In this document: positions 1-64,000 of the stretch, in pieces
How positions within the stretch are numbered: position 1 is the first letter of the stretch
How the letters are laid out: each line of letters opens with the position of its first letter
Source of the DNA: Thermomicrobiales bacterium
GTDB lineage: Bacteria; Chloroflexota; Chloroflexia; Thermomicrobiales; UBA6265
Direction: 5' to 3'
Length of the DNA stretch: 64,000 nucleotides
NCBI GenBank assembly: GCA_049841275.1
Contig: JASGDN010000036.1
Coordinates: 10,173 to 74,172, forward strand
Made by a program: the position numbers and the translations under genes
Notes under the pieces: generated by a model
Databases searched by the model: none
What the model saw: only the letters and a program-made list of their open reading frames with translations
Told to the model about the DNA's origin: nothing

Positions 1-386
1 TGTTCGGCGGCTCGAACGTTCATATCTTCAATGACGATGTCACCGGCCACAGCGTGGATATGGATGCCGCGAAGGCGCTGATCGCCTTCTCCACCGGCCC
101 CGAATGGTCGACACGGCTGGCATGGGTTGGCTCGAATCCAGGACATCTGGATGGTTTCAAGACCTCCTGGATGAAGGAGCGCCTCGACACCATCCCCTTC
201 CTCGATGTCACCACGTCCATGCTGCCGTACGGCATTCCCTTCCCGGTGATCCCGGAGTCGACGCAGATCATGAACGAGATCGTGCCGAACATGCTCCAGA
301 ACGCGCTCACCGAGTCGAAATCGGTGAAGGATTCAGCGGATCAGGCCGCATCCGAGATCGAATCCCTCGTGAGCGGCGGCTACTAG
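1..386 (+). CDS. ABC transporter extracellular solute-binding protein, C-terminal fragment (5' end lies outside the window)
   Basis: The frame is open from nt 3 with no stop and ends at TAG 384-386. The tail (..IPFPVIPESTQIMNEIVPNMLQNAL..) looks like a family-1 sugar SBP. Two permeases and an ATPase follow directly. Confidence 0.7.
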   Translation, partial: FGGSNVHIFNDDVTGHSVDMDAAKALIAFSTGPEWSTRLAWVGSNPGHLDGFKTSWMKERLDTIPFLDVTTSMLPYGIPFPVIPESTQIMNEIVPNMLQNALTESKSVKDSADQAASEIESLVSGGY

Positions 387-404
387 CACCATCCAGCATC
401 GCTT

Positions 405-437
405 CCCCGGATTTCGGATAGTGTCCGAAATCCGGGG
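405..437 (+). terminator. Intercistronic stem-loop after the SBP gene (partial terminator or mRNA stabiliser)
   Basis: ccccggatttcgga / tccgaaatccgggg forms a perfect 14-bp stem with a 5-nt loop. It sits between the SBP stop and the permease start. Confidence 0.5.
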
Positions 438-506
438 AGATATCCACAGCGCCATCGGATTCCGTCCGGCGCGTTCTCGATCGTTCCGCTGTAGTCGAGG
501 GTCCAT

Positions 507-1493
507 ATGAGCACGGTTCCCCTCCAGCACGAGCCACCGCCTCCGGAGCGCGCGCTTCCGGGGGACCGAACCCGGCGCCGTGTTCCCGAGAAGAAGCGCA
601 ACATCCTTCTCCGCATCCGCGATCACTGGGCCGACTACATCTACATCGCCCCGGCGCTGATCGTGATGGTCGTGGTGATCGGGTATCCGCTCGTCTACAC
701 GGTCTACCTCTCGTTCTTCGACACACCCCCACGCGGCGGACGCACCTTCAACGGCATCGACAACTACACGACCATCCTCCAGAGCGAGCGGTTCTGGATG
801 GTGACGAAGAACACCTTCAACTGGACCATCTTCTCCACGCTCTTCGCCTTCCTGCTCGGGTTCGGCGCGGCGCTCGTGATCCAGCGCGAATTCATCGGGC
901 GGAGCGTCGTCCGCGGCCTGTTGCTGATTCCCTGGGTCATCAGCTACGTCGCGGCCGCCTACGTCTGGCGCTGGCTCTACCATAGCGACTACGGCCTGAT
1001 CGGCGGCATGCTCCAAGAATACGGCATCACGAGGGACCGTTTCGTCTTCCTCGACTCCACGACCTGGGTCATGCCATCGCTGATCGTCGCGAACGTCTGG
1101 AAAGAGTTTCCATTCGTCATGATCATGCTGCTCGCCGGGCTGCAGACGGTGCCAGACCAGCTGATGCGCGCGGCGCGCGTCGACGGCGCAAATTCGTGGA
1201 ACCAATTCGTCCACGTCACCGTGCCACACCTGAAGAACGTTATCGTCATCACGCTGCTCCTGCTCTTCGTGACGAACCTGAACTCCTTCGGCCTCATCTG
1301 GATCATGACCGGAGGCGGCCCAGCCTACGCCTCCCAGATCTGGATCGTGGAGATCTACACGCTCGCCTTCCGCTCGCTGCGCTTCGGACTGGCGTCGGCA
1401 TTCTCCGTCATCCTCTTCCTCTTCATGCTCAGCATCGGCTACTTCTACGTCCGCGCCATGACGAGCGGCGAACGCGAACGGGGGTCGGCATGA
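507..1493 (+). CDS. Sugar ABC transporter permease (MalF/UgpA-like, CUT1 family)
   Basis: 328-aa polytopic protein with the EAA loop MRAARVDGANSWNQFVHVTVP. Its stop overlaps the next start (ATGA at 1490-1493). Confidence 0.9.
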   Translation: MSTVPLQHEPPPPERALPGDRTRRRVPEKKRNILLRIRDHWADYIYIAPALIVMVVVIGYPLVYTVYLSFFDTPPRGGRTFNGIDNYTTILQSERFWMVTKNTFNWTIFSTLFAFLLGFGAALVIQREFIGRSVVRGLLLIPWVISYVAAAYVWRWLYHSDYGLIGGMLQEYGITRDRFVFLDSTTWVMPSLIVANVWKEFPFVMIMLLAGLQTVPDQLMRAARVDGANSWNQFVHVTVPHLKNVIVITLLLLFVTNLNSFGLIWIMTGGGPAYASQIWIVEIYTLAFRSLRFGLASAFSVILFLFMLSIGYFYVRAMTSGERERGSA

Positions 1494-2383
1494 GCATCCA
1501 TCAGACCGAACGCCGGAAAACGTCCGGCTCACGCGAGAAGCGGAGGTTCCGATCCGACCAGCTGCTGGGCTGGATCTTCCTCGTCTTCCTGCTGGCCTAC
1601 GCCGTCATCCCCATGCTGTGGATGCTGTCGACCTCGCTGAAGACGCAATTCGGCGCGCTCCAGCAACCGCCGCGCTGGATCCCGGAACATCCGACGCTGG
1701 CGCAATACCGGTTGCTGCTCTCACCGTTCAACGACGTTGGCCGCGACTTCCTCCGTTACCTGCTGAACAGCCTCTGGGTCTCTACCGCAACGACCGTGCT
1801 GGGTGTCCTGGTAGCGGTGCCTGCGGCCTATGCCTTCTCGCGGTTCCGGTTTCCGGGCCGGAACGCACTCTTCTTCACCGTCCTCGTGCGGAACATGTTC
1901 CCGCTGGTGGTCTTCCTCATCCCGCTCTTCATCCTGATGAAGAACCTGCACCTTGTGAACACGCACTGGTCGCTCATCATCACGTACCTGACATTCGGCC
2001 TGCCGCTCTCGATCTGGCTGCTGAAGGGGTTCTACGACAACATCCCGCCCCAGCTCGAACAGGCCGCTCGCATCGACGGGGCGAGCCGGTTCCAGGCATT
2101 CTGGCTGATCGTGATGCCGCTTTCCTCGCCGGGCATCATCGCCACCGCCATCTACGCGTTCATCCAGGCCTGGAATGAGTACGTCTACGCGACGACGTTC
2201 CTCTCCGACGACCGCCTGCTGACACTGCCGGTCGGACTCCAGCGATTCTTCGCCGAGTACTCGACGAACTGGCCGGGCCTGATGGCGGCATCGTTCATCA
2301 TGAGCGTACCCGTCGTCGTGATGTTCCTGCTGCTGCAGAAGTACTTCGTCCGCGCACTGACCGAGGGCGCCGTCAAGTCGTGA
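1490..2383 (+). CDS. Sugar ABC transporter permease (MalG/UgpE-like, CUT1 family)
   Basis: The ATG at 1490 overlaps the upstream stop. EAA loop EQAARIDGASRFQAFWLIVMP. The tracked 1196 start is an off-target extension overlapping the previous gene. Confidence 0.9.
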   Translation: MSIHQTERRKTSGSREKRRFRSDQLLGWIFLVFLLAYAVIPMLWMLSTSLKTQFGALQQPPRWIPEHPTLAQYRLLLSPFNDVGRDFLRYLLNSLWVSTATTVLGVLVAVPAAYAFSRFRFPGRNALFFTVLVRNMFPLVVFLIPLFILMKNLHLVNTHWSLIITYLTFGLPLSIWLLKGFYDNIPPQLEQAARIDGASRFQAFWLIVMPLSSPGIIATAIYAFIQAWNEYVYATTFLSDDRLLTLPVGLQRFFAEYSTNWPGLMAASFIMSVPVVVMFLLLQKYFVRALTEGAVKS

Positions 2384-2442
2384 ACGAACGCCGGGATGCG
2401 GCGCCTTCGCCCCATCCCGGCTGACCAGACCGGAGTGCATGC

Positions 2443-3555
2443 ATGGCCAAAGTGGTGCTGGATCGGGTGCTGAAATCGTACGAAGGGGTCGTCGCCGTCA
2501 ACGAGGTCTCGCTGACGATCGAGGACGGCGAATTCGTCTCGCTCGTCGGCCCGTCCGGCTGCGGCAAGACGACGACATTGAACCTGATCGCTGGGCTGAT
2601 CGATATCACGGACGGTGAGATACGGATCGACAACACCACGATCAACGACCTCGACCCGAAGGACCGCGACATCGCGCTCGTTTTCCAGAACTACGCGCTC
2701 TACCCGAACAAGAGCGTCTACGACAACCTCGCCTTCCCGCTGAAGATGCGGAAGATACCGAAGGCGGACATCGACGCCCGCGTCCGGCAGACGGCGGAGA
2801 CATTGAGCATTACACCGTTGCTCGCCCGCCGCCCGCGCGAACTCTCCGGGGGCCAACAGCAGCGTGTGGCCTTGGGACGGGCGCTCGTGCGGAACCCGAA
2901 AGCATTCCTGATGGACGAGCCGCTCTCCAATCTCGACGCCAAGCTGCGCGTCCAGATGCGGTCGGAGTTGAAGCGGTTCCACCAGGAGTTGCACGCAACC
3001 GTCATCTACGTCACGCACGACCAGCTCGAAGCGATGACGATGTCCGACAAGATCGCAGTGATGGAGGGAGGGAATCTCCAGCAGTTCGGGCCTCCGGACG
3101 AGATCTACCACCGGCCCGCAAACGCTTTCGTGGGCACCTTCATCGGCAGCCCGTCGATGAACCTCCTGCGGGGAACGGTCGAGGCGCGCGACGGAACGAC
3201 GACAGTGACCGGGAACGGCTGGCGAATGGTGTTGCCCGGCGATCTCGTGGGCGCGCTCCACGCGGCTGGCTCGCCGGACGAGGTGATCGTTGGCTGCAGG
3301 CCCTCGCACGTCGATCTTTCGCACGAAGGATCGGCGACCGGCTTCCCCGCCGAGGTCTATACGATCGAGCCGACCGGCGAGGTGACCTACGTGCATCTGC
3401 GCGTCGGGACGCAACTACTGGTGGCAGCGGTCGATCCCGCATTCCGGGTTGCAGTGGGCAATCACGTGTGGGTGGAGTTCCCTGCCGCGTGGATGCACCT
3501 CTTCGACGGAAAAACGGAACGCTCGATCCTGCGTGATGTGCCGGTTCCCGCCTGA
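2443..3555 (+). CDS. Sugar ABC transporter ATP-binding protein (MalK/UgpC/MsmX-like)
   Basis: Walker A GPSGCGKTT, signature LSGGQQQR, Walker B LMDEPLSNLD, and a C-terminal TOBE-like regulatory domain. Confidence 0.92.
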   Translation: MAKVVLDRVLKSYEGVVAVNEVSLTIEDGEFVSLVGPSGCGKTTTLNLIAGLIDITDGEIRIDNTTINDLDPKDRDIALVFQNYALYPNKSVYDNLAFPLKMRKIPKADIDARVRQTAETLSITPLLARRPRELSGGQQQRVALGRALVRNPKAFLMDEPLSNLDAKLRVQMRSELKRFHQELHATVIYVTHDQLEAMTMSDKIAVMEGGNLQQFGPPDEIYHRPANAFVGTFIGSPSMNLLRGTVEARDGTTTVTGNGWRMVLPGDLVGALHAAGSPDEVIVGCRPSHVDLSHEGSATGFPAEVYTIEPTGEVTYVHLRVGTQLLVAAVDPAFRVAVGNHVWVEFPAAWMHLFDGKTERSILRDVPVPA

Positions 3556-4067
3556 GCCCACCGCCTGCCCGCACAGAACGCGGATGGCTCGCCGCATCCC
3601 CCGGACATCGTTGTCCTGAAGATGCGGTAAGCCATCCGCCCAGCCAGACGCCACGCGACCGCAACCTTCCAGATGGAAGGCCCCGCCTCGGACTCACTGG
3701 CCGCATTCGATCCCCTGAAGGAAACGTGCGCGTAGTGTGATCCACAACGAAACCGATTACAAGATCGTGAAAATCATCACCAGATACGCCAAATGATGCA
3801 TACATATCGTAAGCCACGAGGGCCATTGAACGATCGCGCCCACGCGTTCGCGTAGCCGCGCCGGCTCGTGCAACGCGGGTTCCTCCAGTCCTGCCAGGCC
3901 CTTCCGCTCCAGATCCAAGCCATGCTGCCAGGTCGGCTGTGCATATCGTTCACAAAGCGGAAGGCTTCTGCTACCGTGTCGCAACGCGAACCCCGATCGA
4001 CAACGATGTCCATTCGGTGATTCCCCGTTCGGCAGACCAGCATCAACGCATATCAGGAGTGGCATCC

Positions 4068-4910
4068 ATGCGCCTGAACCACGTCAAGCAACGACTCAAG
4101 CAAGGAGAGCCTTCGATCGGAACGTGGCTCTCCCTCCCCTCCCCCGAGGCCGCAGAGCAGATCGCCCAGTTGCCCTTCGACTGGCTGGTCATCGACTCCG
4201 AGCACAACCCCGAAGATATCCGCACGCTCTCGCTGATGTTCATGGCCATGTCCCGCGCCGGCATCGCACCGATGGTGCGCATCCCGTGGAACAGTCCTGA
4301 GAATTTCAAGCGCGTCCTCGACGCGGGCGCCTGGGGCATCGTCGTGCCGATGGTCAACACACGCGAAGAGGCCGAACAGGCCGTCCGCGCCACGCGCTAC
4401 TATCCGGAAGGGAACCGCAGCGTCGGCGGTGGCCGCCACGCCATCAGCTGGGATACCTCCGGAGCGGAGTACTACAAGAACGCGAACGAGCAGGTCCTGC
4501 TGGTCGCCCAGATCGAGCATATCGACGGCGTCAACAATGCCGACGAGATCCTGAGCACGCCGGGTATCGATGCCTGCTTCATCGGGCCGAACGACCTCGC
4601 CGCTTCGATGGGGCTCGGGCTCGGCGTTTCCCTCGAAAGCGACGATCCCCGCCTGGTCGAGGCGATCATGCACATCCGCGACACCTGCAAGAAGCACGGC
4701 GTCGCCACCGGCATCCATACGTCCGGCGCGGACGCCGTCAACTTCCGGATCGGTCAGGGATTCCAGTTCTGCGCGATGGCCAGCGAGCTCCGCTATATGG
4801 TGGGCTTCATGAAGGACGACATCGGGAAGCTCAACTGGTCCGCTTCGCCGCGCGGCGACCTGGAAACCACTGGCCCGGTCGCGGAGGCTGGGACGATCGT
4901 CCGCTACTAG
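4068..4910 (+). CDS. HpcH/HpaI-family 2-keto-3-deoxy-acid aldolase
   Basis: Motifs GTWLSLPSPEAAE, DWLVIDSEHNP and FIGPNDLA. The ATG at 4068 is preceded by AGGAG at 4055-4059. The tracked 3939 start is probably too far upstream. Confidence 0.85.
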   Translation: MRLNHVKQRLKQGEPSIGTWLSLPSPEAAEQIAQLPFDWLVIDSEHNPEDIRTLSLMFMAMSRAGIAPMVRIPWNSPENFKRVLDAGAWGIVVPMVNTREEAEQAVRATRYYPEGNRSVGGGRHAISWDTSGAEYYKNANEQVLLVAQIEHIDGVNNADEILSTPGIDACFIGPNDLAASMGLGLGVSLESDDPRLVEAIMHIRDTCKKHGVATGIHTSGADAVNFRIGQGFQFCAMASELRYMVGFMKDDIGKLNWSASPRGDLETTGPVAEAGTIVRY

Positions 4911-4979
4911 CATTCGCGGCCAGCAATGCCGGCCCTTCCGGCGTTGCCAGGTGCCGCCACCGATGGAGAACACCGTTCC

Positions 4980-5933
4980 ATGACCCTGAACGTTCTGATC
5001 TGCTCGGGAGAGGGCGAGGACTTCTTCCACTTGCTCGATGATCTGGAAGGTTTCGCGATCGACCGCTGCCAGCCCAGCGAGCTGGCCGAGCGTGCCGCCG
5101 ACATCGACATCTACTACGGCCATCCGACCGTCGAGATGCTGAAGATCGCACCGAAACTGAAGTGGATCCAGTCGCCCAGCGCCGGTGTGGAGTTCGTTGC
5201 CCGGATTCCGGAACTGGTCGCCAGCGACATCATCCTCACCAACACGCGCGGGGCACACGGCCCTTCCATCGGTGAGCATACGATGGCGCTTCTGCTCGCG
5301 CTCACCCGGCATATTCCCGAAAGCCTGGACCAACAACACCGCAAGCACTGGGAGCGAGGCCGACTCTACCGCACCGCGCGTGAGGTCGGTGGCCTGACGA
5401 TGGGCATCATCGGCTTCGGCGCGCTCGGGCGCGGCATCGCCCAGCGAGCCAAAGCGTTCGACATGAACCTGCTCGCGGTCGATGCGCAGGCCGTGAACGG
5501 CGATCCCTGGGTCGAGGAAGTCTGGCCGGTGAGCCGCCTCGACGACCTGCTCGCGCAGTCCGACGTGGTGGTGGTTGCCTGTCCGTTGACGCCAGAGACG
5601 CATCACCTGCTCGGCGCAGACCAGCTGGCGATGATGAAGGATGATGCTTACCTGATCGTCGTCTCACGTGGCGGCATTGTCGAGGAAGGTGCCCTGCTCG
5701 CGACACTCACGAGCGGCAAGCTCGCCGGAGCGGGCATCGATGTGGTGGAACAGGAGCCGATGCCGGCCGACGATCCCTTCTGGGACGCACCACGCATGAT
5801 CCTCACGCCACACCTCGCCGGGGCATCTGCCCCGAAAGAACGGCGCGTAGTGGAGATCTTCCGCGACAACCTGGTCCGCTTCCAGAACGGCGAGCCGCTC
5901 GTGAACGCCGTGGACAAGGCTCGCGGCTACTAG
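4980..5933 (+). CDS. D-isomer-specific 2-hydroxyacid dehydrogenase (NAD-binding)
   Basis: Rossmann motif GIIGFGALGRGIA, plus VSRGGIV and TPHLAG. ATG at 4980 with GGAGAA about 10 nt upstream. Confidence 0.88.
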   Translation: MTLNVLICSGEGEDFFHLLDDLEGFAIDRCQPSELAERAADIDIYYGHPTVEMLKIAPKLKWIQSPSAGVEFVARIPELVASDIILTNTRGAHGPSIGEHTMALLLALTRHIPESLDQQHRKHWERGRLYRTAREVGGLTMGIIGFGALGRGIAQRAKAFDMNLLAVDAQAVNGDPWVEEVWPVSRLDDLLAQSDVVVVACPLTPETHHLLGADQLAMMKDDAYLIVVSRGGIVEEGALLATLTSGKLAGAGIDVVEQEPMPADDPFWDAPRMILTPHLAGASAPKERRVVEIFRDNLVRFQNGEPLVNAVDKARGY

Positions 5934-5956
5934 ACCCGATCCAGACACCGATGATG

Positions 5957-5990
5957 CGATGCGTTCCGGAAGTCGTTCCGGAACGCATCG
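5957..5990 (+). terminator. Stem-loop terminator after the dehydrogenase gene
   Basis: cgatgcgttccgga / tccggaacgcatcg forms a 14-bp perfect stem with a 6-nt loop, 24 nt after the stop. Confidence 0.5.
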
Positions 5991-6047
5991 TGCGATTCCG
6001 GCCTCGTTCGCTACCCGTTTGCCCGTCGCAATGGGAACCGATGCCGC

Positions 6048-6728
6048 ATGGAAACGCTCTACCTGAAGGCGTTGGGACTGGGAATCGCCGGATTCGACCC
6101 CAGCGGCGCATTGGTCGCCATGGCCTTCCTCGCCGCCGGCGCCACCCGCAAGGCTGTCTTCCTCTTCTGCCTCGTGTACCTGACCGGGACGATCCTCCTC
6201 CTCACCATCGCCTCGGTGATCCTCAGCACGACATTACCCGGCACCGACTGGCGCATCCTCGATAGCCACCCCCGAACGAAGGCAGTGGTGGAACTGGCGA
6301 TCGGCATCGTCCTCCTCGCCATTGCCACCTACCATCACTTCCACACAGGCACCACTCGATCCTCGAAGCCCCGCTCCCTCCCGGTCTCGATCTGGGCAAC
6401 GGCCGGAACCGGTCTGCTGCTGGCAATCGGGGTGATTGGCGATCCGGCATTGCTCGCCTTCACGGTCGTCGCCGGCACTGCGAGCAACCTCCTCACGATC
6501 GCGATCGCGCAGATCGTCGCCGTTGTCGCCAGCAAGATACTGGTCGTAGTGGTGATGATCGCCGTCGCGGTCGACACCGATGGCCAGCTCATCGAGCGGC
6601 TGCGCACGTGGTGGACGCGCGCTACCCCGGCAATGGGACGGATTGTCACGATCGTGCTGATCGTCATGGCCTTCGCGCTCATCGTCAATGCCGCCTGGTG
6701 GTTCCGGACCGATACCTTCATCTTGTGA
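6048..6728 (+). CDS. Polytopic integral membrane protein, function unknown (GAP/Sap-like assignment is tentative)
   Basis: 226 aa with about 6 hydrophobic helices and GC3-rich codon usage. No catalytic motif recognised. Confidence 0.6.
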   Translation: METLYLKALGLGIAGFDPSGALVAMAFLAAGATRKAVFLFCLVYLTGTILLLTIASVILSTTLPGTDWRILDSHPRTKAVVELAIGIVLLAIATYHHFHTGTTRSSKPRSLPVSIWATAGTGLLLAIGVIGDPALLAFTVVAGTASNLLTIAIAQIVAVVASKILVVVVMIAVAVDTDGQLIERLRTWWTRATPAMGRIVTIVLIVMAFALIVNAAWWFRTDTFIL

Positions 6729-6931
6729 TCATGTCTGTGAGACAGGAATCCCCGCGGAACCAAGCCTCGTCATATTGTCCAGCGACGGGCGCGATCTTCG
6801 CCAAAGCAGCCGGTTTCGTGTAGGCTAAAGGTGACGTTCCGTTCGGACCCGTGCATCATCGTTCCTGGACACTTGGCCGATCGCACGTGCCCTCCGGACC
6901 CCGCTGTTCCTCGCTGGAGTCCCGCCCGGCC

Positions 6932-8806
6932 ATGCACGAATCCCCAGAACCACCATCAAGCCCCTCCTCGGTGGTGGTCTTGCGCAATCAAAGCGATCGA
7001 CCGCTTCCGTGGCTCACCTGGCCCTATGGCCTCATCTTCCTTGTGGCATTGCTCGGCGTCGCCGCCACGTATGCCTACGACGCCTTCCTGAAATCCGATT
7101 CGCCCCCCCAGGAACTCGTCTTCCGCGTGGTCGATGCCAACGATGCGCCGGTCGCAGGCGCCGTCGTCCGCGTCGGGAATGTCGAGCAGGTGACCGATAA
7201 TGATGGCCTCGCCCGGCTTCCTGGCCGCGAGGGCACGCAGCCGATCACGGTCGAACGGGAGGGGTTCGTCGGCGAGCAGGGCACGATTGACCCCGCCGAC
7301 GGCAACCGCCGCGAAATCACATTGCATGCCGTGTCCCACGCATCAGGCGACGAACAGGCCGCCGTCACACCCGCGCCTGCCCCTCCGGACAACGCTACAA
7401 CCGCCGTCGATACGTCGGCGACGCCATCGCATCTCGACTCGACATCGGTCGCCCCGATCGCCTCCCCCGGAACGACACTCGAAGGTCTGAGCGGTGACGA
7501 GATTGCGGGCAAGGTCCTCGATACCGAGGGCAAGCCGATCCAGGGTGCGCGGGTCGCCTCCGGAGACACCTGGAGCGTGACCGGTGCGGACGGCATCTAC
7601 CATCTCGACCGTGCGAAGGTCGATGCCAGCAAGCCGCTTCGCGCGTTCGCCTCCGGCTACCCGGACACAGACGTGCCCGTGCCCGCCGCCGGAATCGCCC
7701 AGAACGTCACCCTCGATGAATACATGGTGAAGGCGATCTACCTGAATCCGACCATCACCGATACTCCGGAGAAAATCCAGGCGCTGATCGACATCGCCAA
7801 TACGACTGAAATCAATGCGATCGTGATCGACATCAAGGAGGAATGGATCTTCTACGATACTCAGGTCAAACTCTTCCGCGATGCCGGCACCGTCAATCCG
7901 ATCATCGACGTACCCGCCATGCTCAAGCAGATGCAGGACAACGGCATATACACGATCGCCCGGCTCGTGGTCTTCAAGGACAGCCTCGTCGCCGAAAAGC
8001 GCCAGGACCTGGCCGTGAAATCGACCGTCACCGGCGATGCCTGGCGCGACATGAATGACGTCGCCTGGGTGAATCCGGCCAACCACGAGTTGTGGGAGGC
8101 GAACACGCAACTGGCCGTCGAAGCGGCCACCCTTGGATTCGATGAGATCCAGTTCGACTACGTTCGCTTCCCGACCGATGGCGACCTGGAGACGATGGAC
8201 TTCGGTTTCGAGTTCACCCAGGCCGCCCGCGAGCATGCGATCAACGGCTTTGTGGACTACGCCTACCAGCGGCTCATTCCGACCGGCGCAAAGCTCTCCG
8301 CGGATGTCTTCGGCTACACCCTACTCGTCCAGGACGACCTCGGAATCGGCCAGAATCTGAAGACCCTGGAGCCCCATCTCGACTTCCTGAGTCCGATGGT
8401 CTACCCCTCGCACTACGGCGACAACTTCCAGGGCTATGCACCCCCCAACGACTACCCCGGCGAGGTAGTCGGCATCTCGATGCAGAGCGGTGTCGACCTC
8501 CTCGGTCTCACCCCGAAGAAGCTGCGTCCCTGGCTGCAGGACTTCGACTATTTCGGCGATGAGAAGCCATACAACGCGCCGGAAGTGCGCGCCCAGATCG
8601 ACGCGACGGAGGAAGCCGGCGCATCCGGCTGGATGCTCTGGTCGCCAGACAACGCCTACACAGTAGATGCGCTCGAACCCGAGTCTTCGTCGAGGCATCG
8701 TGACGGAACGAGTCTCGCAGCCATCGCGGCGCTTGCGGGAATGGCGGTCGTCCCGGCTCATGCTGCTGGAATGGCGGTCCAACGGGAAGCGCCGATCATC
8801 GCCTGA
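6932..8806 (+). CDS. Membrane-anchored putative glycoside hydrolase (DUF4015/GHL-like TIM-barrel domain) with N-terminal Ig/carboxypeptidase-regulatory-like repeats
   Basis: The central region (INAIVIDIKEE..IYTIARLVVFKD..AWVNP..GFDEIQFDYVRFP) matches my memory of the DUF4015 putative glycosyl hydrolase family. One N-terminal TM helix. The start is uncertain (GTG 6851 or ATG 6932). Confidence 0.7.
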   Translation: MHESPEPPSSPSSVVVLRNQSDRPLPWLTWPYGLIFLVALLGVAATYAYDAFLKSDSPPQELVFRVVDANDAPVAGAVVRVGNVEQVTDNDGLARLPGREGTQPITVEREGFVGEQGTIDPADGNRREITLHAVSHASGDEQAAVTPAPAPPDNATTAVDTSATPSHLDSTSVAPIASPGTTLEGLSGDEIAGKVLDTEGKPIQGARVASGDTWSVTGADGIYHLDRAKVDASKPLRAFASGYPDTDVPVPAAGIAQNVTLDEYMVKAIYLNPTITDTPEKIQALIDIANTTEINAIVIDIKEEWIFYDTQVKLFRDAGTVNPIIDVPAMLKQMQDNGIYTIARLVVFKDSLVAEKRQDLAVKSTVTGDAWRDMNDVAWVNPANHELWEANTQLAVEAATLGFDEIQFDYVRFPTDGDLETMDFGFEFTQAAREHAINGFVDYAYQRLIPTGAKLSADVFGYTLLVQDDLGIGQNLKTLEPHLDFLSPMVYPSHYGDNFQGYAPPNDYPGEVVGISMQSGVDLLGLTPKKLRPWLQDFDYFGDEKPYNAPEVRAQIDATEEAGASGWMLWSPDNAYTVDALEPESSSRHRDGTSLAAIAALAGMAVVPAHAAGMAVQREAPIIA

Positions 8807-8826
8807 CGGCCACGAAAGCACCGGCG

Positions 8827-10521
8827 TCAGCGGATGCGCCCCACCACTTGCTCCGCCTCCTCGACGGTCAGCACCTCGCCGCCAAGCAGGGCGTTCATCT
8901 GGGTCGAGAACGTCAGCGATCCGGTCAACACCTCGCGCGGCGATCCGGTCGCAACGATCTCGCGATCGCCGAGCAGCACCACCGTTTGCGAGAATCGCGC
9001 CATCAGCTCGACATCGTGCGTCGCGATGACGACCGGCATGCCTTCCGCACAGAGGCCTCCGAGAAGCGTCATCAGCGCATCCTTGGCCCGCCAGTCCATG
9101 CCGCGCGTCGGCTCGTCTAGCAGCAGGATCGACGGCGAGCCGGCCAGCACCACCGCAATCGCGGCCCGCACGCGCTCCCCGACGCTGAGATCGCTCGGAT
9201 GACGGTTCGCCAGATCCGCAATCCCGATCCGTTCCAATACATCATCCACGTCATCGCGGGACATGGCGACCTGCCGCCGGGCTCCAGCCGCATCGATGGC
9301 CGCCTGGACATCGGCGCGCACCGTTTCGTGCCAGAGCAGCGCGGCGGGCTGTTGCGGCACATACCCGATCCCCCCAACCAGATCGCCGGGCGGCATCATC
9401 GACGCGCCGGCCCGAATCGTCACGCGTCCCTTGCGTGGCCGGTCGAGACCGGAGATAGCCCGCAGCAGGCTCGTCTTCCCGCTGCCGTTGCGGCCCATCA
9501 ATGCCACCATCTCGCCCATCCGAATGGAGAGCGAGATATCGCGCAGGACATCCCGGCCACCGCGCTGGACCGTGACCCGTTCGAGCCGGACAGCCTCCGG
9601 ACCAGATACTGTCGACTTGGGATATGTCGCCTGAGACACGCCTTGGATCAAGTCATCTGCGAGTCGTTCATCGCTATTTCGGGCTGATACGGGATATGTC
9701 GCTTCGAGCGCCCGGCGCCCCTCCTTCATCGTCAGCGGCAGTGGTGACCAGCCGACGCGGACGCCAAGCTGTGTCACCGGCGGCAGCGCCTCGTTCGGCA
9801 GCCGCGGGAGCATCGCAGCGACCGGGCCACCTGCAGTCCCGCCTCCGGGCAGCATCTCGACAACACGGTCCGCATGATGCAGCGTCCGTTCGAGCCGGTG
9901 CTCGGACATCAGGATCGTCGTCCCCAGATCGTCGTTGAGGCGCTTCACAACCGTCAGTACATCCTCGGCCGCCCACGGATCGAGCTGGCTCGTCGGCTCG
10001 TCGAGCACCAGCACACGGGGATGCAACGCCATCGCGGACGCGATCGCCACCCGCTGCCGCTCGCCGCCGGAGAGGGTCGCCGGTGACCGTTCGCGCAGGT
10101 GGCCGATCCCCAGGAGATCGAACGCCTCCTCCACCCGCTTGCGCATCGTCGCCCGTGGCACGCCGGCCTGTTCCATGCCGAACGCGATCTCATCGTCCAC
10201 GCGATCGGTGAGCATCTGCGCCTCGGGATCCTGGAAGACGAATCCGACGATGGCTGCCAGGTCGCGGGGACCGTGCGACCGCGTATCGAGCCCGGCGACG
10301 CGAACCACCCCGGCCAGCCGGCCGCCAGAAAAGTGCGGCACCAGCCCGTTCACCAGCCGCAGGAGCGTCGACTTCCCGGAGCCGGACTCTCCCACCACCA
10401 GCGTGAACGATGCCGTATCAAGGTGGAGAGAGACATCGCGCAAGGCCGGTTCCGATATGGCGGGATAGGCGTAGGAAACGTCCTCGATGGCAACAATGGA
10501 CGGGACAAGGGATGCCGTCAT
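8827..10521 (-). CDS. ECF transporter fused double ATPase (EcfA1-EcfA2/CbiO-like)
   Basis: Two ABC cassettes: GESGSGKST/LSGGERQR and GRNGSGKTS/LSVGERVR. The ATG at 10521 overlaps the stop of the upstream T component (ATGA). The tracked 944-aa ORF is an artefactual N-terminal extension. Confidence 0.9.
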   Translation of the reverse strand: MTASLVPSIVAIEDVSYAYPAISEPALRDVSLHLDTASFTLVVGESGSGKSTLLRLVNGLVPHFSGGRLAGVVRVAGLDTRSHGPRDLAAIVGFVFQDPEAQMLTDRVDDEIAFGMEQAGVPRATMRKRVEEAFDLLGIGHLRERSPATLSGGERQRVAIASAMALHPRVLVLDEPTSQLDPWAAEDVLTVVKRLNDDLGTTILMSEHRLERTLHHADRVVEMLPGGGTAGGPVAAMLPRLPNEALPPVTQLGVRVGWSPLPLTMKEGRRALEATYPVSARNSDERLADDLIQGVSQATYPKSTVSGPEAVRLERVTVQRGGRDVLRDISLSIRMGEMVALMGRNGSGKTSLLRAISGLDRPRKGRVTIRAGASMMPPGDLVGGIGYVPQQPAALLWHETVRADVQAAIDAAGARRQVAMSRDDVDDVLERIGIADLANRHPSDLSVGERVRAAIAVVLAGSPSILLLDEPTRGMDWRAKDALMTLLGGLCAEGMPVVIATHDVELMARFSQTVVLLGDREIVATGSPREVLTGSLTFSTQMNALLGGEVLTVEEAEQVVGRIR

Positions 10522-11570
10522 CGATCCGCCTCCGGCCCAAACGCCGCGAGAACGGCCGGCGTCGCCAGCAGCGGCAACACGATCATCACGACAAGATCGA
10601 CCGGAGGCCATGTCAACCGGGGATACGGGTCGAACGTCAGGCCCGCCCGATGCGTCGCCCATCGCGCCAGGAAGACGCCCGCAACTACGATTGCCCCGGC
10701 ACACACCAGGGAATCCGTCCAGCGCCAGCGGGCCTCCCGGTATCGTGTACGCAGGACAACCACCGCCGGGCGACGCAGCAAGCCAACCGTAAGCGCACCA
10801 ATGCCGCCGGCGAGCAGGATCGGCCAGGCGATGCGTCCCCCGGTGAAAAGGTCGTAGCAGGCAGCCGCCAACGCCACCAGACCGGCGACCAGCGAAAGGT
10901 CCGCAAGCCAGGCCCGTCGTGCGGACATCGCGCCAGCCGTACCGCCGAACCCGCGCGCCTCTAGCACCTCCGCGGTCGTCATCGCGCGTTCCAGCCCCTG
11001 CGCCAGCAACGGTACGATCAGCGGCAGGAATGTCCTCGGCCCATGCAACGGCATCCCGCGCAACCGCATCGACTCGCGGATGTCGGTGAAGGATCGCGAG
11101 AGTTCCGGCAGGAAGACCCACGCCACGGACCCCGCCACCGCCAGAACGGCGACCCGCTGGGGCAGGATTCGCATCAGATCGATCCAGCGGGCAAGCGCCC
11201 CCAGCGTGGTGCCGATCAGCAGCAGAACGAAGAGCGCGAGGGCGCTCACGACGCCGTAGGCAAATGCGTTCCACGTCAGGTCGCCCCCGATCAGCGGCCA
11301 GGCGTCCGGCAGGGACAGCAACACGCGATCGCCCGACCGCACGGTGAGGACGTTGAAGACGACGCCGATCGCCAGCATCACGGGCGCGAGGCGCAGCATC
11401 CAGCCGATACCGACGAGACGCTCCGGCGAGACACACGCGAAGCGCACGGTGAGGGCGATCATCCCAAGTTCGGCCAGCACGAAGGGGTTGCGGGCAACGA
11501 ATGCCACCAGGAAGGCACACCCTCCCCAGACGAGCCACGCACGGACATCGAACGACGGCGTCGCCCTCAT
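10518..11570 (-). CDS. ECF transporter transmembrane (T) component, CbiQ/EcfT family
   Basis: 350-aa polytopic protein with conserved Arg-containing coupling helices (..IRESMRLRG.. and ..EVLEARGFG..). ATGA overlaps at both ends. Confidence 0.88.
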   Translation of the reverse strand: MRATPSFDVRAWLVWGGCAFLVAFVARNPFVLAELGMIALTVRFACVSPERLVGIGWMLRLAPVMLAIGVVFNVLTVRSGDRVLLSLPDAWPLIGGDLTWNAFAYGVVSALALFVLLLIGTTLGALARWIDLMRILPQRVAVLAVAGSVAWVFLPELSRSFTDIRESMRLRGMPLHGPRTFLPLIVPLLAQGLERAMTTAEVLEARGFGGTAGAMSARRAWLADLSLVAGLVALAAACYDLFTGGRIAWPILLAGGIGALTVGLLRRPAVVVLRTRYREARWRWTDSLVCAGAIVVAGVFLARWATHRAGLTFDPYPRLTWPPVDLVVMIVLPLLATPAVLAAFGPEADR

Positions 11571-12247
11571 CCGAGGTGCATCCGGGTGCGGGAGGCCGTG
11601 CGGCGCACCAGCAGCACACCACCCACGCCCACCGCCAGGAGGATGATCCCTGCGCCGGCATAGGCAGCCGTCGATGGAGAAGCCGCCGCCGGCATCGCCA
11701 GACCGACCGAACGCACCGACGCCTGAAGCGGTGACGCGTCGGGATCGAAGCCGCTACGAGCCATCACGTCGTCGAGCGACAGGAACGGAACGTCCGCCGG
11801 CAGCCCCTGCCCACCCGCCCAGGCCCAGCCGTAGATCTGTCCGGCCTCCACCTTCACCCCTGACGCACCGAGCGGACTCATCACCCACCCGCTGTCACCA
11901 ACCAGGAGGTACCGCCAGAACGGGGAATTGCTATCGGCCGTCTGGCAAAGGCGTGTCCGGCAGGCAGAGACATCGCAGCCCACGACCTCGATCTTGCAGA
12001 CGCCCTGGCCGTAGCCGCCGAATCCGATCGCAAGCACCGTCAGCCCTGAACGCTCGAGCAGTGCAACGCCATCGATCTGCTCGCCATCCAGAGGCACGGT
12101 GGCATAGCTGTATGCGCCATCGCCATAGGAGATCACGAGTCCGGCGACATCCGGAGGCGCCGTTGCCGATACCGATGCTGGCGGCGCACCGCCAGACATG
12201 GCGGCCAGCAGCGCCCACGCAACGAGGACCGGGAGGATGCGTGGCAT
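11567..12247 (-). CDS. Secreted protein with a DUF4430-like (transcobalamin beta-domain-like) fold and a C-terminal TM anchor (tentative)
   Basis: Signal peptide MPRILPVLVAWALLAAMSGG. The core (..GVALLERSGLTV..GYGQGVCKIEVVGC..FWRYLLVGDSGWVMSPLGASGVKVEAGQIYGWAW) fits the DUF4430 pattern as I remember it. C-terminal helix AGIILLAVGVGGVLLV followed by basic residues. ATG 12247 has GGAGG upstream. Confidence 0.55.
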   Translation of the reverse strand: MPRILPVLVAWALLAAMSGGAPPASVSATAPPDVAGLVISYGDGAYSYATVPLDGEQIDGVALLERSGLTVLAIGFGGYGQGVCKIEVVGCDVSACRTRLCQTADSNSPFWRYLLVGDSGWVMSPLGASGVKVEAGQIYGWAWAGGQGLPADVPFLSLDDVMARSGFDPDASPLQASVRSVGLAMPAAASPSTAAYAGAGIILLAVGVGGVLLVRRTASRTRMHLG

Positions 12248-12313
12248 CCTCCCGGCCTCCCGCCCGTTCATCGACGTGGTGAATGCCCGCCCAGGACGCA
12301 CGACCGCGACCGG

Positions 12314-13312
12314 CTACGCCGCCAGCGCCGCGGCCGCCGGGACGATCGGGAATGCAACCTCGGCCTGCGCTGGAATCGCCTGCACCGTCGCGAGCAGGTT
12401 CGGACCCGGCATCGAATCCTGGTAGAGGAACGAACCGTCGGCATTCTGGAAGGTCGCCAGCGCTGCACTCAGCGGGGAGACATCCTCACCGACCGCCAGC
12501 AAGCCCTGGATCGCCAGCGCCGTCGAATTGGCGTCCGGCAACGACCCTTCCGCCGCGTTGTAAGATGCGCCGCCCGTGGTGATGGTCGTCTTCAGGTACG
12601 CTGCGCCACGCGTCGCCAGATCGCTCTTCTCCTCGCCCATCGCCGCCAACGCCTGCAGCACCATCGCCGTGGTGTTGCTGTCGGCATTTGCATCGTCGGC
12701 CGAGCCGTCGAAAGACCAACCGCCGTTCGTGGCCTGACCCTGCTGGATGGCATCGAGCGCAGAATCCGGAATGTCGGATCCGGTCGCCTTCAACGCCAGG
12801 ATGGCCAGAGCGTGATCGTAGAAGCCACCGCCGTAGATGCCAGTCTCCGCGTTTTGGCCGTGCTGGACGATCAAGATCGGCGTCACCGAAGCGAACCCGT
12901 TCGGATCGACACCGGCCGCAATCAGGCCAAGCGTCAGCTTCGCCGCCTGTCCGACCCCCGTCTGGGTGTAGACCAGCGCGACATCGCCACTCTCCAGATA
13001 GCCGATCGCCTTGTCGATGGAATCACCGACATCGACACCCGCGCCCTTCGCGGCAGCCAGTGCCGTAAGCGCGTCGACCGTCGTTCCCGCATCCGGTTCC
13101 CCGGAGAAGCCCATGAACGACCCGTCGTCGTTCTGCTGCGAGATCAGCCAGGCAGTCGCCGCTTCGATGCCGCCACCCGACACCGGCGATGCGACCGGAG
13201 ATGCAGCAGGCGACGCCTGCGCCAGCACTCCGCGCGCTCCTGGCAACAACGCCACCATCATCGCCAGCACGATCCCCAGGATCGCGATAACGCTTCGCCC
13301 TCGTGCTCTCAT
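12314..13312 (-). CDS. Secreted prenyltransferase/squalene-oxidase-repeat (alpha/alpha-toroid) protein
   Basis: Signal peptide followed by an ASPAASPVASP linker. Repeated QW-like motifs: QQNDDGSF, ATNGGWSF, QNADGSFLY. First gene downstream of the cobalamin riboswitch. Confidence 0.7.
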   Translation of the reverse strand: MRARGRSVIAILGIVLAMMVALLPGARGVLAQASPAASPVASPVSGGGIEAATAWLISQQNDDGSFMGFSGEPDAGTTVDALTALAAAKGAGVDVGDSIDKAIGYLESGDVALVYTQTGVGQAAKLTLGLIAAGVDPNGFASVTPILIVQHGQNAETGIYGGGFYDHALAILALKATGSDIPDSALDAIQQGQATNGGWSFDGSADDANADSNTTAMVLQALAAMGEEKSDLATRGAAYLKTTITTGGASYNAAEGSLPDANSTALAIQGLLAVGEDVSPLSAALATFQNADGSFLYQDSMPGPNLLATVQAIPAQAEVAFPIVPAAAALAA

Positions 13313-13405
13313 GCAGTTCCCTTCCAGACGCGAACTCGCGCCAGCCATTCCATCGTGCCGAACGCCCCGCGGGAACGCCGGATCACTCCCGAAACCAACG
13401 CAAAT

Positions 13406-13432
13406 GCCCCGCTCCTTGATGAGGAGCGGGGC
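13406..13432 (-). terminator. Putative riboswitch-controlled intrinsic terminator (expression platform)
   Basis: The minus strand reads gccccgctcct-catca-aggagcggggc followed by atttgcgttggttt. It lies between the B12 aptamer and the first ORF. Confidence 0.55.
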
Positions 13433-13519
13433 GAACCCGGAACGCGTTACCCCAGCACTTCATCGTGCGGCCGGGACGCGATCGCATCCGGAACCGGATG
13501 CCTCCTCCCTCTGACGCGA

Positions 13520-13650
13520 AGGGAGCAGCCTGCCACGATCCCAGGTCGCCTGACTTCCGCCAGCATAGCGGTCACAGTTGCGCGACAGTTCCGGACTCGC
13601 ACCGGATTCCCCTGGCTCACCGAAGCGTACACGCCTCGCCGATCGTCGCG
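13520..13650 (-). promoter_or_regulatory. Cobalamin (AdoCbl) riboswitch
   Basis: The minus strand reads GGTGAGCCAGGGGAATCCGGTGCGAGTCCGGAACTGTCGCGCAACTGTGACCGC..GCGGAAGTCAGGCGACCTGGG. This is the conserved GGGAA..GGTG.GA.TCC..CCGCAACTGT core plus the B12 box (AGTCAGG.GACCTG) at 13541-13560. Confidence 0.85.
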
Positions 13651-13731
13651 CCCGCGTATCGCGGGCACGGCAATCGTCCCACTCCGCAAGGCAGCATGTC
13701 AATCGCCCCGCGACGACCGCGACGGCAGCGC

Positions 13732-14364
13732 TCAGCTGTCGTAGACCGGCAGCCGCGCGACGAGGACCCCCTCCTCCGGCGCCATCTTCAGCACATATTC
13801 CGGATGGTTGGGAATCAGGATATCGGGACCGCCCGCGCTTGGCGTGACAACGAGCACATCGTGTGCGCCCGTCTCGATGAGATCGGAGACGGCGCCGATC
13901 TCGGCCCCCTGCTCGTCTTCCACCTTCAGGCCGATAAGCTGGAAGAGGAAATACTCGCCTTCCGCAAGCGGCCGCGCGTCGCTGCCGGCGATCTTCACCG
14001 CGCGCCCGCTCAGCTCCTTCGCCTGCTCCGGCGTGGTGATGCCTTCCAGCCGGATCAGCAACAGATCGCCGTGCTCACGTACGGCGAGCAACCGCATCGG
14101 CACGGGTGGCTCCCCGATGTAGACCTGCTTCACGGTGGCAAGGTGATCCGGCTGATCGGTGAGCACGCGCATCTTGAGTTCGCCACGCACCCCATGGCTC
14201 CCCGCCAGCACACCCTCGGTAAGGAATGTCTCGGAGACGGGTGTCGTCGGCTCGGGACCGGCCGTCTCGATCAGCCGCTTCACACGGGGGGCGGTGCGTC
14301 GCCGGGGACTGGCGGCCGGACGCCGCTTCGGGGCGCCGGAACCGGGATCGGAAGATTCGGGCAC
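13732..14364 (-). CDS. rimM: 16S rRNA processing protein RimM
   Basis: ..GVRGELKMRVLTDQP.. N-domain and a PRC-barrel C-domain (..YFLFQLIGLKVEDEQG..). Probable GTG start at 14364 with AGGAG 5 nt upstream. The tracked start at 14394 is also GTG. Confidence 0.85.
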   Translation of the reverse strand: MPESSDPGSGAPKRRPAASPRRRTAPRVKRLIETAGPEPTTPVSETFLTEGVLAGSHGVRGELKMRVLTDQPDHLATVKQVYIGEPPVPMRLLAVREHGDLLLIRLEGITTPEQAKELSGRAVKIAGSDARPLAEGEYFLFQLIGLKVEDEQGAEIGAVSDLIETGAHDVLVVTPSAGGPDILIPNHPEYVLKMAPEEGVLVARLPVYDS

Positions 14365-14464
14365 AAGGAACTCCTGACGAGAAGGCTCAAACACGCCGAC
14401 AGCGTATCGTCCCGATGCGGAACGATACGCTGTCGAACGAGGACCATTGATATCGCTTGACGGC

Positions 14465-14857
14465 CTACACCGCGGTCAGGCTCTCGATGTCGAGGCTGAC
14501 CCGCAGGTGATGCCGCGACCCGGCAACCGTGAGCGCCGTGCGCATCGCCTTGGCGATCCGCCCACCCCGCCCGATCACCTTGCCAAGTTCCTCTTCGGGA
14601 ACGTTGACGGAGAGATGGATCGTGGTCCCGCGCTGCTCGGAAGCGATCTGCACCGCATCCGGCTGATCGACGAGGTTGCCCACAATGTAGGACACCAGCC
14701 CTTCGAGCTGCTGACGGGGATCGCCGGACACGTCGAAGGCATCGGCCAATGGCTCGACGACATCCTCGTCACCGCCGTCGAGATCGTCCACATCGCTATC
14801 GCGATCGATGAACGCATCGTCGGCCTCGGCTGGAGTCAGGTCGTCCCGGTCGCTCAT
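14465..14857 (-). CDS. KH-domain RNA-binding protein (YlqC/UPF0109-like) with an acidic N-terminal extension
   Basis: GXXG motif in GKVIGRGGRIAKAMR. Start overlaps the rpsP stop (ATGA). Occupies the conserved position between rpsP and rimM. Confidence 0.85.
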   Translation of the reverse strand: MSDRDDLTPAEADDAFIDRDSDVDDLDGGDEDVVEPLADAFDVSGDPRQQLEGLVSYIVGNLVDQPDAVQIASEQRGTTIHLSVNVPEEELGKVIGRGGRIAKAMRTALTVAGSRHHLRVSLDIESLTAV

Positions 14858-15144
14858 GCGGCGGCTTCGACGGCCGGAGCGGCCTCGGTCACCTTGCCAT
14901 CCTCACCGAGGATGCCCTGCCGCTTCAGCAGGCCGGCGACGGTTTCGGTCGGCTGGGCGCCAACACTCAACCAGTGGCGGACGCGCTCGTCCTTGGTGAC
15001 GACGGTAGCCGGCTCCGTGAGCGGGTCGTAATGGCCAACGATCTCGATGAAACGGCCATCGCGCGGCGAGCTGTGCTCGGCGGCGACGATCCGGTAGAAC
15101 GGGCGCTTCTTGGCGCCCATCCGGCGCAATCGCAACTTGATCAC
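14854..15144 (-). CDS. rpsP: 30S ribosomal protein S16
   Basis: (M)IKLRLRRMGAKKRPFYRIVAAEHSSPRDGRFIEIVGHYDP. GTG start with GGGAGAG upstream. Confidence 0.95.
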   Translation of the reverse strand: MIKLRLRRMGAKKRPFYRIVAAEHSSPRDGRFIEIVGHYDPLTEPATVVTKDERVRHWLSVGAQPTETVAGLLKRQGILGEDGKVTEAAPAVEAAA

Positions 15145-15821
15145 GTAGTACTCTCCCGATGCGATCCGGAATCAGGTCGGAACGGATCGCCAGATTGCTC
15201 TCTCGATATGCGGAAAACCCTGCTTGCACCGGCCGATGACCGGCGAGCGAACCCACGCGAACGGCCGAAACCCTCCGGGACCTGGCTGGGCCGGGTGGCA
15301 CTGATACCCGGAACCGTCCGTCCGCAAGGCAGACCCGTCGCCGCGAACGGCAATCGGCAACCACGGAACGTTCCACCCCTGGCCGCAGATGCACGAGCCC
15401 GGACAACTCCGGGCACACCATACGACCGCTTCGGCGGCTTCACTACGCTACTCTAGCACAGGCAGCGCCGCCAGGGCAAAATCCAGCGTATGCGTCCCGA
15501 AGGGATGAACGCGATCGAAGCGACGAGTGCGTACGTACGCATCCTTGCGATCGAAAGCACGATATTCCACGACACCGTCGATTGCACTGTAGCGCGGATC
15601 ATTGTCGTATGCGAACGAAACCTATTGCGAAAAGGCGTACGGATTGTTAGGATATGGTAACAAGAGCGTGAAGCGCTCCCTTGGATCGGGGGCAAGCTTC
15701 ACGAGGCTGGTTCAGGCTTCTACCCATTTCCTCTAACCAGATGTTGGCTGTCACCATCACCGGCTCAATCGGTGGTGCATGGCATTGCCGTGACGCTTTT
15801 CACGAAAGGACTCGCCCAACC

Positions 15822-16058
15822 ATGACCGCGCTTCCCAAGACCGAGATCCGCAATCTTCGGCCCAGCATCGTGATCGCCGAGGCACTCGTCGATCGTCAGC
15901 AGCCTGCGGAGATTGTCGATCGTGCAAGGGAGCTTGGGTTTTCGCGCGATCTGACCGAGGCCGTCGTCCACGTCTGCTGTCGTGGCACCCACGCCGGCGA
16001 GTCCTGCGTTTCCCAAAACACGTCGTCGTGCATGGAAACAGCCATCTCCGCCGACTGA
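15822..16058 (+). CDS. Small hypothetical protein
   Basis: 78-aa ORF from ATG 15822, with a strong hairpin terminator downstream. No recognisable family. Start uncertain. Confidence 0.3.
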   Translation: MTALPKTEIRNLRPSIVIAEALVDRQQPAEIVDRARELGFSRDLTEAVVHVCCRGTHAGESCVSQNTSSCMETAISAD

Positions 16059-16094
16059 TCCATCCTGAAACACCATCGCTCGACCCGGAACGTC

Positions 16095-16128
16095 GAAGGG
16101 GAGGCCGCTTGGGTGCGGCCTCCCCTTC
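16095..16128. terminator. Bidirectional hairpin terminator between convergent genes
   Basis: gaaggggaggccgc-ttgggt-gcggcctccccttc forms a 14-bp perfect stem. Confidence 0.6.
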
Positions 16129-16156
16129 GTTACGTTCGCGATAGCGCGGGGTCTGC

Positions 16157-16870
16157 CTACGATCGGATCGCGGGCTGAGAGATGAACACCGGATCACCCG
16201 ATCCATTGTCGTCGAGGCGGGCCGCGGTGAGCTTGCCGGTATTGCGCGGCATGGTATTGAGGCAGATCTTGTTCGGCAGCACTAGCGGTTCCTGCACCGG
16301 CGTATGCCCGTAGACGACCACCTTACCCCAATCGTAGTCCGATTGGATGAAGTCGTCACGAATCCAGAGCATATCCTCCGGGTCGTTCTCGGCCAGCGGC
16401 AACGACGGTCGTAGCCCGGCATGGACGAAGATGTAGCGATTCGTCTCGATTGCCATACCGAGCGCCGACATCCAGAAGAGATGGGCCGGCTCGATGTCGG
16501 ATACAGGGTTCCGCTTCGGGTCGACACGCGCGTCCGGCCCAGCATACGACCGCCAGGTCGCATCGCCGCCATTGCTCCACCAGCGGCTGAACCGCTTCAT
16601 GTCGCTTTCATCCCACGCGGCCTGCGCTTCCAGCAGCATCGCCTCATGATTCCCCATCAGGAACCCCCAGTGGGGAAAGAGCCGTTGCCAGGCGATCAGC
16701 TGCATCACCACCAGGCGTGCGTCCGGCCCGCTATCCACGTAGTCGCCAAGGAAGATCAGCCGGTCCCGCGCGGGCTCGAATCCGTCGTCCAGGAGCTGGC
16801 CGTAGAGCGCGCGCAACTCCTGAAAGTGCCCGTGCAGGTCGCCAATCGCATACAGCCGGGCATCGGTCAT
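16157..16870 (-). CDS. Metallophosphoesterase (PPP-family Ser/Thr phosphatase / ApaH-like)
   Basis: Motifs GDLHGH, GDYVDSG, GNHE and VHAG. I chose ATG 16870; the tracked start at 16897 is TTG. Confidence 0.85.
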   Translation of the reverse strand: MTDARLYAIGDLHGHFQELRALYGQLLDDGFEPARDRLIFLGDYVDSGPDARLVVMQLIAWQRLFPHWGFLMGNHEAMLLEAQAAWDESDMKRFSRWWSNGGDATWRSYAGPDARVDPKRNPVSDIEPAHLFWMSALGMAIETNRYIFVHAGLRPSLPLAENDPEDMLWIRDDFIQSDYDWGKVVVYGHTPVQEPLVLPNKICLNTMPRNTGKLTAARLDDNGSGDPVFISQPAIRS

Positions 16871-16973
16871 GGTGTCCAGTATCCGCTCAGCATTCAACGC
16901 TCCCCTGCTTCAGCCTCGTTCGCGAGGCCACGAGCAGGGTACGCCATCAGGCCCCTCCCCGGCGAGCCTGCGG

Positions 16974-18662
16974 TCAGCCAGCAACGCCTGCCGTCTCAGG
17001 CGACGGGGCCTCCACACGCGGCAGGAAGCGGGTCATGTAGCGGCGGTAGGCGTCCATATCGCCGGCTATCCGCTCGTCGGACCATCCCTGTGCCTGCTGC
17101 ACGATCGGAGCCAGAGCGTCCAGCGCCCCAAACCCGGCATCCGGCGCATATCCGATCATGGACCGGCGGAGGACCGAGTCCGTGAGCGTGCGGGCGCGTT
17201 CCTCCCTGAAGCCGAAGACGACGGTTGCCGCCATTGCGCCAGTTTCATCATGCACGACCGCGCGCAGCTCGGGCTCCGCCTCAGCTAGCGCGAGGACGGC
17301 GCGGGCACGAGTTCCATAGACCCTCAGCAGGTGCTCGATCGAACGCGGCGCAATCCACGCCGGAGCCTCCCGCCGGAACCGTTCGGCGAACTGTCCGAAA
17401 TGGGCGACGGCGCCCGGCAGCATCGCGGTCGAGGTGCGCTCGGCCGGGAGCGAGCGGCCGAGCTTCTTCCCGACCACATCCACCGTCTCCTCGGCAAGGC
17501 TGCGGAAGGTGGTCAGCTTGCCACCGACGATCGAGATCAGACCGGCGTAGTCCGGCGAGTGATCGTGGATGATGTGCTTGCGGGTGATACTGCCTTCCTT
17601 GCCCTCCGGCGCCCACGGCAACGGACGCAGCCCGGCGTAGGCGTAGAGCACGTCGTCGCGCGTCAGCCCAGCCGCCGGAATCGCAAGGTTGGATTCCGTC
17701 AGGAGATAGGCGATCTCGTCTTCGCCCGGCACGACGCGATCGAGATCGCCGTCGTAGCGAACATCGGTGGTGCCAATCAGATAGAGCCCGTTCCAGGGGA
17801 TGATGAAGTAGGGACGGCCATCCTGGCGCGCCTCGATATAGAGCGCATCCATCGGCGCACCGGGGAACGGGCGCACGATGATGTGCGTTCCCTTCGTGCC
17901 GCCGACGAGCCGCGATGCCGTCTCGATTCCAGACTCCTGAAGGACCGTATCGACCCAGCTGCCGGTGACATTCACCGTCACCTTGCCGAAGACCGTCGCC
18001 GTCTCGCCGGTGAGGAGGTCCGTGAGGTCCGCTCCCCGCACGACGCCAGCTTCCAGGATCAGGCGCTCGACCTGGGTATACGTCGCCGCCACGGCGCCAT
18101 GCGCGATCGCATCGAGCACGTTCTCCACGACCAGGCGCTCGCTGTACTCCGCCTGCGCATCGTAGTAGCGCGCCGCCGCCACCAATCCATCCGGGTTGAG
18201 GCCGGGTTCGTGCGCAAGCGCGCCCTGCGCGTTGTACATCGTGTGATGCGGCAGGCTCTTGTCGAACGACAAGGCATCGTAGGCAACCATGCCGGCGCGG
18301 ATCATGAGCGGCCCGCGCTGATGCCCCCTGTAGATCGGCAATGTCAACGGAAGCGGATGCACGAGATGCGGTGCATTCCGCAGCAGGCGCTCGCGCTCGC
18401 GCAGCGACTCCCGCACCAGGCCAACCTCGCCGTGTTCCAGGTAGCGCAACCCCCCGTGAATGAGCCGGCTCGACCAACTGGACGTTCCGGCGGACAGATC
18501 GCCCTTGTCGACCAGCAGGACGCGCAGACCCCGCATCGCCGCATCACGCGCGATGCCCGCCCCGTTGATCCCTGCCCCGATCACGATCAGGTCGAAGGGA
18601 TCACCTCCAACCGCCTCCGCCAAACCGGGTTTCGCCGCACCTTCGATCCCCTGTCCACTCAT
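16974..18662 (-). CDS. glpD: FAD-dependent glycerol-3-phosphate dehydrogenase
   Basis: DLIVIGAGINGAGIARD dinucleotide fold, ..SSRLIHGGLRYLE.., and a C-terminal GlpD-type helical domain. ATG at 18662. Confidence 0.9.
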   Translation of the reverse strand: MSGQGIEGAAKPGLAEAVGGDPFDLIVIGAGINGAGIARDAAMRGLRVLLVDKGDLSAGTSSWSSRLIHGGLRYLEHGEVGLVRESLRERERLLRNAPHLVHPLPLTLPIYRGHQRGPLMIRAGMVAYDALSFDKSLPHHTMYNAQGALAHEPGLNPDGLVAAARYYDAQAEYSERLVVENVLDAIAHGAVAATYTQVERLILEAGVVRGADLTDLLTGETATVFGKVTVNVTGSWVDTVLQESGIETASRLVGGTKGTHIIVRPFPGAPMDALYIEARQDGRPYFIIPWNGLYLIGTTDVRYDGDLDRVVPGEDEIAYLLTESNLAIPAAGLTRDDVLYAYAGLRPLPWAPEGKEGSITRKHIIHDHSPDYAGLISIVGGKLTTFRSLAEETVDVVGKKLGRSLPAERTSTAMLPGAVAHFGQFAERFRREAPAWIAPRSIEHLLRVYGTRARAVLALAEAEPELRAVVHDETGAMAATVVFGFREERARTLTDSVLRRSMIGYAPDAGFGALDALAPIVQQAQGWSDERIAGDMDAYRRYMTRFLPRVEAPSPETAGVAG

Positions 18663-18895
18663 CTGTTGCACTACCCTGTTCGTTCCCGATTTCCGCCGGG
18701 ATTGGGCCGGAAATCCACATCGATCGCTAGCCACAATTGTAGGCGGTCGCACACCACTCGATTGAACTTTCGTGCAGCACATCCGTGCATAGGATGCATT
18801 CCGCCTATACTCGCCGCCTGCTGACACGCTTCAGCGCCGCCTGTATAGTGCCCCTGTCGTTCCGTCCCTCAGCCCGATTCGGAGGCTCCACGCAC

Positions 18896-20245
18896 ATGGT
18901 TACCACCGTCCCCTCCCCCACCAGTGTCCCGGTATCGCCGGGCGCCCGCACGCCAAAGATCACGCTGGTCGGCGCGGGCAGCACGGTTTTCGCCAAGAAC
19001 CTGATCGGCGACATCCTCAGCTATCCGGAACTCGCCGGCAGCACAATCGCGCTCTTCGACATCGACCCGGAACGGCTGCGCACCTCGGAGATCGTCGCCA
19101 ACAAGCTGAAGGGATCGGCTGGCGCTGCCGCTACGATCGAGGTTCACACCGACCGCCGCGCCGCACTCGATGGCGCCGATTACGTCATCACCATGATCCA
19201 GGTCGCAGGCTACAAACCGGGCACCGTCACCGACTTCGAGATCCCGAAGAAGTACGGGTTGCGACAGACCATTGCCGATACGCTCGGGATCGGCGGCATC
19301 TTCCGCGGCCTGCGCACGATTCCCGTGCTGGTAGACATCGCGAAGGAGATGGAAGAGCTCTGCCCAAAGGCGCTCTACCTGAATTACGTCAACCCGATGG
19401 CGATGAACTGCTGGGCGATCACCCGATCCAGTTCCATTTCCACGGTCGGTCTCTGCCACAGCGTGCAGGGCACTGCCGGCGAGCTGGCGAAGGACATCGG
19501 GATTCCGGTGGAGGACATCAACTATATCGCCGCCGGCATCAACCATTACGCCTTCTACCTGAAGTTCGAGCGAGATGGCGTCGATCTCTACCCGGAACTG
19601 CGTAGGGTCATCGCCGAAGGCCGCGTCCCGGATCACAATCGCGTCCGCTACGAGATGCTGAAGCGCACCGGCTACTTCGTCACCGAGTCGAGCGAGCATT
19701 TCAGCGAATACGGTCCGTGGTTCATCAAGCGAGACCGTCCGGACCTGATCGAACAGTTCAACATCCCGCTGGACGAATACATTCGCCGCTGTGAGGATCA
19801 GTTGGAGAAGTGGGGCAAGATGCGCGCCGAATACGAGGGCGATGCCCCCATCGAGCACAAGCGGTCGCATGAATATGCATCGCAGATCATCCTCGGCCAC
19901 GAAACCGGCGCACCGCAGGTGATCTACGGCAACGTGCCGAATCGCGGACTGATCGACAACCTGCCGGACGGCTGCTGTGTGGAGGTGCCGATCCTCGTCG
20001 ACAAGAGCGGCCTGCAGCCAACCGCTATCGGCAAGCTGCCAGTCCACCTCGCGGCGATGATGCAGACCAACATCAACGTCCAGGCGCTCACTGTCGAGGC
20101 CGCGCTGACCGGCAAGCGCGAGCACATCTATAACGCCGCAATGCTCGACCCTCACACCGCCGCCGAACTCGACCTGGACCAGATCTGGCACCTCGTCGAC
20201 GACCTGATCGACGCGCACGGCGACTGGCTCCTCACCTACCACTGA
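18896..20245 (+). CDS. Glycoside hydrolase family 4 (NAD+/Mn2+-dependent alpha-galactosidase/alpha-glucosidase, MelA-like)
   Basis: KITLVGAGSTVF N-terminal Rossmann fold, GLCHSVQG catalytic Cys-His region, INHYAF. ATG 18896 with GGAGG 10 nt upstream. Confidence 0.88.
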   Translation: MVTTVPSPTSVPVSPGARTPKITLVGAGSTVFAKNLIGDILSYPELAGSTIALFDIDPERLRTSEIVANKLKGSAGAAATIEVHTDRRAALDGADYVITMIQVAGYKPGTVTDFEIPKKYGLRQTIADTLGIGGIFRGLRTIPVLVDIAKEMEELCPKALYLNYVNPMAMNCWAITRSSSISTVGLCHSVQGTAGELAKDIGIPVEDINYIAAGINHYAFYLKFERDGVDLYPELRRVIAEGRVPDHNRVRYEMLKRTGYFVTESSEHFSEYGPWFIKRDRPDLIEQFNIPLDEYIRRCEDQLEKWGKMRAEYEGDAPIEHKRSHEYASQIILGHETGAPQVIYGNVPNRGLIDNLPDGCCVEVPILVDKSGLQPTAIGKLPVHLAAMMQTNINVQALTVEAALTGKREHIYNAAMLDPHTAAELDLDQIWHLVDDLIDAHGDWLLTYH

Positions 20246-20258
20246 CCCTCCCCCAATA

Positions 20259-20302
20259 GGCATGACGAACCCGCACGATGTATCGTGCGGGTTCGTCATG
20301 CC
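20259..20302 (+). terminator. Long hairpin terminator after the GH4 gene
   Basis: ggcatgacgaacccgcacgat / atcgtgcgggttcgtcatgcc forms a near-perfect 21-bp palindrome. Confidence 0.6.
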
Positions 20303-20548
20303 TGTACTTTGCATATCGAGCTGCCCTCTGTAGCCACACCAGATACATTCGGGACCGTCGAGTTTGCGTATAGGACGAGGGCAGAGATCATGAGGGAGGA
20401 TTGCATGGTCAATGCCAGCAAGCAGGGACCAGGAGTCTGACCGCCAAGTCTGAATTGCCACGGTCCCTGGCACAGATTGCGCGATGGTTGTTCCTGACGT
20501 GTTTCATGTCGGGAACGTATACGGTCGGTGTACAGGGAACAGGAGTAT

Positions 20549-21475
20549 ATGACGAGCCAATCTTCGGCAAGTGGGCTGGCAGCGGCGCCGGCAAGTACGC
20601 ATGTCGCTCCGCGAAAGGGATTCAGGCGCTGGCTGAAGCGAAATTCGCTCGAAATCGCGCTGTGCGCGCCTTTCGCGCTCTACGTCGCGTTCTTCATGTT
20701 CGTGCCCGTCCTGCAATCCATCTACTACAGCTTCGTTCGCCAGGGGACGAACACCCCTACCTTCGACAATTACCGGGACGTTGTCGGGCAGAGCCAGTTC
20801 TCCGATGCGTTCTGGAACACCATCGGCATCACGGTCATGGGTGTCACGATGGAGATGGTGATCGGCCTCATCATCGCCCTGATGCTGACGCGAGCCTTCC
20901 GGGGACGCGGACTCTTCCGCTCGATCGTGCTGATTCCGATGGGCGTGCCAACCCTGGTCGCCGGTGCGGCGATGCTCTATTTCGTCGGATTCAACGGCTA
21001 CCTGAACAAGCTCCTGCTGGATCTCGGCATCATCGATGTGCCCGTCTACTGGCAACAGAGCGGCCTACGCGGGATGTTCGTCATCGCGCTTTCCGACCTC
21101 TGGAAGACGATCCCGCTGGTGGTCCTCATCCTGCTCGCCGGGCTTGAGGCGATCCCCGGCGATGTCTACGAAGCCGCCGATGTCGATGGTGCAAACGACT
21201 GGCAGAAGTTCTGGAATCACACCATTCCGCTGCTGATGCCGGCCATCACGATGGCCCTCATCCTCCGCGCGATCGACGCCTTCCGCATCTTCGACATCGC
21301 AATGGTGATCGCCGGGCAAGCAATCCCGGTGATGAGTTCCTTCGTGTACTTCGACTACCAGACCGGACGCACGAACACCGCCTCGGCCGCCGCAGTCATC
21401 CTGCTGCTCATGATCGTGGTCTTTGTGATCGCCTACATCTTCCTTGTCGAACGCCGATCGGAGGTCGAACGATGA
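20549..21475 (+). CDS. Sugar ABC transporter permease (CUT1)
   Basis: EAA loop YEAADVDGANDWQKFWNHTIP. ATG 20549 with AGGAG at 20541-20545. Confidence 0.9.
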   Translation: MTSQSSASGLAAAPASTHVAPRKGFRRWLKRNSLEIALCAPFALYVAFFMFVPVLQSIYYSFVRQGTNTPTFDNYRDVVGQSQFSDAFWNTIGITVMGVTMEMVIGLIIALMLTRAFRGRGLFRSIVLIPMGVPTLVAGAAMLYFVGFNGYLNKLLLDLGIIDVPVYWQQSGLRGMFVIALSDLWKTIPLVVLILLAGLEAIPGDVYEAADVDGANDWQKFWNHTIPLLMPAITMALILRAIDAFRIFDIAMVIAGQAIPVMSSFVYFDYQTGRTNTASAAAVILLLMIVVFVIAYIFLVERRSEVER

Positions 21476-22350
21476 GCGCCATCTCGACACCACAGGTTCC
21501 GGCGCCCTCCGAGAAGCCGGTGTTCAGCCCGAAGCGGCGCTTCCGCTGGGGAGACATCTTCTTCTGGGTACTGGCGATCGCCGTCTCGATCGTCATCCTG
21601 ACGCCGATCTACGTTCTCTTCAAGACCTCCGTGAGCACCGTGGCCCAGGCCACCGCACCCAGCCCGTCGTGGCTGATTCACGGCATCACCTGGGACAACT
21701 GGAACCGGCTGCTGACCTGGGATGTCATCGGCTCACCGCTGATGCACAGCCTCACCGTGGCGACCGGGACCGCCATCCTGGCCGTGCTGATCGCGGCACC
21801 CGCAGCGTATGTCATCTCGCGGCTGCCGTCGCGCAGCCGGTACCTGGTGATCCTCGCGGTGCTCTTCACCCGCATGTTCCCGGAAGTGATCATCGCGACG
21901 CCAATTGCGACGAACTTCTTCCGCTGGGGACTCAACGACACGAACCTGGGCCTGATGATGGCCCATCTCATCCGCACGTTGCCGTTGGTCTGCTGGATCC
22001 TGATCGGTTCGTTCCAGGTGATCCCGCGCGACCTCGAGGAAGCCAGCTTCGTGGACGGCGGCGACAAGCTCACGACATTGATCCGGATCGTCCTGCCGCT
22101 CGGATTGCCGGGCATCGCGGTGGCCGCGATCTTCGCCTGGCTCGACTCGTGGAACGACCTGCTCTACGCCATCTACCTGTTCCTGACGCAGCGCACACTC
22201 CCGCTCGTCACCTACTACTACGCGAACCGCGGCACCGTCACCGATGTCGCAACGTTCTCCATCATCATGACCATTCCCGTCATCCTCATCACCTTCTTCC
22301 TGCAACGCTGGATCCGTGGCGGCTATCTCAGCGGCGCAGTGAAAGGCTAG
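21472..22350 (+). CDS. Sugar ABC transporter permease (CUT1)
   Basis: EAA loop LEEASFVDGGDKLTTLIRIVLP. ATGA overlap with the upstream permease. Confidence 0.9.
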   Translation: MSAISTPQVPAPSEKPVFSPKRRFRWGDIFFWVLAIAVSIVILTPIYVLFKTSVSTVAQATAPSPSWLIHGITWDNWNRLLTWDVIGSPLMHSLTVATGTAILAVLIAAPAAYVISRLPSRSRYLVILAVLFTRMFPEVIIATPIATNFFRWGLNDTNLGLMMAHLIRTLPLVCWILIGSFQVIPRDLEEASFVDGGDKLTTLIRIVLPLGLPGIAVAAIFAWLDSWNDLLYAIYLFLTQRTLPLVTYYYANRGTVTDVATFSIIMTIPVILITFFLQRWIRGGYLSGAVKG

Positions 22351-22424
22351 GACCGGATGACCGATGGTGCGGCGTGCATCCGGGTACGTCGCAGCCCGTA
22401 TCCCGACCAGGAGGTCAATGACGC

Positions 22425-23810
22425 ATGTTCGAGGCAGAACTCAATCGTCAACGCAAGGCTGCTCAGTCGCTCGTCACCGATCACGTCGAAGGCCGCATCG
22501 ACCGGCGTTCGCTCCTGAAGCTCGCCGGGGCCGCCGGCATCTCCGTTCCAGTCCTCAGTGCGGCCCTTGGCGCCCGCGGTGTCGCGGCTCAGGATGCCAC
22601 GCCAGGTGCTTCCCCGGCAGCGTCGCCCGCCGCGTCGCCGGCAGCGGAAGCACCATTGGCCCTCGGCAACTACGACGGAAAATCGCTCAAGGCCTCCATT
22701 GCGATGGCCGAGCAGGAAGCCCAGGTCTTCCGCGATGTGGTGGTCGCTGGATTCAAGCAGGCCACCGGCGGCGACATCGAGGTGGTCAACATCGAGTCGG
22801 CCGATGTCATCCGCACATTGCAGGCGCAGAAGGACTCGGGAAACGTCCAGCTCGACCTGCTGGTGCAGGACAACAACACGCTCGCCCAGCTCGTCTCGAA
22901 CGAGTTGGTGGAGAAGATCCCGGAAGCCAGCGAGATCATGCCGCCGACCACGATCGAGGCGCTGAAGCCGGTGCTCCAGTTCGATAACGAATACTGGTTC
23001 CTGCCCGCCCGTCCGAATGTCCAGATCACGTACTACAACTCGACGAAGTTCAGCGACTGGGGAGTGGAGCCACCCAAGACCTGGGACGACCTGAAATCCA
23101 CGGCCCAGACGATCAAGGAGAAGGCCGGCGTCGGCCAGGTGTCGATCCAGGGCGTCACTGGCGGGGCGGTGGGCGTCACCGTGACGCAGTTCCTGTGGCA
23201 GGCAGGCGGCGATCCGCTCAAGATCAACACCGATCAGGGTGCGCAGGCCTTCCAGCTCATGCAGGACCTGAAGCCGAACCTGACGCCGCAGTATCCGACC
23301 GCAACGTTCGACACCACGAACACCTACCTGCTCAACGAGAGTGTGGTGCTCGCCCAGAACTGGCCGTTCGGCGTTGTCGTGATCGTGGATCAGGGCGGCA
23401 AAAAGGACATCCTCACCTACGCCGGATGGGAAGGTCCCGCCGGGAACGCGCTGGTGCTCGGCGGCGATGTCTTCGGCATCGCGGCCGGAACCCAGAACCG
23501 CGACATGGCCATCGACTTCACGAAATACTGGATGAGCCGCGATATCCAGGAGCAGCTGACCGCGAAGAACGGATGGCCGTCCATGCGGTCCGACGCCCTC
23601 GGGCAGGTCGCCGACTGGCAGAAGCCGTACTTCGAGGTCGTGAACGAGGCACTGGGCGTCACGCAGGCTCGCCCGAACGTGACGTACTGGGGCGAGGTCG
23701 AGACGATCCTGAGCAACGCCTTCAACGACATCGTGACCGGCGGCCAGGATGTGAAGGACACGCTCGAGCGCTATCAGCAGGAGATCGACAAGGCCGCCAA
23801 CGGCGGCTGA
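22425..23810 (+). CDS. Sugar ABC transporter solute-binding protein with Tat-type signal
   Basis: RRSLLKLAGAAG twin-arginine signal, an ASPAASPAASPAAEAP linker, and a family-1 SBP body. AGGAGG 10 nt upstream. No ATPase gene in this locus. Confidence 0.88.
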   Translation: MFEAELNRQRKAAQSLVTDHVEGRIDRRSLLKLAGAAGISVPVLSAALGARGVAAQDATPGASPAASPAASPAAEAPLALGNYDGKSLKASIAMAEQEAQVFRDVVVAGFKQATGGDIEVVNIESADVIRTLQAQKDSGNVQLDLLVQDNNTLAQLVSNELVEKIPEASEIMPPTTIEALKPVLQFDNEYWFLPARPNVQITYYNSTKFSDWGVEPPKTWDDLKSTAQTIKEKAGVGQVSIQGVTGGAVGVTVTQFLWQAGGDPLKINTDQGAQAFQLMQDLKPNLTPQYPTATFDTTNTYLLNESVVLAQNWPFGVVVIVDQGGKKDILTYAGWEGPAGNALVLGGDVFGIAAGTQNRDMAIDFTKYWMSRDIQEQLTAKNGWPSMRSDALGQVADWQKPYFEVVNEALGVTQARPNVTYWGEVETILSNAFNDIVTGGQDVKDTLERYQQEIDKAANGG

Positions 23811-23840
23811 TCCGGCTCCGGCCAGGCTACGTCAGCGCAC

Positions 23841-23873
23841 GCAAACGGGGATGGCAGTGCCATCCCCGTTTGC
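23841..23873. terminator. Bidirectional hairpin terminator
   Basis: gcaaacggggatggca / tgccatccccgtttgc forms a 16-bp palindrome between convergent genes. Confidence 0.6.
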
Positions 23874-23891
23874 CGTTCGGCGGTGCCGAAT

Positions 23892-24404
23892 CTACGTAGA
23901 CGCCTCGTGCGCGGCGAAGTAGCCGCGCCACGGACCGACACCCGCGATGAAGGGCTGCATGATCGCTTCCTCGGCCTGCACCATGTGCATGAGGTCGTGA
24001 CCGCCCCATTCACATAAAAGGTTCGCGAGCGTCACCTCTCCCAGTTCGGCGTGGACCGCGGTGCGGGTCAGTTCCTCCTGCTGTACCGTCGCCAGCACCT
24101 CCAGCCCCCGCTCGCGCAACGCGGCCCAGCGGTCGATCAGCGCCTCAATGTCCTCGACCGGCTTGCCAACCTCGGCCCCACGATCCTGGTCGAAGGCCGG
24201 AAACGGCTGGCCCGCCCGGATCGCCTCGGCGCGGGAGGTGAAGACCGGCTCCACGTCGATCAGGTGCTGCAGGACATTCACCGCCGACCACTCACCCGAC
24301 GCAGGAACGCGCGCCAGCAGGCCGGGATCGACCGCACCCACCAATCCACGCCAGCGATCCGGTCCGACCGCCAGGATTGCCGTCACCGATGCGAGTACAT
24401 CCAT
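23892..24404 (-). CDS. DinB-family (DinB_2 / four-helix-bundle metal-binding) protein
   Basis: 170 aa with ..NVLQHLIDVE.. and ..WGGHDLMHMVQAEE.. His-containing helices. ATG 24404 with GAAGGAGAG upstream. Confidence 0.65.
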   Translation of the reverse strand: MDVLASVTAILAVGPDRWRGLVGAVDPGLLARVPASGEWSAVNVLQHLIDVEPVFTSRAEAIRAGQPFPAFDQDRGAEVGKPVEDIEALIDRWAALRERGLEVLATVQQEELTRTAVHAELGEVTLANLLCEWGGHDLMHMVQAEEAIMQPFIAGVGPWRGYFAAHEAST

Positions 24405-24537
24405 CGTGGATCTCTCCTTCCCATCTTCCCAAGCAGTTTGCGAGGAGCACGATGACTCCGTATGCTGGCGGACAGTGGCGTGCTCGCACGCATCGTTCCG
24501 TGTCCTTCTACCATCCACCAGCAAGGATCACCGTCCC

Positions 24538-25017
24538 GTGAGTCCATCATCCCCGGTCTCCATCCGACCCGCAACACCTTCCGACGTCCCGTTCATCACG
24601 GAGATGTACGAGCTGGTGGAAGGGACCGGCGCCCCTCACTGGCGAACAGACGGCTCGACGCCGAACCCCTACTCCACCGACTGGATCGCCACGTACTTCG
24701 ATCGCTCCCCCGACAACCAGCAGATTTTCGTCGCGGCGGACACAGACGATGAGCCGCTCGGCTACGTCTGGGTCCTGACGCTTACGGATTTCGACTCCCA
24801 TCTCCCGCACGGACACATCGCAGGCGTCGCCGTTGCGCCACACGCTGGAGGCAAGGGAACCGGCCGCATGCTGGTCGCCGCTGCGGAGGTCTGGTGTCAG
24901 GAGCAGCAGGTCGACGAAGTGACGCTCCATTGCTACATCGGCAACGAGAAGGCCCACTCACTCTATCTGCACCTCGGTTACGAGGATGAGTGGTACCAGA
25001 TGCGCAAGGCCCTGTAG
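24538..25017 (+). CDS. GNAT-family N-acetyltransferase
   Basis: Acetyl-CoA loop IAGVAVAPHAGGKGTGRML. GTG at 24538 with AAGGA about 10 nt upstream. The tracked 318-aa ORF is an antisense extension across the DinB gene. Confidence 0.8.
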   Translation: MSPSSPVSIRPATPSDVPFITEMYELVEGTGAPHWRTDGSTPNPYSTDWIATYFDRSPDNQQIFVAADTDDEPLGYVWVLTLTDFDSHLPHGHIAGVAVAPHAGGKGTGRMLVAAAEVWCQEQQVDEVTLHCYIGNEKAHSLYLHLGYEDEWYQMRKAL

Positions 25018-25027
25018 GCGAAGGCCG

Positions 25028-25621
25028 CTACGACGTGACCGACGTCTGCCGCAGCATCTGCAATGCACCGCTCCACCGCTGCAGTTCGGTGAACATGGTT
25101 GCGGCCTGTGCATGATGCGAATCGGTCGGCTGGAAGACGCCATCCTTGATCGAGTTCATCGCAAACGGCAGGACAACGGCCTCCTTGATCGGCATCATGT
25201 TCAGGGTGGTCAACACCTGCTTGACCTGTTGGACGGCACGGAGTCCGCCGGAGATGCCGCCATAGCTGACGAGGGCGGCAGGCTTGTACTGCCACTCCTG
25301 GGACAGATAGTCGATCGCGTTCTTCAGCGGCGCCGTGAAGCTGAAGTTGTACTCTGGCATCACGATCACGAATGCGTCCTGCGCGTCAACAAGGTCACTC
25401 CAGGCGATCGTATGCGGCTTCGTGTACTGATGGAGACGCGGGTGGTTCGGCTCGTCCATCAGCGGAAGGTCGATCTCCGCCAGATCGAGCACCGTCGCGT
25501 CGAACCCACCATGCGCCCGCGCGGCCTCTGCCACCCATGTCCCGATCGGCAGGCCGATGCGGCCGGGCCGCGTGCTGGCGATGATGACGCCCAGCTTTGT
25601 CGTCGTTCCCGGTTCGACCAT
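25028..25621 (-). CDS. NADPH-dependent FMN reductase family protein
   Basis: KLGVIIASTRPGRIG.., ..VIVMPEYNFSFTAPLKNAIDYL.., ..SYGGISGG... Confidence 0.85.
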   Translation of the reverse strand: MVEPGTTTKLGVIIASTRPGRIGLPIGTWVAEAARAHGGFDATVLDLAEIDLPLMDEPNHPRLHQYTKPHTIAWSDLVDAQDAFVIVMPEYNFSFTAPLKNAIDYLSQEWQYKPAALVSYGGISGGLRAVQQVKQVLTTLNMMPIKEAVVLPFAMNSIKDGVFQPTDSHHAQAATMFTELQRWSGALQMLRQTSVTS

Positions 25622-25746
25622 TGGCGCCTGCTGCTCAATCACGAGAACCCTCTTTTCCGCGTCACACAAAGCGGCGCAGAACACGGTGTTCTGCGCCGAA
25701 CATCGACAGATTCTACCGCACTTACCCAGTGTAAGGATGGCGACGG

Positions 25747-27246
25747 TCAGGCGGAGGTAAGCGTCCGCCTGACCACGTCCAGCCAGGCCGCGTAGCGCGA
25801 TTCCCGCTCATCCGCACCAATGGACGGCTCAAACCGCCGGTCGATCGCGAGACCGGCCCGCAGGTCGTCGCGGCTCGTCCAGACGCCAGTCGCCAAGCCT
25901 GCCATGAAGGCCGCGCCACGCACGGTCGTCTCGATCACCACCGGACGCTCGACCGGCGTGCCGAGCACATCCGCCTGGATCTGCATCAGCAGATCGTTCT
26001 GGGCCGCACCGCCGTCGACACGAAGGGAACCGAGTTCGATCTCGCCGTCCTGCTGCATGGCGTCGAGCACATCCCGGCTCTGGAACGCGATCCCCTCCAG
26101 CGTTGCCCGCGCGATATGCGCCGCCGTCGTGCCGCGAGTGATGCCGGCAATCGTTCCGCGCGCATTTGCATCCCAGTAGGGAGCGCCGAGACCAGAAAGC
26201 GCCGGCACGAACGTCACGCCGCCCGCATCGGGCACCGACGCTGCCAGCGGCTCGATGTCGCGGGCATGCCGGATGATGCCCAGCCCGTCGCGCAGCCACT
26301 GCACCGCCGAGCCGGTCACGAAGATCGCCCCTTCCAGCGCGTATTCGACGACGCCATCGATACCCCAGGCGATGGTCGTCAGCATCCGGTGGGTAGACAC
26401 CACCACCTCGGTGCCGGTCTGCATGAGCAGGAACGATCCGGTGCCATACGTGTTCTTGGCCTCGCCCGGCGCGAAGCAGGCCTGCCCGAAGAGCGCGCAT
26501 TGCTGGTCGCCGCCGGATCCGGCAATCGGAATCGCCGCCCCGAACAGCGCAGGCTCGGTCCGGCCGATCATCTCGCTATTGCCATGGACGGCCGGCAGGA
26601 TCGCCGCCGGAATCCCAAGGTCGGCCAGCAACTCCGACGACCATTCGAGCGCCCGGATGTCGTAGAGCATCGTGCGTGAGGCGTTCGCGTAGTCGATCGA
26701 GTGGATCGCCCCACCGGTGAGGTTCCAGATCAGCCAGGCGTCGATCGTCCCGAATGCGATCTCGCCGGCCTCTACCCGCCGCCGCAACTCGTCGTCGCGC
26801 TCCAGCAACCAGGCGATCTTCGTGGCGGAGAAATAGGCATCCGGCACGAGTCCGGTGATGCGCTGGTACGTCTCCGCCATCCCCCGCGCGTGGATCGCCT
26901 CGACCAGCGGCGCACTCTGGCGGCTTTGCCAGACGATCGCCGGAGCGACTGGTTGTCCGGTCTTCCGATCCCAGAGCACGGTCGTCTCGCGCTGGTTTGT
27001 GATGCCGATACCCGCGATCTGGCCGGGCGCGATCCCCGTTTCGGCAAGCACGCGCCGGGTGACATCGAGCGTCACATCCCAGATGTGGGAGGCATCCTGG
27101 TTCACCCAACCCGGGTGCGGGTAGATCTGCTCGATCTCGCGTTGCACACTGCCAACCGCGTTCCCTGCCGCATCGTAGATCACCGCCCGGCTGGAGGTCG
27201 TGCCCTGATCGATCGCCAGCACATGGCGAGCATTCGCATCGCTCAT
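25747..27246 (-). CDS. glpK: Glycerol kinase
   Basis: LAIDQGTTSSRAVIYD, ITNQRETTVLWD, GDQQCALFGQ. Length 499 aa from ATG 27246; ATG 27258 is an alternative. The tracked 669-aa ORF is over-extended. Confidence 0.95.
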   Translation of the reverse strand: MSDANARHVLAIDQGTTSSRAVIYDAAGNAVGSVQREIEQIYPHPGWVNQDASHIWDVTLDVTRRVLAETGIAPGQIAGIGITNQRETTVLWDRKTGQPVAPAIVWQSRQSAPLVEAIHARGMAETYQRITGLVPDAYFSATKIAWLLERDDELRRRVEAGEIAFGTIDAWLIWNLTGGAIHSIDYANASRTMLYDIRALEWSSELLADLGIPAAILPAVHGNSEMIGRTEPALFGAAIPIAGSGGDQQCALFGQACFAPGEAKNTYGTGSFLLMQTGTEVVVSTHRMLTTIAWGIDGVVEYALEGAIFVTGSAVQWLRDGLGIIRHARDIEPLAASVPDAGGVTFVPALSGLGAPYWDANARGTIAGITRGTTAAHIARATLEGIAFQSRDVLDAMQQDGEIELGSLRVDGGAAQNDLLMQIQADVLGTPVERPVVIETTVRGAAFMAGLATGVWTSRDDLRAGLAIDRRFEPSIGADERESRYAAWLDVVRRTLTSA

Positions 27247-27393
27247 CGTCGCATCCATTCCTGCATGCACATCCGCCACACGGTGGCGCGAAACCGGTTC
27301 CCTCGTGGCGATCATGCTACCGCATCGCCGCGACCGGCCGATACGTTCGTGTTGTGCCTCGTCAAATCGTGAACGATGTGTAAAGCTGTCGGC

Positions 27394-28278
27394 ATGACAA
27401 GCGAGCACGCGCTTCCCTACAGCCTCGTCAAGGACGACGATCTCCCGACGCTCGTCATGAAGGTCGTCGGCAGCCGTCCGACGACCTTGACGCCCTTGTC
27501 CGGAGGTATGTTCGGCACGATCCACCGGGCGACCTTCACAGACGGCGAGGACGTGGTGGTGAAGCACAATCCGGACGAGGACTCCCGGCTCGACATCGAG
27601 GCGGAGATGTTGCGCGCCCTCCGCCTGCCCGATGTGATCCGCGTGCCGGATGTGCTCTTCGCCTCGCCGAACCTGCTCGTGCTGGAATTCCTGCCCGGCG
27701 GGCATCTTCAACCCGCCGCCCATGCCGATGCAGGCCGCCACCTGGCCCGGCTCCATCAGGTGACCGCCGACCGGGCCGGCCTCGGCGGCACGACGCTCAA
27801 CGGCACGATCGAGCTGCCGAGTCCGTGGACCGATTCATGGATCGCCTTCTACCGCGAGCACCGGCTCCGCTTCTCGGCAGCGATCGCCGCACCGCGCTTG
27901 CTCGCCGGATTCTCCGAACGGATCGAGCGGCTGGCGGAATGTCTCGACAGCATCCTGATCGAACCGGATGCCTGCTCGCTGCTGCATGGCGATGTGTGGG
28001 CGGCGAATGTGCTTTCGTCAGGCGATCGGGTGACGGGCTTCATCGATCCGTCGACCTGCTACGGCGATCCCGAGATGGAACTCGCCTACGCGACCGTCTT
28101 CGGCGACCTGGGCGACGACTTCCTCGACGCCTACGCGGCCATCCGGCCGCTCGCGTCCGGATTCCGTGAACGGCGTGCCCCCGTTTACGCCGTTTATCCG
28201 GCGCTGGTTCACGTCCACTATTTCGGCGATCGTTTCATGCCCACCCTCGACCGCTTGCTGACCGAATCCGGCGTGTAG
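27394..28278 (+). CDS. Fructosamine/ketosamine-3-kinase family protein (aminoglycoside-phosphotransferase fold)
   Basis: LLHGDVWAANVL catalytic loop and GFIDPSTCYGDPEMELA. Confidence 0.8.
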   Translation: MTSEHALPYSLVKDDDLPTLVMKVVGSRPTTLTPLSGGMFGTIHRATFTDGEDVVVKHNPDEDSRLDIEAEMLRALRLPDVIRVPDVLFASPNLLVLEFLPGGHLQPAAHADAGRHLARLHQVTADRAGLGGTTLNGTIELPSPWTDSWIAFYREHRLRFSAAIAAPRLLAGFSERIERLAECLDSILIEPDACSLLHGDVWAANVLSSGDRVTGFIDPSTCYGDPEMELAYATVFGDLGDDFLDAYAAIRPLASGFRERRAPVYAVYPALVHVHYFGDRFMPTLDRLLTESGV

Positions 28279-28340
28279 CCACGCGTCTCATCCGGAGAAC
28301 GAAGCGGCGGCGCACACCCAAAGAAGCCCGCAAGACGCCA

Positions 28341-28373
28341 CTGGCCCCAGCACCGTGACGGTGCCGGGGCCAG
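28341..28373. terminator. Hairpin between convergent genes
   Basis: ctggccccagcacc / ggtgccggggccag forms a 14-bp stem with one mismatch. Confidence 0.45.
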
Positions 28374-28392
28374 ATCGTTCACGCAATCGGGA

Positions 28393-30387
28393 TCAGGCGG
28401 ACGGGGTCACCGAGGGCGACGCCTCCGGCGAAGCGGCGGGGCTGGCAACCGGGCTCGCTGTTGGCGACGGAGACGGTGTGGGCGTCGGCGTTGGGCCGAC
28501 CGGCGCGCTCGCGGCGTCCCCGGTCTTCCAAAGCAACCGTGTCTCCCATGTCGACAGCATCTTGTTCGGCTGGAATCCTTCCACGCCCGGACGGACCAGC
28601 ACCAGATCCCGCGGGAATCCGAGCCAGAGACCAAACAAGTCGTCGTTCACCGCTTGCTGCAGCGATGCCAAGGCCGCCTTCATCTGGTCCTCCGACGTCG
28701 CGGCGAACCATTTTTCCAGCGCGGCATCCGCCTTCGGGTTGTCGTACGAACCCGGATTCCAGCCGGCGGAGTTCGTGCGGACATCCCATTGGGACCCGTA
28801 GAGATCGTATTCGTCGAACGCCGGATACTGCACGAGGGTGAAGGCCACCATGTCGAACTGATGATTGTCCACCCACCGTTCGAGGAAGTCGCCCGGATCC
28901 AGGACCTGCACCGTGAGGCGAGCGCCGATCTTGTTGAAGTTGTCGTTCAATCCCTGCAACAGGGAAATCAGCTCCGGACGATCCGCAGAGCTCACCACGC
29001 AATAGAGGTCGAGCGTGTTGCCGTCCTTGTCCTCCAGCAGGCCATCGCCATCGGCATCGGACCAGCCACCGTCCTTGAGCACCTGCTTCGCCTTGGCGAT
29101 GTCGAACGGCGGGTTCGCGAGCGACGTATCGCGGGCCCAGGGCTGGGTGATGGTGCCAGCGGCCTTGTCGTCCAGGTACCCCGCGAAGACCTCGTTGCGA
29201 TAGGCCACGCGATCGACCGCAAGGGTCAACGCTTGCCGAAGGGCGGTGTCCTTCATCATGTCGGCCGTGACATTGGCCGGGTTGTTGAAGTTGAAGGCAG
29301 CAAACATCGAGACCGGCGACTCGACGACGTACAGCGTGCCGGTCCAGGCGTAGACGCTGGTCGCCTGCGCCGGTGAGACGGGGAGTAGGTCGACCTTGCC
29401 CTCCTGCCAGGCCTTCAGACGGGCGTCGGCATCGTCCTCGGCGGTCAGCGTCAGCGTGTCGGCATTTGGACGCGTCTGCCAATACTGGGCAAACGCCTTG
29501 AAGGTGATTGCATCGCTGGAGACCTTGTCGATCGCCCACGGCCCGGTTCCGATCGGCGTGGTCTTCGACACGTCGAAGCCGCTAAGCGTTCGGTTCCCGT
29601 CATCCTGCTTGTTCCAGAAATCGCCGTACTGGTGCGCCGGGAAAACCGGCAGCGTGCAGGCATTGAAGAGGAAGGCAGCATCGGGTTGGGTAAACGTGAC
29701 CGAAACCGTCTTCGCGTTCACCATCGTGATCTTGTCGACGTTGGTGAAGAACCGCCCGACCGCACTGGCAGTATCGTCCTGATAGACCTGGAGCGAAAAG
29801 GCGACATCGGCGGCGGTGAACGGCATGTCGTCGTGCCAGGTGATGCCGTGCCGGATGTCGAGTTCCAGGGTGAGGCCATCCGCACTGGCCCTCCACGTTT
29901 CGATCAGGTACGGCTGCGGCTCCATCGACTCATCGTCCGGCCAGAGCATCGGCTCCAGATAGCTCGCGGCGACCTGCGGGTCCTGACGGAACGCAGCGGG
30001 ATTGAAGTTGTCGAGATCGGCACTCGCGACGAACATCCGGAGATCGCCCCCGGACACCGGCTGCCCGTTCGGCGCCGGCTTCTGGTCGGTCACCACCTTC
30101 AGGACAGACGGCGGCGTGGCCGTCGGTTCCGGAGTGACGGGGACCGTTGCGGTCGGCGATGGCGGTGGACTGGCAGCCGGCGTGGCCGTCGACGCGGCTG
30201 GGGTTCCCGCATTCTGGGCCAGGGCCACCTGCAACCCGGCGGCAACCGTCGCCGCTCCGGTGAGACCGCCGATCACCGCGCGGCGGCGGGTGATGGCGAA
30301 GGGTGAAACGAAGCCAGGCGATCCCACTTCCGCATCATCGCTCGTCGTTTCGCCCCGATGGCGATCGCCGGGCGTCGCCGTGGTCAT
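28393..30387 (-). CDS. Family-5 (peptide/nickel/oligosaccharide type) ABC solute-binding protein, Tat signal, with no adjacent transporter genes
   Basis: TRRRAVIGGLTGAA signal and an SBP_bac_5-like body. N-terminal PT-rich linker and a C-terminal PTPTPTPSPSPTASPVASPAASPEASP tail. ATG 30387 with GGAGGAG upstream. Confidence 0.85.
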   Translation of the reverse strand: MTTATPGDRHRGETTSDDAEVGSPGFVSPFAITRRRAVIGGLTGAATVAAGLQVALAQNAGTPAASTATPAASPPPSPTATVPVTPEPTATPPSVLKVVTDQKPAPNGQPVSGGDLRMFVASADLDNFNPAAFRQDPQVAASYLEPMLWPDDESMEPQPYLIETWRASADGLTLELDIRHGITWHDDMPFTAADVAFSLQVYQDDTASAVGRFFTNVDKITMVNAKTVSVTFTQPDAAFLFNACTLPVFPAHQYGDFWNKQDDGNRTLSGFDVSKTTPIGTGPWAIDKVSSDAITFKAFAQYWQTRPNADTLTLTAEDDADARLKAWQEGKVDLLPVSPAQATSVYAWTGTLYVVESPVSMFAAFNFNNPANVTADMMKDTALRQALTLAVDRVAYRNEVFAGYLDDKAAGTITQPWARDTSLANPPFDIAKAKQVLKDGGWSDADGDGLLEDKDGNTLDLYCVVSSADRPELISLLQGLNDNFNKIGARLTVQVLDPGDFLERWVDNHQFDMVAFTLVQYPAFDEYDLYGSQWDVRTNSAGWNPGSYDNPKADAALEKWFAATSEDQMKAALASLQQAVNDDLFGLWLGFPRDLVLVRPGVEGFQPNKMLSTWETRLLWKTGDAASAPVGPTPTPTPSPSPTASPVASPAASPEASPSVTPSA

Positions 30388-30614
30388 AGTCCTACTCCTC
30401 CGCCGCATCCTGCGGGCGATTGTCGTTCTGCTCGTGGTCCCGGGCAAGCAGTCTCAAATGGCACACCACGACCGTCCAGCGCAACGGGACCGGCATGGTG
30501 CCAACTATACACGGGCGTCCGTACACCCTCCAGCATCCGATCGGCCTGACCCGTCAGAGAATCGTGCCGTTCGTTATACTCGCGGGAGTATCCACGCTGA
30601 GCATCGAGGGCGAC

Positions 30615-31991
30615 ATGACGCACGACTCCACGCGCGACCACGACAATGTCACGAAGCCTGCGTCCGAGACGCCATCCGTTGTTCCGTCTCGCACCACGAC
30701 GCCCCCAACGGCCATTCCGATTCCGAAACCTGCCGCTCCGCGCCAGGACGCGCCCGCATCCGACGAGCGGCATGCCGACGACCCGTCCGGTGCGGAGCGA
30801 TCCACGCCCGACAAGTCTGGCGTGAACGATCCCGCCGAACGCGGCACGAGTGCGGTCAGCTGGTTCTCCAAGCTGAACATCCACCGTAACGATGCGTCCT
30901 CCGGACAAGAGACTCCCGCACCTGTGTCAACGCTCCACGACCCATCCCGGATTCTCACCGACCCGCCAGCCAGTGAATCCGTGCCCGATCCGGGCATCCC
31001 CGAACCGACGGCCGAGCATGGCCTCCCACCGGCCGCAGCCGCGTCCGACGGGCCGCCGGTGAAACGCATCGTCGTGGTCGGGCGCCAGCAGCGGCCCGAC
31101 GCGCTCCGCGAAATCGCCACGATCCTCGGGGTCCCGGGAACCGCCCCTTCGACGCTGGCCTGGCGCATTGTCCTCATGGGCGGCGCAGTCCTGATCCTGC
31201 TCGCCCTCCTCGCGAACAGCGGTGGACTCGCGTTGACGATCCTCTCCGCGGTCGTGCCGCTCCTCCTGCTCCTCTCGTTCGTGGACCACCGCAATCATCT
31301 CCTGGGCGAAGCCACGATCGTGCTGGCCATCACAGGACTCGGCGGGGTGATCGTGGGCGGCATCCTCGGCTGGATTGCGGCCCGCGTCGTCGCGTCGAGC
31401 TGGTTCGACGAGGGCGTGCTGAATTTCGGCGCCGCCGGATTCGGCGGACGCTACACCCATGCGGCCGGAGACGCTGGCTGGCTCGTCTGGCTGGTCAACG
31501 GCATCGTCCTGCCAATCGTTGCCCTGGCGGCGGCGCTGGCCCTGCCAGTCGCGCTCCACCGCTCGGGGCGCTTCACCCCGGCGGCGGACGATGGCCTCGT
31601 CCTCGGTGCAGCGGCGGGCGCCGGATATGCCATCGGCACGGCGGCCGTTTTCTGGTCGCCGCTGAACGTCCACACTGCGCCTGCGCTCGCCGTCGCTGAT
31701 TGGACACTGATGGTGATCGGCGTTGCGTTCCTCCAGCCCGTCATCGTCGTGCTCGCGCTGGCAGCGCTCGGCTCGGCGATATGGCGGTACCTGAGCGACC
31801 GGCAGATCGCTCCGACGGTCCTGCCAGCCGTCTGTGGCATCGGCGGGATCCTGGTGTTGCGCCTTGGATCGATCTGGATCCAGCCGCGACAGGAACATCT
31901 CTGGCTGGAGATCTGCTGGACCATCCTTGTTGCCGCAGGCGTGGCCGTGCTCCATCGCATCGCCGTGGCGCGATCGCCACATCGCACCTGA
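30615..31991 (+). CDS. Polytopic membrane protein with a ~190-aa Pro/Ser/Asp-rich N-terminal region (PrsW-like assignment is very tentative)
   Basis: About 7-8 hydrophobic helices in the C-terminal 270 aa, with a low-complexity cytoplasmic N-terminus. ATG 30615. Confidence 0.5.
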   Translation: MTHDSTRDHDNVTKPASETPSVVPSRTTTPPTAIPIPKPAAPRQDAPASDERHADDPSGAERSTPDKSGVNDPAERGTSAVSWFSKLNIHRNDASSGQETPAPVSTLHDPSRILTDPPASESVPDPGIPEPTAEHGLPPAAAASDGPPVKRIVVVGRQQRPDALREIATILGVPGTAPSTLAWRIVLMGGAVLILLALLANSGGLALTILSAVVPLLLLLSFVDHRNHLLGEATIVLAITGLGGVIVGGILGWIAARVVASSWFDEGVLNFGAAGFGGRYTHAAGDAGWLVWLVNGIVLPIVALAAALALPVALHRSGRFTPAADDGLVLGAAAGAGYAIGTAAVFWSPLNVHTAPALAVADWTLMVIGVAFLQPVIVVLALAALGSAIWRYLSDRQIAPTVLPAVCGIGGILVLRLGSIWIQPRQEHLWLEICWTILVAAGVAVLHRIAVARSPHRT

Positions 31992-32759
31992 GACCCTGCG
32001 GCAACGCGAGCCTCCCAACGATATTCGAAATCGGGAGCCATGCGGGTGATCCACTACCTGTAGGGACGGTCCTCGTGATCGCCCGGCGGGTAACGGAAAT
32101 CCGGACGATCATCGGTCGCAGCCGCGAGAACCATCCCTACGAGGGTTGGCTCCTTGGGCGTGGCTGTCATGATGAACTCGGCTGCCAGGAACCCCGTGCA
32201 AAGGCATGGCTCCCACCCCAAGGCGGGCAAGAGAATGTTCGCGGCTGCCTATCACGTCGGGTGACCGGAAAGTGGAGCGCCGGTCCGGTGGTGTTCGGAC
32301 CGGCGTTATAGAAGGTGCTGAAGCATCCAACCTGTCGCCACCCTGGGAAAGGTAGACGTCCCAAGCCGTCAGGACTTACGCTCTCGCCGCACTGACGGAA
32401 CCCCGTCGAAGATCCCACATCGCGTGGAATTGCATCTGGATCGACCGGACCGAGGTGGTGCAATCGGCCGGAACGATCACGGAATCACCAGCTGGAGATA
32501 GCTGATGACCGGGTTCCCGGAAGAACTGGAAAGGATGCGCAATGCGCTTCCAGCCACATACCACCAGCAATTCCTGCCCGGTTTCCCGCGCATCGATCAC
32601 TGGCAGCAACGACGCTTCAGTAGCATCACGGTACCCGTGCTGCTAACGAATGTCAAGGAGAATTGGATGGGGGAACGCCGTGAATTCACCTGAAGACGCG
32701 GAATATCGCGAGAGGGAATGATACGACGACAAGCGCGATGATCGTGCCGGGGACGACCG

Positions 32760-33254
32760 CTATCGGAGATCGGCCGTCGAGAGTGCGCCGGAAACACGCC
32801 CGCAATCGCCGCGGGCCTGCCGTTGCAGGATCGCCTCGATCGTCTGCCGCGTTTCGTCCACCGACCCGGAGGCCAGCACCGCAGGCAACGAGAGGACACC
32901 AAGCGCCGCCGCCACACGCCCGATGTCTGGCACCACCACACTGAGCCATCGCGTGTGACCGGGGCACTCCAGTTCCACCGGCGTCACGATCACGCCACCG
33001 GCCTCCTTGCCGATGCGAGCATCGGCAAGGAGCTGGCTGACATATCGCTCCACGTCGATGGCCACACCGGAAGCCGTGTCCAGCAACAGAAGCACGGACG
33101 GTTGCCCCGGAGCGGCTATCGGATCGACCTGATGATCGACGCCAGCCATTGGAATGATCAAGGTTGGGTCCCCCGCCGCCGGCACCGTCCATTCGCTGGA
33201 GATGCGTTCCGGTTCCGATGGCATGAGCCCGCCGGTCATCTGGAGACCACCCAT
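32760..33254 (-). CDS. Hypothetical protein
   Basis: GC3-rich ORF with no family recognised. Start ambiguous (ATG at 33254, 33239 or 33224; the tracked start is 33395). Confidence 0.35.
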   Translation of the reverse strand: MGGLQMTGGLMPSEPERISSEWTVPAAGDPTLIIPMAGVDHQVDPIAAPGQPSVLLLLDTASGVAIDVERYVSQLLADARIGKEAGGVIVTPVELECPGHTRWLSVVVPDIGRVAAALGVLSLPAVLASGSVDETRQTIEAILQRQARGDCGRVSGALSTADLR

Positions 33255-33597
33255 CGCGGCCGATGCGTTTCCCACCACACCCGCCACGATGTGCGTTCTC
33301 CGTGCGCCCAGGGGGCAGAACAGGATTGCGGATTGCCTTTGTCGCTTCGGGACCGAATCACCACAGTAGCCGACTTGATACGCCAGCCGAACCACTCGCC
33401 TCCGCGAAGCGCCTCTCGACGCTCACATGCCAATGGTCCCAGACCGGGGCAGGAGGATCATCGGGCAAATCACGTATTCCGGCATGGTGAATTACGTATT
33501 TGACGGAGGAAGGGAACGCTGCCGATTCCGCCCGGAAGGCCGATCCTGACTGCAACCGGCTTCCGGGCGTACGCCACTCCCATGCAACGTAACGCCG

Positions 33598-34683
33598 TCA
33601 GGCGGAGGCCGCCTCGAGCAACGCCGTGCGTGGCGCCGCCGTCGGCAGCGCGACGACATGGTCGCCGGCTTCAGCCGCCTCGGCGCCTTCCATTGCCCCA
33701 AGCATCGCGCGGGAGATACGGACGATCCGCCCCAGCTCATCCGGGGTGATCGTCTGGTAGCCGTCGCTGAGGGCTTCATCCGGATGCGGATGGACCTCCA
33801 CCATCAGGCCATCCGCACCGGCCGCGAGACCGGCCAGCGCCATCGACTTCACCAGCGACCGTCGCCCGGTCCCATGACAGGGATCGACGATCACGGGAAG
33901 ATGCGTCAGCTCCTTCAGTCCCGGCACCGCGTTCAGGTCGAGGTTGAACCGGAACGTCGTGTCGAAGGTGCGGATGCCGCGCTCGCAGAGCACGACATCG
34001 GTGCTTCCATGCGCCAGCAGGTACTCCGCACTCATCAGCAGCTCCTCGATCGTCGCGGAGAAGCCGCGCTTGAGCAGAACCGGCATGCCGCTCGCACCGA
34101 CCCGCTTCAGCAACGCGAAGTTGGACATGTTGCGCGTGCCGATCTGGAACATGTCGGCGTACTGGGCGATGAGATCGACCTGATCGGCTTCCATCACCTC
34201 GGTCACCACCGGCATCCCGGTCGCCTCACGCGCCGCGGCCAGATGACGGAGCCCTTCCTCGCCAAGTCCCTGGAAGGAGTACGGCGAGGTGCGCGGCTTG
34301 AAGGCGCCCCCACGCAGGATATGGGCGCCATTCGCCTTCGCCGCGCGCGCGATCTCGACCAGGTTTTCCCGCGACTCGATGGAGCACGGCCCCGCCATCA
34401 CGACCGGCTCGGTGGCCCCTGCCCCAATCGTCACGGCTCCGAGGCGAACGGTGCTGGCGCCACGCGCTTCGAGGCTGGCGAGCATGTACGGCTTGTGAAC
34501 CGGCTGCACCGCGACGACCCCCGGCAACACCGAGAGATCCTCCGCCGGCGCGCCGCCGATGCCAATGACGGTCCCGCCATTCTCATCGTTCATCATCTTC
34601 GCGCGCAGCCCACGTGCTGCCGCCGCCGCGAGGACCGCCGTTCGCGTGGTTTCCGGTGCATCGTGTCCGAGTGTGACCAACAT
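33598..34683 (-). CDS. aroF: 3-deoxy-7-phosphoheptulonate (DAHP) synthase, type I-beta, with N-terminal ferredoxin-like regulatory domain
   Basis: [39 protein letters not shown]. The N-terminus [13 protein letters not shown].. aligns with the Thermotoga-type regulatory domain. ATG 34683. Confidence 0.92.
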
Positions 34684-35305
34684 CCTGGGCTCCATCCTTC
34701 TCGCCAGCGTTTGCGAACCGCTGGCGGCTGTTCCTGCAGCGGGAACGGGACTCCCCATCCCCACGACGATCGTTCCGGACGCACACCCGACGACGTTGTC
34801 GGACTCGATGCCATCCTCGATGGCAAACAAAAAACCGAGACGTGTGTCTCGGCTCCCCTCGGTCTGCGCATGGAGTGTGTGGCGTTGCGAATCAGTGCCT
34901 GCTACAGCCCGTTCGCCCCGCCGGCGCAGCCGGGGGGTCGGTAAAGTACCAGGCGTAATAGAATGAGGACATCCACGCATTCCCCGAGGGAACCGTGGCG
35001 ACCGATCGCTCTTCGACTGGCGAGGGCATGTGCTTCGTCTTCATCACGAGCGCAGCGTACCCGCCGCGCCCACGACTTGTCAATACCTGCCGTCGAACCG
35101 GTTCTCGCATCATCCGCCGGGCGCAGGAATGCCCGCACGGACGAACAGTATTGACAGTAATCGCTTCGAAAACCTCTTTACTTCTGGCAACCGTCTTGCG
35201 ACAATAGCAACGTTGGCCGACGATACGGCGCGCCGGAGCGGATCGCTCCTGGCGTGCAAGTACCGCAATCGTCTTCGCTTCACGATCACGGAGGATCTCG
35301 AGATC

Positions 35306-35911
35306 ATGGCACGCGAACTCGCTCCCCTGCCCTATCCGTTTGACGCACTCGAACCGCATATCGATGCGCTGACGATGGAGATTCATCACGATCGCCATCA
35401 TCAGGCGTACGTGACCAATCTCAACAACGCGGTCGCCGGCACGGATCTGGAGAACGTCAGCTCCGAGGATCTCGTCAAGAACCTCGCGAGCGTCCCGGAG
35501 GACAAGCGCACGGCCGTCCGCAACAACGCCGGCGGCGACGTGAATCACACCTTCTTCTGGGAACTCCTGACGCCGGGCGGAGCCTCCGCCCCGACCGGTG
35601 CGCTCGCCGAGGCGATCGACAAGACCTTCGGCAGCCTTGATGCGCTGAAGGAGAAGGTCAACACCGCCGGTGCCGGCCGCTTCGGGTCCGGCTGGGCCTG
35701 GCTGATCGTCGACAATGGTGAACTCAAGGTCGCCAGCACCGCGAACCAGGACAGCCCGCTCACCGATGGCCTGACCCCGGTACTCGGCGTCGACGTCTGG
35801 GAGCACGCGTACTACCTGAAATACCAGAACAAGCGCCCAGCCTATCTCGAGGCGATCTGGAACGTCATCAACTGGGATGTCGCAGGCAAGAACTACGACG
35901 CCGCGAAGTAG
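35306..35911 (+). CDS. sodA: Fe/Mn superoxide dismutase
   Basis: [38 protein letters not shown] upstream of ATG 35306. Confidence 0.95.
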
Positions 35912-35940
35912 ATCCGTTCCTGCGACATTGCATCGCGCGA

Positions 35941-35967
35941 AGGGGGTATCCGTCATGGATACCCCCT
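35941..35967 (+). terminator. Intrinsic terminator after sod
   Basis: agggggtatcc-gtcat-ggataccccct followed by TTTGTTGTG. Confidence 0.65.
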
Positions 35968-36194
35968 TTGTTGTGCACAAGAGAGGGAAGGGGAGATCCC
36001 AGCAGTTTCCCAGCTATATCCCAGGCCAGCCCAGTGCCTTCGTGTCACACTGCGTGCAGAACCGTTGACGCGCATCCCCCTGCGACGTACGGTTGTGGGG
36101 TCCGGTCGGCATCGATGCCACCTTGCCCCGTTCCGTTTCGCACCGAGCGACGGCACCCCTCTGGCGTTGCCGTCCCCAGGAGTACGGCAGGACT

Positions 36195-37466
36195 ATGAAC
36201 CATCCCTTCCCCGAAGCCACCCCGCACGCCGAACGTCCCCGCCGCAGGCCGCGCATCACCCCGACCCTGATGACCGCCGCCGCAGCCGTTGCCCTGACCG
36301 TCCTGCTTGCCGGAGCAACGGTGATCCACGCCCTCGCGCAAGCCGTCGGGCCGGCGGCGCCATCGCCAGCGCAGGGGCATGCGTCGGTGATCGCCAGTGG
36401 CATCGCATCGATTCCGGAAGGGGCAAAACGGTGGCGTGTCCTGACCGAGGAGGCCAACGACGAGATCGCCTACCAGGTCGTGCCCGCTACCGGGTTCGTC
36501 TACTCGACCGGTACGCCGCTCATCATGGTGGATGTCGCCTCCGCAAAGCGTCAGCGCCTGGCGTCCGGTGAAGCGGCCTTCGTCGACGCCCAGCAACAGA
36601 TCGGCGTTGGTTCGGTCGGGGCGCGCCAGCAGTTCATGATGATCGAACTCGGGGCCAGCGGCACCCAGCCGACCTCCCCCGCGCAGTTTGTCAGCGGCCC
36701 GTTCGATGCGACGACCGGTGACTACGATGTCGCCCTCGTCCGAGATGTCCTGAACCAGGACGAGCAGGGCACCGTCCCGGCCGGATCGCTGCCGACCCTG
36801 GTCTACGCCGTGAACGGCACCATCTCCATCGACCTCAATGGCACGTCGACGAGACTCGACGCCGGGCAGGCCGACACCTTCGATGGGGACCTCACCATCA
36901 CCGGCGAAACCGGCGGCGCCACCTACATCGCGGCACACATCGGGGCGAAACTCCCCTCCGTCGCGACGCCGGTTGCATCGCCGACAGCCGCTCCCGCCAC
37001 CCCGACACCGACGACCGCTCCCACGGAGACGCCCACGCCAACCGAGACGCCGAGGCCGACAATGGCAGCCAGCCCGACGGCACCTGCCCCCGCCACCCCG
37101 GACGCCGCGGCAGCCGTGGATACCGATGGCGACGGCCTCTCCGACGCCGACGAGGCGACGGCCGGAACCGATCCGAACAACCCGGACACCGACGATGACG
37201 GGATCAATGACGGGAACGAGGTGAACGTCTACAAGACCGATCCCCTCAACCTCGACACCGACGGCGACACACTCTACGACGGCGGAGAGCTCATCTACGA
37301 AACCGATCCGCTCAAGCCGGACACGGATGGCGACGGTCTCTCCGACGGCGATGAGGTCTACATCACCCTCACCGACCCGACGAAGGCCGACACCGACGGC
37401 GACGGCGTCTCGGATGGGCAGGAGACCACGAACGGTACCGATCCGCTGAATCCGAACTCCAGGTAG
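36195..37466 (+). CDS. Secreted protein with five thrombospondin-type-3-like Ca2+-binding repeats
   Basis: Signal/TM ..[26 protein letters not shown]-rich linker. Repeats [60 protein letters not shown]. Confidence 0.75.
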
Positions 37467-37484
37467 CCTTACGGAGCCAACATG

Positions 37485-37518
37485 GGAGAACCCGGTCGCA
37501 GTTGCGACCGGGTTCTCC
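37485..37518. terminator. Bidirectional hairpin terminator
   Basis: ggagaacccggtcgc / gcgaccgggttctcc forms a 15-bp stem followed by tgttt. Confidence 0.65.
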
Positions 37519-37543
37519 TGTTTCCTTGCCCTGAACCGTGCGC

Positions 37544-39010
37544 CTATTTCTTGCCGTCCTCGCCTGTCATCAGGCGGGAACCACGATTGAAGCTGAAGTA
37601 GTTCGCGATCCACTGGATCGCCACCGCGACCCGGTTGCGGACGCCCGGCAGCAGCGCATCGTGGATGCCCATCCAGGCGAACCACGCAGCGAACCCGCTG
37701 AACTTCTTGCCGTTGAGGTCGGCGATCGCGGCGTTGCGGCCGACCACTGCCAGGCTGCCCCGGTTGTGATAGGCGAACGGCTGGTAGGCCTGCCCAGCGA
37801 TCCGGCGCGTGATGTTCGCTGCCGCCCACTCGCCCTGCTGGATCGCCGCCGGCGCCACGCCCGGAACCGGCTTGCCCTCGGCATTCTTCACGCTCGCGGC
37901 ATCGCCGATCACGAAGAGCTCCGGATGTCCGGCGACGTGCAGCTCCGAGGTCACCGGCACCCGGCCGGCACGGTCGAGTTCGGCGACACCCGCCAGCTGC
38001 CGTGTGAGCGGCGAGACCTGCACACCGGCCGCCCAGATGATCGTCCCGGCATCGATGCGGGTATCACCCATGTTGAGGCCGGTCTCGTCGATGTTGGTGA
38101 CCATCGAGTTGGTCTTCACCTCGACGCCAAAGCCGTTCAGGCTCTTCGCGGCCTTGGCGGCCAGGTCCTCGTCATACATCGGGAGGATACGCGGCAACGC
38201 CTCGACCAGATAGATGCGCGACTGCCGGGTATCGATGGTCTTGTAGTCGTTCACCAGCGTATGATGCGCCAGCTCACCGATGGCGCCGGCCAGTTCGACG
38301 CCGGTCGGGCCACCGCCGACGATCACGAAAGTCATCAGCGCCTGCCGCTTCGCGGGGTCGGTCTCCTTCTCGGCCTGCTCGTATGCCGCGAGGAGGTTGC
38401 GACGGATACGCTCCGCATCCTCGATCGTCTTCATGCCCGGCGCGAGCGGCGCCCACTCGTCGCGGCCGAAATAGGAGTGCGTCGCGCCGACGGCCACGAT
38501 CAGATAGTCGTACGGCAACGCCGTGCCATCGGCCAGCGTCACCGACTTGCCCTCGGTGTCGATCGTGTCGACCGTGCCCAGCACGACCTTCACGTTCTTC
38601 TGGCGCTTCACCATCGAGCGGATCGGCGTCGCGATGTGCGACGGCGACAGCTGCCCGGTGGCGACCTGATAGAGCAACGGAGCGAACAGGTGATAGTTGC
38701 GCTGGTCGACCAGCGTCACCTCGACATTCGCATCCGCAAACTTCCTGGCGGCGCTCATACCGCCGAATCCGCCGCCGATGATGACGACCTTCTGCCTGAC
38801 ACCCGGGCGAGCCGCCGCCGCGGCCACCGGGTCCGGCTTCACGACCTCAGTCGCGACGCTGACGAACTGGGCCACCGGCCCTTCGTCGGTCTTCGCGGCG
38901 TCACCGCCCGGCTGTGTCAACCCTGTCTCGGAAGAAACCACGCTGCGCTCCACTCTTCCCGTACACCCGCGGTCGAACCCAAGCCGGCCCGACGTTCGTC
39001 CCGATTGCAC
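37544..39010 (-). CDS. ndh: Type II NADH:quinone oxidoreductase (NDH-2)
   Basis: KVVIIGGGFGGMSAA and FVIVGGGPTGVELAG dinucleotide folds. The tracked GTG start at 39010 gives a ~60-aa N-terminal extension, so the true start is uncertain. Confidence 0.88.
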   Translation of the reverse strand: MQSGRTSGRLGFDRGCTGRVERSVVSSETGLTQPGGDAAKTDEGPVAQFVSVATEVVKPDPVAAAAARPGVRQKVVIIGGGFGGMSAARKFADANVEVTLVDQRNYHLFAPLLYQVATGQLSPSHIATPIRSMVKRQKNVKVVLGTVDTIDTEGKSVTLADGTALPYDYLIVAVGATHSYFGRDEWAPLAPGMKTIEDAERIRRNLLAAYEQAEKETDPAKRQALMTFVIVGGGPTGVELAGAIGELAHHTLVNDYKTIDTRQSRIYLVEALPRILPMYDEDLAAKAAKSLNGFGVEVKTNSMVTNIDETGLNMGDTRIDAGTIIWAAGVQVSPLTRQLAGVAELDRAGRVPVTSELHVAGHPELFVIGDAASVKNAEGKPVPGVAPAAIQQGEWAAANITRRIAGQAYQPFAYHNRGSLAVVGRNAAIADLNGKKFSGFAAWFAWMGIHDALLPGVRNRVAVAIQWIANYFSFNRGSRLMTGEDGKK

Positions 39011-39040
39011 CGTCGTTCACGACCGCACACGACCAAGTAG

Positions 39041-39060
39041 CGTGAGATCGCAATCTCACG
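39041..39060. promoter_or_regulatory. 20-bp palindrome in the divergent ndh / PHP-hydrolase intergenic region (candidate operator)
   Basis: cgtgagat-cgca-atctcacg has perfect 8-nt arms. Confidence 0.3.
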
Positions 39061-39156
39061 ATATGCTCGGGTGAGAGTATCAACGATCCGCCAAACGACG
39101 CAACCGTTTGGCACAATCTCGCGGCTTTTCCCGCACCAGGAAGCAACGGAGCATCC

Positions 39157-40551
39157 ATGCCACCGTCCCCGGACTCATCGCGGACACCCGACCTCATCCT
39201 CACCGGACGGTTCGAGCGCCGCGACGAACGCACCTGGCGACACGTCCCGTTCACCGTCCCGGATGGTATCGAGCAGCTTCACATCTCGGTCGCCTACAAC
39301 GACCGGATAGCCTCGGACCCGACGCTGGAGGGCGGCAATACGCTCGACATCGGCCTGTTCGACGAAGGTGGTACGGCGGCGGGCAGCCCGTCGTTCCGGG
39401 GCTGGAGCGGCAGCAACAAGACCGAGATCACGGTCGGCACCGATTGGGCGACGCCGCCCTACCGCGCCGCGAAGCCGAACGCGGGCGAGTGGAATGTCCT
39501 GCTCGGTCCGTACAAGGTCGGCCCGAACGGCCTCGACTACGAGGTCGCGATCGCCTTCAACCCCGGCATGCCCGATCCGGGCCGCCCGCCGGTCGCCGAT
39601 CTCGCAACGATCGAGCGCCCGCACATCCCCCGTGAAGAGGGCTGGTATTGCGGCGACCTGCACATGCACACCGTCTTCTCGGACGGCAGCGCCTGGCCGC
39701 ACGAGGTCGCGGCGGAGGCGTACCGGCTCGGCCTCGACTTCATCGGCATCACAGATCACAACCGGGCGCAATCACCGGTCGATTATGTCCCGCAGGGAGA
39801 CGGCTGGCCGGTGCTCGTGCCGGGTGTGGAAGTCACCACGTACGCCGGGCATTTCAATGTCTGGGGCACGGATTCCTGGTACGACTTCCGGGACCCGACC
39901 GCCGAGGGCATCCAGCGCGCGGTAGATCATGCCCGGCGTGACGGCGGATTCGTCTCGCTGAACCACCCGCGCCCGTTCGGCCCGGAATGGCGCTATCCCG
40001 AGGTGACTGGCTTTCACGCGATCGAGCCGTGGAACGGGTGGTGGGGGTTGATGAACGACGTCGCGACGCGCTACTGGCACGCGCGGTTGGCGAACGGACA
40101 GCGGCTCTGGGGCATGGGCGGCAGCGACATGCACAAGCTCGGCGCACCGTTCAACCCGGATGTGCCGGTCTCCCCAGCCCAGCTCGGGCGTCCGACCGTC
40201 TGGATCCAGACCTTCGAGCCGCTCAGCGCCGGCTCGATCCTGAACGCGCTCCGGGCCGGGCGCAGTTTCATTTCCGAATCCCCGGCCGGACCGCACCTTT
40301 ACCTGGCGCTGGAACCGGACGGGTCGTCGCTGCACGTCCGGGTGCGCGGCGCGAAGGGCGACGCGCTGATCCTCTGCGGACCGGACGGCGTGCTGGACGC
40401 CTCCACGATCGACCTCGACAATTTCGCGTTCTACTGGCCGATGGAGTTCTTCTCCGGCGTCTCGCGTGTACGTCCGCCCTTCGTGCGGATCGAGATCCAT
40501 CGCATGGGTGGCGATGTGCGTGCGCTCAGCCAGCCCGTCTGGCTTTCGTGA
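39157..40551 (+). CDS. PHP-domain metallohydrolase (CehA/McbA-like) with an N-terminal beta-rich domain
   Basis: GDLHMHTVFSDG, IGITDHN, SLNHP, GGSDMH metal-ligand motifs. Confidence 0.8.
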   Translation: MPPSPDSSRTPDLILTGRFERRDERTWRHVPFTVPDGIEQLHISVAYNDRIASDPTLEGGNTLDIGLFDEGGTAAGSPSFRGWSGSNKTEITVGTDWATPPYRAAKPNAGEWNVLLGPYKVGPNGLDYEVAIAFNPGMPDPGRPPVADLATIERPHIPREEGWYCGDLHMHTVFSDGSAWPHEVAAEAYRLGLDFIGITDHNRAQSPVDYVPQGDGWPVLVPGVEVTTYAGHFNVWGTDSWYDFRDPTAEGIQRAVDHARRDGGFVSLNHPRPFGPEWRYPEVTGFHAIEPWNGWWGLMNDVATRYWHARLANGQRLWGMGGSDMHKLGAPFNPDVPVSPAQLGRPTVWIQTFEPLSAGSILNALRAGRSFISESPAGPHLYLALEPDGSSLHVRVRGAKGDALILCGPDGVLDASTIDLDNFAFYWPMEFFSGVSRVRPPFVRIEIHRMGGDVRALSQPVWLS

Positions 40552-40665
40552 GGAACGAGACGGGAGGAACGGGAACGAGACGGGCCGACATTCCGTCCCA
40601 TTCAGGGCGTGTGGACCCGCCGAACCCCGCATACTATCAAGCGTACTCGGTCCAGCATACCTTGC

Positions 40666-40726
40666 CATGTCATTCTGAGCGCAGCGAAGAACCCCCGCGC
40701 GAAGCGCTTCCGGCGGAGCCGGAACC
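40666..40726 (+). repeat. Left inverted repeat of the GIY-YIG element
   Basis: catgtcattctgagcgcagcgaagaacccccgcgcgaagcgcttccggcggagccggaacc. Confidence 0.85.
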
Positions 40727-40841
40727 TGATGCCTGCATGCACGATCCCTCGCCCTTCAGCCCGTCCACCGGCAGAGGCGCTCGGCTACGTCCCGTCTTCG
40801 CCATACCAACTCCACGCGAGATCGTTCCACCGAGGATTCTA

Positions 40842-41084
40842 TTACTCAGTCAACGCGATCTTCCGCGCACGTAGCCACCCCTTCAGCTGCTTCTCCCGAG
40901 CGATCGCATCACGGACATCCCCAAACTCTTCGACATGGACCAGGCGGTTTGTTCGATATTGCTTTGAGAACCCCTCGGACTGGCCGGTCTTGTGCTGCCA
41001 AATCCGCCGCTCAAGATTGTTGGTCATACCGATATAGATCGTCCGCGACGGGCTGGCAACGATGTAGACGTAGTAGGCGTTCAT
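40842..41084 (-). CDS. GIY-YIG nuclease family protein (UPF0213-like, 80 aa)
   Basis: MNAYYVYIVASPSRTIYIGMTNNLERRIWQHK..REKQLKGW. The tracked 233-aa ORF is an over-extension through the repeat. Confidence 0.9.
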   Translation of the reverse strand: MNAYYVYIVASPSRTIYIGMTNNLERRIWQHKTGQSEGFSKQYRTNRLVHVEEFGDVRDAIAREKQLKGWLRARKIALTE

Positions 41085-41130
41085 CGTGAGAGCCCTTCGC
41101 ATTGGTGGAGCGTTGTTCATGCCAGCACCG

Positions 41131-41191
41131 GGTTCCGGCTCCGCCGGAGGCGCTTCGCGCGGGGGTCCTTCACTGCGTTCAGAATGACATG
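41131..41191 (-). repeat. Right inverted repeat of the GIY-YIG element
   Basis: The reverse complement reads catgtcattctgaacgcagtgaaggacccccgcgcgaagcgcctccggcggagccggaacc. Confidence 0.85.
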
Positions 41192-41301
41192 GGATGATGC
41201 GTGACGGCTGACCTCCGTATGGCCAGGTCGGGCTGGATCGTGCGTTCCGGGTGACGTACTGGGTTCGGCTGGGCAACGCCTCTGGATGCGACCTGAACGA
41301 T

Positions 41302-41796
41302 TCACGCATCCCACCGGTCGCGGGCCTCCGACGCCTTCCGCCGGAAGTATTCGTCGTCCTCGTCGTCGGACGTGACATCGACCTGAACCGTCCAGTTCGC
41401 GGTCCACCGCCAGGGATTGTCGCCAGACACCTGCGGCCCGCCCCACTCCCCCATCTCACGCTCGTCCTGCTCCGCCCATTCGACCATGCGGTCGAGGAAC
41501 GGCTCCACGGGCGCGTCCGGATCGTGGAAGCGAAACCGGCCAAGCTCGGTCAGGAGGGTCGCGCCGGGGTCGAAGACCTCGCCCCGGAAGGCAGCCTTGC
41601 GCAGGCGTTCCAGCCGGGCATCGTCATCCGGCAATGCGCGCACGAAGGCCGCGAGCGCCTCCAGCCCGTCGGCGGAGCGCCGGCTGCGCGCAGCGGCGTC
41701 CGGTCCGAGGCCCATCATGTCTTGGAACTCCCGTTCGCGCCGCCACGCCGCAATCGCGTCGATCCGCTCCGCAATGGCACTGCACACGTCCGTCAT
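41302..41796 (-). CDS. Hypothetical acidic protein (last gene of the McrB-like operon)
   Basis: 164 aa from ATG 41796, with GGAAGG upstream, 19 nt after the McrB-like stop. C-terminal DVTSDDEDDEY acidic patch. No family recognised. Confidence 0.5.
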   Translation of the reverse strand: MTDVCSAIAERIDAIAAWRREREFQDMMGLGPDAAARSRRSADGLEALAAFVRALPDDDARLERLRKAAFRGEVFDPGATLLTELGRFRFHDPDAPVEPFLDRMVEWAEQDEREMGEWGGPQVSGDNPWRWTANWTVQVDVTSDDEDDEYFRRKASEARDRWDA

Positions 41797-41815
41797 GACT
41801 CTGCTACCTTCCGCC

Positions 41816-44395
41816 TCATCCGAAGGACGCAAATCCGTCCACCGCGAGTGTATCCAGCATCCGCGCTACTCGGCGCGCCATGACCGGGAAGAATGCCCGG
41901 CCAGAACCGAGCAGATCGTGATCCTGGATCGTCCCCTCGCCCACCGCGTCCCAGGCCGTTCGCACGGCCGCATGGGAAGGTTCGTCCGGATTCAGGCACC
42001 ACGCAAGAAACTGCAGCAACGGACGTTCCAGTCGCGACACCGATCCGGAGAACTTCGGCAGCACTTTCATCAGCACCGCAAGATCGAACGTTTCCTCCAA
42101 AGAGGCCTGTGGCACGACGGCCTTATACGCTCCAACGAACGCCGCAATCTCATCGAAGACGCGATAGCCGAACTGCATCTGCGACCGGGCAAGCAGGGTA
42201 TTCAGGGCCTGGAGCCACGTCCGGATTTCCGGGTGCGCATCCACGATTCCGGCAGTCTCGCCCTTGTCGATCCCGACGAACCGGCCACCGCGCGAGAAGG
42301 CATCCAGCAGGGCACGCCGCTCGTCATCGCCGATGACCGCCGGAACATCCCCAGTCCGGGTTGGTGGATAGTCAGTGAAATCCACCTCCGAAAGCTCGAT
42401 GGTGAACGCGCGGTCCAGCACCTTCGGGCTGAACGAGTGCGTCGTCTCGTCCATATTGACGGTACCAACGATGTAGAGATTCGGTGGGAGATGGACGGTG
42501 GCGGGCGGAACGTCGGCATCGTCCTGATCCTCGGCAGGCTCCGGCCGTTCAATCCGGATCGCCTCGCGCGTCCAACCCTCGGCGTCACGCCCGGATTCGA
42601 GCACGCTCAGGAGGTCCGCGAAGTAGTACTCGACGTGGGCGAGGTTCATCTCGTCGAGAATGACGAACCAGGCGACGCGGTCATCGGTCGGTCCTCGGAA
42701 GTTCTCGGCGGCGCGCAGGACGAAGCGCAGGAACTCGGTCCACTCGTACGATCCGAGGAGCGGATTGTGGTATCCGAGCAGCGCCCGGCTGTCCCGCCAG
42801 TCCGGCCGCACGGACAGGAACAGGTTATTGGGAAGGGCCAACTTGGGAGAGGTGGCCGCGATGTCGATTTCTCCGAGGCTCTCGACCAGAACTCTCGAGG
42901 AGTGAACTTTGAAGCCAACGACATCAGCCTCGTCATTCAGCTCAGGTTCAAGGTATAGGGAGCCACCTAGACCCACGTCCTTGAGCTGAGGACCCAGCAC
43001 CTTGGTAAGGCCGAGATTCACCAATGGCGATCCAGGAGACATGTCTTTGATGTGACGGAGTGATCCTACTGCCTGGGTTCCATCGAAGTCGAGCCTGACC
43101 TGCCGCGTTTCTCCGACTTCCGGGATTCCAAAGCGTCCAATCTGCTTCGACGGCAGATAGAGCCGGTTGTGCCTCAAGGTGTAAGGCTTGAGCGTGACGC
43201 GGATCAGACCTTCTCCGTCTATCACCTGCGGCTCATCTGTTTCCAAGTTGGGTAGACAGCGCACGAAGGCTTGAGCCAGCTTGCTCTTCCCAGTGCCACT
43301 GATGCCAGAGAGGATCACGAACCCCTTCGTCTGGAGCGCGGCATAGAAGGTCGCCAGCTGCCGGTCGGTGTACGTCAGCCCCTGACCCCGCACGCTCCGT
43401 CGCATGACATCAAGGGCGTTGGTCGGCGCACCCTCGTTGTGGACAACCTTCTTGCCCACGATCTCCGCGAACTGTGCCTCTGTGAGCTGGAGGATGGTTG
43501 CCTGGCGGCTGAGAAGGGAAGCAGTACTTTCGCTGAGGTGATCGAGTTGTGTGCGATCGACACCGGTCCATTCCACCTGACGGCGGTGTCGATAGGGGAA
43601 GTCGTCGTCGACTAGCTTGTAGTCCCCAACGATAGTCCCAACGCCGTAGAGTTCGCCACGCGCTGTCGAGAGCACTCGATCACCGATTTGCATGCCGTGG
43701 ATGAAATGCCAAAGCGCCAATGCCCCAGCAGGGGACACACCGGTCTCTCGACGAAGACCGGCGATAAACCCTTCTCGATCCGCTGGAAGGTCAGGAACAT
43801 GACCGACTTCCTCCCATCCAATCGCGATGAACGAACCATCACGAAAGGTGGACCAGTCTCGATTGCCTCGCCCCGCCGAAACTTTCCAGTATCGAGTACT
43901 CGATTTCGCAGCGACACTGCCATCGTTCACATATGCCGGGGTTGGAAGCTCCTGACCGGACCGATCCTCAATCTCCTTCAGGGCAGCGGGATCGAACGAT
44001 GCCGAACGACTTGACCGAGTTCGCACCGAGCGAGCCAACACCTCCACAACCTCTCGATGAGACTCCGCTACTTCTTGCCACTCCGTTTCGAACTCAAGAT
44101 GCGGGACACTCACCCGGGCAAGGTCAATCCCGAAGCTATCGGTACGTCGGAAGTCGTCTTTGACAACCTTGATGACGGGAGAACTCGGTGCAGGGGCCTT
44201 CAGCAGGATTTCCAGTCTCCCAGAACCGTCACGTTGATAGAGCCACGTCGTGTACTCACTGACGAACACAATCACGCGACCTTCGTAGAACTGAACCGAC
44301 CACGAGTTCGGATTGATCTCATGGGCAATTCGGATCGACTCGGCCATCTGCCGATAGATTGCCATTCGTGCGTGTTCCAGCTTGGGGTCAATCAT
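41816..44395 (-). CDS. McrB-like AAA+ (AAA_5) GTPase/ATPase with two N-terminal putative reader domains
   Basis: Walker A GISGTGKS, Walker B WFVILDEMNLAH, McrB-type signature GTVNMDETTHSFSPKVLDRAF. A PUA/EVE-like segment (YWKVSAGRGNRDW..IAIGW..GDRVLSTARGELYGVGTIVGDY..RRQVEW). The first ~150 aa are paralogous to the upstream gene. Confidence 0.88.
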   Translation of the reverse strand: MIDPKLEHARMAIYRQMAESIRIAHEINPNSWSVQFYEGRVIVFVSEYTTWLYQRDGSGRLEILLKAPAPSSPVIKVVKDDFRRTDSFGIDLARVSVPHLEFETEWQEVAESHREVVEVLARSVRTRSSRSASFDPAALKEIEDRSGQELPTPAYVNDGSVAAKSSTRYWKVSAGRGNRDWSTFRDGSFIAIGWEEVGHVPDLPADREGFIAGLRRETGVSPAGALALWHFIHGMQIGDRVLSTARGELYGVGTIVGDYKLVDDDFPYRHRRQVEWTGVDRTQLDHLSESTASLLSRQATILQLTEAQFAEIVGKKVVHNEGAPTNALDVMRRSVRGQGLTYTDRQLATFYAALQTKGFVILSGISGTGKSKLAQAFVRCLPNLETDEPQVIDGEGLIRVTLKPYTLRHNRLYLPSKQIGRFGIPEVGETRQVRLDFDGTQAVGSLRHIKDMSPGSPLVNLGLTKVLGPQLKDVGLGGSLYLEPELNDEADVVGFKVHSSRVLVESLGEIDIAATSPKLALPNNLFLSVRPDWRDSRALLGYHNPLLGSYEWTEFLRFVLRAAENFRGPTDDRVAWFVILDEMNLAHVEYYFADLLSVLESGRDAEGWTREAIRIERPEPAEDQDDADVPPATVHLPPNLYIVGTVNMDETTHSFSPKVLDRAFTIELSEVDFTDYPPTRTGDVPAVIGDDERRALLDAFSRGGRFVGIDKGETAGIVDAHPEIRTWLQALNTLLARSQMQFGYRVFDEIAAFVGAYKAVVPQASLEETFDLAVLMKVLPKFSGSVSRLERPLLQFLAWCLNPDEPSHAAVRTAWDAVGEGTIQDHDLLGSGRAFFPVMARRVARMLDTLAVDGFASFG
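44300..44351 (-). repeat. Nucleotide-level direct repeat, copy 1 (inside the McrB-like N-terminus)
   Basis: 45/52 nt identical to 45246-45297, including a 21-nt perfect run cggatcgactcggccatctgc. It encodes ..QMAESIR.AH.INPNSW... Confidence 0.8.
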
Positions 44396-45365
44396 CGTTG
44401 CCTCGTATCACATCTCTCGCATACGCCGGAAGCCCGAGCGGCTCCCGTGCATGGACCGACAGCACGCCAAGCAAATCGGCGTCGAACTTGCGAGCCGTCT
44501 TTACTTGCGTCCGCACACCACTCGCTATGGTTTCCACCAGTAGTTCGTGCGCTTCGGCGAAGTCTTCGAGGAAGTCATAGATATCGTGTCCTCGCGCCCA
44601 GAACCACCCCGCCTGACCGTCAAGGACGGTATCGTCTATCCGTTGCTCGTCCCATCTTCTCGCGACGGGTTCCGGAACGTCGTCCAACCATACACACAAC
44701 TCGATACGCCCGGGACGCTGTTTCCATTTCGCACAGGGAAGATCCGCGATCGTCACCACAACCGATCGCTGGCTCCTGTAGAACGACCATGACCGATCGT
44801 TCGTTCGCTGCGCCAACGCGATGGTCGATGCCAGCCGATCGGCGACGATCCACGGCACACCGTCGAGCACCCCTTCGTCGAACGTCGGATCGTCGAGATA
44901 CTCCGGCCTCGGAAGCGTCGCGCCAGCCAGGGCCTCGACTTCTCTCATGGCACGCTCATCGTACCGTCGCCAGTAGTTCGGTTTGCTTCTGGCAGCCGTC
45001 GAGATCGCACGGTGGTGCGATTCCCGGAGCGCCGGGAACTTCTTCACCATCTCCAATACCGGAATCCGAACCCGGTGAAAGTCGCGATGGATCTTGAAGT
45101 CCGTGTCCTCTACATCGAGATCGTCAATATCCGGAGTTGGGTCCTGAAGAATGAGGTCAACGTTCCCGGTCATGTCCTTGCGGGGCGAGAAGGAATAATA
45201 GGCGCCCACCAGCAGGATGACCTGCTTCTTCCAGTACATCACGAGCCACGAGTTCGGGTTGATGTCGTGCGCCAACCGGATCGACTCGGCCATCTGCTGG
45301 TAGACCGCCGTCCGCGCTCGATTCAGCGCCTCACTCGCCAACGGCACAGCCGCGACGTCGCTCAC
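44388..45365 (-). CDS. Hypothetical protein made of two tandem copies of the ~150-aa domain also found at the McrB-like N-terminus
   Basis: The GTG start at 45365 overlaps the upstream stop (GTGA), with GGGAGGAG upstream. The stop overlaps the McrB-like ATG by 8 nt. ARTAVYQQMAESIRLAHDINPNSWLV.. compares with ARMAIYRQMAESIRIAHEINPNSWSV... Confidence 0.65.
   Translation of the reverse strand: MSDVAAVPLASEALNRARTAVYQQMAESIRLAHDINPNSWLVMYWKKQVILLVGAYYSFSPRKDMTGNVDLILQDPTPDIDDLDVEDTDFKIHRDFHRVRIPVLEMVKKFPALRESHHRAISTAARSKPNYWRRYDERAMREVEALAGATLPRPEYLDDPTFDEGVLDGVPWIVADRLASTIALAQRTNDRSWSFYRSQRSVVVTIADLPCAKWKQRPGRIELCVWLDDVPEPVARRWDEQRIDDTVLDGQAGWFWARGHDIYDFLEDFAEAHELLVETIASGVRTQVKTARKFDADLLGVLSVHAREPLGLPAYARDVIRGNDD
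45246..45297 (-). repeat. Nucleotide-level direct repeat, copy 2
   Basis: See 44300-44351. Confidence 0.8.
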
Positions 45366-46966
45366 AATGCTCCTCCCATCACCAACGGAGACATCCCGAT
45401 CTCGCTCACACCGCTCAACCCCTCGTTCAGGACAACATCCGCGACCGTCGTGGGGGCTATCGTCCCGGCAGCCGGCCGGAACGTCGCACTCGTCCCCGGA
45501 TAGAGCACCACCGCTGCCCGCACCCCGAGCGCATCTCGATACGCGTGCATCTTCACCAGGTCGTCGTCCTTCGGATCGTACGACACCCCAGCCGGAAGTT
45601 CCCCATCCTCCAGGACCGCCGGGGAGGTCGAGGCCACCATCCGGAATTTCGCGTCGAAGGCGACGCGCACGCCCTCCGCCGGTATCCACACGTAGTCTGG
45701 CCGCAATCGCACGCCGGAATACCCTCGCTCCGACCAGTTGTAGACCAGCGTTCCCGCCGTCCCGAACCGGCATGCGAACCGATGCCGCAGGCCATCAACC
45801 CCATCGCCGACCGCGTCCATCGTCCCCGGCAGATCGAGCGCCGCGCCGATCCGGTCCGCCAGTTCGAAGAAGACCCAGTATTCGTAGAGCGTCGCGATAT
45901 CCCGGATGTCGATCGCATGCTCGAGCCGGTCGAACAGCGGTTGCCGCGCCCGCTGGAACGCGAACCAGAGGCGGGTCAGCTCGCGATAACCATCCCGCCG
46001 CTGCAACACCCGAGACTCCGCCGGAATGCGCACCAGCGGTCCGACTTCGGTAAACTGGCGATCCCGCACAAACGCCCGCAACGCGCCACGCAGGGCAGCC
46101 AGACGGATGCGGTCTGCCTCCGGAACCCGCCCGTACCAGGTGGCCTCCGGAATCGAGTCCGCCCAATCCAGCATTCGCCGCGCAACGTCGAGCACGAAGC
46201 GATTCTCCGGCACGTCCAGCGTCTCGATCGGACGCCGCTGGCGCACGCGCTCGGGACGGAGCCGGTGAGCAATCCTCTGCTCGGAAAGGTCATTGTGCGT
46301 CGCACCCCGCAACACGCTCAGCATCGCGTCGAGATCGATGTCGGACGCCTCGACCAGCCGCACATCCTCATACACCTCATGCAGGCGCCGAAGCGGGCGG
46401 TGCGCGATCGCCTGCATGGCGCGCATCAGATCCTGCCCGTAGCGACGAAAGAAGTGATAGGCAAACAGGAGATTCGGCGGACGCCGCGCTTCCCGCACCA
46501 GGCGGCCGGTCGGCGCAGCGACCTGGAACGGCATCGGCATCTGGCGCGCGAAGAGGTCGAGCAGCAGGCCATCGGTGAAGGCCAGCGACTCAAGCGGCGT
46601 TGCAAACTTCTCGGCGATCACCTCGACCGCCATCCCCGGTCCAAGGTGGCGACCAGCCTTCATCGGCTGAATCCGGGCAAACCCAAGCTGGTTCTCAAAT
46701 CGCACTTCGAACACGTCGTGACCGGCGATCAGCGGCCCGATGCGTGTCGAACCGACGACGAGCTCATCCGCACCTGCGACGGTCACACGATAGGTCGCCC
46801 ACTCGTGGAGGAAGCAAGCTGGTCGATGGGGAAGTCCATGATACGCCGCGAGCGCCGCCGCAACGTGCGCTTCGGAGAATGCATTCGCTCGGTCCCAGCG
46901 GACGATCGTTATCGCTCCCGGCAGAGGATGGGCGCCGTCGTCCACGACCGAGAAACCGGCTTCCAT
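45362..46966 (-). CDS. DUF2357-like N-domain fused to a PD-(D/E)xK nuclease (McrC-analogous effector)
   Basis: C-terminal nuclease core YEYWVFFEL..RPDYVWIP..VAFDAKFR..KMHAYRDAL. The long N-terminal region resembles the DUF2357 proteins that partner McrB-like ATPases (from memory). ATG 46966 with GAGGA upstream. Confidence 0.8.
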   Translation of the reverse strand: MEAGFSVVDDGAHPLPGAITIVRWDRANAFSEAHVAAALAAYHGLPHRPACFLHEWATYRVTVAGADELVVGSTRIGPLIAGHDVFEVRFENQLGFARIQPMKAGRHLGPGMAVEVIAEKFATPLESLAFTDGLLLDLFARQMPMPFQVAAPTGRLVREARRPPNLLFAYHFFRRYGQDLMRAMQAIAHRPLRRLHEVYEDVRLVEASDIDLDAMLSVLRGATHNDLSEQRIAHRLRPERVRQRRPIETLDVPENRFVLDVARRMLDWADSIPEATWYGRVPEADRIRLAALRGALRAFVRDRQFTEVGPLVRIPAESRVLQRRDGYRELTRLWFAFQRARQPLFDRLEHAIDIRDIATLYEYWVFFELADRIGAALDLPGTMDAVGDGVDGLRHRFACRFGTAGTLVYNWSERGYSGVRLRPDYVWIPAEGVRVAFDAKFRMVASTSPAVLEDGELPAGVSYDPKDDDLVKMHAYRDALGVRAAVVLYPGTSATFRPAAGTIAPTTVADVVLNEGLSGVSEIGMSPLVMGGAL

Positions 46967-46973
46967 GCGTTCC

Positions 46974-47474
46974 TCAGAAGAGTTGCGCGACAAGCAACGC
47001 GATCAGCCCCAGCACGACGAGGATGCTGACGATCACCTGCCAGCGTCTCCCGATCGGAAAGCCCGCCGACGCAGGGGAAGCCTCCTCGCTCACTGCCGGG
47101 CCGGCGTGCGCGATCGCGGGAAGAGCCACCTGCGCGCGCAACTCCTTCGGAGAGGCCATCCGCTGCTGCTGGTCCCGCTCCAGCTCCACGGCCAGAACGT
47201 AGTCGCTCAGTTGAGCGGGATCTGCCTCCGTCCAGCCCAGGTCGAAGGGCGACCACCGGTTGTCCAGCTTGATGATCGTCTGCAAGGACGCCGACTCATC
47301 CTGCTCCGCCGCCTGCAACGCCAGATCGTACGAACGCTGGTCGCGGCGAAGATCGTCGGCAAGGTCGCGGCGCACGCTCTCCACGTCCCGGCCCTGATAG
47401 ACCGGATGCCAGGCGAAGAACGCACGCGTCCCTCCGGATGGGGTGGCCGAAGGCGATGAAAGGTGATCCGTCAC
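46974..47474 (-). CDS. Tail-anchored membrane protein (first gene of the operon), function unknown
   Basis: 166 aa from GTG 47474 with AGGAG 5 nt upstream. Single C-terminal helix WQVIVSILVVLGLIALLVAQLF. The stop lies 7 nt before the nuclease ATG. Confidence 0.5.
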   Translation of the reverse strand: MTDHLSSPSATPSGGTRAFFAWHPVYQGRDVESVRRDLADDLRRDQRSYDLALQAAEQDESASLQTIIKLDNRWSPFDLGWTEADPAQLSDYVLAVELERDQQQRMASPKELRAQVALPAIAHAGPAVSEEASPASAGFPIGRRWQVIVSILVVLGLIALLVAQLF

Positions 47475-47593
47475 AAGGGCTCCTGATGGGAGCGGCCGCG
47501 CCAAGACGGCTGCTCATCCGCGTATGGCGAACGGGTGGCTCGTATGCGCCAATGGTACGCGATTCACGGCCGCCATCAGGAGGCCGGCCCGCC

Positions 47594-47884
47594 CTACACC
47601 CGTTCGATGGACGTACCGCCCATGATCCCCCAGGATGTCGCCCGGACCGTCCGTCCATCGAACTCCTCCGGCGCGCCGTTGTCGCTCCGGCCTCCGATCA
47701 GCCGGATGCCCTCGACCTCGACGCGAACGCCGCGCGGGACCTTCAGGTGCACTCCACCCAGACCGGAGACGAGCTGGATCGAGATCGTTGGACTCGAGAA
47801 CGTCGCCTGCGTGAGATCGAGGTTGATCCCGCCCAGCAGGGAGATACGCGTCTCCGGATTCCCGGCAACAGGACCCGACGCCAT
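47594..47884 (-). CDS. LiaF/DUF2154-like C-terminal domain protein (possibly the 3' half of a frameshifted DUF1707 gene)
   Basis: ..ISLLGGINLDLTQATF..GGVHLKVPRGVRVEVEGIRLIGG.. is typical of the C-domain of DUF1707/LiaF-like proteins. Confidence 0.5.
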   Translation of the reverse strand: MASGPVAGNPETRISLLGGINLDLTQATFSSPTISIQLVSGLGGVHLKVPRGVRVEVEGIRLIGGRSDNGAPEEFDGRTVRATSWGIMGGTSIERV

Positions 47885-47907
47885 CGTGCCCGTTGGCTGT
47901 GGCGATG

Positions 47908-48108
47908 TCACCCCATCATCCGGGAGAGATCGGCAGCCAACGCCGCAAGCTGGCCGCGCGTGGAATCGTCCGTGATCGTATGGAGCCGCTCGAAGAGCTC
48001 GTCCGACGAGATTCGTCCTTCCGCCTGGGCGCGCGTCAGCCGGTCCGCCGTCGCCTCCCGTTCCGCGAGTGACGATCGAATGGCAGCCCCACCTTGTTGG
48101 TCGTTCAT
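47908..48108 (-). CDS. DUF1707 (SHOCT-like) domain protein, 66 aa (possibly the 5' half of a split gene)
   Basis: ..SLAEREATADRLTRAQAEGRISSDELFERLHTITDDSTRGQLAALAADL... ATG 48108 with AGGAAGGGG upstream. Confidence 0.55.
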   Translation of the reverse strand: MNDQQGGAAIRSSLAEREATADRLTRAQAEGRISSDELFERLHTITDDSTRGQLAALAADLSRMMG

Positions 48109-48446
48109 GCTGTGCCCCTTCCTGCGATTCCCGGTGTATCCGCACCACCACGCGAGACCACCATAGCGGCAGCGCAACATGACCCGAAGTGACGGCGATG
48201 CCTGTTCAGTCATGACGAATGTCACGGTTGCGCGGGCTCAGAACCGGTCCGCCGGACGATATACGGCTGGCATTCGGGAACAGCACGGCGAGCACCTCCG
48301 CCGCACCAGACCGCCATATGTAGGGCCGACACGAGGTCGGCCCGGTCTCGACGTTACGCAAGTCAGGCCAGGAGATGCACTGATGCCGGGTCCGCCGCGA
48401 CAATTCGCGGCAGACCCGGCACATCCTGCACCCTCTTCGTTCCTCG

Positions 48447-51161
48447 CTACAACGCGACGGTCCCCTCGTAGACGAGGTCCCGGCACCGCGCCTCGACTTC
48501 CGCCGGGTCGATGGCAAGCCGCGCCATGCCCGTCTCCTGCGCCGACTGCGCGACCGCCGCCGCGACCCGCGGCGAGACGCGCAGATCGAGGCTGTCCGGG
48601 ATCAGGAACTCCGGGCTCAGCTTCTCCGCCGACACGAGGTCGGCGATGGCGTAGGCTGCCGCAATCTTCATGTCGTCGCTGATCTGCCGCGCCTTCACAT
48701 CAAGCGCCCCCCGGAAGACGCCGGGGAAGGCCAGCGAGTTGTTGACCTGGTTCGGGAAATCGCTGCGCCCGGTCGCGACGGCAAACGCGCCCGCCTCCTT
48801 CGCCAGGTCGGGCATGATCTCCGGCGTCGGGTTCGCCAGCGCGAAGATCAGCGGATCGGGCGCCATCGAACGCACCATCTCCTGCGTCAGTGTGCCCGGT
48901 GCCGAGAGGCCGATGAAGACGTCCATGCCCGGCAGCACGTCCGCAAGCTTGCCCGTCTTGCCCTCGTGATTCGTCACCTCGGCGATGGCCCGCTTGGACG
49001 CGTCCATGTGACCCGGCCGGTTCGCGTAAATCGCGCCGGAACGGTCGCAGAGGATGATATCCGCCGCGCCGAGGACATTGAGCAGCTTGGCCACCGCGAT
49101 CCCCGCCGCGCCCGCGCCATTGATGACGATCTTGAGGTCCTTGATCTCGCAGTTCCGCAGCCGTGCCGCATTGATCAGCCCGGCAGCGACCACGATGGCG
49201 GTCCCGTGCTGGTCGTCGTGGAAGACCGGCATATCGAGCCGCGCCCGCAGCTTCTCCTCGATCTCGAAGCAGCGCGGCGCGGCGATGTCCTCCAGGTTGA
49301 TGCCGCCGAGCGACGGCGCGATGGCCGCCACCGTCTCCACGATATCGTCCGGATCGCGCTCGGCCAGGCAGATCGGAAACGCTTCCACCCCGGCAAGGGT
49401 CTGGAAGAGCACCGCCTTGCCCTCCATCACCGGCAGGCCGGCGGTCGGCCCGATATCGCCGAGACCGAGCACCGCCGAACCGTCCGTCACGATGCCCACG
49501 AGGTTCCCCTTCGCCGTGAACTCCGTCACGCGGGAGACATCATCGCGGATGACGTGCGCAGGCACGAGGGCGCGCGGCGGCACGTAGAGCAGGTTCAGGA
49601 TGTGGTGGTCCTTGATGGGGATCTTGCTCCGGATCTCGAGCACGCCGTGATTGCGCTCGCGGAGGTCGATCGCCTCCTCGCGGAAGGTACGCCCCTCCTG
49701 CCGCGTGCTCGGGCGCGCCGGATCGAGCCGCCCCTCGTACACGAACCGCCGCGTCTTTTCGGCGACCTCCTCCGGCGTCACGTCGCGCGTGGCCTCGCCG
49801 GCTTCGATCGCACCGCGCACCACCGCCGCCGCGATGGCTGGCGCCACCCGGAAGTCGAAGAGCGCCGGCACGATGTACTCCTCGTGCAACTGCTCGCCCG
49901 GCACCATATCGGCCAGCGCCCGCGCGGCATGGAGCATCATCCGCAGGCGGATGTTGCGGGAACCGCTGTCGAGCAGCCCCCGGAAGAAACCGGGGAAGAC
50001 CAGCGAGACATCCATCATGTTCGCGTAGTCGGAACGCCCGGTCGCAATCACCCGGGCACCACCGGCCCGCGCCACGGACGGCAGGATTTCCGGGATCGGC
50101 ACCGCCAATGCGAAGACGATCGGATCGGGCGCCATCGACCGGATCATCGCCTCGGTCACGATGTCGCCCGTGGAGAGCCCCACGAAGACATCCGCGCCCA
50201 CCAGCATGTCGCTCAGCGACCCCTGCTGCTGCGACCCGTTCGTCTCCTTGGCGACGTAAGACTTCGCCCAGTTCATGCGCTCGCCACGGCTGCGGTAGAT
50301 CGCCCCGGCACGGTCGCAGACGACAAGGTTCTTCACGCCGGCCCGCACGAGCAGGCGGGCGACACCGATCCCGGCGATACCCGCGCCACTGAGCACGACC
50401 TTGACCTTGTCGAGGTCCTTTCCCACCACCTTCAACGCGTTGTAGAGCGCGCCAAGCACGAGGATGGCCGTGCCGTGGTGCTGGTTGGAGAAGACCGGGA
50501 TATCCGCGCCCTTGTCGAGGTTGTCGGCGATGGTGAAGGCGCGCGGCGAGGAAATGTCGTCGAGGCAGATCGCCCCGAAGGTCGGCGCAATGGCGATACC
50601 GGTCTCCACGATCTCCCCGGCATCCGTGGTGTTGACGCAAATCGGCACCGCATCGACCCCGGCGAACGTCTTGAAGATGACGCTCTTGCCCTCGGCCACC
50701 GGCAGCTCGGCCTCCGGCGGCCCTCCTTCGCGGCCGAAGAGGTCGGAGCCATCGGAGAGGATGGCAACCGTGTTGCCACGGCAGGTGAGGTCGTAGGAAC
50801 GCCCGAGGTCATGATGGATGGCCATGCAGGCTTCCGCCACACCCGGCGTGTAGACGAGCGAGAGCATCGCCCGGTCGCGCACCGGCACCTTGGACGCGAC
50901 GCCGATCAGGCCGCGATAGCGGCGGCGATAGTCGAGCCCTTCGTCGTTCTCGTCGTAGACGAAGGTCCCTTCCGGCATCGACGCAGGTGTGCCATTCCGG
51001 CGCAGGACGAAGGAGATGGGAGCATCGCTGCGGTCGGTGAAGGCGTCATCCGCCAGTTCGGCGGTCTCGTCGATGCCCATCGGGGGAGCATCCTCGCCTG
51101 ACACGACGGAATCATCCGTCACGAGCACCGATGTCTCCTGCTCCGGTGTTGAGCGAGTCAT
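48447..51161 (-). CDS. Tandem double malic-enzyme-like protein (two complete malic enzyme units fused, 904 aa)
   Basis: Unit 1: VYTPGVAEAC, AEGKSVIF, LDDIS, VFSNQHHGTA, SGAGIAGIG. Unit 2: LYVPPRALV, TDGSAVLGLGDIG, MEGKAVLF, NLEDI, VFHDDQHGTA, NGAGAAGIA. Confidence 0.85.
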   Translation of the reverse strand: MTRSTPEQETSVLVTDDSVVSGEDAPPMGIDETAELADDAFTDRSDAPISFVLRRNGTPASMPEGTFVYDENDEGLDYRRRYRGLIGVASKVPVRDRAMLSLVYTPGVAEACMAIHHDLGRSYDLTCRGNTVAILSDGSDLFGREGGPPEAELPVAEGKSVIFKTFAGVDAVPICVNTTDAGEIVETGIAIAPTFGAICLDDISSPRAFTIADNLDKGADIPVFSNQHHGTAILVLGALYNALKVVGKDLDKVKVVLSGAGIAGIGVARLLVRAGVKNLVVCDRAGAIYRSRGERMNWAKSYVAKETNGSQQQGSLSDMLVGADVFVGLSTGDIVTEAMIRSMAPDPIVFALAVPIPEILPSVARAGGARVIATGRSDYANMMDVSLVFPGFFRGLLDSGSRNIRLRMMLHAARALADMVPGEQLHEEYIVPALFDFRVAPAIAAAVVRGAIEAGEATRDVTPEEVAEKTRRFVYEGRLDPARPSTRQEGRTFREEAIDLRERNHGVLEIRSKIPIKDHHILNLLYVPPRALVPAHVIRDDVSRVTEFTAKGNLVGIVTDGSAVLGLGDIGPTAGLPVMEGKAVLFQTLAGVEAFPICLAERDPDDIVETVAAIAPSLGGINLEDIAAPRCFEIEEKLRARLDMPVFHDDQHGTAIVVAAGLINAARLRNCEIKDLKIVINGAGAAGIAVAKLLNVLGAADIILCDRSGAIYANRPGHMDASKRAIAEVTNHEGKTGKLADVLPGMDVFIGLSAPGTLTQEMVRSMAPDPLIFALANPTPEIMPDLAKEAGAFAVATGRSDFPNQVNNSLAFPGVFRGALDVKARQISDDMKIAAAYAIADLVSAEKLSPEFLIPDSLDLRVSPRVAAAVAQSAQETGMARLAIDPAEVEARCRDLVYEGTVAL

Positions 51162-51410
51162 CTCCGGTCACCTCACTGGGGTTGTGTGTCCGATACGGGA
51201 CGCAGACTGACCGGGAAGCCCGTCGCCGACGGGTCCCGGCGAAGCACGGCCGGCGGACAGAGGACGTCGCACCCGGACGGCTTCGGATGCGCGTAGTCTA
51301 CACCAGACACAAAGCGAGGCTCCTGAATTCGTGCATAACGCACAAGACCGCGCCACCCCAGACGGAGTGACGCGGTCCTGCACAATGGCCCGCCCGATAC
51401 CGGGCTGCCG

Positions 51411-52025
51411 CTACCTGGCCGGCGAGGCCGTGGCCTCTGGCGAGGTGTGCGGCGTGCTCTCCGGGGATGCGGCCGGCGACGCTGCCGGTGAGGCCGCTGG
51501 CGATGCGACCGGCGTTCCGATCTGGGACGGCGCCGGGGTCGAGCCCGTGTCAACCGAGCCGATCACGGGCGCAACCTGCGTGGCCTCCTCGGGCGACGCA
51601 ACGGGTGTTCCGATCCCGGACGGCGCTGGCGTCGATCCCGTCGTCTCAGGCGTCCCGAGGACAGGCCCGACAACTGCGGTCGCCGATGCATTCGCGGTCA
51701 CCGGGGTTCCCCCCACGGGGCTTCCAGTGAACACCTCGGCGGTAGCCAGATTGGATGCCGGCGTACTTGCCCCGGTTACCGCTGGCGAGCCCTGTGCCTC
51801 GGGAGTCGAACCGCCCACCTCCGGAGTCGAAACCGTGGCCGGGGCCTCGGTCGGTGGGCTTGTCGGCACTTCGGTCGGCGCGCTCACCTCGGTCGGCGCC
51901 GGGGTCGGCGTCTTGTCCTTGTCCGAGCCACCGCCGCAGCTCACCAGCAACAGCGTGCTCAGGCTCAGCGCCCCCACGCCGAGCGCGCGTCGAACGCCGG
52001 TCGGTTGTCGTGTCCATGCACCCAT
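51411..52025 (-). CDS. Lipoprotein composed almost entirely of Pro/Thr/Ala/Ser/Val/Gly low-complexity repeats
   Basis: Lipobox LLLVSCGG. AAGGAG upstream of ATG 52025. Repeats such as GTPVASPEEA and GTPVASPAASPAASPAASPES. Confidence 0.6.
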   Translation of the reverse strand: MGAWTRQPTGVRRALGVGALSLSTLLLVSCGGGSDKDKTPTPAPTEVSAPTEVPTSPPTEAPATVSTPEVGGSTPEAQGSPAVTGASTPASNLATAEVFTGSPVGGTPVTANASATAVVGPVLGTPETTGSTPAPSGIGTPVASPEEATQVAPVIGSVDTGSTPAPSQIGTPVASPAASPAASPAASPESTPHTSPEATASPAR

Positions 52026-52357
52026 CAACCCGTTCTCCTTCACACAAGCATCGTGACCGTGGCAAAACGGTCCTTGCGAATGCAGCAATCGTCATGCGGT
52101 CCGGCAAGGGGATGCTCCATCACCGAAAACACAACGACTCACCCATTGCAACATGAGGGCCACTGGACATCTGCCCGGTCATGACCCTCCGCCTGTATAC
52201 GTCGCGATCCCACTTCCGGTCTTCCCAAGGCGTGCGTTTGCAGCATGTCCCTTGCTCCCGGCCAACCGAGCCAGTACCCTGCGCTCCTATTGGACGTCGT
52301 GGATCGGGGAGTCGCCCCCGAGCCGGCCGTGGCCGACATCATGAGGAGCAACCACCT

Positions 52358-53260
52358 GTGGGATTCGTACTCCAACCAGGCACCCGCTACGATCGGGAAC
52401 TCGCCGTGGCCATCGAAGCTGCCCAGGGAGCATCCGCCGCGATCCTCCCTTTCTACGAGCAGCACACCGCCCAGACCTACACCAAGGGTGACGGCTCGCC
52501 GGTGACCGACGCGGATTTGGCCTCCGACGCCTTCATCCAGAAGACGATCCACGCCGCCTTCCCGGACGACGCGATCCTGACCGAGGAGGGCGCCAAGGAC
52601 ATCGCTCGCGTCGACAACCCGCGTTGCTGGATCGCCGACCCGCTGGATGGCACCGCCCAGTTCGTCGCCGGCACCGACCGCTTCGAGGTCCTGATCGCGC
52701 TGGTGGAGCGTGGACGCCCAGTGGTCGCGGTCAGCGCCCATCCCCCCTCCGGACTCCTTCATGCGGCCATCGCTGGCGCTGGCGCGTGGATCATCCTCAA
52801 TGATGAGGTCGAGCCCTTCCGGATCACGCCCTCGCAGGAGCCGCCGCGTATCGTCTCGTCCAAGTGGTATCGGGGCCGGGAAGGCCGCGAGCAGATTCTC
52901 GCCGCTGCCGCCCGGCTCGGGGCAGCGGAACCGCCGATCATGGAGATCGGGTTCCAGCCGCGCGCCTTCGACGATTCGGTCCGCACCTACGATGTCTTTC
53001 TCGGGCTTTGGCCGGACGATATGGCCTCCATCGCCCAGGAATGGGATGTTGCGGCATCCGACCTGATCGTGAACGAGGCAGGTGGCCGCCTCACCGACTT
53101 CTGGGGCCGCCCTCACCAATACAACAAGCGCGACACCGGCATTGTCGGAGGACTCCTCGCGGTTGCCGACGCCCCTACGCACCAGCGGGTGCTGGACGCC
53201 TTCGGGACGATTCGCCCCGAAACTCCTCCCGCCAGCGAGGGCGCCGAACCGGGAAGCTGA
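52358..53260 (+). CDS. Inositol monophosphatase / 3'(2'),5'-bisphosphate nucleotidase (CysQ-like) family protein
   Basis: ..TKGDGSPVTDADLASD.., ..WIADPLDGTAQF.., ..EWDVAASDLIVNEAGG... GTG 52358 with GAGGAG upstream. Confidence 0.8.
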   Translation: MGFVLQPGTRYDRELAVAIEAAQGASAAILPFYEQHTAQTYTKGDGSPVTDADLASDAFIQKTIHAAFPDDAILTEEGAKDIARVDNPRCWIADPLDGTAQFVAGTDRFEVLIALVERGRPVVAVSAHPPSGLLHAAIAGAGAWIILNDEVEPFRITPSQEPPRIVSSKWYRGREGREQILAAAARLGAAEPPIMEIGFQPRAFDDSVRTYDVFLGLWPDDMASIAQEWDVAASDLIVNEAGGRLTDFWGRPHQYNKRDTGIVGGLLAVADAPTHQRVLDAFGTIRPETPPASEGAEPGS

Positions 53261-53358
53261 GCCAGGTGATCCGCCGCATACACGACATGGCACAGCGCCA
53301 ATCCTAATCGGATCGGCGCCGTGCCATGTCGTTCGGCAGGATGTCAGAACATATATGC

Positions 53359-54129
53359 CTACGCGCTGAGCTTCGACGCCGCGCCCTGATCGAGGATGAC
53401 CTCCAGCCGCTCGCCCGCACGCCGGAGGAACGATCCCGGCACGTCAGTCGTCTCCAGTCCTTCCAGCGACGCACGGACGATCTCCGCCTTGCTCTCACCA
53501 GACGCAATCAGCACGATACGCTTCGCCTGCAGGATCGTCCCCAGGCCGATCGTCATCGCCTGCGCCGGGATGTCCGCCCGGCCATCCCAATAGGCCGCCG
53601 ATTGCGTACGGGTGGCGGGCTGCAAGTCCACTACGCGCGTCGGGTCGTCCGGTCCGGAACCCGGCTCATTGAAGCCGATATGACCGTTCGGACCGAGACC
53701 GACCACGGCGAGTTCCAGTCCGCCAAAATGAGCGATCTCTCGATCGTAGCCCGTCGCCGCGGCCTGCGGGTCCTCCGCCGCGGTGGGCACGTAGTGGACA
53801 TTCGCCTCCGGCAGCTTCGCCGGTTCGAGGAAGACCTGCTTCAGCCAGCGGGTGAGACTCGCCTCATCCTCCGGCGTCGAGCCAAGATAATCGTCGAGGC
53901 AGAAGAACTGCGCCTGCGAGAAGTCGAGCTCGCCCGCATCGATCCGGCGCACCAGCTCGCGATACATCCCCAGGGGTGTGTCCCCTGTCGGCAGGGTGAG
54001 CGCCGCACCTGGCGTGCGCATCAGTGTCTCGGACACAGCGTCCGCCGCCAATGCGCTCAGCAAGTCGTAGCTGTCGACAACCGTCAGCGTGTAGCGCCGC
54101 GCCGCGCCAGACAGGGTTTCGGAGGCCAT
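53359..54129 (-). CDS. nagB: Glucosamine-6-phosphate deaminase
   Basis: LPTGDTPLGMY, FFCLDDY, GLGPNGHIGFNEPGS. Confidence 0.85.
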   Translation of the reverse strand: MASETLSGAARRYTLTVVDSYDLLSALAADAVSETLMRTPGAALTLPTGDTPLGMYRELVRRIDAGELDFSQAQFFCLDDYLGSTPEDEASLTRWLKQVFLEPAKLPEANVHYVPTAAEDPQAAATGYDREIAHFGGLELAVVGLGPNGHIGFNEPGSGPDDPTRVVDLQPATRTQSAAYWDGRADIPAQAMTIGLGTILQAKRIVLIASGESKAEIVRASLEGLETTDVPGSFLRRAGERLEVILDQGAASKLSA

Positions 54130-54282
54130 CGCGTATCATCCCATCGGCGACTTCGCCACTGCGTCATCGAATCGGGCGAGGCGACCCGTCGTCGCCTGCC
54201 ACATCCCGCATCCATTCTACCGAAATGCCCGGCGCCGTGACCCGCAATGGGCTGCACCACGCCGGTCAGGGAGCTTTCCGCC

Positions 54283-55410
54283 ATGCCGACCATCGCCGAT
54301 GCGCTTGCGCTCACCGAACGCTGGGTGGAGGATGGCGCCGTCCACGGCGTTGCGACCGCTGTCTGGCACCGTGGTGCGGTCGTCGCATCCCACCAGACCG
54401 GCGAGGCTGCGCCCGGCATCCCGGTCCAGGAGGACACGCTCTTCGCACTCGCCTCGGTCTCCAAACCGTTCACCGCCGCCGCCGTGATGCGCCTCGTTTC
54501 GCGTGGCGACCTCCATCTCGACCTGCCGGTTTCACTCCAGCTTCCCGCCTTCGGCGAGGTGGACGATCCCTTCGCGGACGATGTGATTCCCCAGCTGGAA
54601 GCGTTGCGCGACCGCATCACGATCCGCCAATTGCTCTCGCATACGGCGGGCCTGCCGGAAAACGCCGGGGTAAAACGCCTGCGCATGAGCGACCAACCGC
54701 CATTGGAGCAAATGCTGGACATCATGTGCGGGGTGCCGCTCCAGGACGCTCCTGGCGAGATGCTCCGGTACTCGAATGTCGGTCCCGCCGTCGCCGCCCG
54801 CGCCGCCGAGTACGCCACGAGCCTCCCGTTCCACACCATGTTGCGCGAGGAAGTCCTCGTGCCATGGGGTCTCACCGACCTCCATCCCACCGTCGATGCA
54901 TCCCTGAACGGCCGACTCGCCATCGTGCAGGACCCGTCGGCGGAAGGCACCCCGACCGAGGGGTACAACAGCGTGTGGTGGCGAAGCCTCGGCATTCCGT
55001 GGGGAGGATATTACGGAACCACCGAGGATGTCGTCCGCTTCGCCGCCTCGTTCCTCCCCGGTTCGGATCTGCCGCTGGACCGCGACATCGCCGACGAGAT
55101 GGTGACGGACCAGGCGCACGGCGTTGCGGGCGGCGTCTTCTCGGCTGGCATTCGCTGGCAGACGGCCTTCTGGGGACTCGGTTGGGAGGTAAAGGGAACG
55201 AAGCTCCGCCACTGGACCGGCACGCTCACCTCGCCTGCCACCTTCTGCCACTGGGGCCAGAGCGGCACCCTGATGTGGGCCGATCCCACCCGAGACCTGG
55301 CCGTCGCGATCCTCGGGAACCGGACCGTGTTGAAGAAGGCATGGCCCCTGAATCCGCCGCGGTGGGCCGAGCTGAGCGATGCCATCGTCACGAGCATCGA
55401 CGCCGGCTAA
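54283..55410 (+). CDS. Serine hydrolase (class C beta-lactamase / DD-peptidase family)
   Basis: S-x-x-K motif in ASVSKPFTAAAV, plus ..LLSHTAGLP... ATG 54283 with AGGGAG upstream. Confidence 0.85.
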   Translation: MPTIADALALTERWVEDGAVHGVATAVWHRGAVVASHQTGEAAPGIPVQEDTLFALASVSKPFTAAAVMRLVSRGDLHLDLPVSLQLPAFGEVDDPFADDVIPQLEALRDRITIRQLLSHTAGLPENAGVKRLRMSDQPPLEQMLDIMCGVPLQDAPGEMLRYSNVGPAVAARAAEYATSLPFHTMLREEVLVPWGLTDLHPTVDASLNGRLAIVQDPSAEGTPTEGYNSVWWRSLGIPWGGYYGTTEDVVRFAASFLPGSDLPLDRDIADEMVTDQAHGVAGGVFSAGIRWQTAFWGLGWEVKGTKLRHWTGTLTSPATFCHWGQSGTLMWADPTRDLAVAILGNRTVLKKAWPLNPPRWAELSDAIVTSIDAG

Positions 55411-55659
55411 CGCCAGGGCAGCGTCGACGATCGCGCCAGCAAGTCCCGCGCTCCGGCTACGATCTCCGGAGACCACCGACTGCGATCGCGATCCGGTGTC
55501 GTATCCTGTTGGGCAGCACGTCGCCCGCACCATCGGTCTTCGGAATCCCTACGCTCGAGGAGCAAGTCGTCGATGGCCCACTCTCCCCGCCCATCCGCTA
55601 CCCGCTCGCACAATCCAGAACCGGCAGCATTGGACCGCAACGGACCACGCGGCAGCCGG

Positions 55660-56796
55660 ATGGGTCTGGTCGCCTTCGCGATCATCCTCACCCTCGCCAC
55701 CATCGCCGTCCCATTCTCCGGCGTCGCCTCGACCTCCCGGGCCGGCGATGCCATCTCCGTGCCATCCACGGAGACCATCGCCGGCGATCTCAACGCCGCC
55801 GGCCGGACCGTCCGTATCGAGGGAATCGTGGAAGGCGACGCGAACATCGCTGCCGTCGAGGTCCACATTCCTGGCCGCATCGACCGTTCCGCCGCCATCG
55901 CCGCCGCGCGGGGAGACATCACCGGCGCCATCGGTGGCTCGTTGCGGATCGCCAGCGGCAACCTCGAAATCCGGGGCACCATCAGCGGCAGCCTGATCGT
56001 CCTGGCCGGAAACGTCACCATCCCCAGCCAGGCCCGCATCCAGGGCGATGTCCTGATCTACGGCGGCCAGGTCGATATCCGGGGCACGGTGGGCGGCAAC
56101 ATCACGGTCAACGCCGGAAACGTCACCCTGGGCGGCCAGATCGGGGGAAACGTGGACGCATCGATCAGCCAGTTGAACCTGCTGGACACCGCCAGGATCG
56201 GCGGCAAGCTCACCTACACGAGCCAGCAGACCGCCGATGTCGCCCCGAATGCGATCGTCACCGGCGGAACCACCCACGACAAGCCGCTGAGCATCACCTC
56301 CCCGCTCGGCCTCTTCAACAGCCTGCTGAAGGTCGTCTGGGCGCTGATCTGCGGCGCATTCCTCGTGGCGATCGCCCCGCGCGCCGCCTCCGCCATCGGC
56401 AAGGCCGGTCGCCGCATCCTGCCCGCTGCCGGGCTGGGCCTGGCCGGAATGATCCTCGGCCCGATCGTCGTGGTGATCCTGATCGTGACCCTGATCGGTC
56501 TTCCGGCCGGCATGATCCTGCTCGGAGGCTACCTGATCGTCCTCTACCTCTCCCAGGTCGTGGTCGGCATCGTGATCGGGCGCGCCATCCTCTCCGGCCG
56601 CTGGGACGACGGCAGCCGGGGCTTCTACCTGCTGGCCATGACGCTCGGTGTCGTCATCATCTCGGCGCTGCGGTTCATTCCACTGCCCTACATCGGTGGC
56701 GCGGTAAGCCTGCTGATCTCCATCTGGGGTGTAGGCACGGTGCTGCTGCTGCTGGCCCGCCTGCGGCCGGCTTCGGTCCTCGCCTCGCAACCCTGA
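55660..56796 (+). CDS. Membrane protein with bactofilin-like (polymer-forming beta-helix) repeats and a C-terminal polytopic domain
   Basis: N-terminal TM helix. About 200 aa of degenerate G-x-I/V-x-G-(D/N/S) beta-helix repeats (GIVEGDANI, GTISGSLIVLAGNVTI, GTVGGNITVNAGNVTLGGQIGGNV). Then 4-5 TM helices. Confidence 0.6.
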   Translation: MGLVAFAIILTLATIAVPFSGVASTSRAGDAISVPSTETIAGDLNAAGRTVRIEGIVEGDANIAAVEVHIPGRIDRSAAIAAARGDITGAIGGSLRIASGNLEIRGTISGSLIVLAGNVTIPSQARIQGDVLIYGGQVDIRGTVGGNITVNAGNVTLGGQIGGNVDASISQLNLLDTARIGGKLTYTSQQTADVAPNAIVTGGTTHDKPLSITSPLGLFNSLLKVVWALICGAFLVAIAPRAASAIGKAGRRILPAAGLGLAGMILGPIVVVILIVTLIGLPAGMILLGGYLIVLYLSQVVVGIVIGRAILSGRWDDGSRGFYLLAMTLGVVIISALRFIPLPYIGGAVSLLISIWGVGTVLLLLARLRPASVLASQP

Positions 56797-56811
56797 CCGC
56801 TTCAGAGCCTG

Positions 56812-56853
56812 AACACCCAAGGGAATCGCCGAATGGCGATTCCCTTGGGTGTT
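56812..56853. terminator. Bidirectional hairpin terminator
   Basis: aacacccaagggaatcgcc-gaat-ggcgattcccttgggtgtt forms a 19-bp perfect stem. Confidence 0.7.
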
Positions 56854-56909
56854 CTTCGCATACATTCCGTCACGCTTGGGGCAGGCGCCGAAGCCTAGCT
56901 CCAGCGTCG

Positions 56910-59672
56910 CTATTCCGGCAGCTCCAGCGTCGCTTCGACCAGCCCGGCCCGCAACACCGCGTTGAAGAACGCCTTGTAGGTCGCCCGTGTCTGCGCACGG
57001 AAGTACGGCCGGAAGCCGAACAGGACGATCCGTCCCTGCCCGTACGACACCTCCACCAGCGCACTCTTGCCGGACAGATGCTCCGCGCCGAGGATCCAGC
57101 CCGAAAGGTTCGGGTTCGAGACCGGGTACCGGGCGATGGACCGGGCCTCGCTCCCTGCACCCTCGAAGACCTGGCTGTTCAGGAACAACACCGGTGTCTC
57201 GCGCGGCAGGCCAAACCCAAGCGGGTTCGTCCCATCCATCACGACCTTGAGCAACGATCCGGGGCAGTAGAACGCGTCGTCCTTCAGGTCCGCCAAGGGA
57301 CGCCGCACCGGCAACGCGAAGGCATCAATGATGGCGGGCGTCACATTGTCGATGGCAACCAGTATCCCGCCAGCGTCGACGAACTGCCGCAGCGCATCGA
57401 GTCCGACCTCGCCCAGACCGCCAACGTATTCCGGCGGATACGGATCGTCACCATAGCGCGTGTCCTTTTCCGGCCGCCCGTTGACCAGGTCGTTCGCGGT
57501 CATGTCCGGAATCAGGATGGTATCGAAGCGCGCGCGCAAGCCGCCCTGGCGCACGTCCGGCGTCGAGAGCGAGGTGTAGGGCTGCCCGTAGGCTTCCAGC
57601 ACCCAGCGCGCCCACCCCTCGTCCATGCTGGCCGTCCACGGCTTGTAGACGCCCAGCCGCACCTCCTGCTGCCGCCAGACCGGAATCGCTCCCGGCGTCG
57701 CGATAGCCGCCGCCGTCGACCCCGTATCCGCAACGATGTCCTCGATGGCCTCAATGCGGCCAGGTGCATCCGGGACGAGGATCGTGCCCGCCTCCAGCGA
57801 TGTCCCTCCCTGCTCGCGAACACGATAGACAGGAATCCCGGCAGCCAGCAGGCGCTCCACCGTGGCGATCGCCGCATTCGAGCGGGGGTCGATCGTCCAC
57901 GCTGTCACCGCGCCCTCGATCTCGGTGATCAATCCCGTCGGCTCGACCGGCTCCAGCACCGTCAGTGGCAGGTCCTTCGCCAGCGGGCGATCGACCGGAA
58001 TCGCGCGCACGCCCATCTGGATCGGCAGTGTGTGACCGGCGATATCGTATGGCTTCTTCGGCGGCCCGCCAGGCCATTCACGCAGATCGGGATAGACCTG
58101 GACCTCCAGCAGCGTCTTTGCGAAGGCTGCCGCCGGTTGCTCCAGCCGCACGATGCGCGTCCCGGCCGGATAGGTCACTCCATCCGCCGCAAATGGTGCG
58201 GTTGCCTCTTCGACCTCGACGAGACCGCGTTGGAGGATCTGGATCAACTCGACTACGGCAGCCGGGTCACGCTGCTCGGACGGGATGATGAAGGCATAGG
58301 GCTTCTCGGTCCGGTCGATCTGCCGCTGCGAGAGACTGCGATAATCGCGCAACCACTGCTCGCGGTTGACGGCGAGATGTTCGAGGAAGGCGAACGCCGC
58401 CGCCTTGTCGTATTCGACGATGTCGCGAAGCGTCCACTCGCCGCCCTTCCAGGGCAGCGGATGATTCCAGGTTCGCTGCTTCGGGTCGAAGCCGTGCTCG
58501 TCGCGAAGATCCTTCTCCTCCAGCACGAGCGGTGTGGCCAGCTTGACGCTCGCAGCCTCGCTCAGCAGGTCGACGCTGCCGTGGTAGTTGCCGTAGGCGA
58601 GGGAGGGCGAGTAGTTGTCGAAAATCGCATTCGTCGCGACGCCCGCCATGCCTTTCGCGGTCATGCGCTGCGCGATGTGGGTTCCGAGCGCCGCGAAGCC
58701 CTGCTGGATCACGGGGTCCTGATTCGGATCGAGCGGATCGATGAAGGGCGGCACCATGAAACGCACGCCCTTCCGGCCCATCTGGTGCATGTCGAAGACC
58801 GCCTGCGGATGCTCCCGGTTGTGGAGATCGACGTACAGCTTCGTCTCCGCCTGGGTCAGCATGAACCAGTCGCGGTTGTTATCGTGGCCGGTGTAGGGAT
58901 GGTACAGCCAGGGCATGTCCACGCCCTCGTACTCCGTGCCCAGCCAGCGCTCGTACCACTCGGCAACCATCTGGACGCCATCGGGATTGTGGCTCGGGAC
59001 GATGACCGTGATCGTGTTCTCGAGCACATCCTGAGCCAGCTTGTCGTCGCGGGTCGCCAGATCGTAGGCGAGTTCCAACGACATCACCGCCGCGCCGATC
59101 TCCGTCGAGTGCTGGGTGGCAAGGATGATCCCGACAGACCGGGCCTCGTACACTAGCAGCTCGAACTCCTCCGGCGCCAGTTGGCGTGGATCCCACAACT
59201 GCTGCAGCAATCCCCGGTTTCGCTCCAGCGCGTCCGCCTGGAGCCCGTCGGCCGCCGCCACATAGACAACGATATAGGGCAGACCGCTGGTGGTGGTGCC
59301 CAGTTCCTCCATGTGGACGTTGGGACTGGCCGCATCGAGTTCGCGGAAATAGCGGACGATGTCATGCCAGGTCGGCAGCCATCCGGCCTCACCCATCCGA
59401 TGCCCGAGCACCTGGTCCGGTGACGGCACCGGCTGCACCTCGCGCGCACCACGACGCCGCTTACGCCGCTGAACGGACGAAAGCGCGACCCGCGCCTCGG
59501 TCACCCACGCGTTGTCGAACAGCAGAACGCCCGCCTCCGACACGCGCGTGGCAGGAGGCAGGAGCCCATCGGTAATCCGGGCCTTGATGAGATAGGGGGA
59601 AAGGCCAAGCAATTCCGCCACGGAGGACGTGGTCAGAAACCCTTCGAGTTCGGTCAGCTTTGCACGGGGCAC
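56910..59672 (-). CDS. M14-family zinc metallocarboxypeptidase-like protein with a large C-terminal extension. The N-terminal ~90 aa encode an excisionase/MerR-type HTH in the same frame (start uncertain).
   Basis: HSTEIG (HxxE), SHNPDG, HDNNRDW. The N-terminus contains ..TTSSVAELLGLSPYLIKARITDGLLP... The tracked start is GTG 59672 without an obvious SD. The alternative ATG 59396 would remove the HTH. Confidence 0.8.
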   Translation of the reverse strand: MPRAKLTELEGFLTTSSVAELLGLSPYLIKARITDGLLPPATRVSEAGVLLFDNAWVTEARVALSSVQRRKRRRGAREVQPVPSPDQVLGHRMGEAGWLPTWHDIVRYFRELDAASPNVHMEELGTTTSGLPYIVVYVAAADGLQADALERNRGLLQQLWDPRQLAPEEFELLVYEARSVGIILATQHSTEIGAAVMSLELAYDLATRDDKLAQDVLENTITVIVPSHNPDGVQMVAEWYERWLGTEYEGVDMPWLYHPYTGHDNNRDWFMLTQAETKLYVDLHNREHPQAVFDMHQMGRKGVRFMVPPFIDPLDPNQDPVIQQGFAALGTHIAQRMTAKGMAGVATNAIFDNYSPSLAYGNYHGSVDLLSEAASVKLATPLVLEEKDLRDEHGFDPKQRTWNHPLPWKGGEWTLRDIVEYDKAAAFAFLEHLAVNREQWLRDYRSLSQRQIDRTEKPYAFIIPSEQRDPAAVVELIQILQRGLVEVEEATAPFAADGVTYPAGTRIVRLEQPAAAFAKTLLEVQVYPDLREWPGGPPKKPYDIAGHTLPIQMGVRAIPVDRPLAKDLPLTVLEPVEPTGLITEIEGAVTAWTIDPRSNAAIATVERLLAAGIPVYRVREQGGTSLEAGTILVPDAPGRIEAIEDIVADTGSTAAAIATPGAIPVWRQQEVRLGVYKPWTASMDEGWARWVLEAYGQPYTSLSTPDVRQGGLRARFDTILIPDMTANDLVNGRPEKDTRYGDDPYPPEYVGGLGEVGLDALRQFVDAGGILVAIDNVTPAIIDAFALPVRRPLADLKDDAFYCPGSLLKVVMDGTNPLGFGLPRETPVLFLNSQVFEGAGSEARSIARYPVSNPNLSGWILGAEHLSGKSALVEVSYGQGRIVLFGFRPYFRAQTRATYKAFFNAVLRAGLVEATLELPE

Positions 59673-59940
59673 GAGAAGGCGTCACTTTCACGGAATGCGC
59701 AGGGAAAACATCGAGAACGATCGGCACCTTTCCCGTTCATCTCCAGCCCACCGCTGACATCGAGATATCCAGCGGACCCGGGAGAACGTGAAACGCCCGA
59801 TCGATTCACGGTTGTTTTTCTCGCACATTGTCAAAACCGTCAAGAACGGTCCGCGAATTCCTTCCGGATCACCGTCTTCCCGACAGCGAAGGCGGGATTC
59901 CGTTCAGGTCACGGAATCCCGCATGCCCCGTCCGAGAAGG

Positions 59941-60366
59941 CTAGGCATCCACGGCATTGCGGGAGAGCAGTGCGTGCATGCCGGTGTAGGTGTAGGTGAC
60001 CCCGAACTGATGCTCTACCCAGTCCACCGCATCCCAGACCGTGCGAAACTCGCCCCTGGACGCCTTCTGGACGAGCGACTGGACCTGTTCCGGCTTCAGG
60101 CGGGACGGACGTCCCGGCGCGCCGTGACCCGGTGTCCGCTGGATCACGGCCTCGATACCGCCTACGCGGTACCAGGAGATCCAGCGCTGGATCGTCCGGT
60201 AATCGACCTGGACTTCCTTGCCAACCTCGCCAATCTGATACCCCCGGCGCAAAAGCCAGAATGCCTGGAGCCGCACCTTGCGATGCCCGTTGCGCTCCTG
60301 CTCGTATCGCCGGTAGAGGTCGTCGGCGGATTCCCGCCATTCGATGTTCAACGATCGCCCTGGCAT
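59941..60366 (-). mobile_element. IS630-family transposase remnant (N-terminal HTH half only, DDE domain absent)
   Basis: ..KVRLQAFWLLRRGYQIGEVGKEVQVDYRTIQRWISWYRVGGIEAV..RPSRLKPEQ.. is typical of the IS630/Tc1 N-terminal paired HTH. The ORF stops after 141 aa and no DDE-like ORF follows. Confidence 0.7.
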
Positions 60367-60579
60367 AGTGTTCTCCAGTACAGCACCGCCGGCGCGGCCG
60401 AAGATCTCCCACCAAACCGGTCCGGCGTCGCCATCCCCGACCACTGTGTCGGTCACGCACCGCGTTCGGGAAGCAGCAAGGTCGGGCTGAGGACGCTTCC
60501 CGCAGGCGGCCAGATGTACCGATGCATATTTCGCGCCACGCCGTCACCTATGGACAAACCGGCTCCGTACCAGATCCGG

Positions 60580-61017
60580 TCAGCCGAGGTCACGCGGACC
60601 GAAGGCGTGTGGCAGCAGGCGATCAAGATCGGTCACGATCGCGCCCTCTGATCCGTCCAGGATCACCGCCATAGGGGCATCCTCCGGCTTAAACTCATTG
60701 AGCACCTGCCGGCAGGCGCCGCATGGCGTCGCACCGGGAGAACGCGGTGTACTGATCGCCACCGCCCGGATCGTCCGATGCCCCTGTCCAACCGCCGTGA
60801 AGACCGCATTCCGCTCGCCACAGCAGGTAAGCCCGTAGCTCGCGTTCTCGACGTTCACACCGGCCACGATCGTACCATCATCGGTCAGCACGGCTGCGCC
60901 GACCGGAAATCCCGAATACGGGACATACGCGTGCGGCACCATGCCACGCGCAACATCGAGCAGCTGGTCGATCGGAAGCTCCGCGAATGTCGGCGTCTTC
61001 CGGCCCGGTTCGGTCAT
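60580..61017 (-). CDS. cdd: Cytidine deaminase
   Basis: CGERNA (zinc/catalytic Glu) and PCGACRQ motifs, 145 aa. Confidence 0.92.
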   Translation of the reverse strand: MTEPGRKTPTFAELPIDQLLDVARGMVPHAYVPYSGFPVGAAVLTDDGTIVAGVNVENASYGLTCCGERNAVFTAVGQGHRTIRAVAISTPRSPGATPCGACRQVLNEFKPEDAPMAVILDGSEGAIVTDLDRLLPHAFGPRDLG

Positions 61018-61151
61018 GAATCTCCTCCAGCACCTATCATATGGTCGTAACGCACCATTGACCTGCCGTCACCGATCGGGGTGGCACGGTCGTATCATGG
61101 ATGCCTATCGTGATCCGTTCCCCGCACCCTCCGACGGAGAGGACCGTTCTC

Positions 61152-61889
61152 ATGAGCCAGTATTACGACGAATCGACCGAGGATGCACTCCCCACCCTCG
61201 AATCCGACGAGATGGCAATCGCCGCGGCCGGGTTTCTCGCCGAGGTGCTGGGCCTGGACGATGAGGACGTATCGCTCGCCAGCGATCTCTCCGCCATCAA
61301 GCGCGACGCGAATGCCGCCATCTTCACGATCCAGCTCGAATCGTCGGTCGGGCCGGCCGCATTCCTCGTATACGGCTATATCCTCGACGAACGCGGCGGT
61401 GACGGCCATACCGGCCGTGAACTCTATGAATCCGGCCTCGCCACGCTTCAGCAGGCCGCCGAGCGCGATTCGCCGGGACCGCGCGCCGTTGCGCATGGCG
61501 AGAGCGGTGATCGCGGGTTCATCATCGCGACCACGCCCGGAACCTTCCGCGCCCTGGCAGGAGCCCCCGCCGAACCGGTTGCCGCGCTGGAACCGGACCC
61601 CGCATCCTTCCGCTCGGAAGCCCAGACGAACCGCGTGCGCGCCTCCTCTGCCGACGAGCTCCTCCAGTTGCTCCGCTCGGCGAACGACCAGGCCGCACAG
61701 TGGCTAGGCGCGATCCAGCAGGCAAGCCAGGCAGGCGGCGATGACGACGATATCCTCGCGTTCAACGAGTCGGAAACGGAGCTTGCGCTCTTCCTGCTGG
61801 ACGACCGGAGCATCGGTGACCTGCTGCGGGCGCTGAACCTGCTGGTCTCGACCGCCCAGCAACACGCCGCCGACGGCATCGAAGAGTAA
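61152..61889 (+). CDS. Hypothetical acidic protein
   Basis: 245 aa from ATG 61152 with GGAGAGGA upstream. Coding-like GC3. No family recognised. Confidence 0.5.
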   Translation: MSQYYDESTEDALPTLESDEMAIAAAGFLAEVLGLDDEDVSLASDLSAIKRDANAAIFTIQLESSVGPAAFLVYGYILDERGGDGHTGRELYESGLATLQQAAERDSPGPRAVAHGESGDRGFIIATTPGTFRALAGAPAEPVAALEPDPASFRSEAQTNRVRASSADELLQLLRSANDQAAQWLGAIQQASQAGGDDDDILAFNESETELALFLLDDRSIGDLLRALNLLVSTAQQHAADGIEE

Positions 61890-62169
61890 CCACAGCTGGT
61901 TTCGAAATAGTCGCCACTGTCGGTAGGGGCGATGACCGACCGCGACTGCGAGGATCGCCCCTACGGATTCAGGTCCTGATGTAATGGCGTGTCCTGCCTC
62001 ATTCGACAGGACATGACCCTGCAAGCGTTCTCCCTCCGGACGAGACGGAGGGAGGAGCGCGATCGTGCGTAGGGCACCCCACAGGGGGTGCCGTCAGCGG
62101 CCGACAGCACACGCATGACGCACCACAGCACGAGCAAGCACACCCGACGATTCCTTGAGCCGTCGGGTT

Positions 62170-64000
62170 CTACGCACCAACGTACGCGGCAAGATGCTGC
62201 CCGGTGAGCGTCGAGCGGGCGGCGACAAGGTCCGCCGGCGTCCCCTCGAAGACGACGCGGCCGCCATCGTGTCCGGCGCCGGGACCGAGGTCGACAATCC
62301 AGTCTGCATGCGCCATCACCGCCTGGTGGTGCTCGATCACGATCACCGACTTGCCCGCATCCACCAGCCGGTCCAGCAACCCGAGCAACTGGTCGACATC
62401 GGCCAGGTGCAGACCGGTCGTCGGCTCGTCCAGGACGTAGATCCCGCCCTTGTCTCCCATGTGCGTCGCAAGCTTCAGCCGCTGCCGCTCGCCGCCCGAC
62501 AGCGTCGTGAGCGGCTGGCCCAGGGTGAGGTACCCGAGTCCGACATCGGCCATGCGCGTGAGGATCGCGTGCGCGGCCGGGAGTTTCGCCGGGCCAGCGG
62601 CGAAGAAGGGCAGCGCCTCGTTCACCGGCATCGCAAGGACCTCGGCGATGTCCCTGCCGCCGAGCTTATAGGTGAGCACCTCCGCCTGGAACCGCTTGCC
62701 CTCGCATTCGTCGCAGACGGTCTCGACACCGGCCATCATGCCGAGATCGGTATAGATGACGCCAGCGCCATTGCAGACAGGACAGGCGCCCTCGGAATTC
62801 GCGCTGAAGAGGGCGGGTTTCACGCCGTTGGCCTTCGCGAACGCCTTCCGGATCGGCTCCAGCAATCCTGTGTAGGTGGCGGGGTTGCTCCGCCGCGAAC
62901 CGCGAATCGGCGCTTGATCGACGGAAATCACGCCAGCCGCCTCCGGGATGGATCCATGAATCAGCGAGCTCTTGCCGGACCCGGCCACGCCGGTGACCAC
63001 ACAGAGCACGCCGAGCGGAATGTCGACATCGATGTTCTGGAGGTTGTTCGCATTCGCACCGCGAATCTCCAGCGCCCCCCTGGCGGTCCGCACCACCGGC
63101 TTGAGTGTTGCGCGGTCGTCCAGGTGCCGCCCGGTGATCGTATCGCTGGCACGCAGGCCCTCGACACTGCCCTCGTAACAGATCGTGCCGCCATTCGTCC
63201 CGGCGCCCGGACCGAGGTCGATCGCATGGTCGCCGATGGCGATCATCTCCGGCTTGTGCTCGATCACGAGAACCGTATTGCCCTTGTCCCGCAGCTGCAG
63301 GAGCAGGTCGTTCATACGCTGGATGTCGTGGGGATGAAGGCCGATGGATGGCTCGTCGAACACGTAGGTGACATCGGTCAGGGACGATCCGAGATGGCGG
63401 ATCATCTTCGTACGCTGGGCTTCCCCGCCGGAAAGCGTGCCAGACGGCCGGTCGAGCGAGAGATAGCCGAGGCCGATCTTCACGAACGAATCGAGTGTCT
63501 GCTGCAACGTCTCCAGCAACGGAGCAACGCCGGGATCGTCGATGGTGCGCGTCCAGGCCGCGAGGTCGCTGATCTGCATCGCACAGGCGTCGGCGATGCT
63601 GATTCCCGCGATCTTCGACGAGCGCGCCTCCGGGCCGAGCCGCGTGCCATTGCATTCGGGGCAGATCGTGAGGATCGCAGCGCGTTCCACGAATGCCCGG
63701 ATGTGCGGCTGCAGCGCGTCGATATCCTTGGAGAGGAACGACTTCTGGATGCGCGGGATGAGGCCTTCATAGGTCAGGTTGATGCCGTCGACCTTGATCT
63801 TCGTCGGCTCCCTGTAGAGGAGATCGTGCAGCTCCCGTTTCGAAAAGTCGCGGATCGGCTTGTCCGGATCGAAGAACCCGCATCCGCTAAAGATGCGTCC
63901 GTACCACCCGTCCGCACTGTAGCCGGGGATCGTGAGTGCGCCCTCGTTGAGCGACTTGCTGTCGTCGTAGAGCTGCGTGAGATCGAAATCGGAGACACGC
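62170..64000 (-). CDS. UvrA-family double-ABC ATPase, probable paralog (N-terminus outside the window)
   Basis: The frame stays open to the window edge; translation upstream of the tracked 63690 start continues as ..GLIPRIQKSFLSKDIDALQPHIRAFVERAAILTICPECNGTRL... Signatures LSGGEAQR and LSGGERQR. Zinc module CPVCNGAGV..CDECEGKRF. Confidence 0.9.
   Translation of the reverse strand, partial: RVSDFDLTQLYDDSKSLNEGALTIPGYSADGWYGRIFSGCGFFDPDKPIRDFSKRELHDLLYREPTKIKVDGINLTYEGLIPRIQKSFLSKDIDALQPHIRAFVERAAILTICPECNGTRLGPEARSSKIAGISIADACAMQISDLAAWTRTIDDPGVAPLLETLQQTLDSFVKIGLGYLSLDRPSGTLSGGEAQRTKMIRHLGSSLTDVTYVFDEPSIGLHPHDIQRMNDLLLQLRDKGNTVLVIEHKPEMIAIGDHAIDLGPGAGTNGGTICYEGSVEGLRASDTITGRHLDDRATLKPVVRTARGALEIRGANANNLQNIDVDIPLGVLCVVTGVAGSGKSSLIHGSIPEAAGVISVDQAPIRGSRRSNPATYTGLLEPIRKAFAKANGVKPALFSANSEGACPVCNGAGVIYTDLGMMAGVETVCDECEGKRFQAEVLTYKLGGRDIAEVLAMPVNEALPFFAAGPAKLPAAHAILTRMADVGLGYLTLGQPLTTLSGGERQRLKLATHMGDKGGIYVLDEPTTGLHLADVDQLLGLLDRLVDAGKSVIVIEHHQAVMAHADWIVDLGPGAGHDGGRVVFEGTPADLVAARSTLTGQHLAAYVGA

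Follow-up and report, generated by a model that had tools for sequence, protein, structure and literature searches.

B12 is exchanged as a commodity among the members of microbial communities, and little is known about its uptake by routes other than BtuBFCD. An operon of a Thermomicrobiales bacterium, located in a 64,000-nucleotide stretch of contig JASGDN010000036.1 (the window), combines a cobalamin riboswitch, the T and A components of an ECF transporter and two secreted proteins, called P1 and P2 here. No S-component gene is found within the operon or adjoining it. This raises the question of how a riboswitch-controlled energising module can operate without an S gene of its own, and what the secreted proteins could do in a transporter class that is defined by the absence of a soluble binding protein. 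A first-pass annotation of the sequence had called the lack of an S component odd and had suggested P1 and P2 to be a split, transcobalamin-like capture pair. The analysis presented below leads us to regard the locus as probably the core of a cobamide importer of the ECF-CbrT type, under repression by B12, with the S component supplied in trans and with P1 and P2 serving for capture at the cell surface.

The Operon and Its Leader

The features of the locus are the following (positions in the window):

13523..13659, minus strand: cobalamin riboswitch aptamer, RF00174 (cmscan)
13406..13432, minus strand: terminator-like hairpin, putative expression platform (pattern scan and fold)
12314..13348, minus strand: P1, predicted secreted alpha/alpha-toroid protein (AF2 model, Foldseek; Pfam sub-threshold)
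11567..12247, minus strand: P2, predicted secreted, anchored beta-grasp (SLBB/DUF4430-like) protein, 226 aa (hhalign, AF2)
10518..11570, minus strand: EcfT/CbiQ T component, 350 aa (PF02361); start overlaps the P2 stop (ATGA)
8827..10521, minus strand: fused EcfA-EcfA' ATPase, 564 aa (TIGR04520, PF00005 twice); start overlaps the T stop (ATGA)

The aptamer matches RF00174 over the full model (1-189); cmscan gives it 44.4 bits, where the gathering score is 31.5, with E 6.8e-8. Its B12 box, GCGGAAGUCAGGCGACCUGG, lies at 13560-13541, the same position at which the first-pass annotation had placed it. A terminator-like hairpin follows 90 nt 3' of the aptamer. It reads GCCCCGCUCCU/CAUCA/AGGAGCGGGGC with the tail AUUUGCGUUG (13432-13406), that is, an 11-bp stem with 9 GC pairs, a 5-nt loop and a weak U tail. 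This hairpin, which had also been noticed before, was found by the pattern scan and again when 13380-13530 was folded, both in the MFE structure and in the centroid (z = -3.7), and it may act as an attenuator. Among the related loci, a cobalamin riboswitch is above threshold in six of the seven for which DNA 5' of the toroid gene is available.

The leader is followed by four minus-strand genes in the order P1, P2, extended EcfT and fused EcfA-A' ATPase. The ATGA overlaps by which the last three had been reported to be linked are indeed seen at the P2/T and T/A junctions, while P1 and P2 are separated by a gap of 66 nt. A convergent DUF4015 gene lies downstream and rimM upstream of the operon, so the immediate neighbours do not provide an S component either. 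The order P1-P2-T-A is kept in relatives down to ca 45% identity, and P1 and P2 are strictly kept within the riboswitch-led operon in at least four families.

The assignments of the two module genes stand. The T component matches PF02361 with 30.3 bits (cut-off 25, residues 8-210), carries two coupling motifs of the Ala-Arg-Gly type (RLRG and EARGF), and also matches the EcfT chains 5d3m_D, 4huq_T and 4hzu_T of the PDB. The genome contains no second CbiQ match. After the second motif it continues for ca 130 C-terminal residues with four predicted TM helices. The ATPase reaches 326 bits with TIGR04520 (ECF_ATPase_1, cut-off 315) and contains two ABC_tran (PF00005) domains in a single chain.

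The S Component

We now turn to the S component. The whole-genome search gave one PF12822 S component, encoded on another contig (contig 14, G000:C14:18379-19209) and matching with 50.2 bits (cut-off 30.7), and no PF09819 or BioY. When a profile built from 20 S orthologs was compared with 177,635 PDB sequences, only 6fnp_A was obtained (E 1.4e-5), in a modest match consisting of two partial stretches; the single S sequence had no match in the PDB. Judged from this profile, the contig-14 gene is CbrT-like at the level of remote homology. A riboswitch was not detected at the S gene, either in this genome or in 20 related loci.

The relatives show how this arrangement is distributed. In families f1, f3 and f4 the S gene is unlinked and without a riboswitch. 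In f5, a sister family, it occupies the fifth place in the operon, directly 3' of the ATPase gene with an ATGA overlap and downstream of a cobalamin riboswitch, and the EcfT extension of this family has only two TM helices. Of 81 genomes of the order that were compared, 63 have both S and P2, 11 have neither and seven are discordant (Fisher p 2e-8, a value inflated by shared ancestry, since family f2 makes up seven of the 11 joint absences). Four of the discordant genomes are less than 90% complete, two that have only S (G061 and G080) are 91-94% complete, and one (G015) has an S gene of the kind that lies within the operon. Since the S gene is present elsewhere in the genome, its absence from the operon is no mechanistic oddity, and the earlier concern on this point falls away. 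The practical lesson is that the whole genome should be searched for a "missing" S component before a system is called incomplete.

As to the use of the vitamin by the host, genes are present for MetH and for a B12-binding subunit of the mutase type with the DxHxxG motif. CbiC and CobS were looked for in the genome and are absent, which indicates that the host is probably a B12 auxotroph.

The Two Secreted Proteins

The P1 reading frame comprises 344 aa. Translation probably begins at M13 (position 13312), which would provide a Sec-type signal peptide; the protein contains a linker of Ala, Pro and Ser and lacks a membrane anchor. In Pfam, SQHop_cyclase_C and Prenyltrans are sub-threshold (23.3 and 21.7 bits against ca 26), and PF01122 (Cobalamin_bind) gives 14.2 bits where 25 are required (E 0.021). 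Of 38 P1 orthologs, seven reach PF01122 with E<=0.1, down to 1.2e-5 in the best case. The AF2 model (pLDDT 90.3) was compared by Foldseek with known structures. Single-domain SHC-like terpene cyclases come at the top (E 6e-8, TM 0.6), and transcobalamin appears from rank 13 (E ca 3e-5, TM ca 0.5). As modelled, P1 is thus structurally nearer to single-domain terpene cyclases than to transcobalamin. The alpha/alpha toroid is a generic fold, and neither the DxDD (class II) nor the DDxxD (class I / prenyltransferase-type) motif is present in the P1 sequence.

P2 is predicted to begin with a signal peptide and to fold into a beta-grasp domain, in which four Cys are invariant; an Ala/Pro linker connects this domain to a TM anchor at the C-terminus, and RR comes after the anchor. 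It has no match in Pfam, including DUF4430 (PF14478), even at E<=10, and none of 49 P2 family members matches PF14478 at E<=0.01. The label "DUF4430-like" therefore needed profile-profile evidence. Using hhalign, the 49-member P2 alignment (A3) was matched to five bona fide DUF4430 domains with 95.1% and E 3.1e-8 over 75 columns; a narrower alignment (A1) reached only E 0.09. By this comparison of profiles, the P2 family is a remote DUF4430/SLBB homologue. The AF2 model of P2 has a pLDDT of 73, and its best Foldseek matches are transcobalamin and haptocorrin, at E values of 0.2-0.8 that are not significant. Single-chain fusions of the toroid and P2 were found in both domain orders, along with one fusion of P2 and CbiQ.

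In animal transcobalamin-type proteins, two domains sandwich B12. As in the pair considered here, transcobalamin, intrinsic factor and haptocorrin (PDB 2bb5, 2bb6, 4kki) combine a toroid (alpha6/alpha6) with a small beta-grasp fold. Here, however, the two folds are on separate polypeptides, that of P2 being membrane-anchored, the sequence similarity is marginal (14 bits for PF01122 and no PF14478 match), and the four-Cys insert of P2 has no counterpart in transcobalamin. The suggestion of a secreted, split transcobalamin-like pair is therefore sustained in part. It gains from the hhalign link of P2 to DUF4430, from the match of the P1 model to transcobalamin and from the toroid+P2 fusions, while the closeness of P1 to terpene cyclases and the lack of significance of the P2 model matches speak against it. 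A literature search found no biochemical evidence of B12 binding for P1, P2 or any bacterial homologue.

Alternative Explanations

One could instead imagine that the operon encodes a self-sufficient transporter without an S component, in which the extra TM helices of EcfT, perhaps together with the P2 anchor, translocate the substrate, and that the contig-14 S gene is unrelated. The four-helix extension of EcfT, the P2+CbiQ fusion and the unlinked S genes of families f1, f3 and f4, which have no riboswitch, would all be compatible with this. However, in family f5 the S gene is part of the operon and the T extension has only two TM helices, S and P2 are found together and lost together in the order, the S profile specifically matches CbrT, and the contig-14 protein is the sole S component available for the sole ECF module. 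To our knowledge, no ECF transporter functions without an S component, and we consider this explanation highly improbable. It is also very unlikely that the importer carries another tetrapyrrole or a metal (haem or Co2+, cf. CbiMNQO) with B12 as the regulator only. A preprint on L. sakei does favour haem for a comparable S/A/T/beta/alpha layout (10.1101/864751), and the family names of T and A read "cobalt transport", but control by a cobalamin riboswitch is kept across families and the S component is nearest to CbrT. In addition, the genome uses B12 but is without CbiC and CobS, which means that cobalt or cobinamide would be of no use to it in corrin synthesis.

A different doubt concerns P1 and P2 themselves, which could be co-transcribed envelope proteins that do not bind B12, for example a toroid binding glycans or isoprenoids and a disulfide-rich wall protein. 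This would agree with the closeness of P1 to terpene cyclases and prenyltransferases, with the failure of the Pfam DUF4430 model and the weak fold matches for P2, and with the Cys-rich insert that transcobalamin lacks. It would leave unaccounted for the strict retention of both proteins in the riboswitch-led operon in at least four families, the toroid+P2 fusions that mirror the transcobalamin architecture, and the hhalign link between P2 and DUF4430; moreover, P1 is without the DxDD and DDxxD catalytic motifs. We therefore regard this possibility as unlikely, with a better chance than the two above.

Proposed Mechanism

For the cobamide importer with a trans-encoded S component, the following sequence of events can be envisaged. 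At high intracellular cobalamin, the riboswitch would favour the terminator and the operon would be off. When it is on, EcfT as the scaffold and the fused EcfA-A' would form the only ECF module of the genome, while the soluble P1 and the membrane-tethered P2 would be exported. The T+A module would pair with the CbrT-like S component from contig 14, whose operon linkage has probably been lost in this lineage. P1 and P2 would most likely work jointly, in the roles that the alpha and the beta domain have in transcobalamin. They would trap cobamide, which is scarce, on the cell surface and deliver it to the S component.

A more far-reaching reading, which we offer tentatively and with considerable doubt, is that the ECF transporter here uses a two-protein extracytoplasmic capture device, in which the soluble toroid and the tethered, Cys-rich SLBB protein would hand cobamide over to the CbrT-like S component. 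By analogy, the invariant Cys of P2 could then serve beyond structural disulfides, as a thiol ligand to cobalt or in a BtuM-like decyanation, and the extended EcfT could be a docking platform for the tethered P2. If P1 and P2 do bind B12, ECF transporters would be able to use accessory extracytoplasmic binders, the textbook distinction between ECF transporters and classical ABC importers would have to be revised, and the pair would offer a model in bacteria for how animal transcobalamin arose.

Comparison with Known Systems

The structure 6FNP is that of ECF-CbrT from Lactobacillus delbrueckii, for which import of B12 and cobinamide was shown experimentally and whose S component is inactive without the ECF module (Santos et al. 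2018, PMC5997447). In both systems an S component of the CbrT kind is combined with EcfT as the scaffold and with two ABC ATPase domains, and we count the dependence of S on the module as common to them; the cobalamin/cobinamide substrate, demonstrated for L. delbrueckii, would be shared on our reading. In the present case, unlike ECF-CbrT, the ATPases are fused in one chain, EcfT is extended by four TM helices, a riboswitch precedes the module but not the S gene, and two secreted accessory proteins are co-encoded. The S component is also only remotely similar, having ca 277 aa with extra N-terminal TM helices compared to 182 aa.

A second known type comprises the bacterial transcobalamin-like SLBB (DUF4430) and toroid surface proteins in CbiO/CbiQ operons, for which B12 scavenging was predicted by Burroughs, Balaji, Iyer and Aravind in 2007 (PMC1796856). 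There as here, genes for a secreted or anchored beta-grasp protein and for a toroid protein accompany genes of the CbiQ and CbiO kind, the host is without B12 biosynthesis genes, and fused and split forms both occur. The same idea of a split pair is found at lsa1836-1840 of L. sakei (Latilactobacillus), where ECF S, A and T components are encoded with separate beta-like and alpha-like transcobalamin-related proteins and haem is argued to be the substrate (10.1101/864751). In that case the S gene is in the operon, whereas it is unlinked here, and here both the riboswitch and the resemblance of the S component to CbrT suggest cobamides as the substrate. The type of system has thus already been predicted in 2007 and also proposed in L. 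sakei, and the present locus is a variant of it. What it joins are a cobalamin riboswitch, a CbrT-type ECF importer and transcobalamin-like surface proteins, which are usually treated separately, in a B12-using and apparently B12-auxotrophic lineage of Chloroflexota.

Compared to the systems of the 2007 type, the links to a CbrT-like S component and to a riboswitch are explicit here, and the host belongs to the Thermomicrobiales (Chloroflexota) and is not a Gram-positive Firmicute. P2 also represents a divergent, Cys-rich branch that escapes the Pfam DUF4430 model. As a DUF4430 relative outside Pfam coverage, the P2 family is missed by current annotation, and it accounts for at least 2001 clusters in a 50% identity library.

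Locus and riboswitch leader

The host genome, from a member of the Thermomicrobiales (Chloroflexota), comprises 4.28 Mb in 97 contigs and is 96.8% complete; its taxonomic assignment agrees with the names that its nearest homologues carry. The cobalamin riboswitch is the sole Rfam family that cmscan places above threshold in the whole 64 kb window. The features of the locus are the following:

13523-13659, minus strand: cobalamin riboswitch (RF00174; 44.4 bits against a threshold of 31.5, model covered over its full length)
13541-13560: B12 box, within the riboswitch
13432-13406: strong hairpin, then AUUUGCGUUG
12314-13348, minus strand: gene for P1, a secreted alpha/alpha-toroid protein
11567-12247, minus strand: gene for P2, a secreted, membrane-anchored, Cys-rich protein
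10518-11570, minus strand: EcfT gene (T, the CbiQ-family scaffold)
8827-10521, minus strand: gene for the fused EcfA-A' ATPase (A)

The first-pass annotation had described a riboswitch, a hairpin and four genes, and this description is correct according to the cmscan result, the gene coordinates and the ATGA overlaps at the P2/T and T/A junctions. The operon is flanked by rimM upstream and by a convergent DUF4015 gene downstream. The rimM stop codon is located ~70 nt upstream of the aptamer, and no terminator was detected between the two (window 13660-13732), which makes it possible that transcription of the rpsP-KH-rimM operon continues into the riboswitch leader. The four-gene operon is found beside rpsP-KH-rimM also in relatives, down to ~45% identity, and the riboswitch is usually present.

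The S component

We now turn to the S component, the substrate-binding membrane subunit, whose absence from the operon had been pointed out as an oddity. CbiQ occurs in the genome once, as the operon's own gene, and the S-component family PF12822 likewise has exactly one gene there, located on another contig (C14:18379-19209). The genome lacks PF09819 (ABC_cobalt) as well as BioY. A profile of 20 orthologs of this S gene, searched against 177,635 PDB sequences, gives a single match, 6fnp_A, the CbrT chain of ECF-CbrT, which is a B12 importer (PMC5997447). The gene is solitary, with a divergent regulator-like and a convergent oxidoreductase-like neighbour, as judged from their translations. No riboswitch precedes it in this genome at E<=0.1, and none was found at the gathering score before the S gene in 20 related loci.

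To put this into context, 81 genomes of the order were scored for S and P2. Both are present in 63 of them and neither in 11, while 7 are discordant; four of the discordant genomes are less than 90% complete, and two others (G061 and G080, 91-94%) carry S without P2. In three families within the order (f1, f3 and f4), the S gene either shares the contig of the operon, at a distance of 100 kb to 1.6 Mb, or is located on a different one. In a further family, f5, it is on the same strand and immediately 3' of the ATPase gene. The gene order in the f5 locus L074 is toroid, P2, T-A and S, with the start of S overlapping the preceding stop, and a cobalamin riboswitch is located ahead of the operon in three f5 loci. 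Taken together, the S genes in the f5 operons and the lone CbrT-like gene here indicate that the window operon is the five-gene ancestral or sister arrangement with its S gene relocated, and not an S-less transporter. The apparent oddity is thereby explained.

Two other options were considered for the S function. The 226-aa membrane protein encoded at 6048-6728 (plus strand) could have been a hidden S component, but it has no S-family match, only a weak one to SfLAP (E 0.08), and its position on the opposite strand, beyond the convergent gene, also disfavours it. The other option, that the C-terminal extension of EcfT described below substitutes for S, was dropped after the f5 operons had turned up, together with the CbrT-like gene on the other contig.

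As separate observations, the 226-aa protein is polytopic and without significant family match, and a relative has a 226-aa gene without Pfam hit at the equivalent position (L008 13664-14344), adjoining the conserved DUF4015/CarboxypepD_reg gene. At L074 (G025:C80), T and the double ATPase form an uninterrupted 921-aa ORF (1872-4637), which could encode one fused T-A-A' chain or, alternatively, contain an internal start, and the S orthologue has an insertion of ~50 residues.

The transporter core

The T protein scores above the PF02361 cut-off and also matches solved EcfT chains, and the ATPase, with two ABC domains, scores above the TIGR04520 cut-off. Past the second coupling motif, the C-terminal part of EcfT (~residues 215-350) has four extra predicted TM helices, compared to two in the f5 orthologue. 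A P2+CbiQ fusion protein (P0159) is likewise long-tailed. No family match was found for the extension.

The secreted proteins P1 and P2

P1 starts with a signal peptide of the Sec type and lacks a membrane anchor, and its AF2 model is a confident alpha/alpha toroid (pLDDT 90). In Foldseek, single-domain squalene-hopene-cyclase-like proteins come out on top (E 6e-8), and transcobalamin appears from rank 13 on (E about 3e-5, TM about 0.5). Neither the DxDD nor the DDxxD motif is present in the P1 sequence. All its Pfam matches are below threshold, including PF01122 (E 0.021), which is touched by 7 of the 38 P1 orthologs. P1 is not a member of the NCBIfam 'SCO2321 family', for which it scores 56.7 bits where 300 would be required.

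In P2, a signal peptide is followed by a domain of ~120 residues, in which four cysteines are invariant, and then by a Pro/Ala linker and a TM anchor at the C-terminus. The weak sorting-signal-like matches at the C-terminal end (Pfam/NCBIfam, E 0.01-0.04) were read as a generic TM segment with a basic tail. A Pfam search of P2 gave no hit, DUF4430 is absent from the entire genome, and the P2 alignment, run as a profile against the PDB, returned nothing at E<=10. The family is nevertheless large, with at least 2001 clusters in a profile search of the full library. No match to DUF4430 is seen in any of 49 diverse members. Four of these members are fusions with toroid domains, with either domain coming first, and one is a fusion with CbiQ.

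The relationship becomes visible when alignments are compared by hhalign with five genuine DUF4430 domains that were collected from other Chloroflexota. The broad alignment of the 49 members matches them over nearly the full domain (95.1%, E 3.1e-8), whereas a narrow one of 15 members does not do so significantly (E 0.09). On the basis of these alignments, we conclude that P2 is a divergent, Cys-rich DUF4430/SLBB relative. The four cysteines (C84, C91, C96 and C101 in the P2 protein P0001; C-x6-C-x4-C-x4-C) are invariant in the 49 members and are located in an insert missing in canonical DUF4430, where the AF2 confidence is <50. They may form disulfides or act as a metal or corrin ligand.

The first-pass annotation had proposed that P1 and P2 form a split transcobalamin-like pair. 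The homology of P2 to DUF4430 speaks for this proposal, and the ranking of cyclases above transcobalamin for P1 against it. For the P2 model (pLDDT 73), the best PDB matches are transcobalamin and haptocorrin, but these are not significant. The proposal is reasonable as a structural reading, with putative ligand binding; the initial observation is confirmed, and its interpretation is supported in part. In the literature searched, we found no experimental B12-binding test of any bacterial toroid/SLBB pair.

Relation to known systems and regulation

Burroughs et al. 2007 (PMC1796856) described SLBB proteins of bacteria that resemble transcobalamin and are either fused to toroids or encoded next to them in CbiO/CbiQ operons, and predicted that they scavenge B12. 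For an S/A/T/beta/alpha operon of L. sakei, on the other hand, the authors favour haem uptake (bioRxiv 10.1101/864751). CbrT was first predicted by Rodionov et al. 2009, as cited in PMC5997447, and ECF-CbrT is biochemically established as an importer of B12 and cobinamide (PMC5997447). Particular to the window locus are the unlinked cbrT-like gene without riboswitch, the Cys-rich SLBB branch that Pfam does not see, and the extended EcfT.

Since CbrT alone is inactive without its module (PMC5997447), a riboswitch on the module alone would suffice to stop uptake. Genes for MetH and for a B12-binding subunit of the mutase type (DxHxxG) are present in the genome, and neither CbiC nor CobS was found there, so the host probably depends on an external supply of complete cobamides, in line with the pattern reported for hosts of such systems (Burroughs et al. 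2007, PMC1796856).

Other B12-related loci

A second cobalamin riboswitch match in the genome (G000:C86:181423-181490, equal to L006 5424-5491, plus strand) is partial, with 34.8 bits and model positions 46-168 only. About 215 nt downstream of it follows an ORF of 810 aa that resembles transketolase/pyruvate-dehydrogenase-E1 (L006 5706-8138), which is an unusual target for B12 control.

Finally, in two small Chloroflexota genomes (L079 and L080, in G226:C66 and G172:C7; ~947-1995, minus strand), a DUF4430 gene overlaps the start of a gene for a multi-TM protein of ~220 aa with a 'LPHPANFAPVAA' motif, a candidate for a solitary B12 transporter similar to BtuM/DUF6580.

Follow-up and report, generated by a model that had tools for sequence, protein, structure and literature searches.

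The locus at 41302-47474 of the window (the whole 64,000-nucleotide stretch of DNA that was analysed) is, in our reading, a variant of McrBC from which a reader protein has been split off. The working unit is probably a McrBC-type, modification-dependent (Type IV) module composed of B and D, with C as a lineage-specific accessory and with A and E as unrelated genes of the chromosomal backbone.

Locus layout and chromosomal context

All five genes lie on the minus strand within 41302-47474, with a 7-nt gap at the A/B junction, a GTGA overlap at B/C, an 8-nt ATGATTGA overlap at C/D and a 19-nt gap at D/E (Table 1), and in every one of them the start codon is preceded by a Shine-Dalgarno-like purine run. 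The preliminary description had reported five minus-strand genes with these junctions, a set of sequence motifs and a thrice-repeated domain of ~150 aa, here called X, all of which were reproduced. As for its proposal that the five genes are translationally coupled, the 7-nt and 19-nt gaps indicate proximity only.

Table 1. Genes, protein domains and repeats of the locus, in window coordinates.
Feature	Position	Strand	Description
A	46974-47474	minus	Small protein with C-terminal hydrophobic segment; conserved backbone neighbour, outside the system
B	45362-46966	minus	Predicted McrC-type subunit: DUF2357 N-terminal region and PD-(D/E)xK nuclease; D424, D438-A-K440
C	44388-45365	minus	Free-standing X-X protein; overlaps B (GTGA) and D (8 nt)
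C, first X domain (residues 10-163)	44877-45338	minus	Boundaries by jackhmmer
C, second X domain (residues 173-320)	44406-44849	minus	Boundaries by jackhmmer
D	41816-44395	minus	Predicted McrB-like AAA+ GTPase, NxD branch: X, EVE/YTH-like domain (DUF8426), GTPase with inserted domain
D, X domain (residues 1-165)	43901-44395	minus	Similarity to C; modelled, pLDDT mostly >85
D, putative EVE/YTH-fold reader domain (residues 166-335)	43391-43900	minus	Pfam DUF8426; Foldseek; region of PADLOC PDC-S02 match
D, inserted ~160-aa domain (residues 385-545)	42761-43243	minus	Lies between the two Walker motifs, A and B; matched in each of 120 D homologues
E	41302-41796	minus	Acidic 164-aa protein; conserved backbone neighbour travelling with PHP gene, outside the system
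Direct repeat, DNA	44300-44381 paired with 45246-45327	none	78% over 82 nt

The lower GC content noted earlier at 42.9-44.4 kb is real, and C and D are compositionally atypical, with 59.8% and 59.6% GC against 66-70% in the flanks. The same contrast is seen at third codon positions (GC3 of 0.72 in C and 0.69 in D, against 0.85-0.89 in the flanks), and GC3 is just 0.60-0.61 in the stretches of D that encode X and the EVE-like domain. Codon usage in E resembles that of the flanks (GC3 0.85). The GIY-YIG gene described at the edge of the operon is also genuine (Pfam, 6.3e-16).

A and E belong to the conserved chromosomal backbone of the Thermomicrobiales, where they border a variable slot, and lie outside the system. 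A has a single hydrophobic segment, at its C-terminus (Kyte-Doolittle 2.96 over residues 147-165), and E has a pI of 4.5, and they had been put forward as a membrane-anchored subunit and an acidic accessory of a single undescribed five-gene system. In our co-occurrence survey, neither an A-like nor an E-like gene was found at any of 80 distant loci with D-like genes; for these two genes, this is an outcome that the preliminary description had itself named as refuting its proposal. Both genes persist in Thermomicrobiales loci L093 and L092 where B, C and D are missing (in L093 in the same syntenic slot), and in L007, L008 and L010 only C lies between them. An opposite-strand EamA gene separates E from D in L001-L004, and two further opposite-strand genes separate A from B in L004. 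E is also better conserved across all syntenic loci (73-83% identity) than B and D (47-81%); it has 180 homologues, and B/C/D-like sequence was not detected at two more distant E loci that were inspected. That all five genes make up a single new GTPase-dependent defence system, with A and E as functional subunits, is scarcely credible given these distributions and the flank-like codon usage of E, even though the genes are co-directional and tightly spaced and the A-B and D-E adjacencies recur in L005, L009, L091 and L095.

The McrBC-type pair B and D

By its architecture and intact catalytic residues, B is a predicted McrC-type nuclease subunit. It matches Pfam families DUF2357 (PF09823, 1.5e-21) and PDDEXK_7 (PF04411, 5e-10), in line with the DUF2357-like N-terminal region and PD-(D/E)xK core recognised previously, and its PD...DAK...KMHxYRD residues are kept across 32 homologues (D424, D438 and K440 in 31-32 of 32). 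No match to B was found in PADLOC or NCBIfam. B had been listed among non-canonical components, a label that does not apply, as McrC is defined by the combination of DUF2357 with PD-(D/E)xK (PMC11090510).

D is assigned on its motifs to the McrB-like GTPases of the NxD branch, of which no member had been characterised as of PMC11090510. The Walker A (GISGTGKS), Walker B (ILDEMN) and GTVNMDETT motifs on which its earlier identification as a McrB-like AAA+ protein relied are invariant or nearly so in 36 aligned homologues, and the last is conserved among homologues as GTVN[MV]DETT. All 64 motif instances among D homologues read N-[MVL]-D-[ED], with N-M-D-E in D itself; the branch was assigned by the signature motif given in PMC11090510 (N-x-D, usually followed by E or D). 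D has 193 homologues in total. Its match to Thermococcus McrB (6ut3) is weak but specific (phmmer, E = 0.0056, sensor region) and its score against Pfam AAA_5, at 21.5 bits, falls just under the 22-bit cut-off. The inserted domain between Walker A and Walker B was present in 120/120 D homologues scanned, and insertions in McrB GTPase domains have been reported (PMC11090510).

Residues 166-335 of D are supported by structural modelling as a putative EVE/YTH-fold, PUA-like reader domain, which bears out the PUA/EVE-like module suggested earlier. In a model including the N-terminal part of D (pLDDT 84.6), this region matched the EVE-HNH enzyme VcaM4I (6yex, E = 1e-4) and YTH domains with a Foldseek probability of 1.0, and 35 PDB matches were obtained at E <= 1e-3 with target-normalised TM-scores of about 0.45-0.58. 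Homologues matching this region are almost exactly the same set as the precomputed PF28530 carriers, with P0010 as the single exception.

The association of the two genes extends far beyond the window. A B-like gene adjoins the D-like gene in 65 of the 80 genome loci, most of the other 15 ending at contig edges, and such pairs span Chloroflexota, Myxococcota, Bacillota, Armatimonadota and Archaea. Together with the McrC architecture and the NxD-type McrB motifs, this adjacency upholds the McrBC-like core of the preliminary description.

Following the McrBC paradigm, D would form a nucleotide-dependent ring, and the X and EVE/YTH-like domains at its N-terminus would read target DNA bearing a modified base. 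B would dock in the ring via its DUF2357 region and boost GTP hydrolysis, and its PD-(D/E)xK site would then cleave the DNA. Both the GTP dependence of the module and its modified-DNA target are suggested by analogy with this paradigm. Action on modified RNA, as predicted for the CoCoNuT clade of the NxD branch, is very unlikely for B-D, with or without C. Part of the branch to which D belongs is predicted to act on RNA (PMC11090510), and the nearest folds to the reader domain of D include YTH domains, readers of m6A in RNA. However, domains linked to RNA, such as coiled-coil, HEPN or CSD, were not detected, B has an intact DNA-type PD-(D/E)xK site, the best structural match is the DNA enzyme VcaM4I, and X is found fused to the DNA nucleases HNH, NOV_C and GmrSD.

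The X domain and the free-standing protein C

The N-terminal X of C and that of D are related far beyond chance (E = 8e-31, 34% identity), and the second X of C matches the D copy at E = 2e-5 and its own neighbour at E = 2e-3; C does consist of two copies of one domain, and a further copy precedes the EVE-like module of D, as had been described. In our set of about 127 proteins, 74 carry X, each with 1-3 copies, and a profile search recovered 1,564 protein clusters (50% identity) at E <= 1e-3, where many of the short X-only matches may be fragments off short contigs. Its fusion partners are AAA_5 (n = 19), HNH (n = 9), HNH_2 (n = 4), NOV_C (n = 7), EVE (n = 4), GmrSD_N (n = 3) and MrcB_N (n = 1). 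In fusions with McrB GTPases and with HNH, NOV_C and GmrSD nucleases X sits N-terminally, as target-recognition modules of Type IV restriction enzymes do. X is probably such a module, previously unannotated.

X is absent from Pfam and NCBIfam, and C as a whole has no match in Pfam, NCBIfam or PADLOC. The AlphaFold2 model of C (pLDDT 87.9) contains two alpha-beta-alpha domains, and X domains are mildly acidic (pI 5.4-6.2). Searches of PDB folds gave no significant match to X (best E = 7e-3, probability 0.2), with monomeric LAGLIDADG enzymes and the DNA-binding domain of MotA consistently ranking top (E >= 7e-3, probability <= 0.47, query-normalised TM-score ~0.15). The best BFVD match had E = 0.017, the X profile had zero matches among PDB sequences, and no similarity of X to EVE, SRA or YTH was detectable. 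As X has no significant structural neighbour, its binding to DNA is predicted solely from the domain architectures.

At this locus the N-terminal modules turn over, as the low GC3 of those modules in D also suggests, and D-type GTPases differ between lineages in the X variant they carry while remaining otherwise 75% identical. The L091 GTPase shares 75% identity with D over its body and only 34-40% over X, and in L095 the GTPase bears an X like the second one of C. Indeed, the closest relative of that second X is the N-terminal X of P0011 (2.6e-19), the GTPase encoded at the same syntenic locus in L095. The 82-nt direct repeat (78%) encodes the conserved first X helix in both C and D, and is a possible recombination substrate for removing or swapping modules. 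C most likely arose by splitting or replacement of the N-terminal module array of the GTPase.

C has homologues in only five clusters (66-90% identity), a narrow clade to which its joint occurrence with B and D is limited. Conserved co-occurrence with the pair was not borne out for C either, which is also found without B and D. Within this clade C is under purifying selection: six pairwise comparisons, with dS reaching about 1.5, gave dN/dS of 0.16-0.22, values like those of A, B and D. Between L007 and L010, both of which lack B and D, the ratio is 0.18. The ORF is intact at all C-bearing loci examined (the window, L007, L008, L009 and L010), and the 8-nt C/D overlap recurs in L009. Remnants of the 3' ends of D and B persist around the intact C, which shows that B and D were deleted around it, and in L007 the deletion of B left the upstream ribosome-binding region of C in place. 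The L007 remnant of D differs from the window at 5, 4 and 19 sites by codon position, mostly the third, so this deletion could be a recent one, and the case for C having been kept without B and D is the weaker for it. We nevertheless think that C keeps some value in their absence.

C could instead be a functionless by-product, an N-terminal module array orphaned when the GTPase acquired, by recombination, a new X-EVE module that brought its own start codon, and persisting only as a recombination cassette or for lack of time to decay. GTPases P0012, P0014 and P0015 carry the same two-X array in a single chain, those encoded at this locus in L091 and L095 are fused directly to X domains like the first and second of C, respectively, and the direct repeat joins C to D. 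C is also missing in L001-L006, although B and D seem intact there, and the possible recency of the L007 deletion would leave little time for decay. We regard this explanation as unlikely, although it is the strongest of the alternatives, as it does not account for the selective constraint on C over such divergence, the intact ORFs, the recurrent overlap with D or the spared ribosome-binding region.

A role for C as a negative regulator or self-protection factor, in which free readers occupy target sites or bind the readers of D and so limit cleavage of host DNA, appears more doubtful still. C has reader-type domains with no catalytic or ATPase part and is translationally linked between the nuclease gene and the motor gene, in what would be a mirror image of E. 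coli McrB-S. The latter is without the DNA-binding domain and titrates McrC. A pure inhibitor should however decay after loss of B and D, yet C is intact in L007, L008 and L010, and most B-D systems, close relatives included, are without any C. We prefer to see C as two X modules on a separate protein, which most likely would act in trans on target DNA of the class read by the B-D complex, adding specificity to that complex or modulating its access.

Relation to known restriction systems

The pair is largely in agreement with the non-CoCoNuT NxD McrBC systems of Bell et al. 2024 (eLife, PMC11090510), sharing the McrB-like AAA+ GTPase with McrC (DUF2357, PD-(D/E)xK), the N-x-D-E motif, the GTPase insertion and a variable N-terminal specificity domain, which here includes an EVE-superfamily fold. 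It differs in that the gene order is McrC then McrB with a two-domain reader gene in between, the GTPase bears the unannotated X domain, and its surroundings showed neither methyltransferase nor two-component genes, nor any coiled coils. CoCoNuT identity itself was rejected, since A-E are without HEPN, CSD and SmpB-like families (Pfam, PADLOC) and the N-terminus of D is X plus an EVE-like domain, not a coiled coil.

A PADLOC check, which had been recommended, gave a divided result. D matches PDC-M26A (2.6e-40) and its EVE-like region (residues 168-313) matches PDC-S02 models (3.6e-15), whereas A, B, C and E match no PDC-M26 model (E <= 0.1). PDC-M26 membership needs both components, hence B-D would not be classed as this system, of which a literature search found no published description.

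The combination of an N-terminal reader and a nuclease follows the logic of the EVE-HNH enzyme VcaM4I (PDB 6yex, PMC7897488), whose EVE domain is superposed by the DUF8426 domain of D, and of SRA-HNH enzymes, as do the X-HNH, X-NOV_C and X-GmrSD fusions. Those are single-chain enzymes, whereas the effector here is predicted to be a two-subunit, NTP-driven machine. Stand-alone readers beside restriction systems have a precedent in the EVE/ASCH proteins found by Type I RM and SWI2/SNF2-nuclease systems (Bell et al. 2020, PMC7641849), which are likewise separate small reader genes in or beside the restriction operon. In contrast, C consists of a different, unnamed domain, in two copies, lies inside the McrBC pair, and has paralogues fused to the motor subunit that this operon encodes.

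Tentatively, X may represent a new and widespread nucleic-acid or modified-base recognition family for Type IV restriction enzymes, with at least 1,564 clusters, and C a detachable specificity or regulatory subunit of McrBC which persists and works after loss of the motor and nuclease; we hold this broader reading to be possible rather than probable. If true, C would be the first example of an X reader that serves a McrBC machine in trans.

The B–D pair and its gene layout

Direct reading of the sequence confirmed five minus-strand ORFs, A to E, with the coordinates and junctions of the preliminary description (see table). The A/B junction reads TGA-ggaacgc-ATG with a 7-nt gap, B/C a GTGA overlap, C/D ATGATTGA with an 8-nt overlap, and D/E a 19-nt gap, with a Shine-Dalgarno-like purine-rich stretch upstream of every start. 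A has one hydrophobic segment, at its C-terminus, and E is acidic as proposed (pI 4.5). The lower GC noticed around C and D was also borne out, as these two genes have ~59.7% GC and GC3 of 0.69–0.72 (0.60–0.61 in the N-terminal parts of D, i.e. its copy of X, a ~150-aa unannotated domain, and its EVE-like module), against 66–70% GC and GC3 of 0.85–0.89 in the neighbours, which A (GC3 0.81) and E (0.85) resemble. A scan of 40.5–48.5 kb found no promoter-like sites and a single terminator-like site; shuffled sequence yields more, and the scan is therefore uninformative in this high-GC genome.

Features of the locus and its surroundings in the window
Feature	Position	Strand	Length
Inverted repeat, first copy	40665–40742		78 nt
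GIY-YIG ORF	40842–41270	minus	
Inverted repeat, second copy	41115–41192		78 nt
E	41302–41796	minus	164 aa
D	41816–44395	minus	859 aa
Insertion in D (residues 385–545)	42761–43243		~160 aa
C	44388–45365	minus	325 aa
B	45362–46966	minus	534 aa
A	46974–47474	minus	166 aa
185-aa ORF	47594–48151	minus	185 aa
Malic enzyme	48447–51161	minus	904 aa

In the public annotation of this MAG, D is a protein of 640 aa (P0001, QM589_05100) that lacks X and part of the EVE-like domain. We favour the longer reading because three homologues (P0003, P0009, P0010) align across 100% of it. No protein identical to C was found in the protein collection, and C may be mis-called or uncalled in this annotation.

B and D form a McrBC pair, as had been suggested for the core of the locus. 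B matches Pfam DUF2357 (1.5e-21) and PDDEXK_7 (5e-10), and as DUF2357 with PD-(D/E)xK is the McrC architecture in the McrBC census of Bell et al. 2024 (PMC11090510), B is canonical, contrary to its first reading as a non-canonical component. Its PD, D-A-K and KMHxYRD columns are kept across 32 homologues; there was no PADLOC or NCBIfam family match, nor any meaningful match in PDB sequence searches. D carries a Walker A (GISGTGKS), a Walker B (ILDEMN) and the signature GTVNMDETT, which reads N-x-D-[E/D] in all 64 motif instances found among its homologues. This “NxD” signature defines a large branch of McrB proteins in which no member had been characterised (PMC11090510), and a literature search for characterised NxD enzymes gave only the census paper. 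D also aligns weakly but specifically to Thermococcus McrB (6ut3), scores under the Pfam AAA_5 threshold and matches the PADLOC candidate PDC-M26A (2.6e-40); a literature search found no paper on PDC-M26.

Relatives of D are encoded in at least 596 genome stretches (one genome per species) from Chloroflexota, Armatimonadota, Myxococcota, Bacillota, Gemmatimonadota and Archaea. When neighbours were checked by tblastn in the best 80 of these loci, a B-like gene adjoined the D-like gene in 65, and contig ends cut most of the others. The B–D core is a new member of the known but biochemically unexplored NxD branch of McrBC; what is new relative to that branch is the free-standing X–X gene, C, inserted between B and D.

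Backbone genes and a variable slot

The preliminary description had joined all five genes in one defence system, to be judged by the co-occurrence of A, C and E with B and D in other genomes. This does not hold for A and E: neither an A-like nor an E-like gene was found by tblastn in any of the 80 best D-like loci (of at least 596), and one related locus, L093, has both without B, C or D. Related Thermomicrobiales contigs share a synteny of double malic enzyme, usually an acetyltransferase, sometimes DUF1707, A...E, PHP and NDH-2/ABC transporter genes (the acetyltransferase, between malic enzyme and A in relatives, is absent from the window), and the content of the slot between A and E differs between lineages.

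Gene content between A and E in the window and related Thermomicrobiales loci
Loci	Arrangement
Window, L009	A-B-C-D(-E)
L005, L006, L091, L095	A-B-D-E
L001–L003	A-B-D-EamA (opposite strand)-E
L004	A-(two opposite-strand genes)-B-D-EamA-E
L007, L008, L010	A-C-E
L093	A-EamA-E

Identity across these loci is higher for E (73–83%) than for B (53–81%) or D (47–78%), and no B-, C- or D-like sequence was detected in two more distant loci inspected among the homologues of E (n = 180). The synteny, the conservation of E and the E loci without B, C and D argue that A and E are not subunits but conserved genes on either side of a variable slot. Neither has a Pfam, NCBIfam or PADLOC family (one chance-level Cas5b match for A), and PDB sequence searches gave no meaningful match for E and only a compositional match for A (ATP synthase subunit b, E-value 0.02). 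For annotation, the lesson is that tight co-directional spacing alone can mimic defence-operon membership of backbone genes.

Other features of the region were also recorded. In the A...E / E...PHP slot, L092 (8680–12071) and L004 (5810–6360) hold other unannotated genes, namely a DUF2171 gene and genes for proteins of 483 aa and 581 aa that have no Pfam match, and this slot may be a general variable region. Inverted repeats with 88% complementarity bracket the GIY-YIG gene (Pfam 6.3e-16). The syntenic loci L091, L007 and L010 have no such gene in the E–PHP interval, and the element has the appearance of a mobile insertion specific to this lineage, with no connection to the McrBC pair. The malic enzyme contains two full malic + Malic_M domain sets in tandem, and in most of the examined loci from related Thermomicrobiales it keeps a length of ~900 aa. 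Just upstream of A, the 185-aa ORF appears by position and sequence to be of DUF1707 type; in L004 and L010 an annotated DUF1707 gene occupies this place.

The X domain, the EVE-like module and the probable origin of C

A domain repeated twice in C and once in D had been noticed, and sequence comparison upheld it (C-N vs D-N, E = 8e-31; C-C vs D-N, 2e-5; C-N vs C-C, 2e-3). This domain, X, occurs as 1–3 tandem N-terminal copies on 74 of ~127 proteins in an iterative search, often combined with EVE (PF01878), DUF8426 or MrcB_N, and has a conserved first helix ending in ...AHxINPxSW and a C-terminal LPxPxY. It has no match among Pfam, NCBIfam and PADLOC models, and the precomputed Pfam column is empty for every C homologue. 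Searched against 1.84 billion representative proteins, the X profile matched 1,564 at E ≤ 1e-3 and 947 at E ≤ 1e-10. A D-type GTPase was present on 35 of 135 new top matches; Pfam on the other 100 gave AAA_5 (n = 19), HNH (n = 9), HNH_2 (n = 4), NOV_C (n = 7), EVE (n = 4), GmrSD_N (n = 3), MrcB_N (n = 1) and HSDR_N (n = 1), with explicit architectures including X-HNH, X-X-X-HNH and X-NOV_C. Established Type IV sensors, EVE and SRA among them, have the same range of fusion partners (PMC7897488, PMC7641849). X is a large unnamed module family, newly recognised here.

The AlphaFold2 model of C (pLDDT 87.9) has two alpha-beta-alpha domains, in each of which a sheet of five or six strands stands between two long helices. 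The X profile had no meaningful match among PDB sequences and Foldseek of the model against PDB and viral models returned nothing significant; resemblances to LAGLIDADG enzymes and the MotA DNA-binding domain recurred but were weak, and were not adopted.

In a model of D(1–345) (pLDDT 84.6), the second domain gave a Foldseek probability of 1.0 to many YTH domains and to the EVE domain of VcaM4I, a modification-dependent enzyme, so the PUA/EVE-like module proposed for D was correct. Homologues matching this region are, but for P0010, exactly those with precomputed PF28530 (DUF8426), and PADLOC PDC-S02 also matches it. The insertion between Walker A and Walker B was present in all 120 D homologues scanned, and insertions of this kind are reported to be common in McrB GTPases (PMC11090510). 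By eye, its sequence may resemble a B3/AbrB-like DNA-binding barrel.

C has only five homologue clusters (66–90% identity), and wherever their context is known they lie in this one syntenic slot. The nearest relatives of its two domains are X domains fused directly to GTPases in this slot in other lineages: in L091 the GTPase, 75% identical to D, carries a C-N-like X, and in L095 a C-C-like one. Further relatives (P0012, P0014, P0015) have the entire X–X array in a single chain. The N-terminal modules are therefore replaced at a much higher rate than the motor. C and D share an 82-nt direct repeat (78% identity) at their first helices, and C resembles an N-terminal array that was split off as its own ORF on replacement by another X–EVE module. 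We rejected C as a recent tandem duplicate of the D N-terminus, since the two share only 34% identity and C is no closer to the D beside it than to orthologous Ds. The short GTPase of L091 was likewise rejected as a simple C–D deletion fusion, its X being only 40% identical to C-N.

C is not decaying, and its dN/dS (0.16–0.22) is like that of A, B and D. In L007, L008 and L010, remnants of the last ~25 codons of D directly follow C, and in L007 ~40 nt of the B 3′ end, including the ribosome-binding site, directly precede it, hence B and D were deleted around an intact C. In the D remnant of L007, most differences from the window fall at third codon positions, so the deletion there may be recent, and the persistence of C without B and D accordingly suggests an independent role but does not prove it. 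In kind, a free-standing X–X gene has a precedent in EVE readers encoded on their own next to restriction systems (PMC7641849).

Proposed mechanism and meaning

What is shown is the architecture and the evolutionary patterns; from the family we infer a McrBC-type chemistry, in which D would assemble into a ring, its X and EVE-like domains would recognise the target, and B would dock and stimulate the GTPase, after which its PD-(D/E)xK domain would cleave. C would be a trans-acting reader adding to or modulating target recognition.

Current understanding of Type IV restriction is not overturned. The locus is a McrBC pair that the scanned libraries do not identify, with B lacking a PADLOC or NCBIfam match and D below the AAA_5 threshold. 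The useful product is X, which is common and unnamed and whose fusions follow the pattern of a modification sensor; sensors of the modification-recognising class have already been made into enzymes for mapping DNA modifications. The slot offers a natural series (a GTPase with X and EVE, with one X, with another X, or with a detached X–X; X–X alone; and an empty site), which could test the exchange of McrBC specificity modules and whether a reader domain works in trans.

Follow-up and report, generated by a model that had tools for sequence, protein, structure and literature searches.

Organization of the B-C-D operon

Three adjacent genes, referred to here as B, C and D, were found on the minus strand of the window, the 64,000-nucleotide stretch of DNA that was analysed. 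C, a stand-alone protein, lies between an McrC-type partner (B) and an McrB-like NTPase (D). The features of the three genes are as follows.

45362..46993, minus strand: gene B, McrC-type partner, 543 aa, DUF2357 N-terminal plus PD-(D/E)xK nuclease
45686-45703, minus strand: gene B nuclease motif RPDYVW (motif search)
45644-45658, minus strand: gene B nuclease motif FDAKF (motif search)
44388..45365, minus strand: gene C, stand-alone 325-aa protein with two copies of a new domain (ORF, BLASTP, HMM)
44877..45341, minus strand: C copy 1 of the new domain, residues ~9-163 (BLASTP 37% to D(1-160), independent profile 8e-38)
45246..45297, minus strand: conserved-motif DNA in C copy 1, QMAESIRLAHDINPNSW (DNA comparison)
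44403..44876, minus strand: C copy 2, residues ~164-321, the most diverged (BLASTP, independent profile 7e-24)
41816..44395, minus strand: gene D, McrB-like NTPase, 859 aa, in the order new domain, middle domain, AAA+ core with insert, C-terminal region
43910..44395, minus strand: D N-terminal copy of the new domain, residues 1-162 (BLASTP, independent HMM, AlphaFold2)
44300..44351, minus strand: conserved-motif DNA in D, QMAESIRIAHEINPNSW (DNA comparison)
43406..43903, minus strand: D middle domain, residues ~165-330 (PADLOC candidate PDC-S02 profiles)
43283-43306, minus strand: D Walker A, GISGTGKS (motif search)
42821..43240, minus strand: D hypervariable insert between Walker A and Walker B, residues ~386-525 (allele comparison)
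42644-42667, minus strand: D Walker B, FVILDEMN (motif search)
42446-42460, minus strand: D NxD signature, VNMDE (motif search; T-V-N-M-D-E-T is D residues 644-650)

Both Pfam matches of B were over their gathering thresholds (DUF2357, 1.6e-21; PDDEXK_7, 5.5e-10), and its D...D-x-K nuclease motifs are intact. B lies on the same strand as C, and the GTG start of C at 45365 overlaps the stop of B (GTGA), with a Shine-Dalgarno sequence for C, GGGAGGAG, 5 nt upstream of the GTG. The ATG start of D at 44395 falls in an 8-nt overlap with the end of C and has GAGG upstream. In the window C is start/stop-coupled to both of these neighbours, and a search of 41500-47700 gave no promoter-like or terminator-like sites.

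Gene D matched the PADLOC profile PDC-M26A (2.6e-40) and the McrB GTPase of Thermococcus gammatolerans (6ut3, E=0.0056), and its match to Pfam AAA_5 (2.5e-4, 21.5 bits) fell just under the cut-off of 22. In the NxD branch of McrBC systems the signature is shortened to N-x-D, usually with E or D next (PMC11090510), and by its signature D is a member of the branch as defined there. Plasmid relatives of D were annotated as AAA family ATPase, hypothetical protein or DNA methyltransferase, and one plasmid match also overlaps a DUF2357 gene; these annotations fit the description of the branch in PMC11090510. The NxD motifs and PDC-M26A for D, and DUF2357 with PDDEXK_7 for B, bear out the first-pass annotation of D as McrB-like with an McrC-type partner. 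Judged from sequence, B-C-D is a McrBC-type (Type IV-like) defence operon of the NxD branch with the McrC-like gene first.

The operon shares with published NxD-branch systems (PMC11090510) the two-gene core of an AAA+ McrB-like NTPase and a McrC-like DUF2357/PD-(D/E)xK protein, variable N-terminal modules, an insertion in the NTPase and plasmid relatives fused to DNA methyltransferases. It differs in that the McrC-like gene comes first, in that the N-terminal module is unnamed in the libraries tested, and in that a third gene, placed between the two core genes, encodes part of the module array. There is no HEPN or other extra nuclease gene in the B-C-D operon and no long helical/coiled-coil region N-terminal to the NTPase, and a CoCoNuT identity was rejected on these two counts.

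The sole matches of the D middle domain were PADLOC candidate PDC-S02 profiles (3.6e-15), with no Pfam or PDB sequence match. A PUA/EVE-like identity was considered for it, and the EVE-like assignment was unsupported by the Pfam or PDB sequence searches. The insert between Walker A and Walker B is only 29% identical to that of the L001/L009 allele at the same chromosomal site (see below), as compared to about 90-98% in the flanking segments. The insert had no Pfam match, and a B3/AbrB-like assignment likewise found no support in Pfam or PDB sequence searches. Insertions in the NTPase domain are frequent in the NxD branch, "likely encoding specificity domains" (Bell, Koonin et al. 2024, eLife, PMC11090510).

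A domain present three times in C and D

The first-pass annotation had described an unassigned domain of ~150 aa present twice in C and once at the N-terminus of D, and both BLASTP and an independent HMM recovered all three copies. By BLASTP, D(1-160) is 37% identical to C copy 1 (E=1e-31) and 24% identical to C copy 2 (E=5e-8), and the two C copies are 21% identical to each other (E=0.002); overall, protein identity among the window copies spans 16-37%. The independent HMM, for which 69 family members from other organisms and no window sequence were used, found the domain at C 17-160 (8e-38), C 173-317 (7e-24) and D 9-158 (2e-37). The characteristic motifs are AH-x-NP-x-SW, a His in helix 2 and LP-x-P-x-Y. 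C copy 2 keeps the invariant W, the helix-2 His and the C-terminal P-x-Y, and has the motif His replaced by Q. At position 134, where 77% of family members have a third conserved His, all three window copies have F or Y. These copies are acidic (pI 5.0-6.0; C as a whole has a net charge of -9.5 and pI 5.4), whereas the family median pI is only 6.7.

Neither the new domain nor C matched any Pfam, NCBIfam, PADLOC or PHROGs family, and PDB sequence searches with two profiles gave nothing under E=0.29, in agreement with the earlier statement that the domain could not be assigned to a known family. MrcB_N (PF12102, DUF3578/ADAM) matched neither C nor D. For the window domain there was no Pfam profile match to EVE, ASCH, YTH or SRA, and no PUA-like structure among the Foldseek matches. 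PF28530 (DUF8426), which is recorded for the L001 D protein but missing from the Pfam copy searched, had no match here and is probably not the new domain, because the precomputed Pfam entries of C orthologues are empty.

The AlphaFold2 model of the D N-terminal domain was confident (pLDDT 93.2, pTM 0.89) and consists of a long helix, six strands and then two helices. C was modelled (pLDDT 86, pTM 0.59) as two domains that fold separately, with a low-confidence linker (residues 164-166) between them and no fixed inter-domain packing. In the structural comparison proposed by the first-pass annotation, the single domain had no significant Foldseek neighbour in PDB or BFVD (best E 0.17). The tandem model gave weak LAGLIDADG, MotA and YjbR matches only (E 0.008-0.5, TM 0.12-0.39, probabilities <=0.66). 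These are saddle-type beta-sheet DNA binders (LAGLIDADG, the T4 MotA C-terminal "double wing", YjbR), and the likeness consists of helices on one face of an antiparallel sheet. We take their helix/strand order to differ from that of the new domain. A LAGLIDADG/double-wing fold was rejected, as the TM values of 0.12-0.39 (best E=0.008) lie below the TM >0.5 required, and the modelled likeness to saddle-type binders is a lead, not a match.

The domain family and its fusion partners

An exhaustive profile search at E<=1e-3 returned 221 representatives. Among the 150 best cluster representatives, 118 contained a full-length copy, meaning that 110 or more profile positions were covered. Roughly one in four of the 150 best matches was spurious, a multi-stretch alignment of profile positions ~100-145 to a very long repetitive protein, and this criterion excluded them. 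Less sensitive searches saw little of the family: a word-indexed protein search with D(1-165) alone gave no match, the same type of search with a 73-sequence profile gave five proteins only, and a genome-collection scan with a narrow alignment (one motif pattern) gave close relatives only. The family is thus visible just by exhaustive profile search. No relatives of C were found in the plasmid or phage collections. The new domain is a real, widespread, highly variable and unnamed family, and its extent and genomic contexts, which the first-pass annotation had left to a search of this kind, include varied effector fusions.

In 90 members no Pfam family covered the new domain. The Pfam families assigned to these proteins as wholes were effector or partner families: AAA_5 (22), HNH (9), EVE (4), NOV_C (3), GmrSD_N (2), HNH_2 (2), MrcB_N (1) and HEPN_Swt1 (1). 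The domain is fused to NxD and canonical McrB NTPases, HNH, GmrSD and NOV_C. Protein P0036 has PF12102 together with a new-domain copy at residues 105-257, and in P0010, P0024 and P0041 new-domain copies occur beside the middle domain. Where copies are joined in tandem to the NTPase, there are two in P0007, P0012, P0016 and P0019, and three in P0008. Such fusions elsewhere suggest, by the Rosetta-stone argument, that C and D are functionally linked here.

Such a range of partners is characteristic of the reader modules that Type IV enzymes exchange (EVE/PUA-like, SRA, YTH, DUF3578/ADAM and the B3-like domain of LlaJI.R1). Like them, the new domain lies N-terminal to McrB, HNH, GmrSD or Mrr-like effectors in a promiscuous fusion pattern, and it co-occurs with EVE and MrcB_N in single proteins. 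It differs from them in having no detected sequence or structural similarity and in the common occurrence of tandem arrays of two to three diverged copies. The new domain is therefore probably a target sensor, as far as its sequence contexts indicate. The earlier proposal that the N-terminal domain is the target reader fits its position, effector fusions and hypervariability; D also carries the middle domain and the hypervariable NTPase insert, so that the new domain is not necessarily the only reader. Two points count against the sensor reading. The acidity of the copies argues against a general DNA binder, and the structural searches gave no neighbour that would support nucleic-acid binding by the domain.

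Alleles at the same chromosomal site

Relatives have one of three arrangements here: B with a single fused McrB-like gene, B-C-D, or C by itself beside a stub of D (see below). The fused gene of L008 consists of N domain and NTPase, the middle domain being missing, and that of L012, L010 and L011 is N-middle-NTPase; L001 and L009 have B-C-D. In all of these alleles with B the gene after B begins V-S-D/E with a GTGA-type overlap, and C is no exception. C thus follows B directly, in the place that the McrB-like gene of relatives occupies with its 5' end. The N domains are hypervariable, being 27-38% identical between alleles as compared to 79-90% for the NTPase cores.

The position of C after B, together with the fused arrays of two to three domains in homologues, points to a putative sensor array that has been split, its front part becoming C. 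The first-pass annotation had called C a free tandem-reader paralog encoded just upstream. The tandem copies stand, and "paralog" alone falls short for a gene at the ancestral 5' end of a McrB-like gene; from sequence, C is better described as the detached front part of the array.

The first-pass annotation had also observed that 44300-44351 and 45246-45297 share 45/52 nt, including a 21-nt identical run, which is correct, and had read this as recent duplication or gene conversion. The 21-nt run is indeed longer than the cross-genome runs (8-12 nt against the D motif and up to 15 nt against the C motif). However, the shared stretch encodes the most conserved motif of the family, QMAESIRxAHxINPNSW, and the 44/51 nt shared by the window D and C motifs is the level seen across genomes (40-47/51), partner-less genomes included, which are unable to convert. 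The window D motif shares 41-43/51 nt with the C motifs of D-less genomes and 43/51 with the L008 fused gene. Beyond the motif, identity between the two copies falls to about 50% in DNA and about 35% in protein, and C copy 1 is as far from the D domain (35%) as from the N domain of another allele (38%). With the three copies only 16-37% identical, recent duplication or homogenisation by gene conversion appears largely refuted and is now very improbable.

DNA homology with alleles lacking C stops at or just past the C copy 1 motif, with blastn breakpoints at window positions 45237 (L008) and 45246 (L012). Recombination between two motif copies, with a cassette deleted or inserted, was considered as the origin of C. 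The leader identities (24/40 vs 20/32) were not discriminating, nor were leader DNA comparisons for P0006, which has a C-length leader on a D-type body, and this route is only a suggestion drawn from sequence.

Conservation and retention of C

C orthologues are 66-90% identical, and the ORF is intact in six lineages. C is under purifying selection, with a dN/dS of 0.15-0.25 in both copies and all pairs. It could instead be a non-functional remnant left by a stop codon in a longer McrB-like gene, as fused arrays are the norm in the family and the D gene of L011 is interrupted by an in-frame stop. The intact ORF and the constraint on both copies speak against a remnant, as do the Shine-Dalgarno sequence of C itself and the C/D boundary conserved in L001, L009 and the P0002 contig, and we find this reading hardly credible. 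C looks expressed and constrained, to judge from these sequence features.

In L002-L007, C is intact, B is gone and D is a stub of its last 14-28 codons. This C-only state occurs in three lineages (L002-5, L006 and L007) with differing deletion end points of the D stub. Survival of C without B and D suggests that at least part of its function needs neither, and dN/dS between C-only lineages is 0.18-0.23 at dS 1.2-1.6. These observations would fit a C that works alone, as a ligand or nucleic-acid binder that, for example, coats or blocks foreign DNA, or as a regulator, with its operon position a by-product of cassette shuffling. However, differences between the window and the L002 D stub number 5, 4 and 19 by codon position; this third-position excess indicates that D was lost late and that much of the constraint on C predates the loss. 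C is also start/stop-coupled to both neighbours in the window, and many of the short matches that might pass for stand-alone forms outside the clade are fragments of short contigs. We consider it unlikely that C works on its own.

The C-only lineages also bear on the decoy or regulator role raised earlier, in which C would be antitoxin-like, a free sensor copy that occupies the ligand or the sensor-docking site and keeps B-D off until infection, and orphan C would be a leftover immunity gene. C is acidic (net charge -9.5, pI 5.4), is translationally coupled immediately upstream of D, and is the component left when B and D are deleted, as with orphan antitoxins. However, many homologues carry these tandem domains in one polypeptide with the NTPase, which is hard to square with an inhibitor. 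The C-less alleles with B and one fused D gene at the same locus show that B-D is not lethal without C and argue against obligatory neutralisation by C. Decay would be expected of an antidote left on its own, but between C-only lineages C has a dN/dS of about 0.2. The negative-regulator or decoy role is therefore doubtful.

Proposed role of C

The reading that we prefer is that C probably acts as a trans-acting ligand-binding subunit. B is the McrC-like activator and nuclease and D the McrB-like NTPase motor, and the new domain would recognise the target or trigger of the system, most likely foreign or modified nucleic acid. The usual state in the protein family is one to three tandem domain copies at the NTPase N-terminus. 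In the window this array is split, probably by cassette shuffling and gene fission, the first two copies being translated as C from the ancestral 5' gene end and the third staying on D. C would then bind ligand through two domains of different specificity and, presumably in physical contact with D, would either widen or tune the range of action of the D hexamer and the B nuclease. Against a trans-acting sensor, the AlphaFold2 model gave no predicted docking mode of free C on D. Taken as a whole, B-C-D as a McrBC-like NxD system with a split sensor array and C as its trans-acting subunit is a tentative reading to which we give slightly less than an even chance.

HsdS of Type I restriction-modification systems is a separate specificity subunit with two diverged recognition domains that varies by cassette exchange at conserved blocks. 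C resembles HsdS in its two diverged domains, its gene beside those of the motor and nuclease, and variation by cassette exchange. It differs in that there is no homology and no methyltransferase here, and in that assembly of C with D and B is putative. By this analogy, the domain could be a new-fold sensor of foreign nucleic acid or infection cues across Type IV-like enzymes, with C an exchangeable HsdS-like third subunit that also has a nuclease-independent protective or regulatory activity. Such an activity, if true, would explain the retention of C after loss of the motor and nuclease; this extended reading is a long shot.

The recognition specificity of the reader domain is what defines a Type IV restriction enzyme, and with every new reader a further class of DNA modification has become detectable, in some cases yielding an epigenomics tool as well. 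The new domain is unannotated in the libraries tested, has a confident predicted structure without a structural neighbour, is spread over at least five effector types, and varies more than any other part of alleles that are otherwise conserved at a single chromosomal site. The fused gene, the split pair and the sensor-only forms at this one locus constitute a natural experiment, so that the question of whether a free subunit can give a McrBC motor its specificity lends itself to direct testing.

A McrBC-like operon with an additional gene

Three adjacent genes, B, C and D, are arranged head to tail on the minus strand.

46993-45362, minus strand: B, McrC-type partner, 543 aa
45365-44388, minus strand: C, small two-copy protein, 325 aa, GTG start
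44395-41816, minus strand: D, McrB-like NTPase, 859 aa, ATG start

The GTG of C overlaps the stop codon of B as GTGA, with GGGAGGAG 5 nt upstream of the C start, and the ATG of D overlaps the last codons of C by 8 nt, with GAGG upstream. B is matched in Pfam by DUF2357 (1.6e-21) and PDDEXK_7, a PD-(D/E)xK family (5.5e-10); with its D...D-x-K motifs intact, this combination identifies the McrC architecture. D carries Walker A (GISGTGKS), Walker B (FVILDEMN) and signature (VNMDE) motifs. It is matched by the PADLOC candidate PDC-M26A (2.6e-40), weakly by the Thermococcus gammatolerans McrB GTPase (E=0.0056), and by AAA_5 slightly below the cut-off. Among plasmid relatives of D the annotations are AAA family ATPase, hypothetical protein or DNA methyltransferase; a DUF2357 gene is also overlapped by one of these matches. 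Bell et al. 2024 (PMC11090510) describe an 'NxD branch' among McrB-like GTPases, marked by N-x-D with E after it, and none of its members has been characterised. As judged from sequence, B-C-D belongs to a known kind of system, the NxD branch of McrBC-like Type IV restriction.

G+C content across the B-C-D region is 0.58-0.62, compared to ~0.65-0.67 in the flanks, and falls to 0.58 at 43000-45000, a stretch covering C and D's 5' half. The low value there fits horizontally exchanged sensor cassettes.

An unassigned domain present in three copies

The first-pass annotation had described a ~150-aa domain present twice in C and once at the N-terminus of D, and BLASTP and an independent profile agree on all three copies. 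By BLASTP, D(1-160) is 37% identical to C copy 1 (E=1e-31) and 24% identical to C copy 2 (E=5e-8), while the two copies in C are 21% identical to one another (E=0.002). The profile, for which 69 family members were taken from other organisms and none from the window, detects C 17-160 (8e-38), C 173-317 (7e-24) and D 9-158 (2e-37).

The domain had been left without a family, and this held throughout the searches performed. C has zero matches in Pfam, NCBIfam, PADLOC and PHROGs, and two profiles of the domain gave no match below E=0.29 in a PDB sequence search. Only five close homologues of C were found in a word-indexed database, all from Thermomicrobiales-type metagenome bins and all unnamed or labelled 'hypothetical protein'. 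When 1.84 billion representatives were searched exhaustively with the profile, 221 matched (E<=1e-3), and a full-length copy is present in 118 of the best 150; the remainder of those 150 were spurious repeat matches and were rejected as family members. The domain is unannotated yet not rare.

A Pfam scan of 90 members revealed no common family that could be the domain itself. Partner domains in these members were AAA_5 (22), HNH (9), EVE (4), NOV_C (3), GmrSD_N (2), HNH_2 (2), MrcB_N (1) and HEPN_Swt1 (1). By inspection of the sequences, some members come after the C-terminal end of a helicase-like protein, and one is a single HNH fusion gene amid housekeeping genes. This is the set of fusions seen with the exchangeable reader domains that Type IV restriction enzymes use.

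Structure prediction also left the domain without a known relative. An AlphaFold2 model of D(1-165) from a 73-sequence alignment was confident (pLDDT 93.2, pTM 0.89), with six strands lying between two long helices and a short helix at the end. Foldseek returned nothing significant for this model, the best matches being E=0.17 with TM <0.3 in the PDB and E=0.029 with TM 0.24 in BFVD. In the case of full-length C, two confident domains are joined by a low-confidence linker and have no fixed mutual orientation (pLDDT 86, pTM 0.59). The tandem model gave only weak Foldseek matches, to LAGLIDADG enzymes (E>=0.008, TM 0.12-0.17), to the DNA-binding domain of T4 MotA (probability 0.66, TM 0.38) and to YjbR. 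All of these are sheet-on-helices DNA binders, and the modelled resemblance may serve as a lead only.

Residues conserved across the family are A18, I21, A24, H25, N28, P29, S31, W32 (100%), H113, H134, G147, L150, P151, P153 (100%) and Y155. Histidine occupies position 134 (D-domain numbering) in 77% of members, beside H25 and H113, and each of the three window copies has F or Y there instead, which hints that the wider family may hold a His-based site lost in the window's clade. The window copies are acidic (pI 5.0-6.0), compared to a family median pI of 6.7.

Literature searches turned up McrBC census papers alone, and the sections of PMC11090510 consulted contain no description of the domain; it may have been named in literature that is not searchable by sequence. 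What is new is a putative sensor domain with no family assignment or structural neighbour in the resources used, its tandem-array habit, and its split into a third gene able to persist alone.

The same chromosomal site in relatives

The site was located in relatives (loci L001-L012) by synteny with the malic enzyme, acetyltransferase, '166-aa', '157-aa' and PHP genes, and was found in four states.

States of the B-C-D site. N, N-terminal copy of the new domain; middle, D residues ~165-330.
(i) B-C-D: window, L001, L009
(ii) B plus one N-middle-NTPase gene: L012, L010
(iii) B plus N-NTPase (no middle domain): L008 (GTDB Thermomicrobiales bin)
(iv) C alone: L002-L005, L006, L007

The short contig carrying the family member P0002 is placed with state (i): a gene overlapping C lies downstream of it, and B is not visible there. 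L011 has the layout of state (ii) with an in-frame stop at 6879-6883, between the middle domain and the NTPase, which could be a second independent gene split, a pseudogene or an assembly error.

In states (ii) and (iii) the gene after B begins V-S-D/E and overlaps B as C does. DNA homology between the window and these alleles spans B into the first ~120 nt of C, ends at window 45237 and 45246, at or just past the conserved motif (the best-conserved block of the domain), and restarts within D. The shared start, the overlap and the breakpoints indicate that C sits where the McrB-like gene ancestrally had its 5' end. Between same-site alleles the NTPase core is 79-90% identical, compared to 27-38% for the N domains and 27-48% for the insert that separates Walker A from Walker B. 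C copy 2 shares 12-21% identity with the N domains of other same-locus proteins; its nearest relative among the domains compared is the single N domain of the family member P0015 (27%). These alignments suggest shuffling of sensor cassettes, with the motor and nuclease as a conserved backbone, and not recent duplication.

Recent duplication or gene conversion had been proposed from the motif DNA of C copy 1 (45246-45297) and D (44300-44351), which does share 45/52 nt, including a 21-nt identical run. Comparison across genomes does not support the proposal: the motif DNA is about equally alike there, and the domains are strongly diverged. The window D motif is identical to the window C motif at 44/51 nt, to C motifs in genomes without D at 41-43/51 and to the single fused gene of L008 at 43/51; only the uninterrupted run is unusual (20-21 nt in the window versus 8-15 nt otherwise). 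C copy 1 is also as distant from the D domain (35%) as from the L008 N domain (38%). Recent duplication or conversion is thus very unlikely to lie behind the C and D copies, and conversion does not appear to be needed to explain the motif DNA. With the homology breakpoints falling there, the motif block may serve to anchor recombination, which leader and DNA comparisons failed to demonstrate.

Persistence of C without B and D

At C-only loci no trace of B is left, and remnants of D are present. In L002 the sequence past the C stop still encodes FPVMAMRVCRMLDTLAVEGFASFG, the family-conserved C-terminus of D, and D 832-859 matches this stub by tblastn (E=6e-8); the stub is VVLDTLATEGFASFG in L006 and a degraded MPDTVEAKGCASFG in L007. 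The C-only state is therefore derived, through loss of B and nearly all of D, and the differing end points of the stubs suggest separate loss events. Differences from the window by codon position are 5, 4 and 19 (L002), 3, 2 and 10 (L006) and 3, 4 and 9 (L007), a third-position excess indicating that D was still a coding gene through much of the divergence and that its loss came late.

The dN/dS of C is 0.15-0.25 in every pair and for both copies, including C-only lineage pairs at dS 1.2-1.6. Part of this constraint would be older than the loss of D. With constraint at this level, the notion that C is a decaying fragment is scarcely credible. Even so, both neighbours were repeatedly and tightly excised and C stayed intact, which suggests that C has a value not wholly dependent on B and D. 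A fully independent function of C, a rival reading, is unlikely.

Fused arrays and a possible role for C

Proteins of the clade sharing D's NTPase usually carry the domain as arrays joined to that NTPase.

Fused arrays among family members
Two copies: P0007, P0012, P0016, P0019
Three copies: P0008
Copies plus a D-type middle domain: P0010, P0024, P0041

In the window the total is the same, but the three copies and the middle domain are spread over two genes. C could be the detached front of a sensor array and would serve the B-D machine as a trans-acting subunit that binds ligand with two domains. This is the preferred functional reading, put forward tentatively. It is suggested by the fused arrays elsewhere (a Rosetta-stone relation), by the translational coupling of C to both neighbours, by purifying selection on both copies, and by the domain being hypervariable, which is to be expected if it determines specificity. 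Its weak points are the acidic domains and the survival of C beyond its partners, and no docking mode of C on D is predicted. A role as a decoy or negative regulator, another rival reading, is unlikely.

Other variable parts of D and neighbouring features

43406-43903, minus strand: middle domain, D residues ~165-330
42821-43240, minus strand: insert, D residues ~386-525, ~140 aa, between Walker A and Walker B
40665-40742 and 41115-41192: 78-nt inverted repeats, 88% complementary
within 40842-41300, minus strand: small GIY-YIG nuclease gene (Pfam 7.4e-16)
48447-51161, minus strand: 904-aa double malic-enzyme protein

The insert has no Pfam match and is nearly the sole difference between D of the window and of L001/L009 (29% identity versus 85-98% in other segments); it has the look of a second specificity module, either swapped or hypervariable. 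The middle domain may be PUA/EVE-like; its only matches are the PADLOC candidate PDC-S02 profiles (3.6e-15), and Pfam and PDB sequence searches gave none. This domain is absent from L008 and 51-60% identical in L010 and L012. In L001 (13250) and L009 (8277) a stop interrupts the D frame past residue ~759. Similarity to window D by tblastn goes on beyond it, reaching residue 859 in L009, and the stop could reflect truncation, frameshift or sequencing error.

The GIY-YIG gene lies between the inverted repeats, and the cassette is placed between the '157-aa' and PHP genes. It looks like a small inserted mobile cassette, since these two genes are just ~90 nt apart in L002. The 904-aa protein contains two complete malic-enzyme units (malic and Malic_M, twice) in a single polypeptide and is conserved in relatives (L001 3702-6422, L002 5156-7846).

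Follow-up and report, generated by a model that had tools for sequence, protein, structure and literature searches.

Gene and domain architecture

The window, meaning the whole 64,000-nucleotide stretch of Thermomicrobiales DNA that was analyzed, carries on its minus strand a 904-amino acid open reading frame (ORF) at 48447..51161. Its translation contains no internal stop, and its ATG at 51161 is preceded, ~8 nt upstream, by GAGGTGA, a plausible Shine-Dalgarno sequence. Two stretches of the encoded protein match each of the Pfam domains PF00390 (malic; 126.6 bits against a cut-off of 23.1) and PF03949 (Malic_M; 159.2 bits against 23.5), and the two malic enzyme (ME) units that they delimit are 45% identical over 421 aligned residues (E = 1e-112). 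The gene can be divided into the following segments.

48447..51161, minus strand: whole gene, a tandem malic enzyme (ME-ME) in a single ORF with PF00390 and PF03949 each matched twice; the coordinates take in the stop codon
50961..51161, minus strand: N-terminal acidic extension, residues 1-67, predicted to be disordered and variable in length in relatives
49731..50960, minus strand: unit 1, residues 68-477, a complete ME fold (HMM match 68-457) and the proposed donor of a Tyr arm
49686..49730, minus strand: short inter-unit linker, residues 478-492, where pLDDT falls to 66
48450..49685, minus strand: unit 2, residues 493-904, a canonical catalytic ME unit except for its Tyr loop, with 5cee as its top sequence match among solved MEs

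The N-terminal 60 residues hold 13 D/E and only 4 K/R, residues 1-49 have pLDDT values below 50 in the AF2 model, and the number of residues ahead of G75 ranges from 9 to 83 across 121 homologues. The length of the linker is nearly constant, with 20-24 residues separating G477 from A497 in all 121 homologues. This tandem gene is the sole ME-domain locus in the 4.28-Mb genome. Its neighbors are a McrBC-type restriction system, a low-complexity lipoprotein, an inositol monophosphatase-family gene and a NagB/Pgl-family gene; a functional link to ME was sought among these neighboring genes, and none was found.

Fold and family membership

Structure prediction and phylogeny of the separate halves had both been suggested as checks on this unusual arrangement. 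The AlphaFold (AF2) model of the whole chain has a pTM of 0.88 and a mean pLDDT of 88.1. The relative placement of the two units is confident in this model, and which packing they adopt is what we infer. When the sequence of unit 2 is compared with solved MEs, the best match is 5cee (E = 1e-126, query residues 490-881), and Foldseek superposes one unit on 387/387 residues of this arm-swapped chain with a TM(target) of 0.98 and an rmsd of 1.1 Å. The 904-residue protein has the Pfam domains, the fold, the catalytic set and the GxGxxG motif of a small-type prokaryotic ME, with the glycines of GAGIAG (259-264) and GAGAAG (682-687) present in 120-121 of the 121 homologues.

Matches to other ME types fall short. 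Pfam detects neither the C-terminal phosphotransacetylase-like (PTA-like) domain of hybrid MaeB-type enzymes nor an ACT domain in the protein, and the model NF009501 (PRK12861) yields 663.8 against a cut-off of 1178, covering only profile positions 8-415 of 764. The score for large-type MEs (NF010052) is 216.4, below the cut-off of 326, and large-ME structures are matched in sequence only at E values of ~1e-17 to 1e-24, with rmsd values above 5 Å. The malolactic enzyme model (NF041582) gives 124.4, below its cut-off of 850. No ME-type family model gives unit 1 a higher score than unit 2.

Motif states and constraint in the two units

Unit 1 combines a canonical Tyr loop with a remodeled pocket. 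Its motifs, all on the minus strand, are listed below with their conservation among the 121 homologues.

50835..50855, minus strand: Tyr loop VYTPGVA, residues 103-109 (Y104), canonical; Y, T, P, G and V invariant in 121/121
50721..50753, minus strand: DGSDLFGREGG, residues 137-147, in place of canonical DGSAVLGLGDIG; D140 in 120/121 and F142 in 120/121
50685..50696, minus strand: AEGK, residues 156-159, with K159 retained (120/121)
50553..50567, minus strand: CLDDI, residues 199-203, in place of NLEDI; Glu is changed to D201 and D202 is kept, both in 121/121
50466..50492, minus strand: FSNQHHGTA, residues 224-232, in place of FHDDQHGTA; N226 in 119/121, Q227 in 121/121, H228 in 121/121
50370..50387, minus strand: intact Rossmann motif GAGIAG, residues 259-264; G259, G261 and G264 in 121/121
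50088..50111, minus strand: ALAVPIPE in place of ALANPxPE; pocket Asn N777 becomes V354, by unit-to-unit alignment
49989..50021, minus strand: NMMDVSLVFPG in place of NQVNNSLAFPG; pocket Asn N807 becomes D384, which is present in 121/121

Unit 2 has the canonical pocket and an altered Tyr loop.

49569..49589, minus strand: altered Tyr loop LYVPPRA, residues 525-531 (Y526); Y in 117/121, P528 in 117/121, P529 in 121/121
49449..49484, minus strand: canonical DGSAVLGLGDIG, residues 560-571; every position in 120-121 of 121
49416..49427, minus strand: MEGK, residues 579-582, with the catalytic Lys K582; 121/121
49284..49298, minus strand: NLEDI, residues 622-626, with metal ligands E624 and D625; 121/121
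49197..49223, minus strand: FHDDQHGTA, residues 647-655, with the Lys partner D649 and the metal ligand D650; H, D, D, Q, H, G, T and A in 121/121
49101..49118, minus strand: Rossmann motif GAGAAG, residues 682-687; G682 and G687 in 120/121, G684 in 121/121

The uninterrupted ORF and the paired domain matches bear out the original prediction that a single 904-residue protein holds two complete ME units, and all of the motifs that it listed for units 1 and 2 were located where it had placed them. Its statement that unit 1 has lost a metal-ligand Asp is right as far as it goes (D650 corresponds to Q227), but understates the change, given that the Asp that partners the catalytic Lys is also replaced (D649 to N226) and the two pocket Asn residues are gone. 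Alignment of the catalytic residues thus shows that unit 1 does not keep all of the catalytic ligands. Essential residues have been lost from its pocket in the manner of a pseudo-enzyme, and N226, Q227, D201, V354 and D384 are each fixed in 119-121 of the 121 homologues. The FSNQHHGTA and NMMDVSLVFPG segments are kept throughout Thermomicrobiales unit 1; in one family of the order (f2), LDH is found at the LDD position and EAK replaces EGK.

The altered loop of unit 2 still holds a Tyr (Y526). Its consensus in the 121 homologues is Y-[VL]-P-P-x-A, of which Y-[VL]-P-P is kept order-wide, and in other lineages the Tyr loop of unit 2 is variable or lost. The polypeptide as a whole therefore includes a complete ME catalytic set that is split between Y104 in unit 1 and K582, E624, D625, D649 and D650 in unit 2, and neither unit alone has the full set.

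Mean pairwise identity among the 121 homologues is 78.0% for unit 1 versus 75.6% for unit 2. Within unit 1, columns that are at least 95% conserved make up 36 of the 47 pocket positions versus 169 of the remaining 343 (odds ratio 3.4, p = 5e-4). Rather than decaying, unit 1 with its pocket is under strong purifying selection: overall it varies a little less than unit 2, and the pocket substitutions hardly vary at all. Taken together with the intact Rossmann motif, this conservation and the fixed pocket substitutions suggest that the unit 1 pocket retains a ligand-binding or regulatory role.

Distribution and origin of the tandem

A single-frame ME tandem of ~840-1000 aa is present in 129 of the 151 Thermomicrobiales genomes sampled (with the order taken from source labels), and in 76 of the 83 that are of high quality. 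These tandems span five families at 62-96% identity. Others occur in two further families of the same phylum and, by the hundreds, among metagenomic proteins, whose contigs reach 2 Mb in length. Because the gene is the only ME of its genome and is widespread in the order, it probably supplies ME activity. A contig search with HDDQHGTA and DLTCRGNTV drew in 600+ ordinary single-unit MEs, and the absence of tandems among the 80 loci listed is therefore uninformative as to their distribution in named organisms.

Divergent tandems and their relics were compared using representatives at 50% identity (20 N-units, and 19 C-units for the pocket count). The Y[TS]PGV loop is kept in 18 of the 20 N-units, including stubs of ~150 aa that have no NAD domain. 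None of the C-units has a canonical Tyr loop, with one borderline case, and the loop has been lost in many different ways; the full pocket is retained in 17 of 19. Three proteins have an altered C pocket, and two of them (P0123 and P0150) are those that have lost the N-arm Tyr, which is still present in the third (P0131). This rule linking arm and pocket is not absolute, since P0123 has no Tyr in either loop yet keeps HDDQHGTA.

One protein, P0138 (848 aa), presents a mirror image in which the order is reversed: the first unit has the pocket without a Tyr loop, and the second, decayed unit has only AYTPGVG. In the tree it falls outside the tandem clade, with ~470-aa actinobacterial MEs as its nearest kin, and by this placement it is of independent origin. 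A search for relatives of P0138 found none beyond its own 90% cluster, so this convergent case rests on a single lineage. All N-units, C-units and relic C-units otherwise group in one clade (SH-aLRT 95), within which the N-units are monophyletic (support 98). This topology indicates that the tandem arose by one ancient duplication and fusion, with unit 1 eroding afterward in some lineages. A 407-aa protein that resembles unit 1 (P0151) was considered as a free-standing unit 1 gene, or an unfused heterodimer stage, and was rejected, since it is labeled "partial" at its source and is encoded on a contig of 1.4 kb.

A proposed pseudo-heterodimer with composite sites

In small prokaryotic MEs, two protomers associate tightly and both contribute residues to the catalytic site; in MaeB, a swapped helix carries Y52 of one monomer into the site of its partner (Harding et al. 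2021, PMC7902834). If N-terminal arms are exchanged here as in these enzymes, where each arm gives the YTPGV Tyr to the pocket of the partner, the unit 1 arm and the unit 2 pocket would together form one complete site. The gene product can then be pictured as a single-chain pseudo-heterodimer of two small-type ME units, in which the unit 1 arm (Y104) would complete the canonical unit 2 pocket (K582, E624/D625, D649/D650, N777 and N807), yielding one standard site for the oxidative decarboxylation of malate per polypeptide. The reciprocal site would combine the Y-x-P-P arm of unit 2 (Y526) with the unit 1 pocket (D140, F142, K159, D201/D202, N226, Q227, V354 and D384). This second site, from which the Asp that activates the Lys, a metal ligand and two Asn residues of the pocket are missing, very probably does not work as a malic enzyme; it may still bind a nucleotide and/or an effector and serve regulation or stability. 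We assign a probability of roughly 0.7 to this reading, namely a pseudo-heterodimer that places the unit 1 Tyr in the unit 2 pocket and has a ligand-binding reciprocal site without ME function. What we infer is that, within a chain, unit 1 donates its Tyr in trans to unit 2, and that the unit 1 pocket binds a ligand but is not catalytic; the evidence that bears on arm exchange comprises the comparative pattern of loops and pockets, the pTM of 0.88, and the full-chain superposition on the arm-swapped 5cee.

The complementary motif degeneration described in the original prediction is confirmed as to the motif states, but two half-crippled units are probably not the best interpretation of them, and one composite canonical site is proposed instead. 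The suggestion that unit 1 is a pseudo-enzyme regulatory half, or that the protein is an obligate intramolecular dimer, pointed in the right direction on both counts, although unit 1 proves not to be decaying and its pocket to be near-invariant.

Several other explanations must be weighed. Unit 1 might be a mere scaffold and arm donor that provides Y104 and a dimer-like interface, with a pocket that binds nothing and is conserved for folding or for the interface. The reduction of the N-unit in other lineages to a ~150-aa stub, consisting of the arm plus a portion of the first subdomain, means that nothing beyond these elements is strictly required there, and the pocket differs in family f2 through the LDD to LDH and EGK to EAK changes. 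In Thermomicrobiales, however, no part of unit 1 is missing and its conservation slightly exceeds that of the catalytic unit, its invariant columns are enriched in pocket positions, and the whole order keeps the GxGxxG motif, FSNQHHGTA, NMMDVSLVFPG and the CDR Asp. Moreover, the reciprocal Y-x-P-P arm is conserved here but varies freely in lineages that have lost the N-unit pocket, and a pure scaffold accordingly strikes us as unlikely. The same high conservation of the pocket might be taken to mean that both units are catalytic, with unit 1 decarboxylating malate or performing a related NAD-dependent reaction via relocated residues such as D140 and D384, two new invariant acidic residues in a pocket that also retains K159, D201/D202, the Rossmann motif and, in trans, Y526. 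A second active site is nevertheless hard to reconcile with the replacement of the Lys-partner Asp by Asn and of the metal-ligand Asp by Gln, with the absence of both pocket Asn residues, and with the lack of the second acidic ligand in family f2 as well. N-unit pockets also decay freely in sister lineages, and unit 1 never outscores unit 2 on models of ME-type families, which leaves this possibility with little credibility.

The presence of Y526 in 117 of the 121 homologues could also reflect homotypic pairing between chains (1 with 1', 2 with 2'), whereby the unit 2 pocket would use Y526 of another chain and the fusion would be no more than a tether. Yet most relic C-unit arms lack a Tyr while their pockets remain canonical and the N-stubs keep YTPGV, and the reversed-order P0138 follows the same heterotypic logic. 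The single-chain pTM of 0.88 points to confident intramolecular packing in the model, and the two prolines of Y-x-P-P substitute for the conserved T-P-G geometry, such that pairing of this kind is very improbable. Finally, two adjacent ME genes might have been joined artificially by a missed stop codon or a frameshift; the original prediction had itself raised an assembly artifact, with a missed stop codon as its example. No support was found for such an artifact when it was sought, and the uninterrupted frame in 129/151 Thermomicrobiales genomes from five families at 62-96% identity, the two additional families of the phylum and the hundreds of separate metagenome assemblies in which it recurs, and the conserved linker length effectively exclude it.

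A more specific version of the pseudo-heterodimer can be put forward, albeit tentatively and at less than even odds. The unit 1 site and the Y-x-P-P arm might constitute an allosteric sensor that acts through the pseudo-dimer interface on the one catalytic site, responding to a nucleotide and/or to a malate-like ligand (aspartate, fumarate or oxaloacetate) bound via D140 and D384. If true, this would be the ME counterpart of the route to allostery taken by hexokinase I and phosphofructokinase, and the normal mode of regulating central carbon metabolism across a whole bacterial order.

Relation to known enzymes

ME links the TCA cycle with pyruvate as a central metabolic node. How it is regulated varies strongly by class, involving fumarate or ATP sites, a PTA sensor, or ACT domains. 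The searchable literature was found to describe neither tandem nor fused MEs; as it comprised open-access papers only, absence is not proof. The small prokaryotic MEs, arm-swapped homodimers of ~380-440 aa (PDB 5cee from Phytoplasma, 1vl6/2hae from Thermotoga, 2a9f, and 1ww8/2dvm from Pyrococcus), share with both units the same two Pfam domains and fold, and with unit 2 every pocket residue; the proposed provision of the catalytic Tyr by an N-terminal arm is a further likeness. Unlike these symmetric homodimers with two identical sites, the protomers here are fused and diverged (45% identity), with one site apparently canonical and the other remodeled and fixed.

Hybrid MaeB/TME/DME enzymes (PDB 6zn4, 6zng and 9krt) likewise carry an ME and a pseudo-enzyme module in one chain. 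In hybrid MaeB, a small-type ME domain whose Tyr acts in trans (Y52') is joined to a dead PTA-like domain that senses ligands (PMC7902834). The extra module of the tandem differs in being an N-terminal second ME rather than a C-terminal PTA fold, and it would also contribute a catalytic residue. ACT-domain small MEs of ~470-490 aa, which are common in Actinomycetota and in the class to which the window belongs, have an N-terminal accessory module ahead of a small ME catalytic unit as well, and ~490-aa frames occur in genomes of that class, with Pfam ACT matches on relatives; their module is a ~90-aa ACT domain, whereas here an entire ME paralogue (~410 aa) takes its place.

Diverged paralogues also form a heteromer in the alpha/beta NAD-ME of plant mitochondria, in which, according to reports on some C4 lineages, the role of one subunit is chiefly regulatory. 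Those enzymes are of the large type, with separate unfused genes, a Tyr in cis and no composite-site logic, unlike the fused small-type units described here. Mammalian hexokinase I and eukaryotic phosphofructokinase arose by duplication and fusion, with one half catalytic and the old site of the other half serving as a ligand or allosteric site; their folds and chemistry are unrelated to those of ME, and the inactive half donates no catalytic residue, in contrast to the proposed role of unit 1 as Tyr donor.

The tandem ME would add a class of covalent, half-of-sites heterodimer, in which one paralogue gives a catalytic residue in trans and keeps a re-purposed pocket. The progression from full tandems through ~150-aa stubs to the convergent case with reversed order could serve as a natural series leading from a symmetric homodimer to an asymmetric enzyme with a minimal trans element. 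Stub forms of 650-730 aa, which include a Planctomycetota cluster at ~700 aa, could be misread as an ME with an unknown N-terminal domain. The tandem proteins themselves are annotated merely as "NAD(P)-dependent malic enzyme".

A single reading frame carrying two malic enzyme units

The gene analyzed here lies in a single open frame of 904 codons that is free of internal stops:

48447-51161, minus strand: tandem malic enzyme (ME)
50961-51161, minus strand: N-terminal extension of the same protein (aa 1-67), acidic and predicted to be disordered

A Shine-Dalgarno-like sequence (GAGGTGA) is located ~8 nt 5' of the ATG. Both the malic N-terminal domain and the Malic_M NAD-binding domain are detected twice by Pfam, all far above thresholds, and thus the original prediction of one 904-aa protein with two ME units is borne out; each motif state that it listed for the two units was likewise found in its place. 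The N-terminal unit 1 (aa 68-477) and the C-terminal unit 2 (aa 493-904) align with each other over residues ~59-477 and ~484-900 (45% identity, E = 1e-112). The linker between them is short and nearly constant, with G477 to A497 corresponding to 20-24 residues in 121 of 121 homologues. The N-terminal extension varies in length (9-83 residues in homologues) and shows conservation solely inside the genus, so the start codon is uncertain beyond it.

Both units belong to the small prokaryotic ME family, as judged from their domains, sequence, and fold. A MaeB-type hybrid was rejected given the absence of a PTA domain and a family model score below the cut-off. Large-type ME and malolactic enzyme identities were rejected by family-model tests, as was an ACT-ME identity by Pfam domain search. 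Where source names are given for tandem proteins, these read malic enzyme or malate dehydrogenase (oxaloacetate-decarboxylating), and no description of such an enzyme was found in the searchable open-access literature.

Distribution of the tandem protein

A fusion created by an assembly artefact or a missed stop codon can be ruled out, since the same uninterrupted frame recurs throughout the order. Of 151 evenly sampled genomes from this order, 83 of them high-quality, 129 contained a match to the tandem ME (76 of the 83 high-quality genomes), with identities of 62-96% and five families represented. Almost every match is one frame of ~840-1000 aa that extends over query residues ~65-901; the partial ones are found where a contig ends or the assembly is fragmented. 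A word-indexed search also recovered hundreds of proteins of 837-915 aa with the same double domain content, on contigs of up to 2 Mb, and all taxon-labelled matches were named Thermomicrobiales or Chloroflexia. The tandem ME is real, ancient, and order-wide.

Among 401 genomes sampled across the phylum, the tandem was found in the genome carrying the window, in all five genomes sampled from its order, and at ~53% identity in two further families, with the remaining members carrying single-unit or ME-PTA enzymes. All ME-domain matches in the 4.28-Mb genome of the window fall within the tandem frame, and therefore this protein is the organism's only malic enzyme. Genomes of the same class outside the order (e.g. 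G011, G036, G231) encode single ME units in frames of ~476-633 aa, most of 476-530 aa. Their match begins only at query residue ~505, after ~100 aa of a different N-terminal extension, which could be an ACT domain like those of some relatives of the homologous protein P0138. Judged by source names, the family reaches past Chloroflexota, with a 708-aa shortened ("stub") form in Planctomycetota, a partial tandem labelled "Deltaproteobacteria bacterium", and a partial sequence named Methylococcales (P0151). P0151 was rejected as a free-standing unit 1 because it is a fragment on a 1.4-kb contig.

Proposed pairing into one canonical and one remodelled composite site

The HDD motif of unit 1 had been predicted to lack its metal-ligand Asp. 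This residue is indeed gone, but the loss extends to both HDD aspartates: judged against D174 and D175 of the homologous Bdellovibrio MaeB, N226 replaces the Lys-coordinating Asp and Q227 the metal-ligand Asp. Two pocket asparagines are also replaced in unit 1 (N777 and N807 of unit 2 correspond to V354 and D384). Across the 121 homologues, the Y104-T-P-G-V loop of unit 1 shows no variation, and the DGSAVLGLGDIG, MEGK, NLEDI, and FHDDQHGTA motifs of unit 2 are invariant or nearly so. The altered loop of unit 2, LYVPPRA, retains a tyrosine (Y526) and has the consensus Y-[VL]-P-P-x-A-L.

In small bacterial MEs, the YTPGV tyrosine is supplied in trans by the swapped N-terminal arm of the partner (Harding et al. 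2021, PMC7902834), and therefore the arm of unit 1 would pair functionally with the pocket of unit 2. The canonical arm of unit 1 would then serve the canonical pocket of unit 2, forming one fully canonical composite site, while the altered arm of unit 2 would serve the altered pocket of unit 1, forming one that is fully remodelled. The tandem ME is thus best explained as a pseudo-heterodimer within a single chain, in which one canonical composite active site, built on a putative trans contact, coexists with one conserved remodelled pocket. The pseudo-enzyme or intramolecular dimer proposed originally is partly supported, but as this arrangement and not as two half-crippled enzymes.

An AF2 model of the full 904-residue chain, built from a 70-sequence alignment, has a mean pLDDT of 88.1 and a pTM of 0.88, the latter indicating that the mutual placement of the two ~400-residue units is confidently predicted. 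Disorder is limited to residues 1-49, and confidence dips at the linker (478-492). One unit superposes on the complete chain of 5cee, the arm-swapped small ME of Phytoplasma (TM 0.98, rmsd 1.1 A, 387/387 residues), and thus its modelled arm is extended and swapped relative to its own body.

The tandem would work like the arm-swapped small-ME dimer, but fused and asymmetric. MaeB likewise joins an ME to an enzyme-derived sensor. A duplicated active site has turned regulatory in hexokinase I and eukaryotic PFK, which offer a conceptual parallel; the twist proposed for the tandem is that the "dead" half would give an essential catalytic residue.

Divergent relatives and duplication history

When 1.84 billion representatives were searched exhaustively with HMMER, the relatives fell into three classes: full tandems (P0122, P0123, P0125); many stub forms of 650-730 aa, in which a unit 1-like module is reduced to its ~130-190 N-terminal residues ahead of a complete second unit (C-unit); and ordinary stand-alone MEs and ME-PTA enzymes. 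The counts below come from aligning all units to one profile.

Motif states of first (N-) and second (C-) units among relatives
Feature; N-units; C-units
Canonical Tyr loop, Y[TS]PGV; 18/20 (stubs without NAD domain included); 0/20 (one borderline)
Complete canonical pocket; 0/20; 17/19

The Tyr loops of C-units have many unrelated replacement sequences, and in most stub lineages no tyrosine is present at that position. The N-arm tyrosine is lost in two proteins, P0123 and P0150, both of which are among the three with an altered C pocket. In P0150 (727 aa), HDD of the C-unit has become NDA. The P0123 cluster (860-892 aa) lacks the tyrosine in either loop and has changed pocket Asn positions and GLGD motif, with HDDQHGTA kept. 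The third protein, P0131, carries MLGK for MEGK in its C pocket and retains the N-arm tyrosine. The exceptions P0123 and P0150 appear to support a coupling of the N-arm tyrosine with the C pocket, and these proteins may be wholly non-catalytic or perform different chemistry.

Stub forms (P0127, P0129-P0137, P0146, P0159, P0160, P0166; 650-773 aa; one cluster labelled Planctomycetota) combine an ME remnant bearing YTPGV with a spacer of ~100-200 aa and an ME unit without the Tyr loop. In annotation, such proteins could easily pass for MEs whose N-terminal domain is of unknown type.

The separate phylogeny of the halves that had been proposed was pursued with a maximum-likelihood tree of 123 units. 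All N- and C-units, those C-units from stub forms included, fall in one clade (SH-aLRT 95), and the N-units are monophyletic within it (98). This topology fits one ancient duplication within a single small-ME lineage, after which unit 1 eroded in several of the descendants. P0138 (848 aa, a cluster on 35+ contigs) is placed outside this clade, and its nearest relatives are ~470-aa actinobacterial MEs, part of them with Pfam ACT domains. Its order is reversed: the first unit has a complete pocket with the Tyr loop replaced by LASAAAG, and the second is strongly decayed, lacking the Lys, acidic ligands, and Rossmann motif but keeping AYTPGVG. The same division of labour thus seems to have arisen independently in P0138, in one lineage only.

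A possible role for the unit 1 pocket

Within this order, conservation argues against decay of unit 1. The 121 homologues share on average 78.0% pairwise identity in unit 1 and 75.6% in unit 2. In 84% of sampled pairs it is unit 1 that is better conserved, and 205 of its columns are at least 95% conserved, versus 194 in unit 2. Pocket positions of unit 1 are enriched among conserved columns (36/47 versus 169/343, odds ratio 3.4, p = 5e-4), and order-wide conservation extends to the Rossmann GxGxxG, the CDR aspartate, FSNQHHGTA, and NMMDVSLVFPG. The Y-x-P-P arm of unit 2 is also kept order-wide, whereas the same loop drifts freely in lineages without the N-unit pocket. In one family of the order (f2), the second acidic ligand of unit 1 is replaced as well (LDD to LDH), which argues against ME chemistry surviving in this pocket. 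From these patterns we infer a conserved non-catalytic ligand site that has probably retained dinucleotide binding and may also sense a metabolite. More speculatively, a ligand bearing an amino group or a cation could be accommodated by the invariant acidic gains D140 and D384.

Neighbouring genes

Three features flank the ME gene:

51411-52088, minus strand: 225-aa low-complexity protein rich in P/T/A/S/V/G, adjoining upstream
47594-48151, minus strand: 185-aa ORF just downstream
41816-46993, minus strand: McrBC-like restriction locus, downstream

The low-complexity tract of the 225-aa protein spans almost its entire length, and no Pfam match was found. The 185-aa ORF gives only a weak match, short of the Pfam cut-off (E = 3e-4), to a LiaF-like C-terminal domain. 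The restriction locus encodes an AAA_5 (McrB-like) protein of 859 aa, a 461-aa protein, and a 543-aa McrC-like protein with DUF2357 and PD-(D/E)XK domains.
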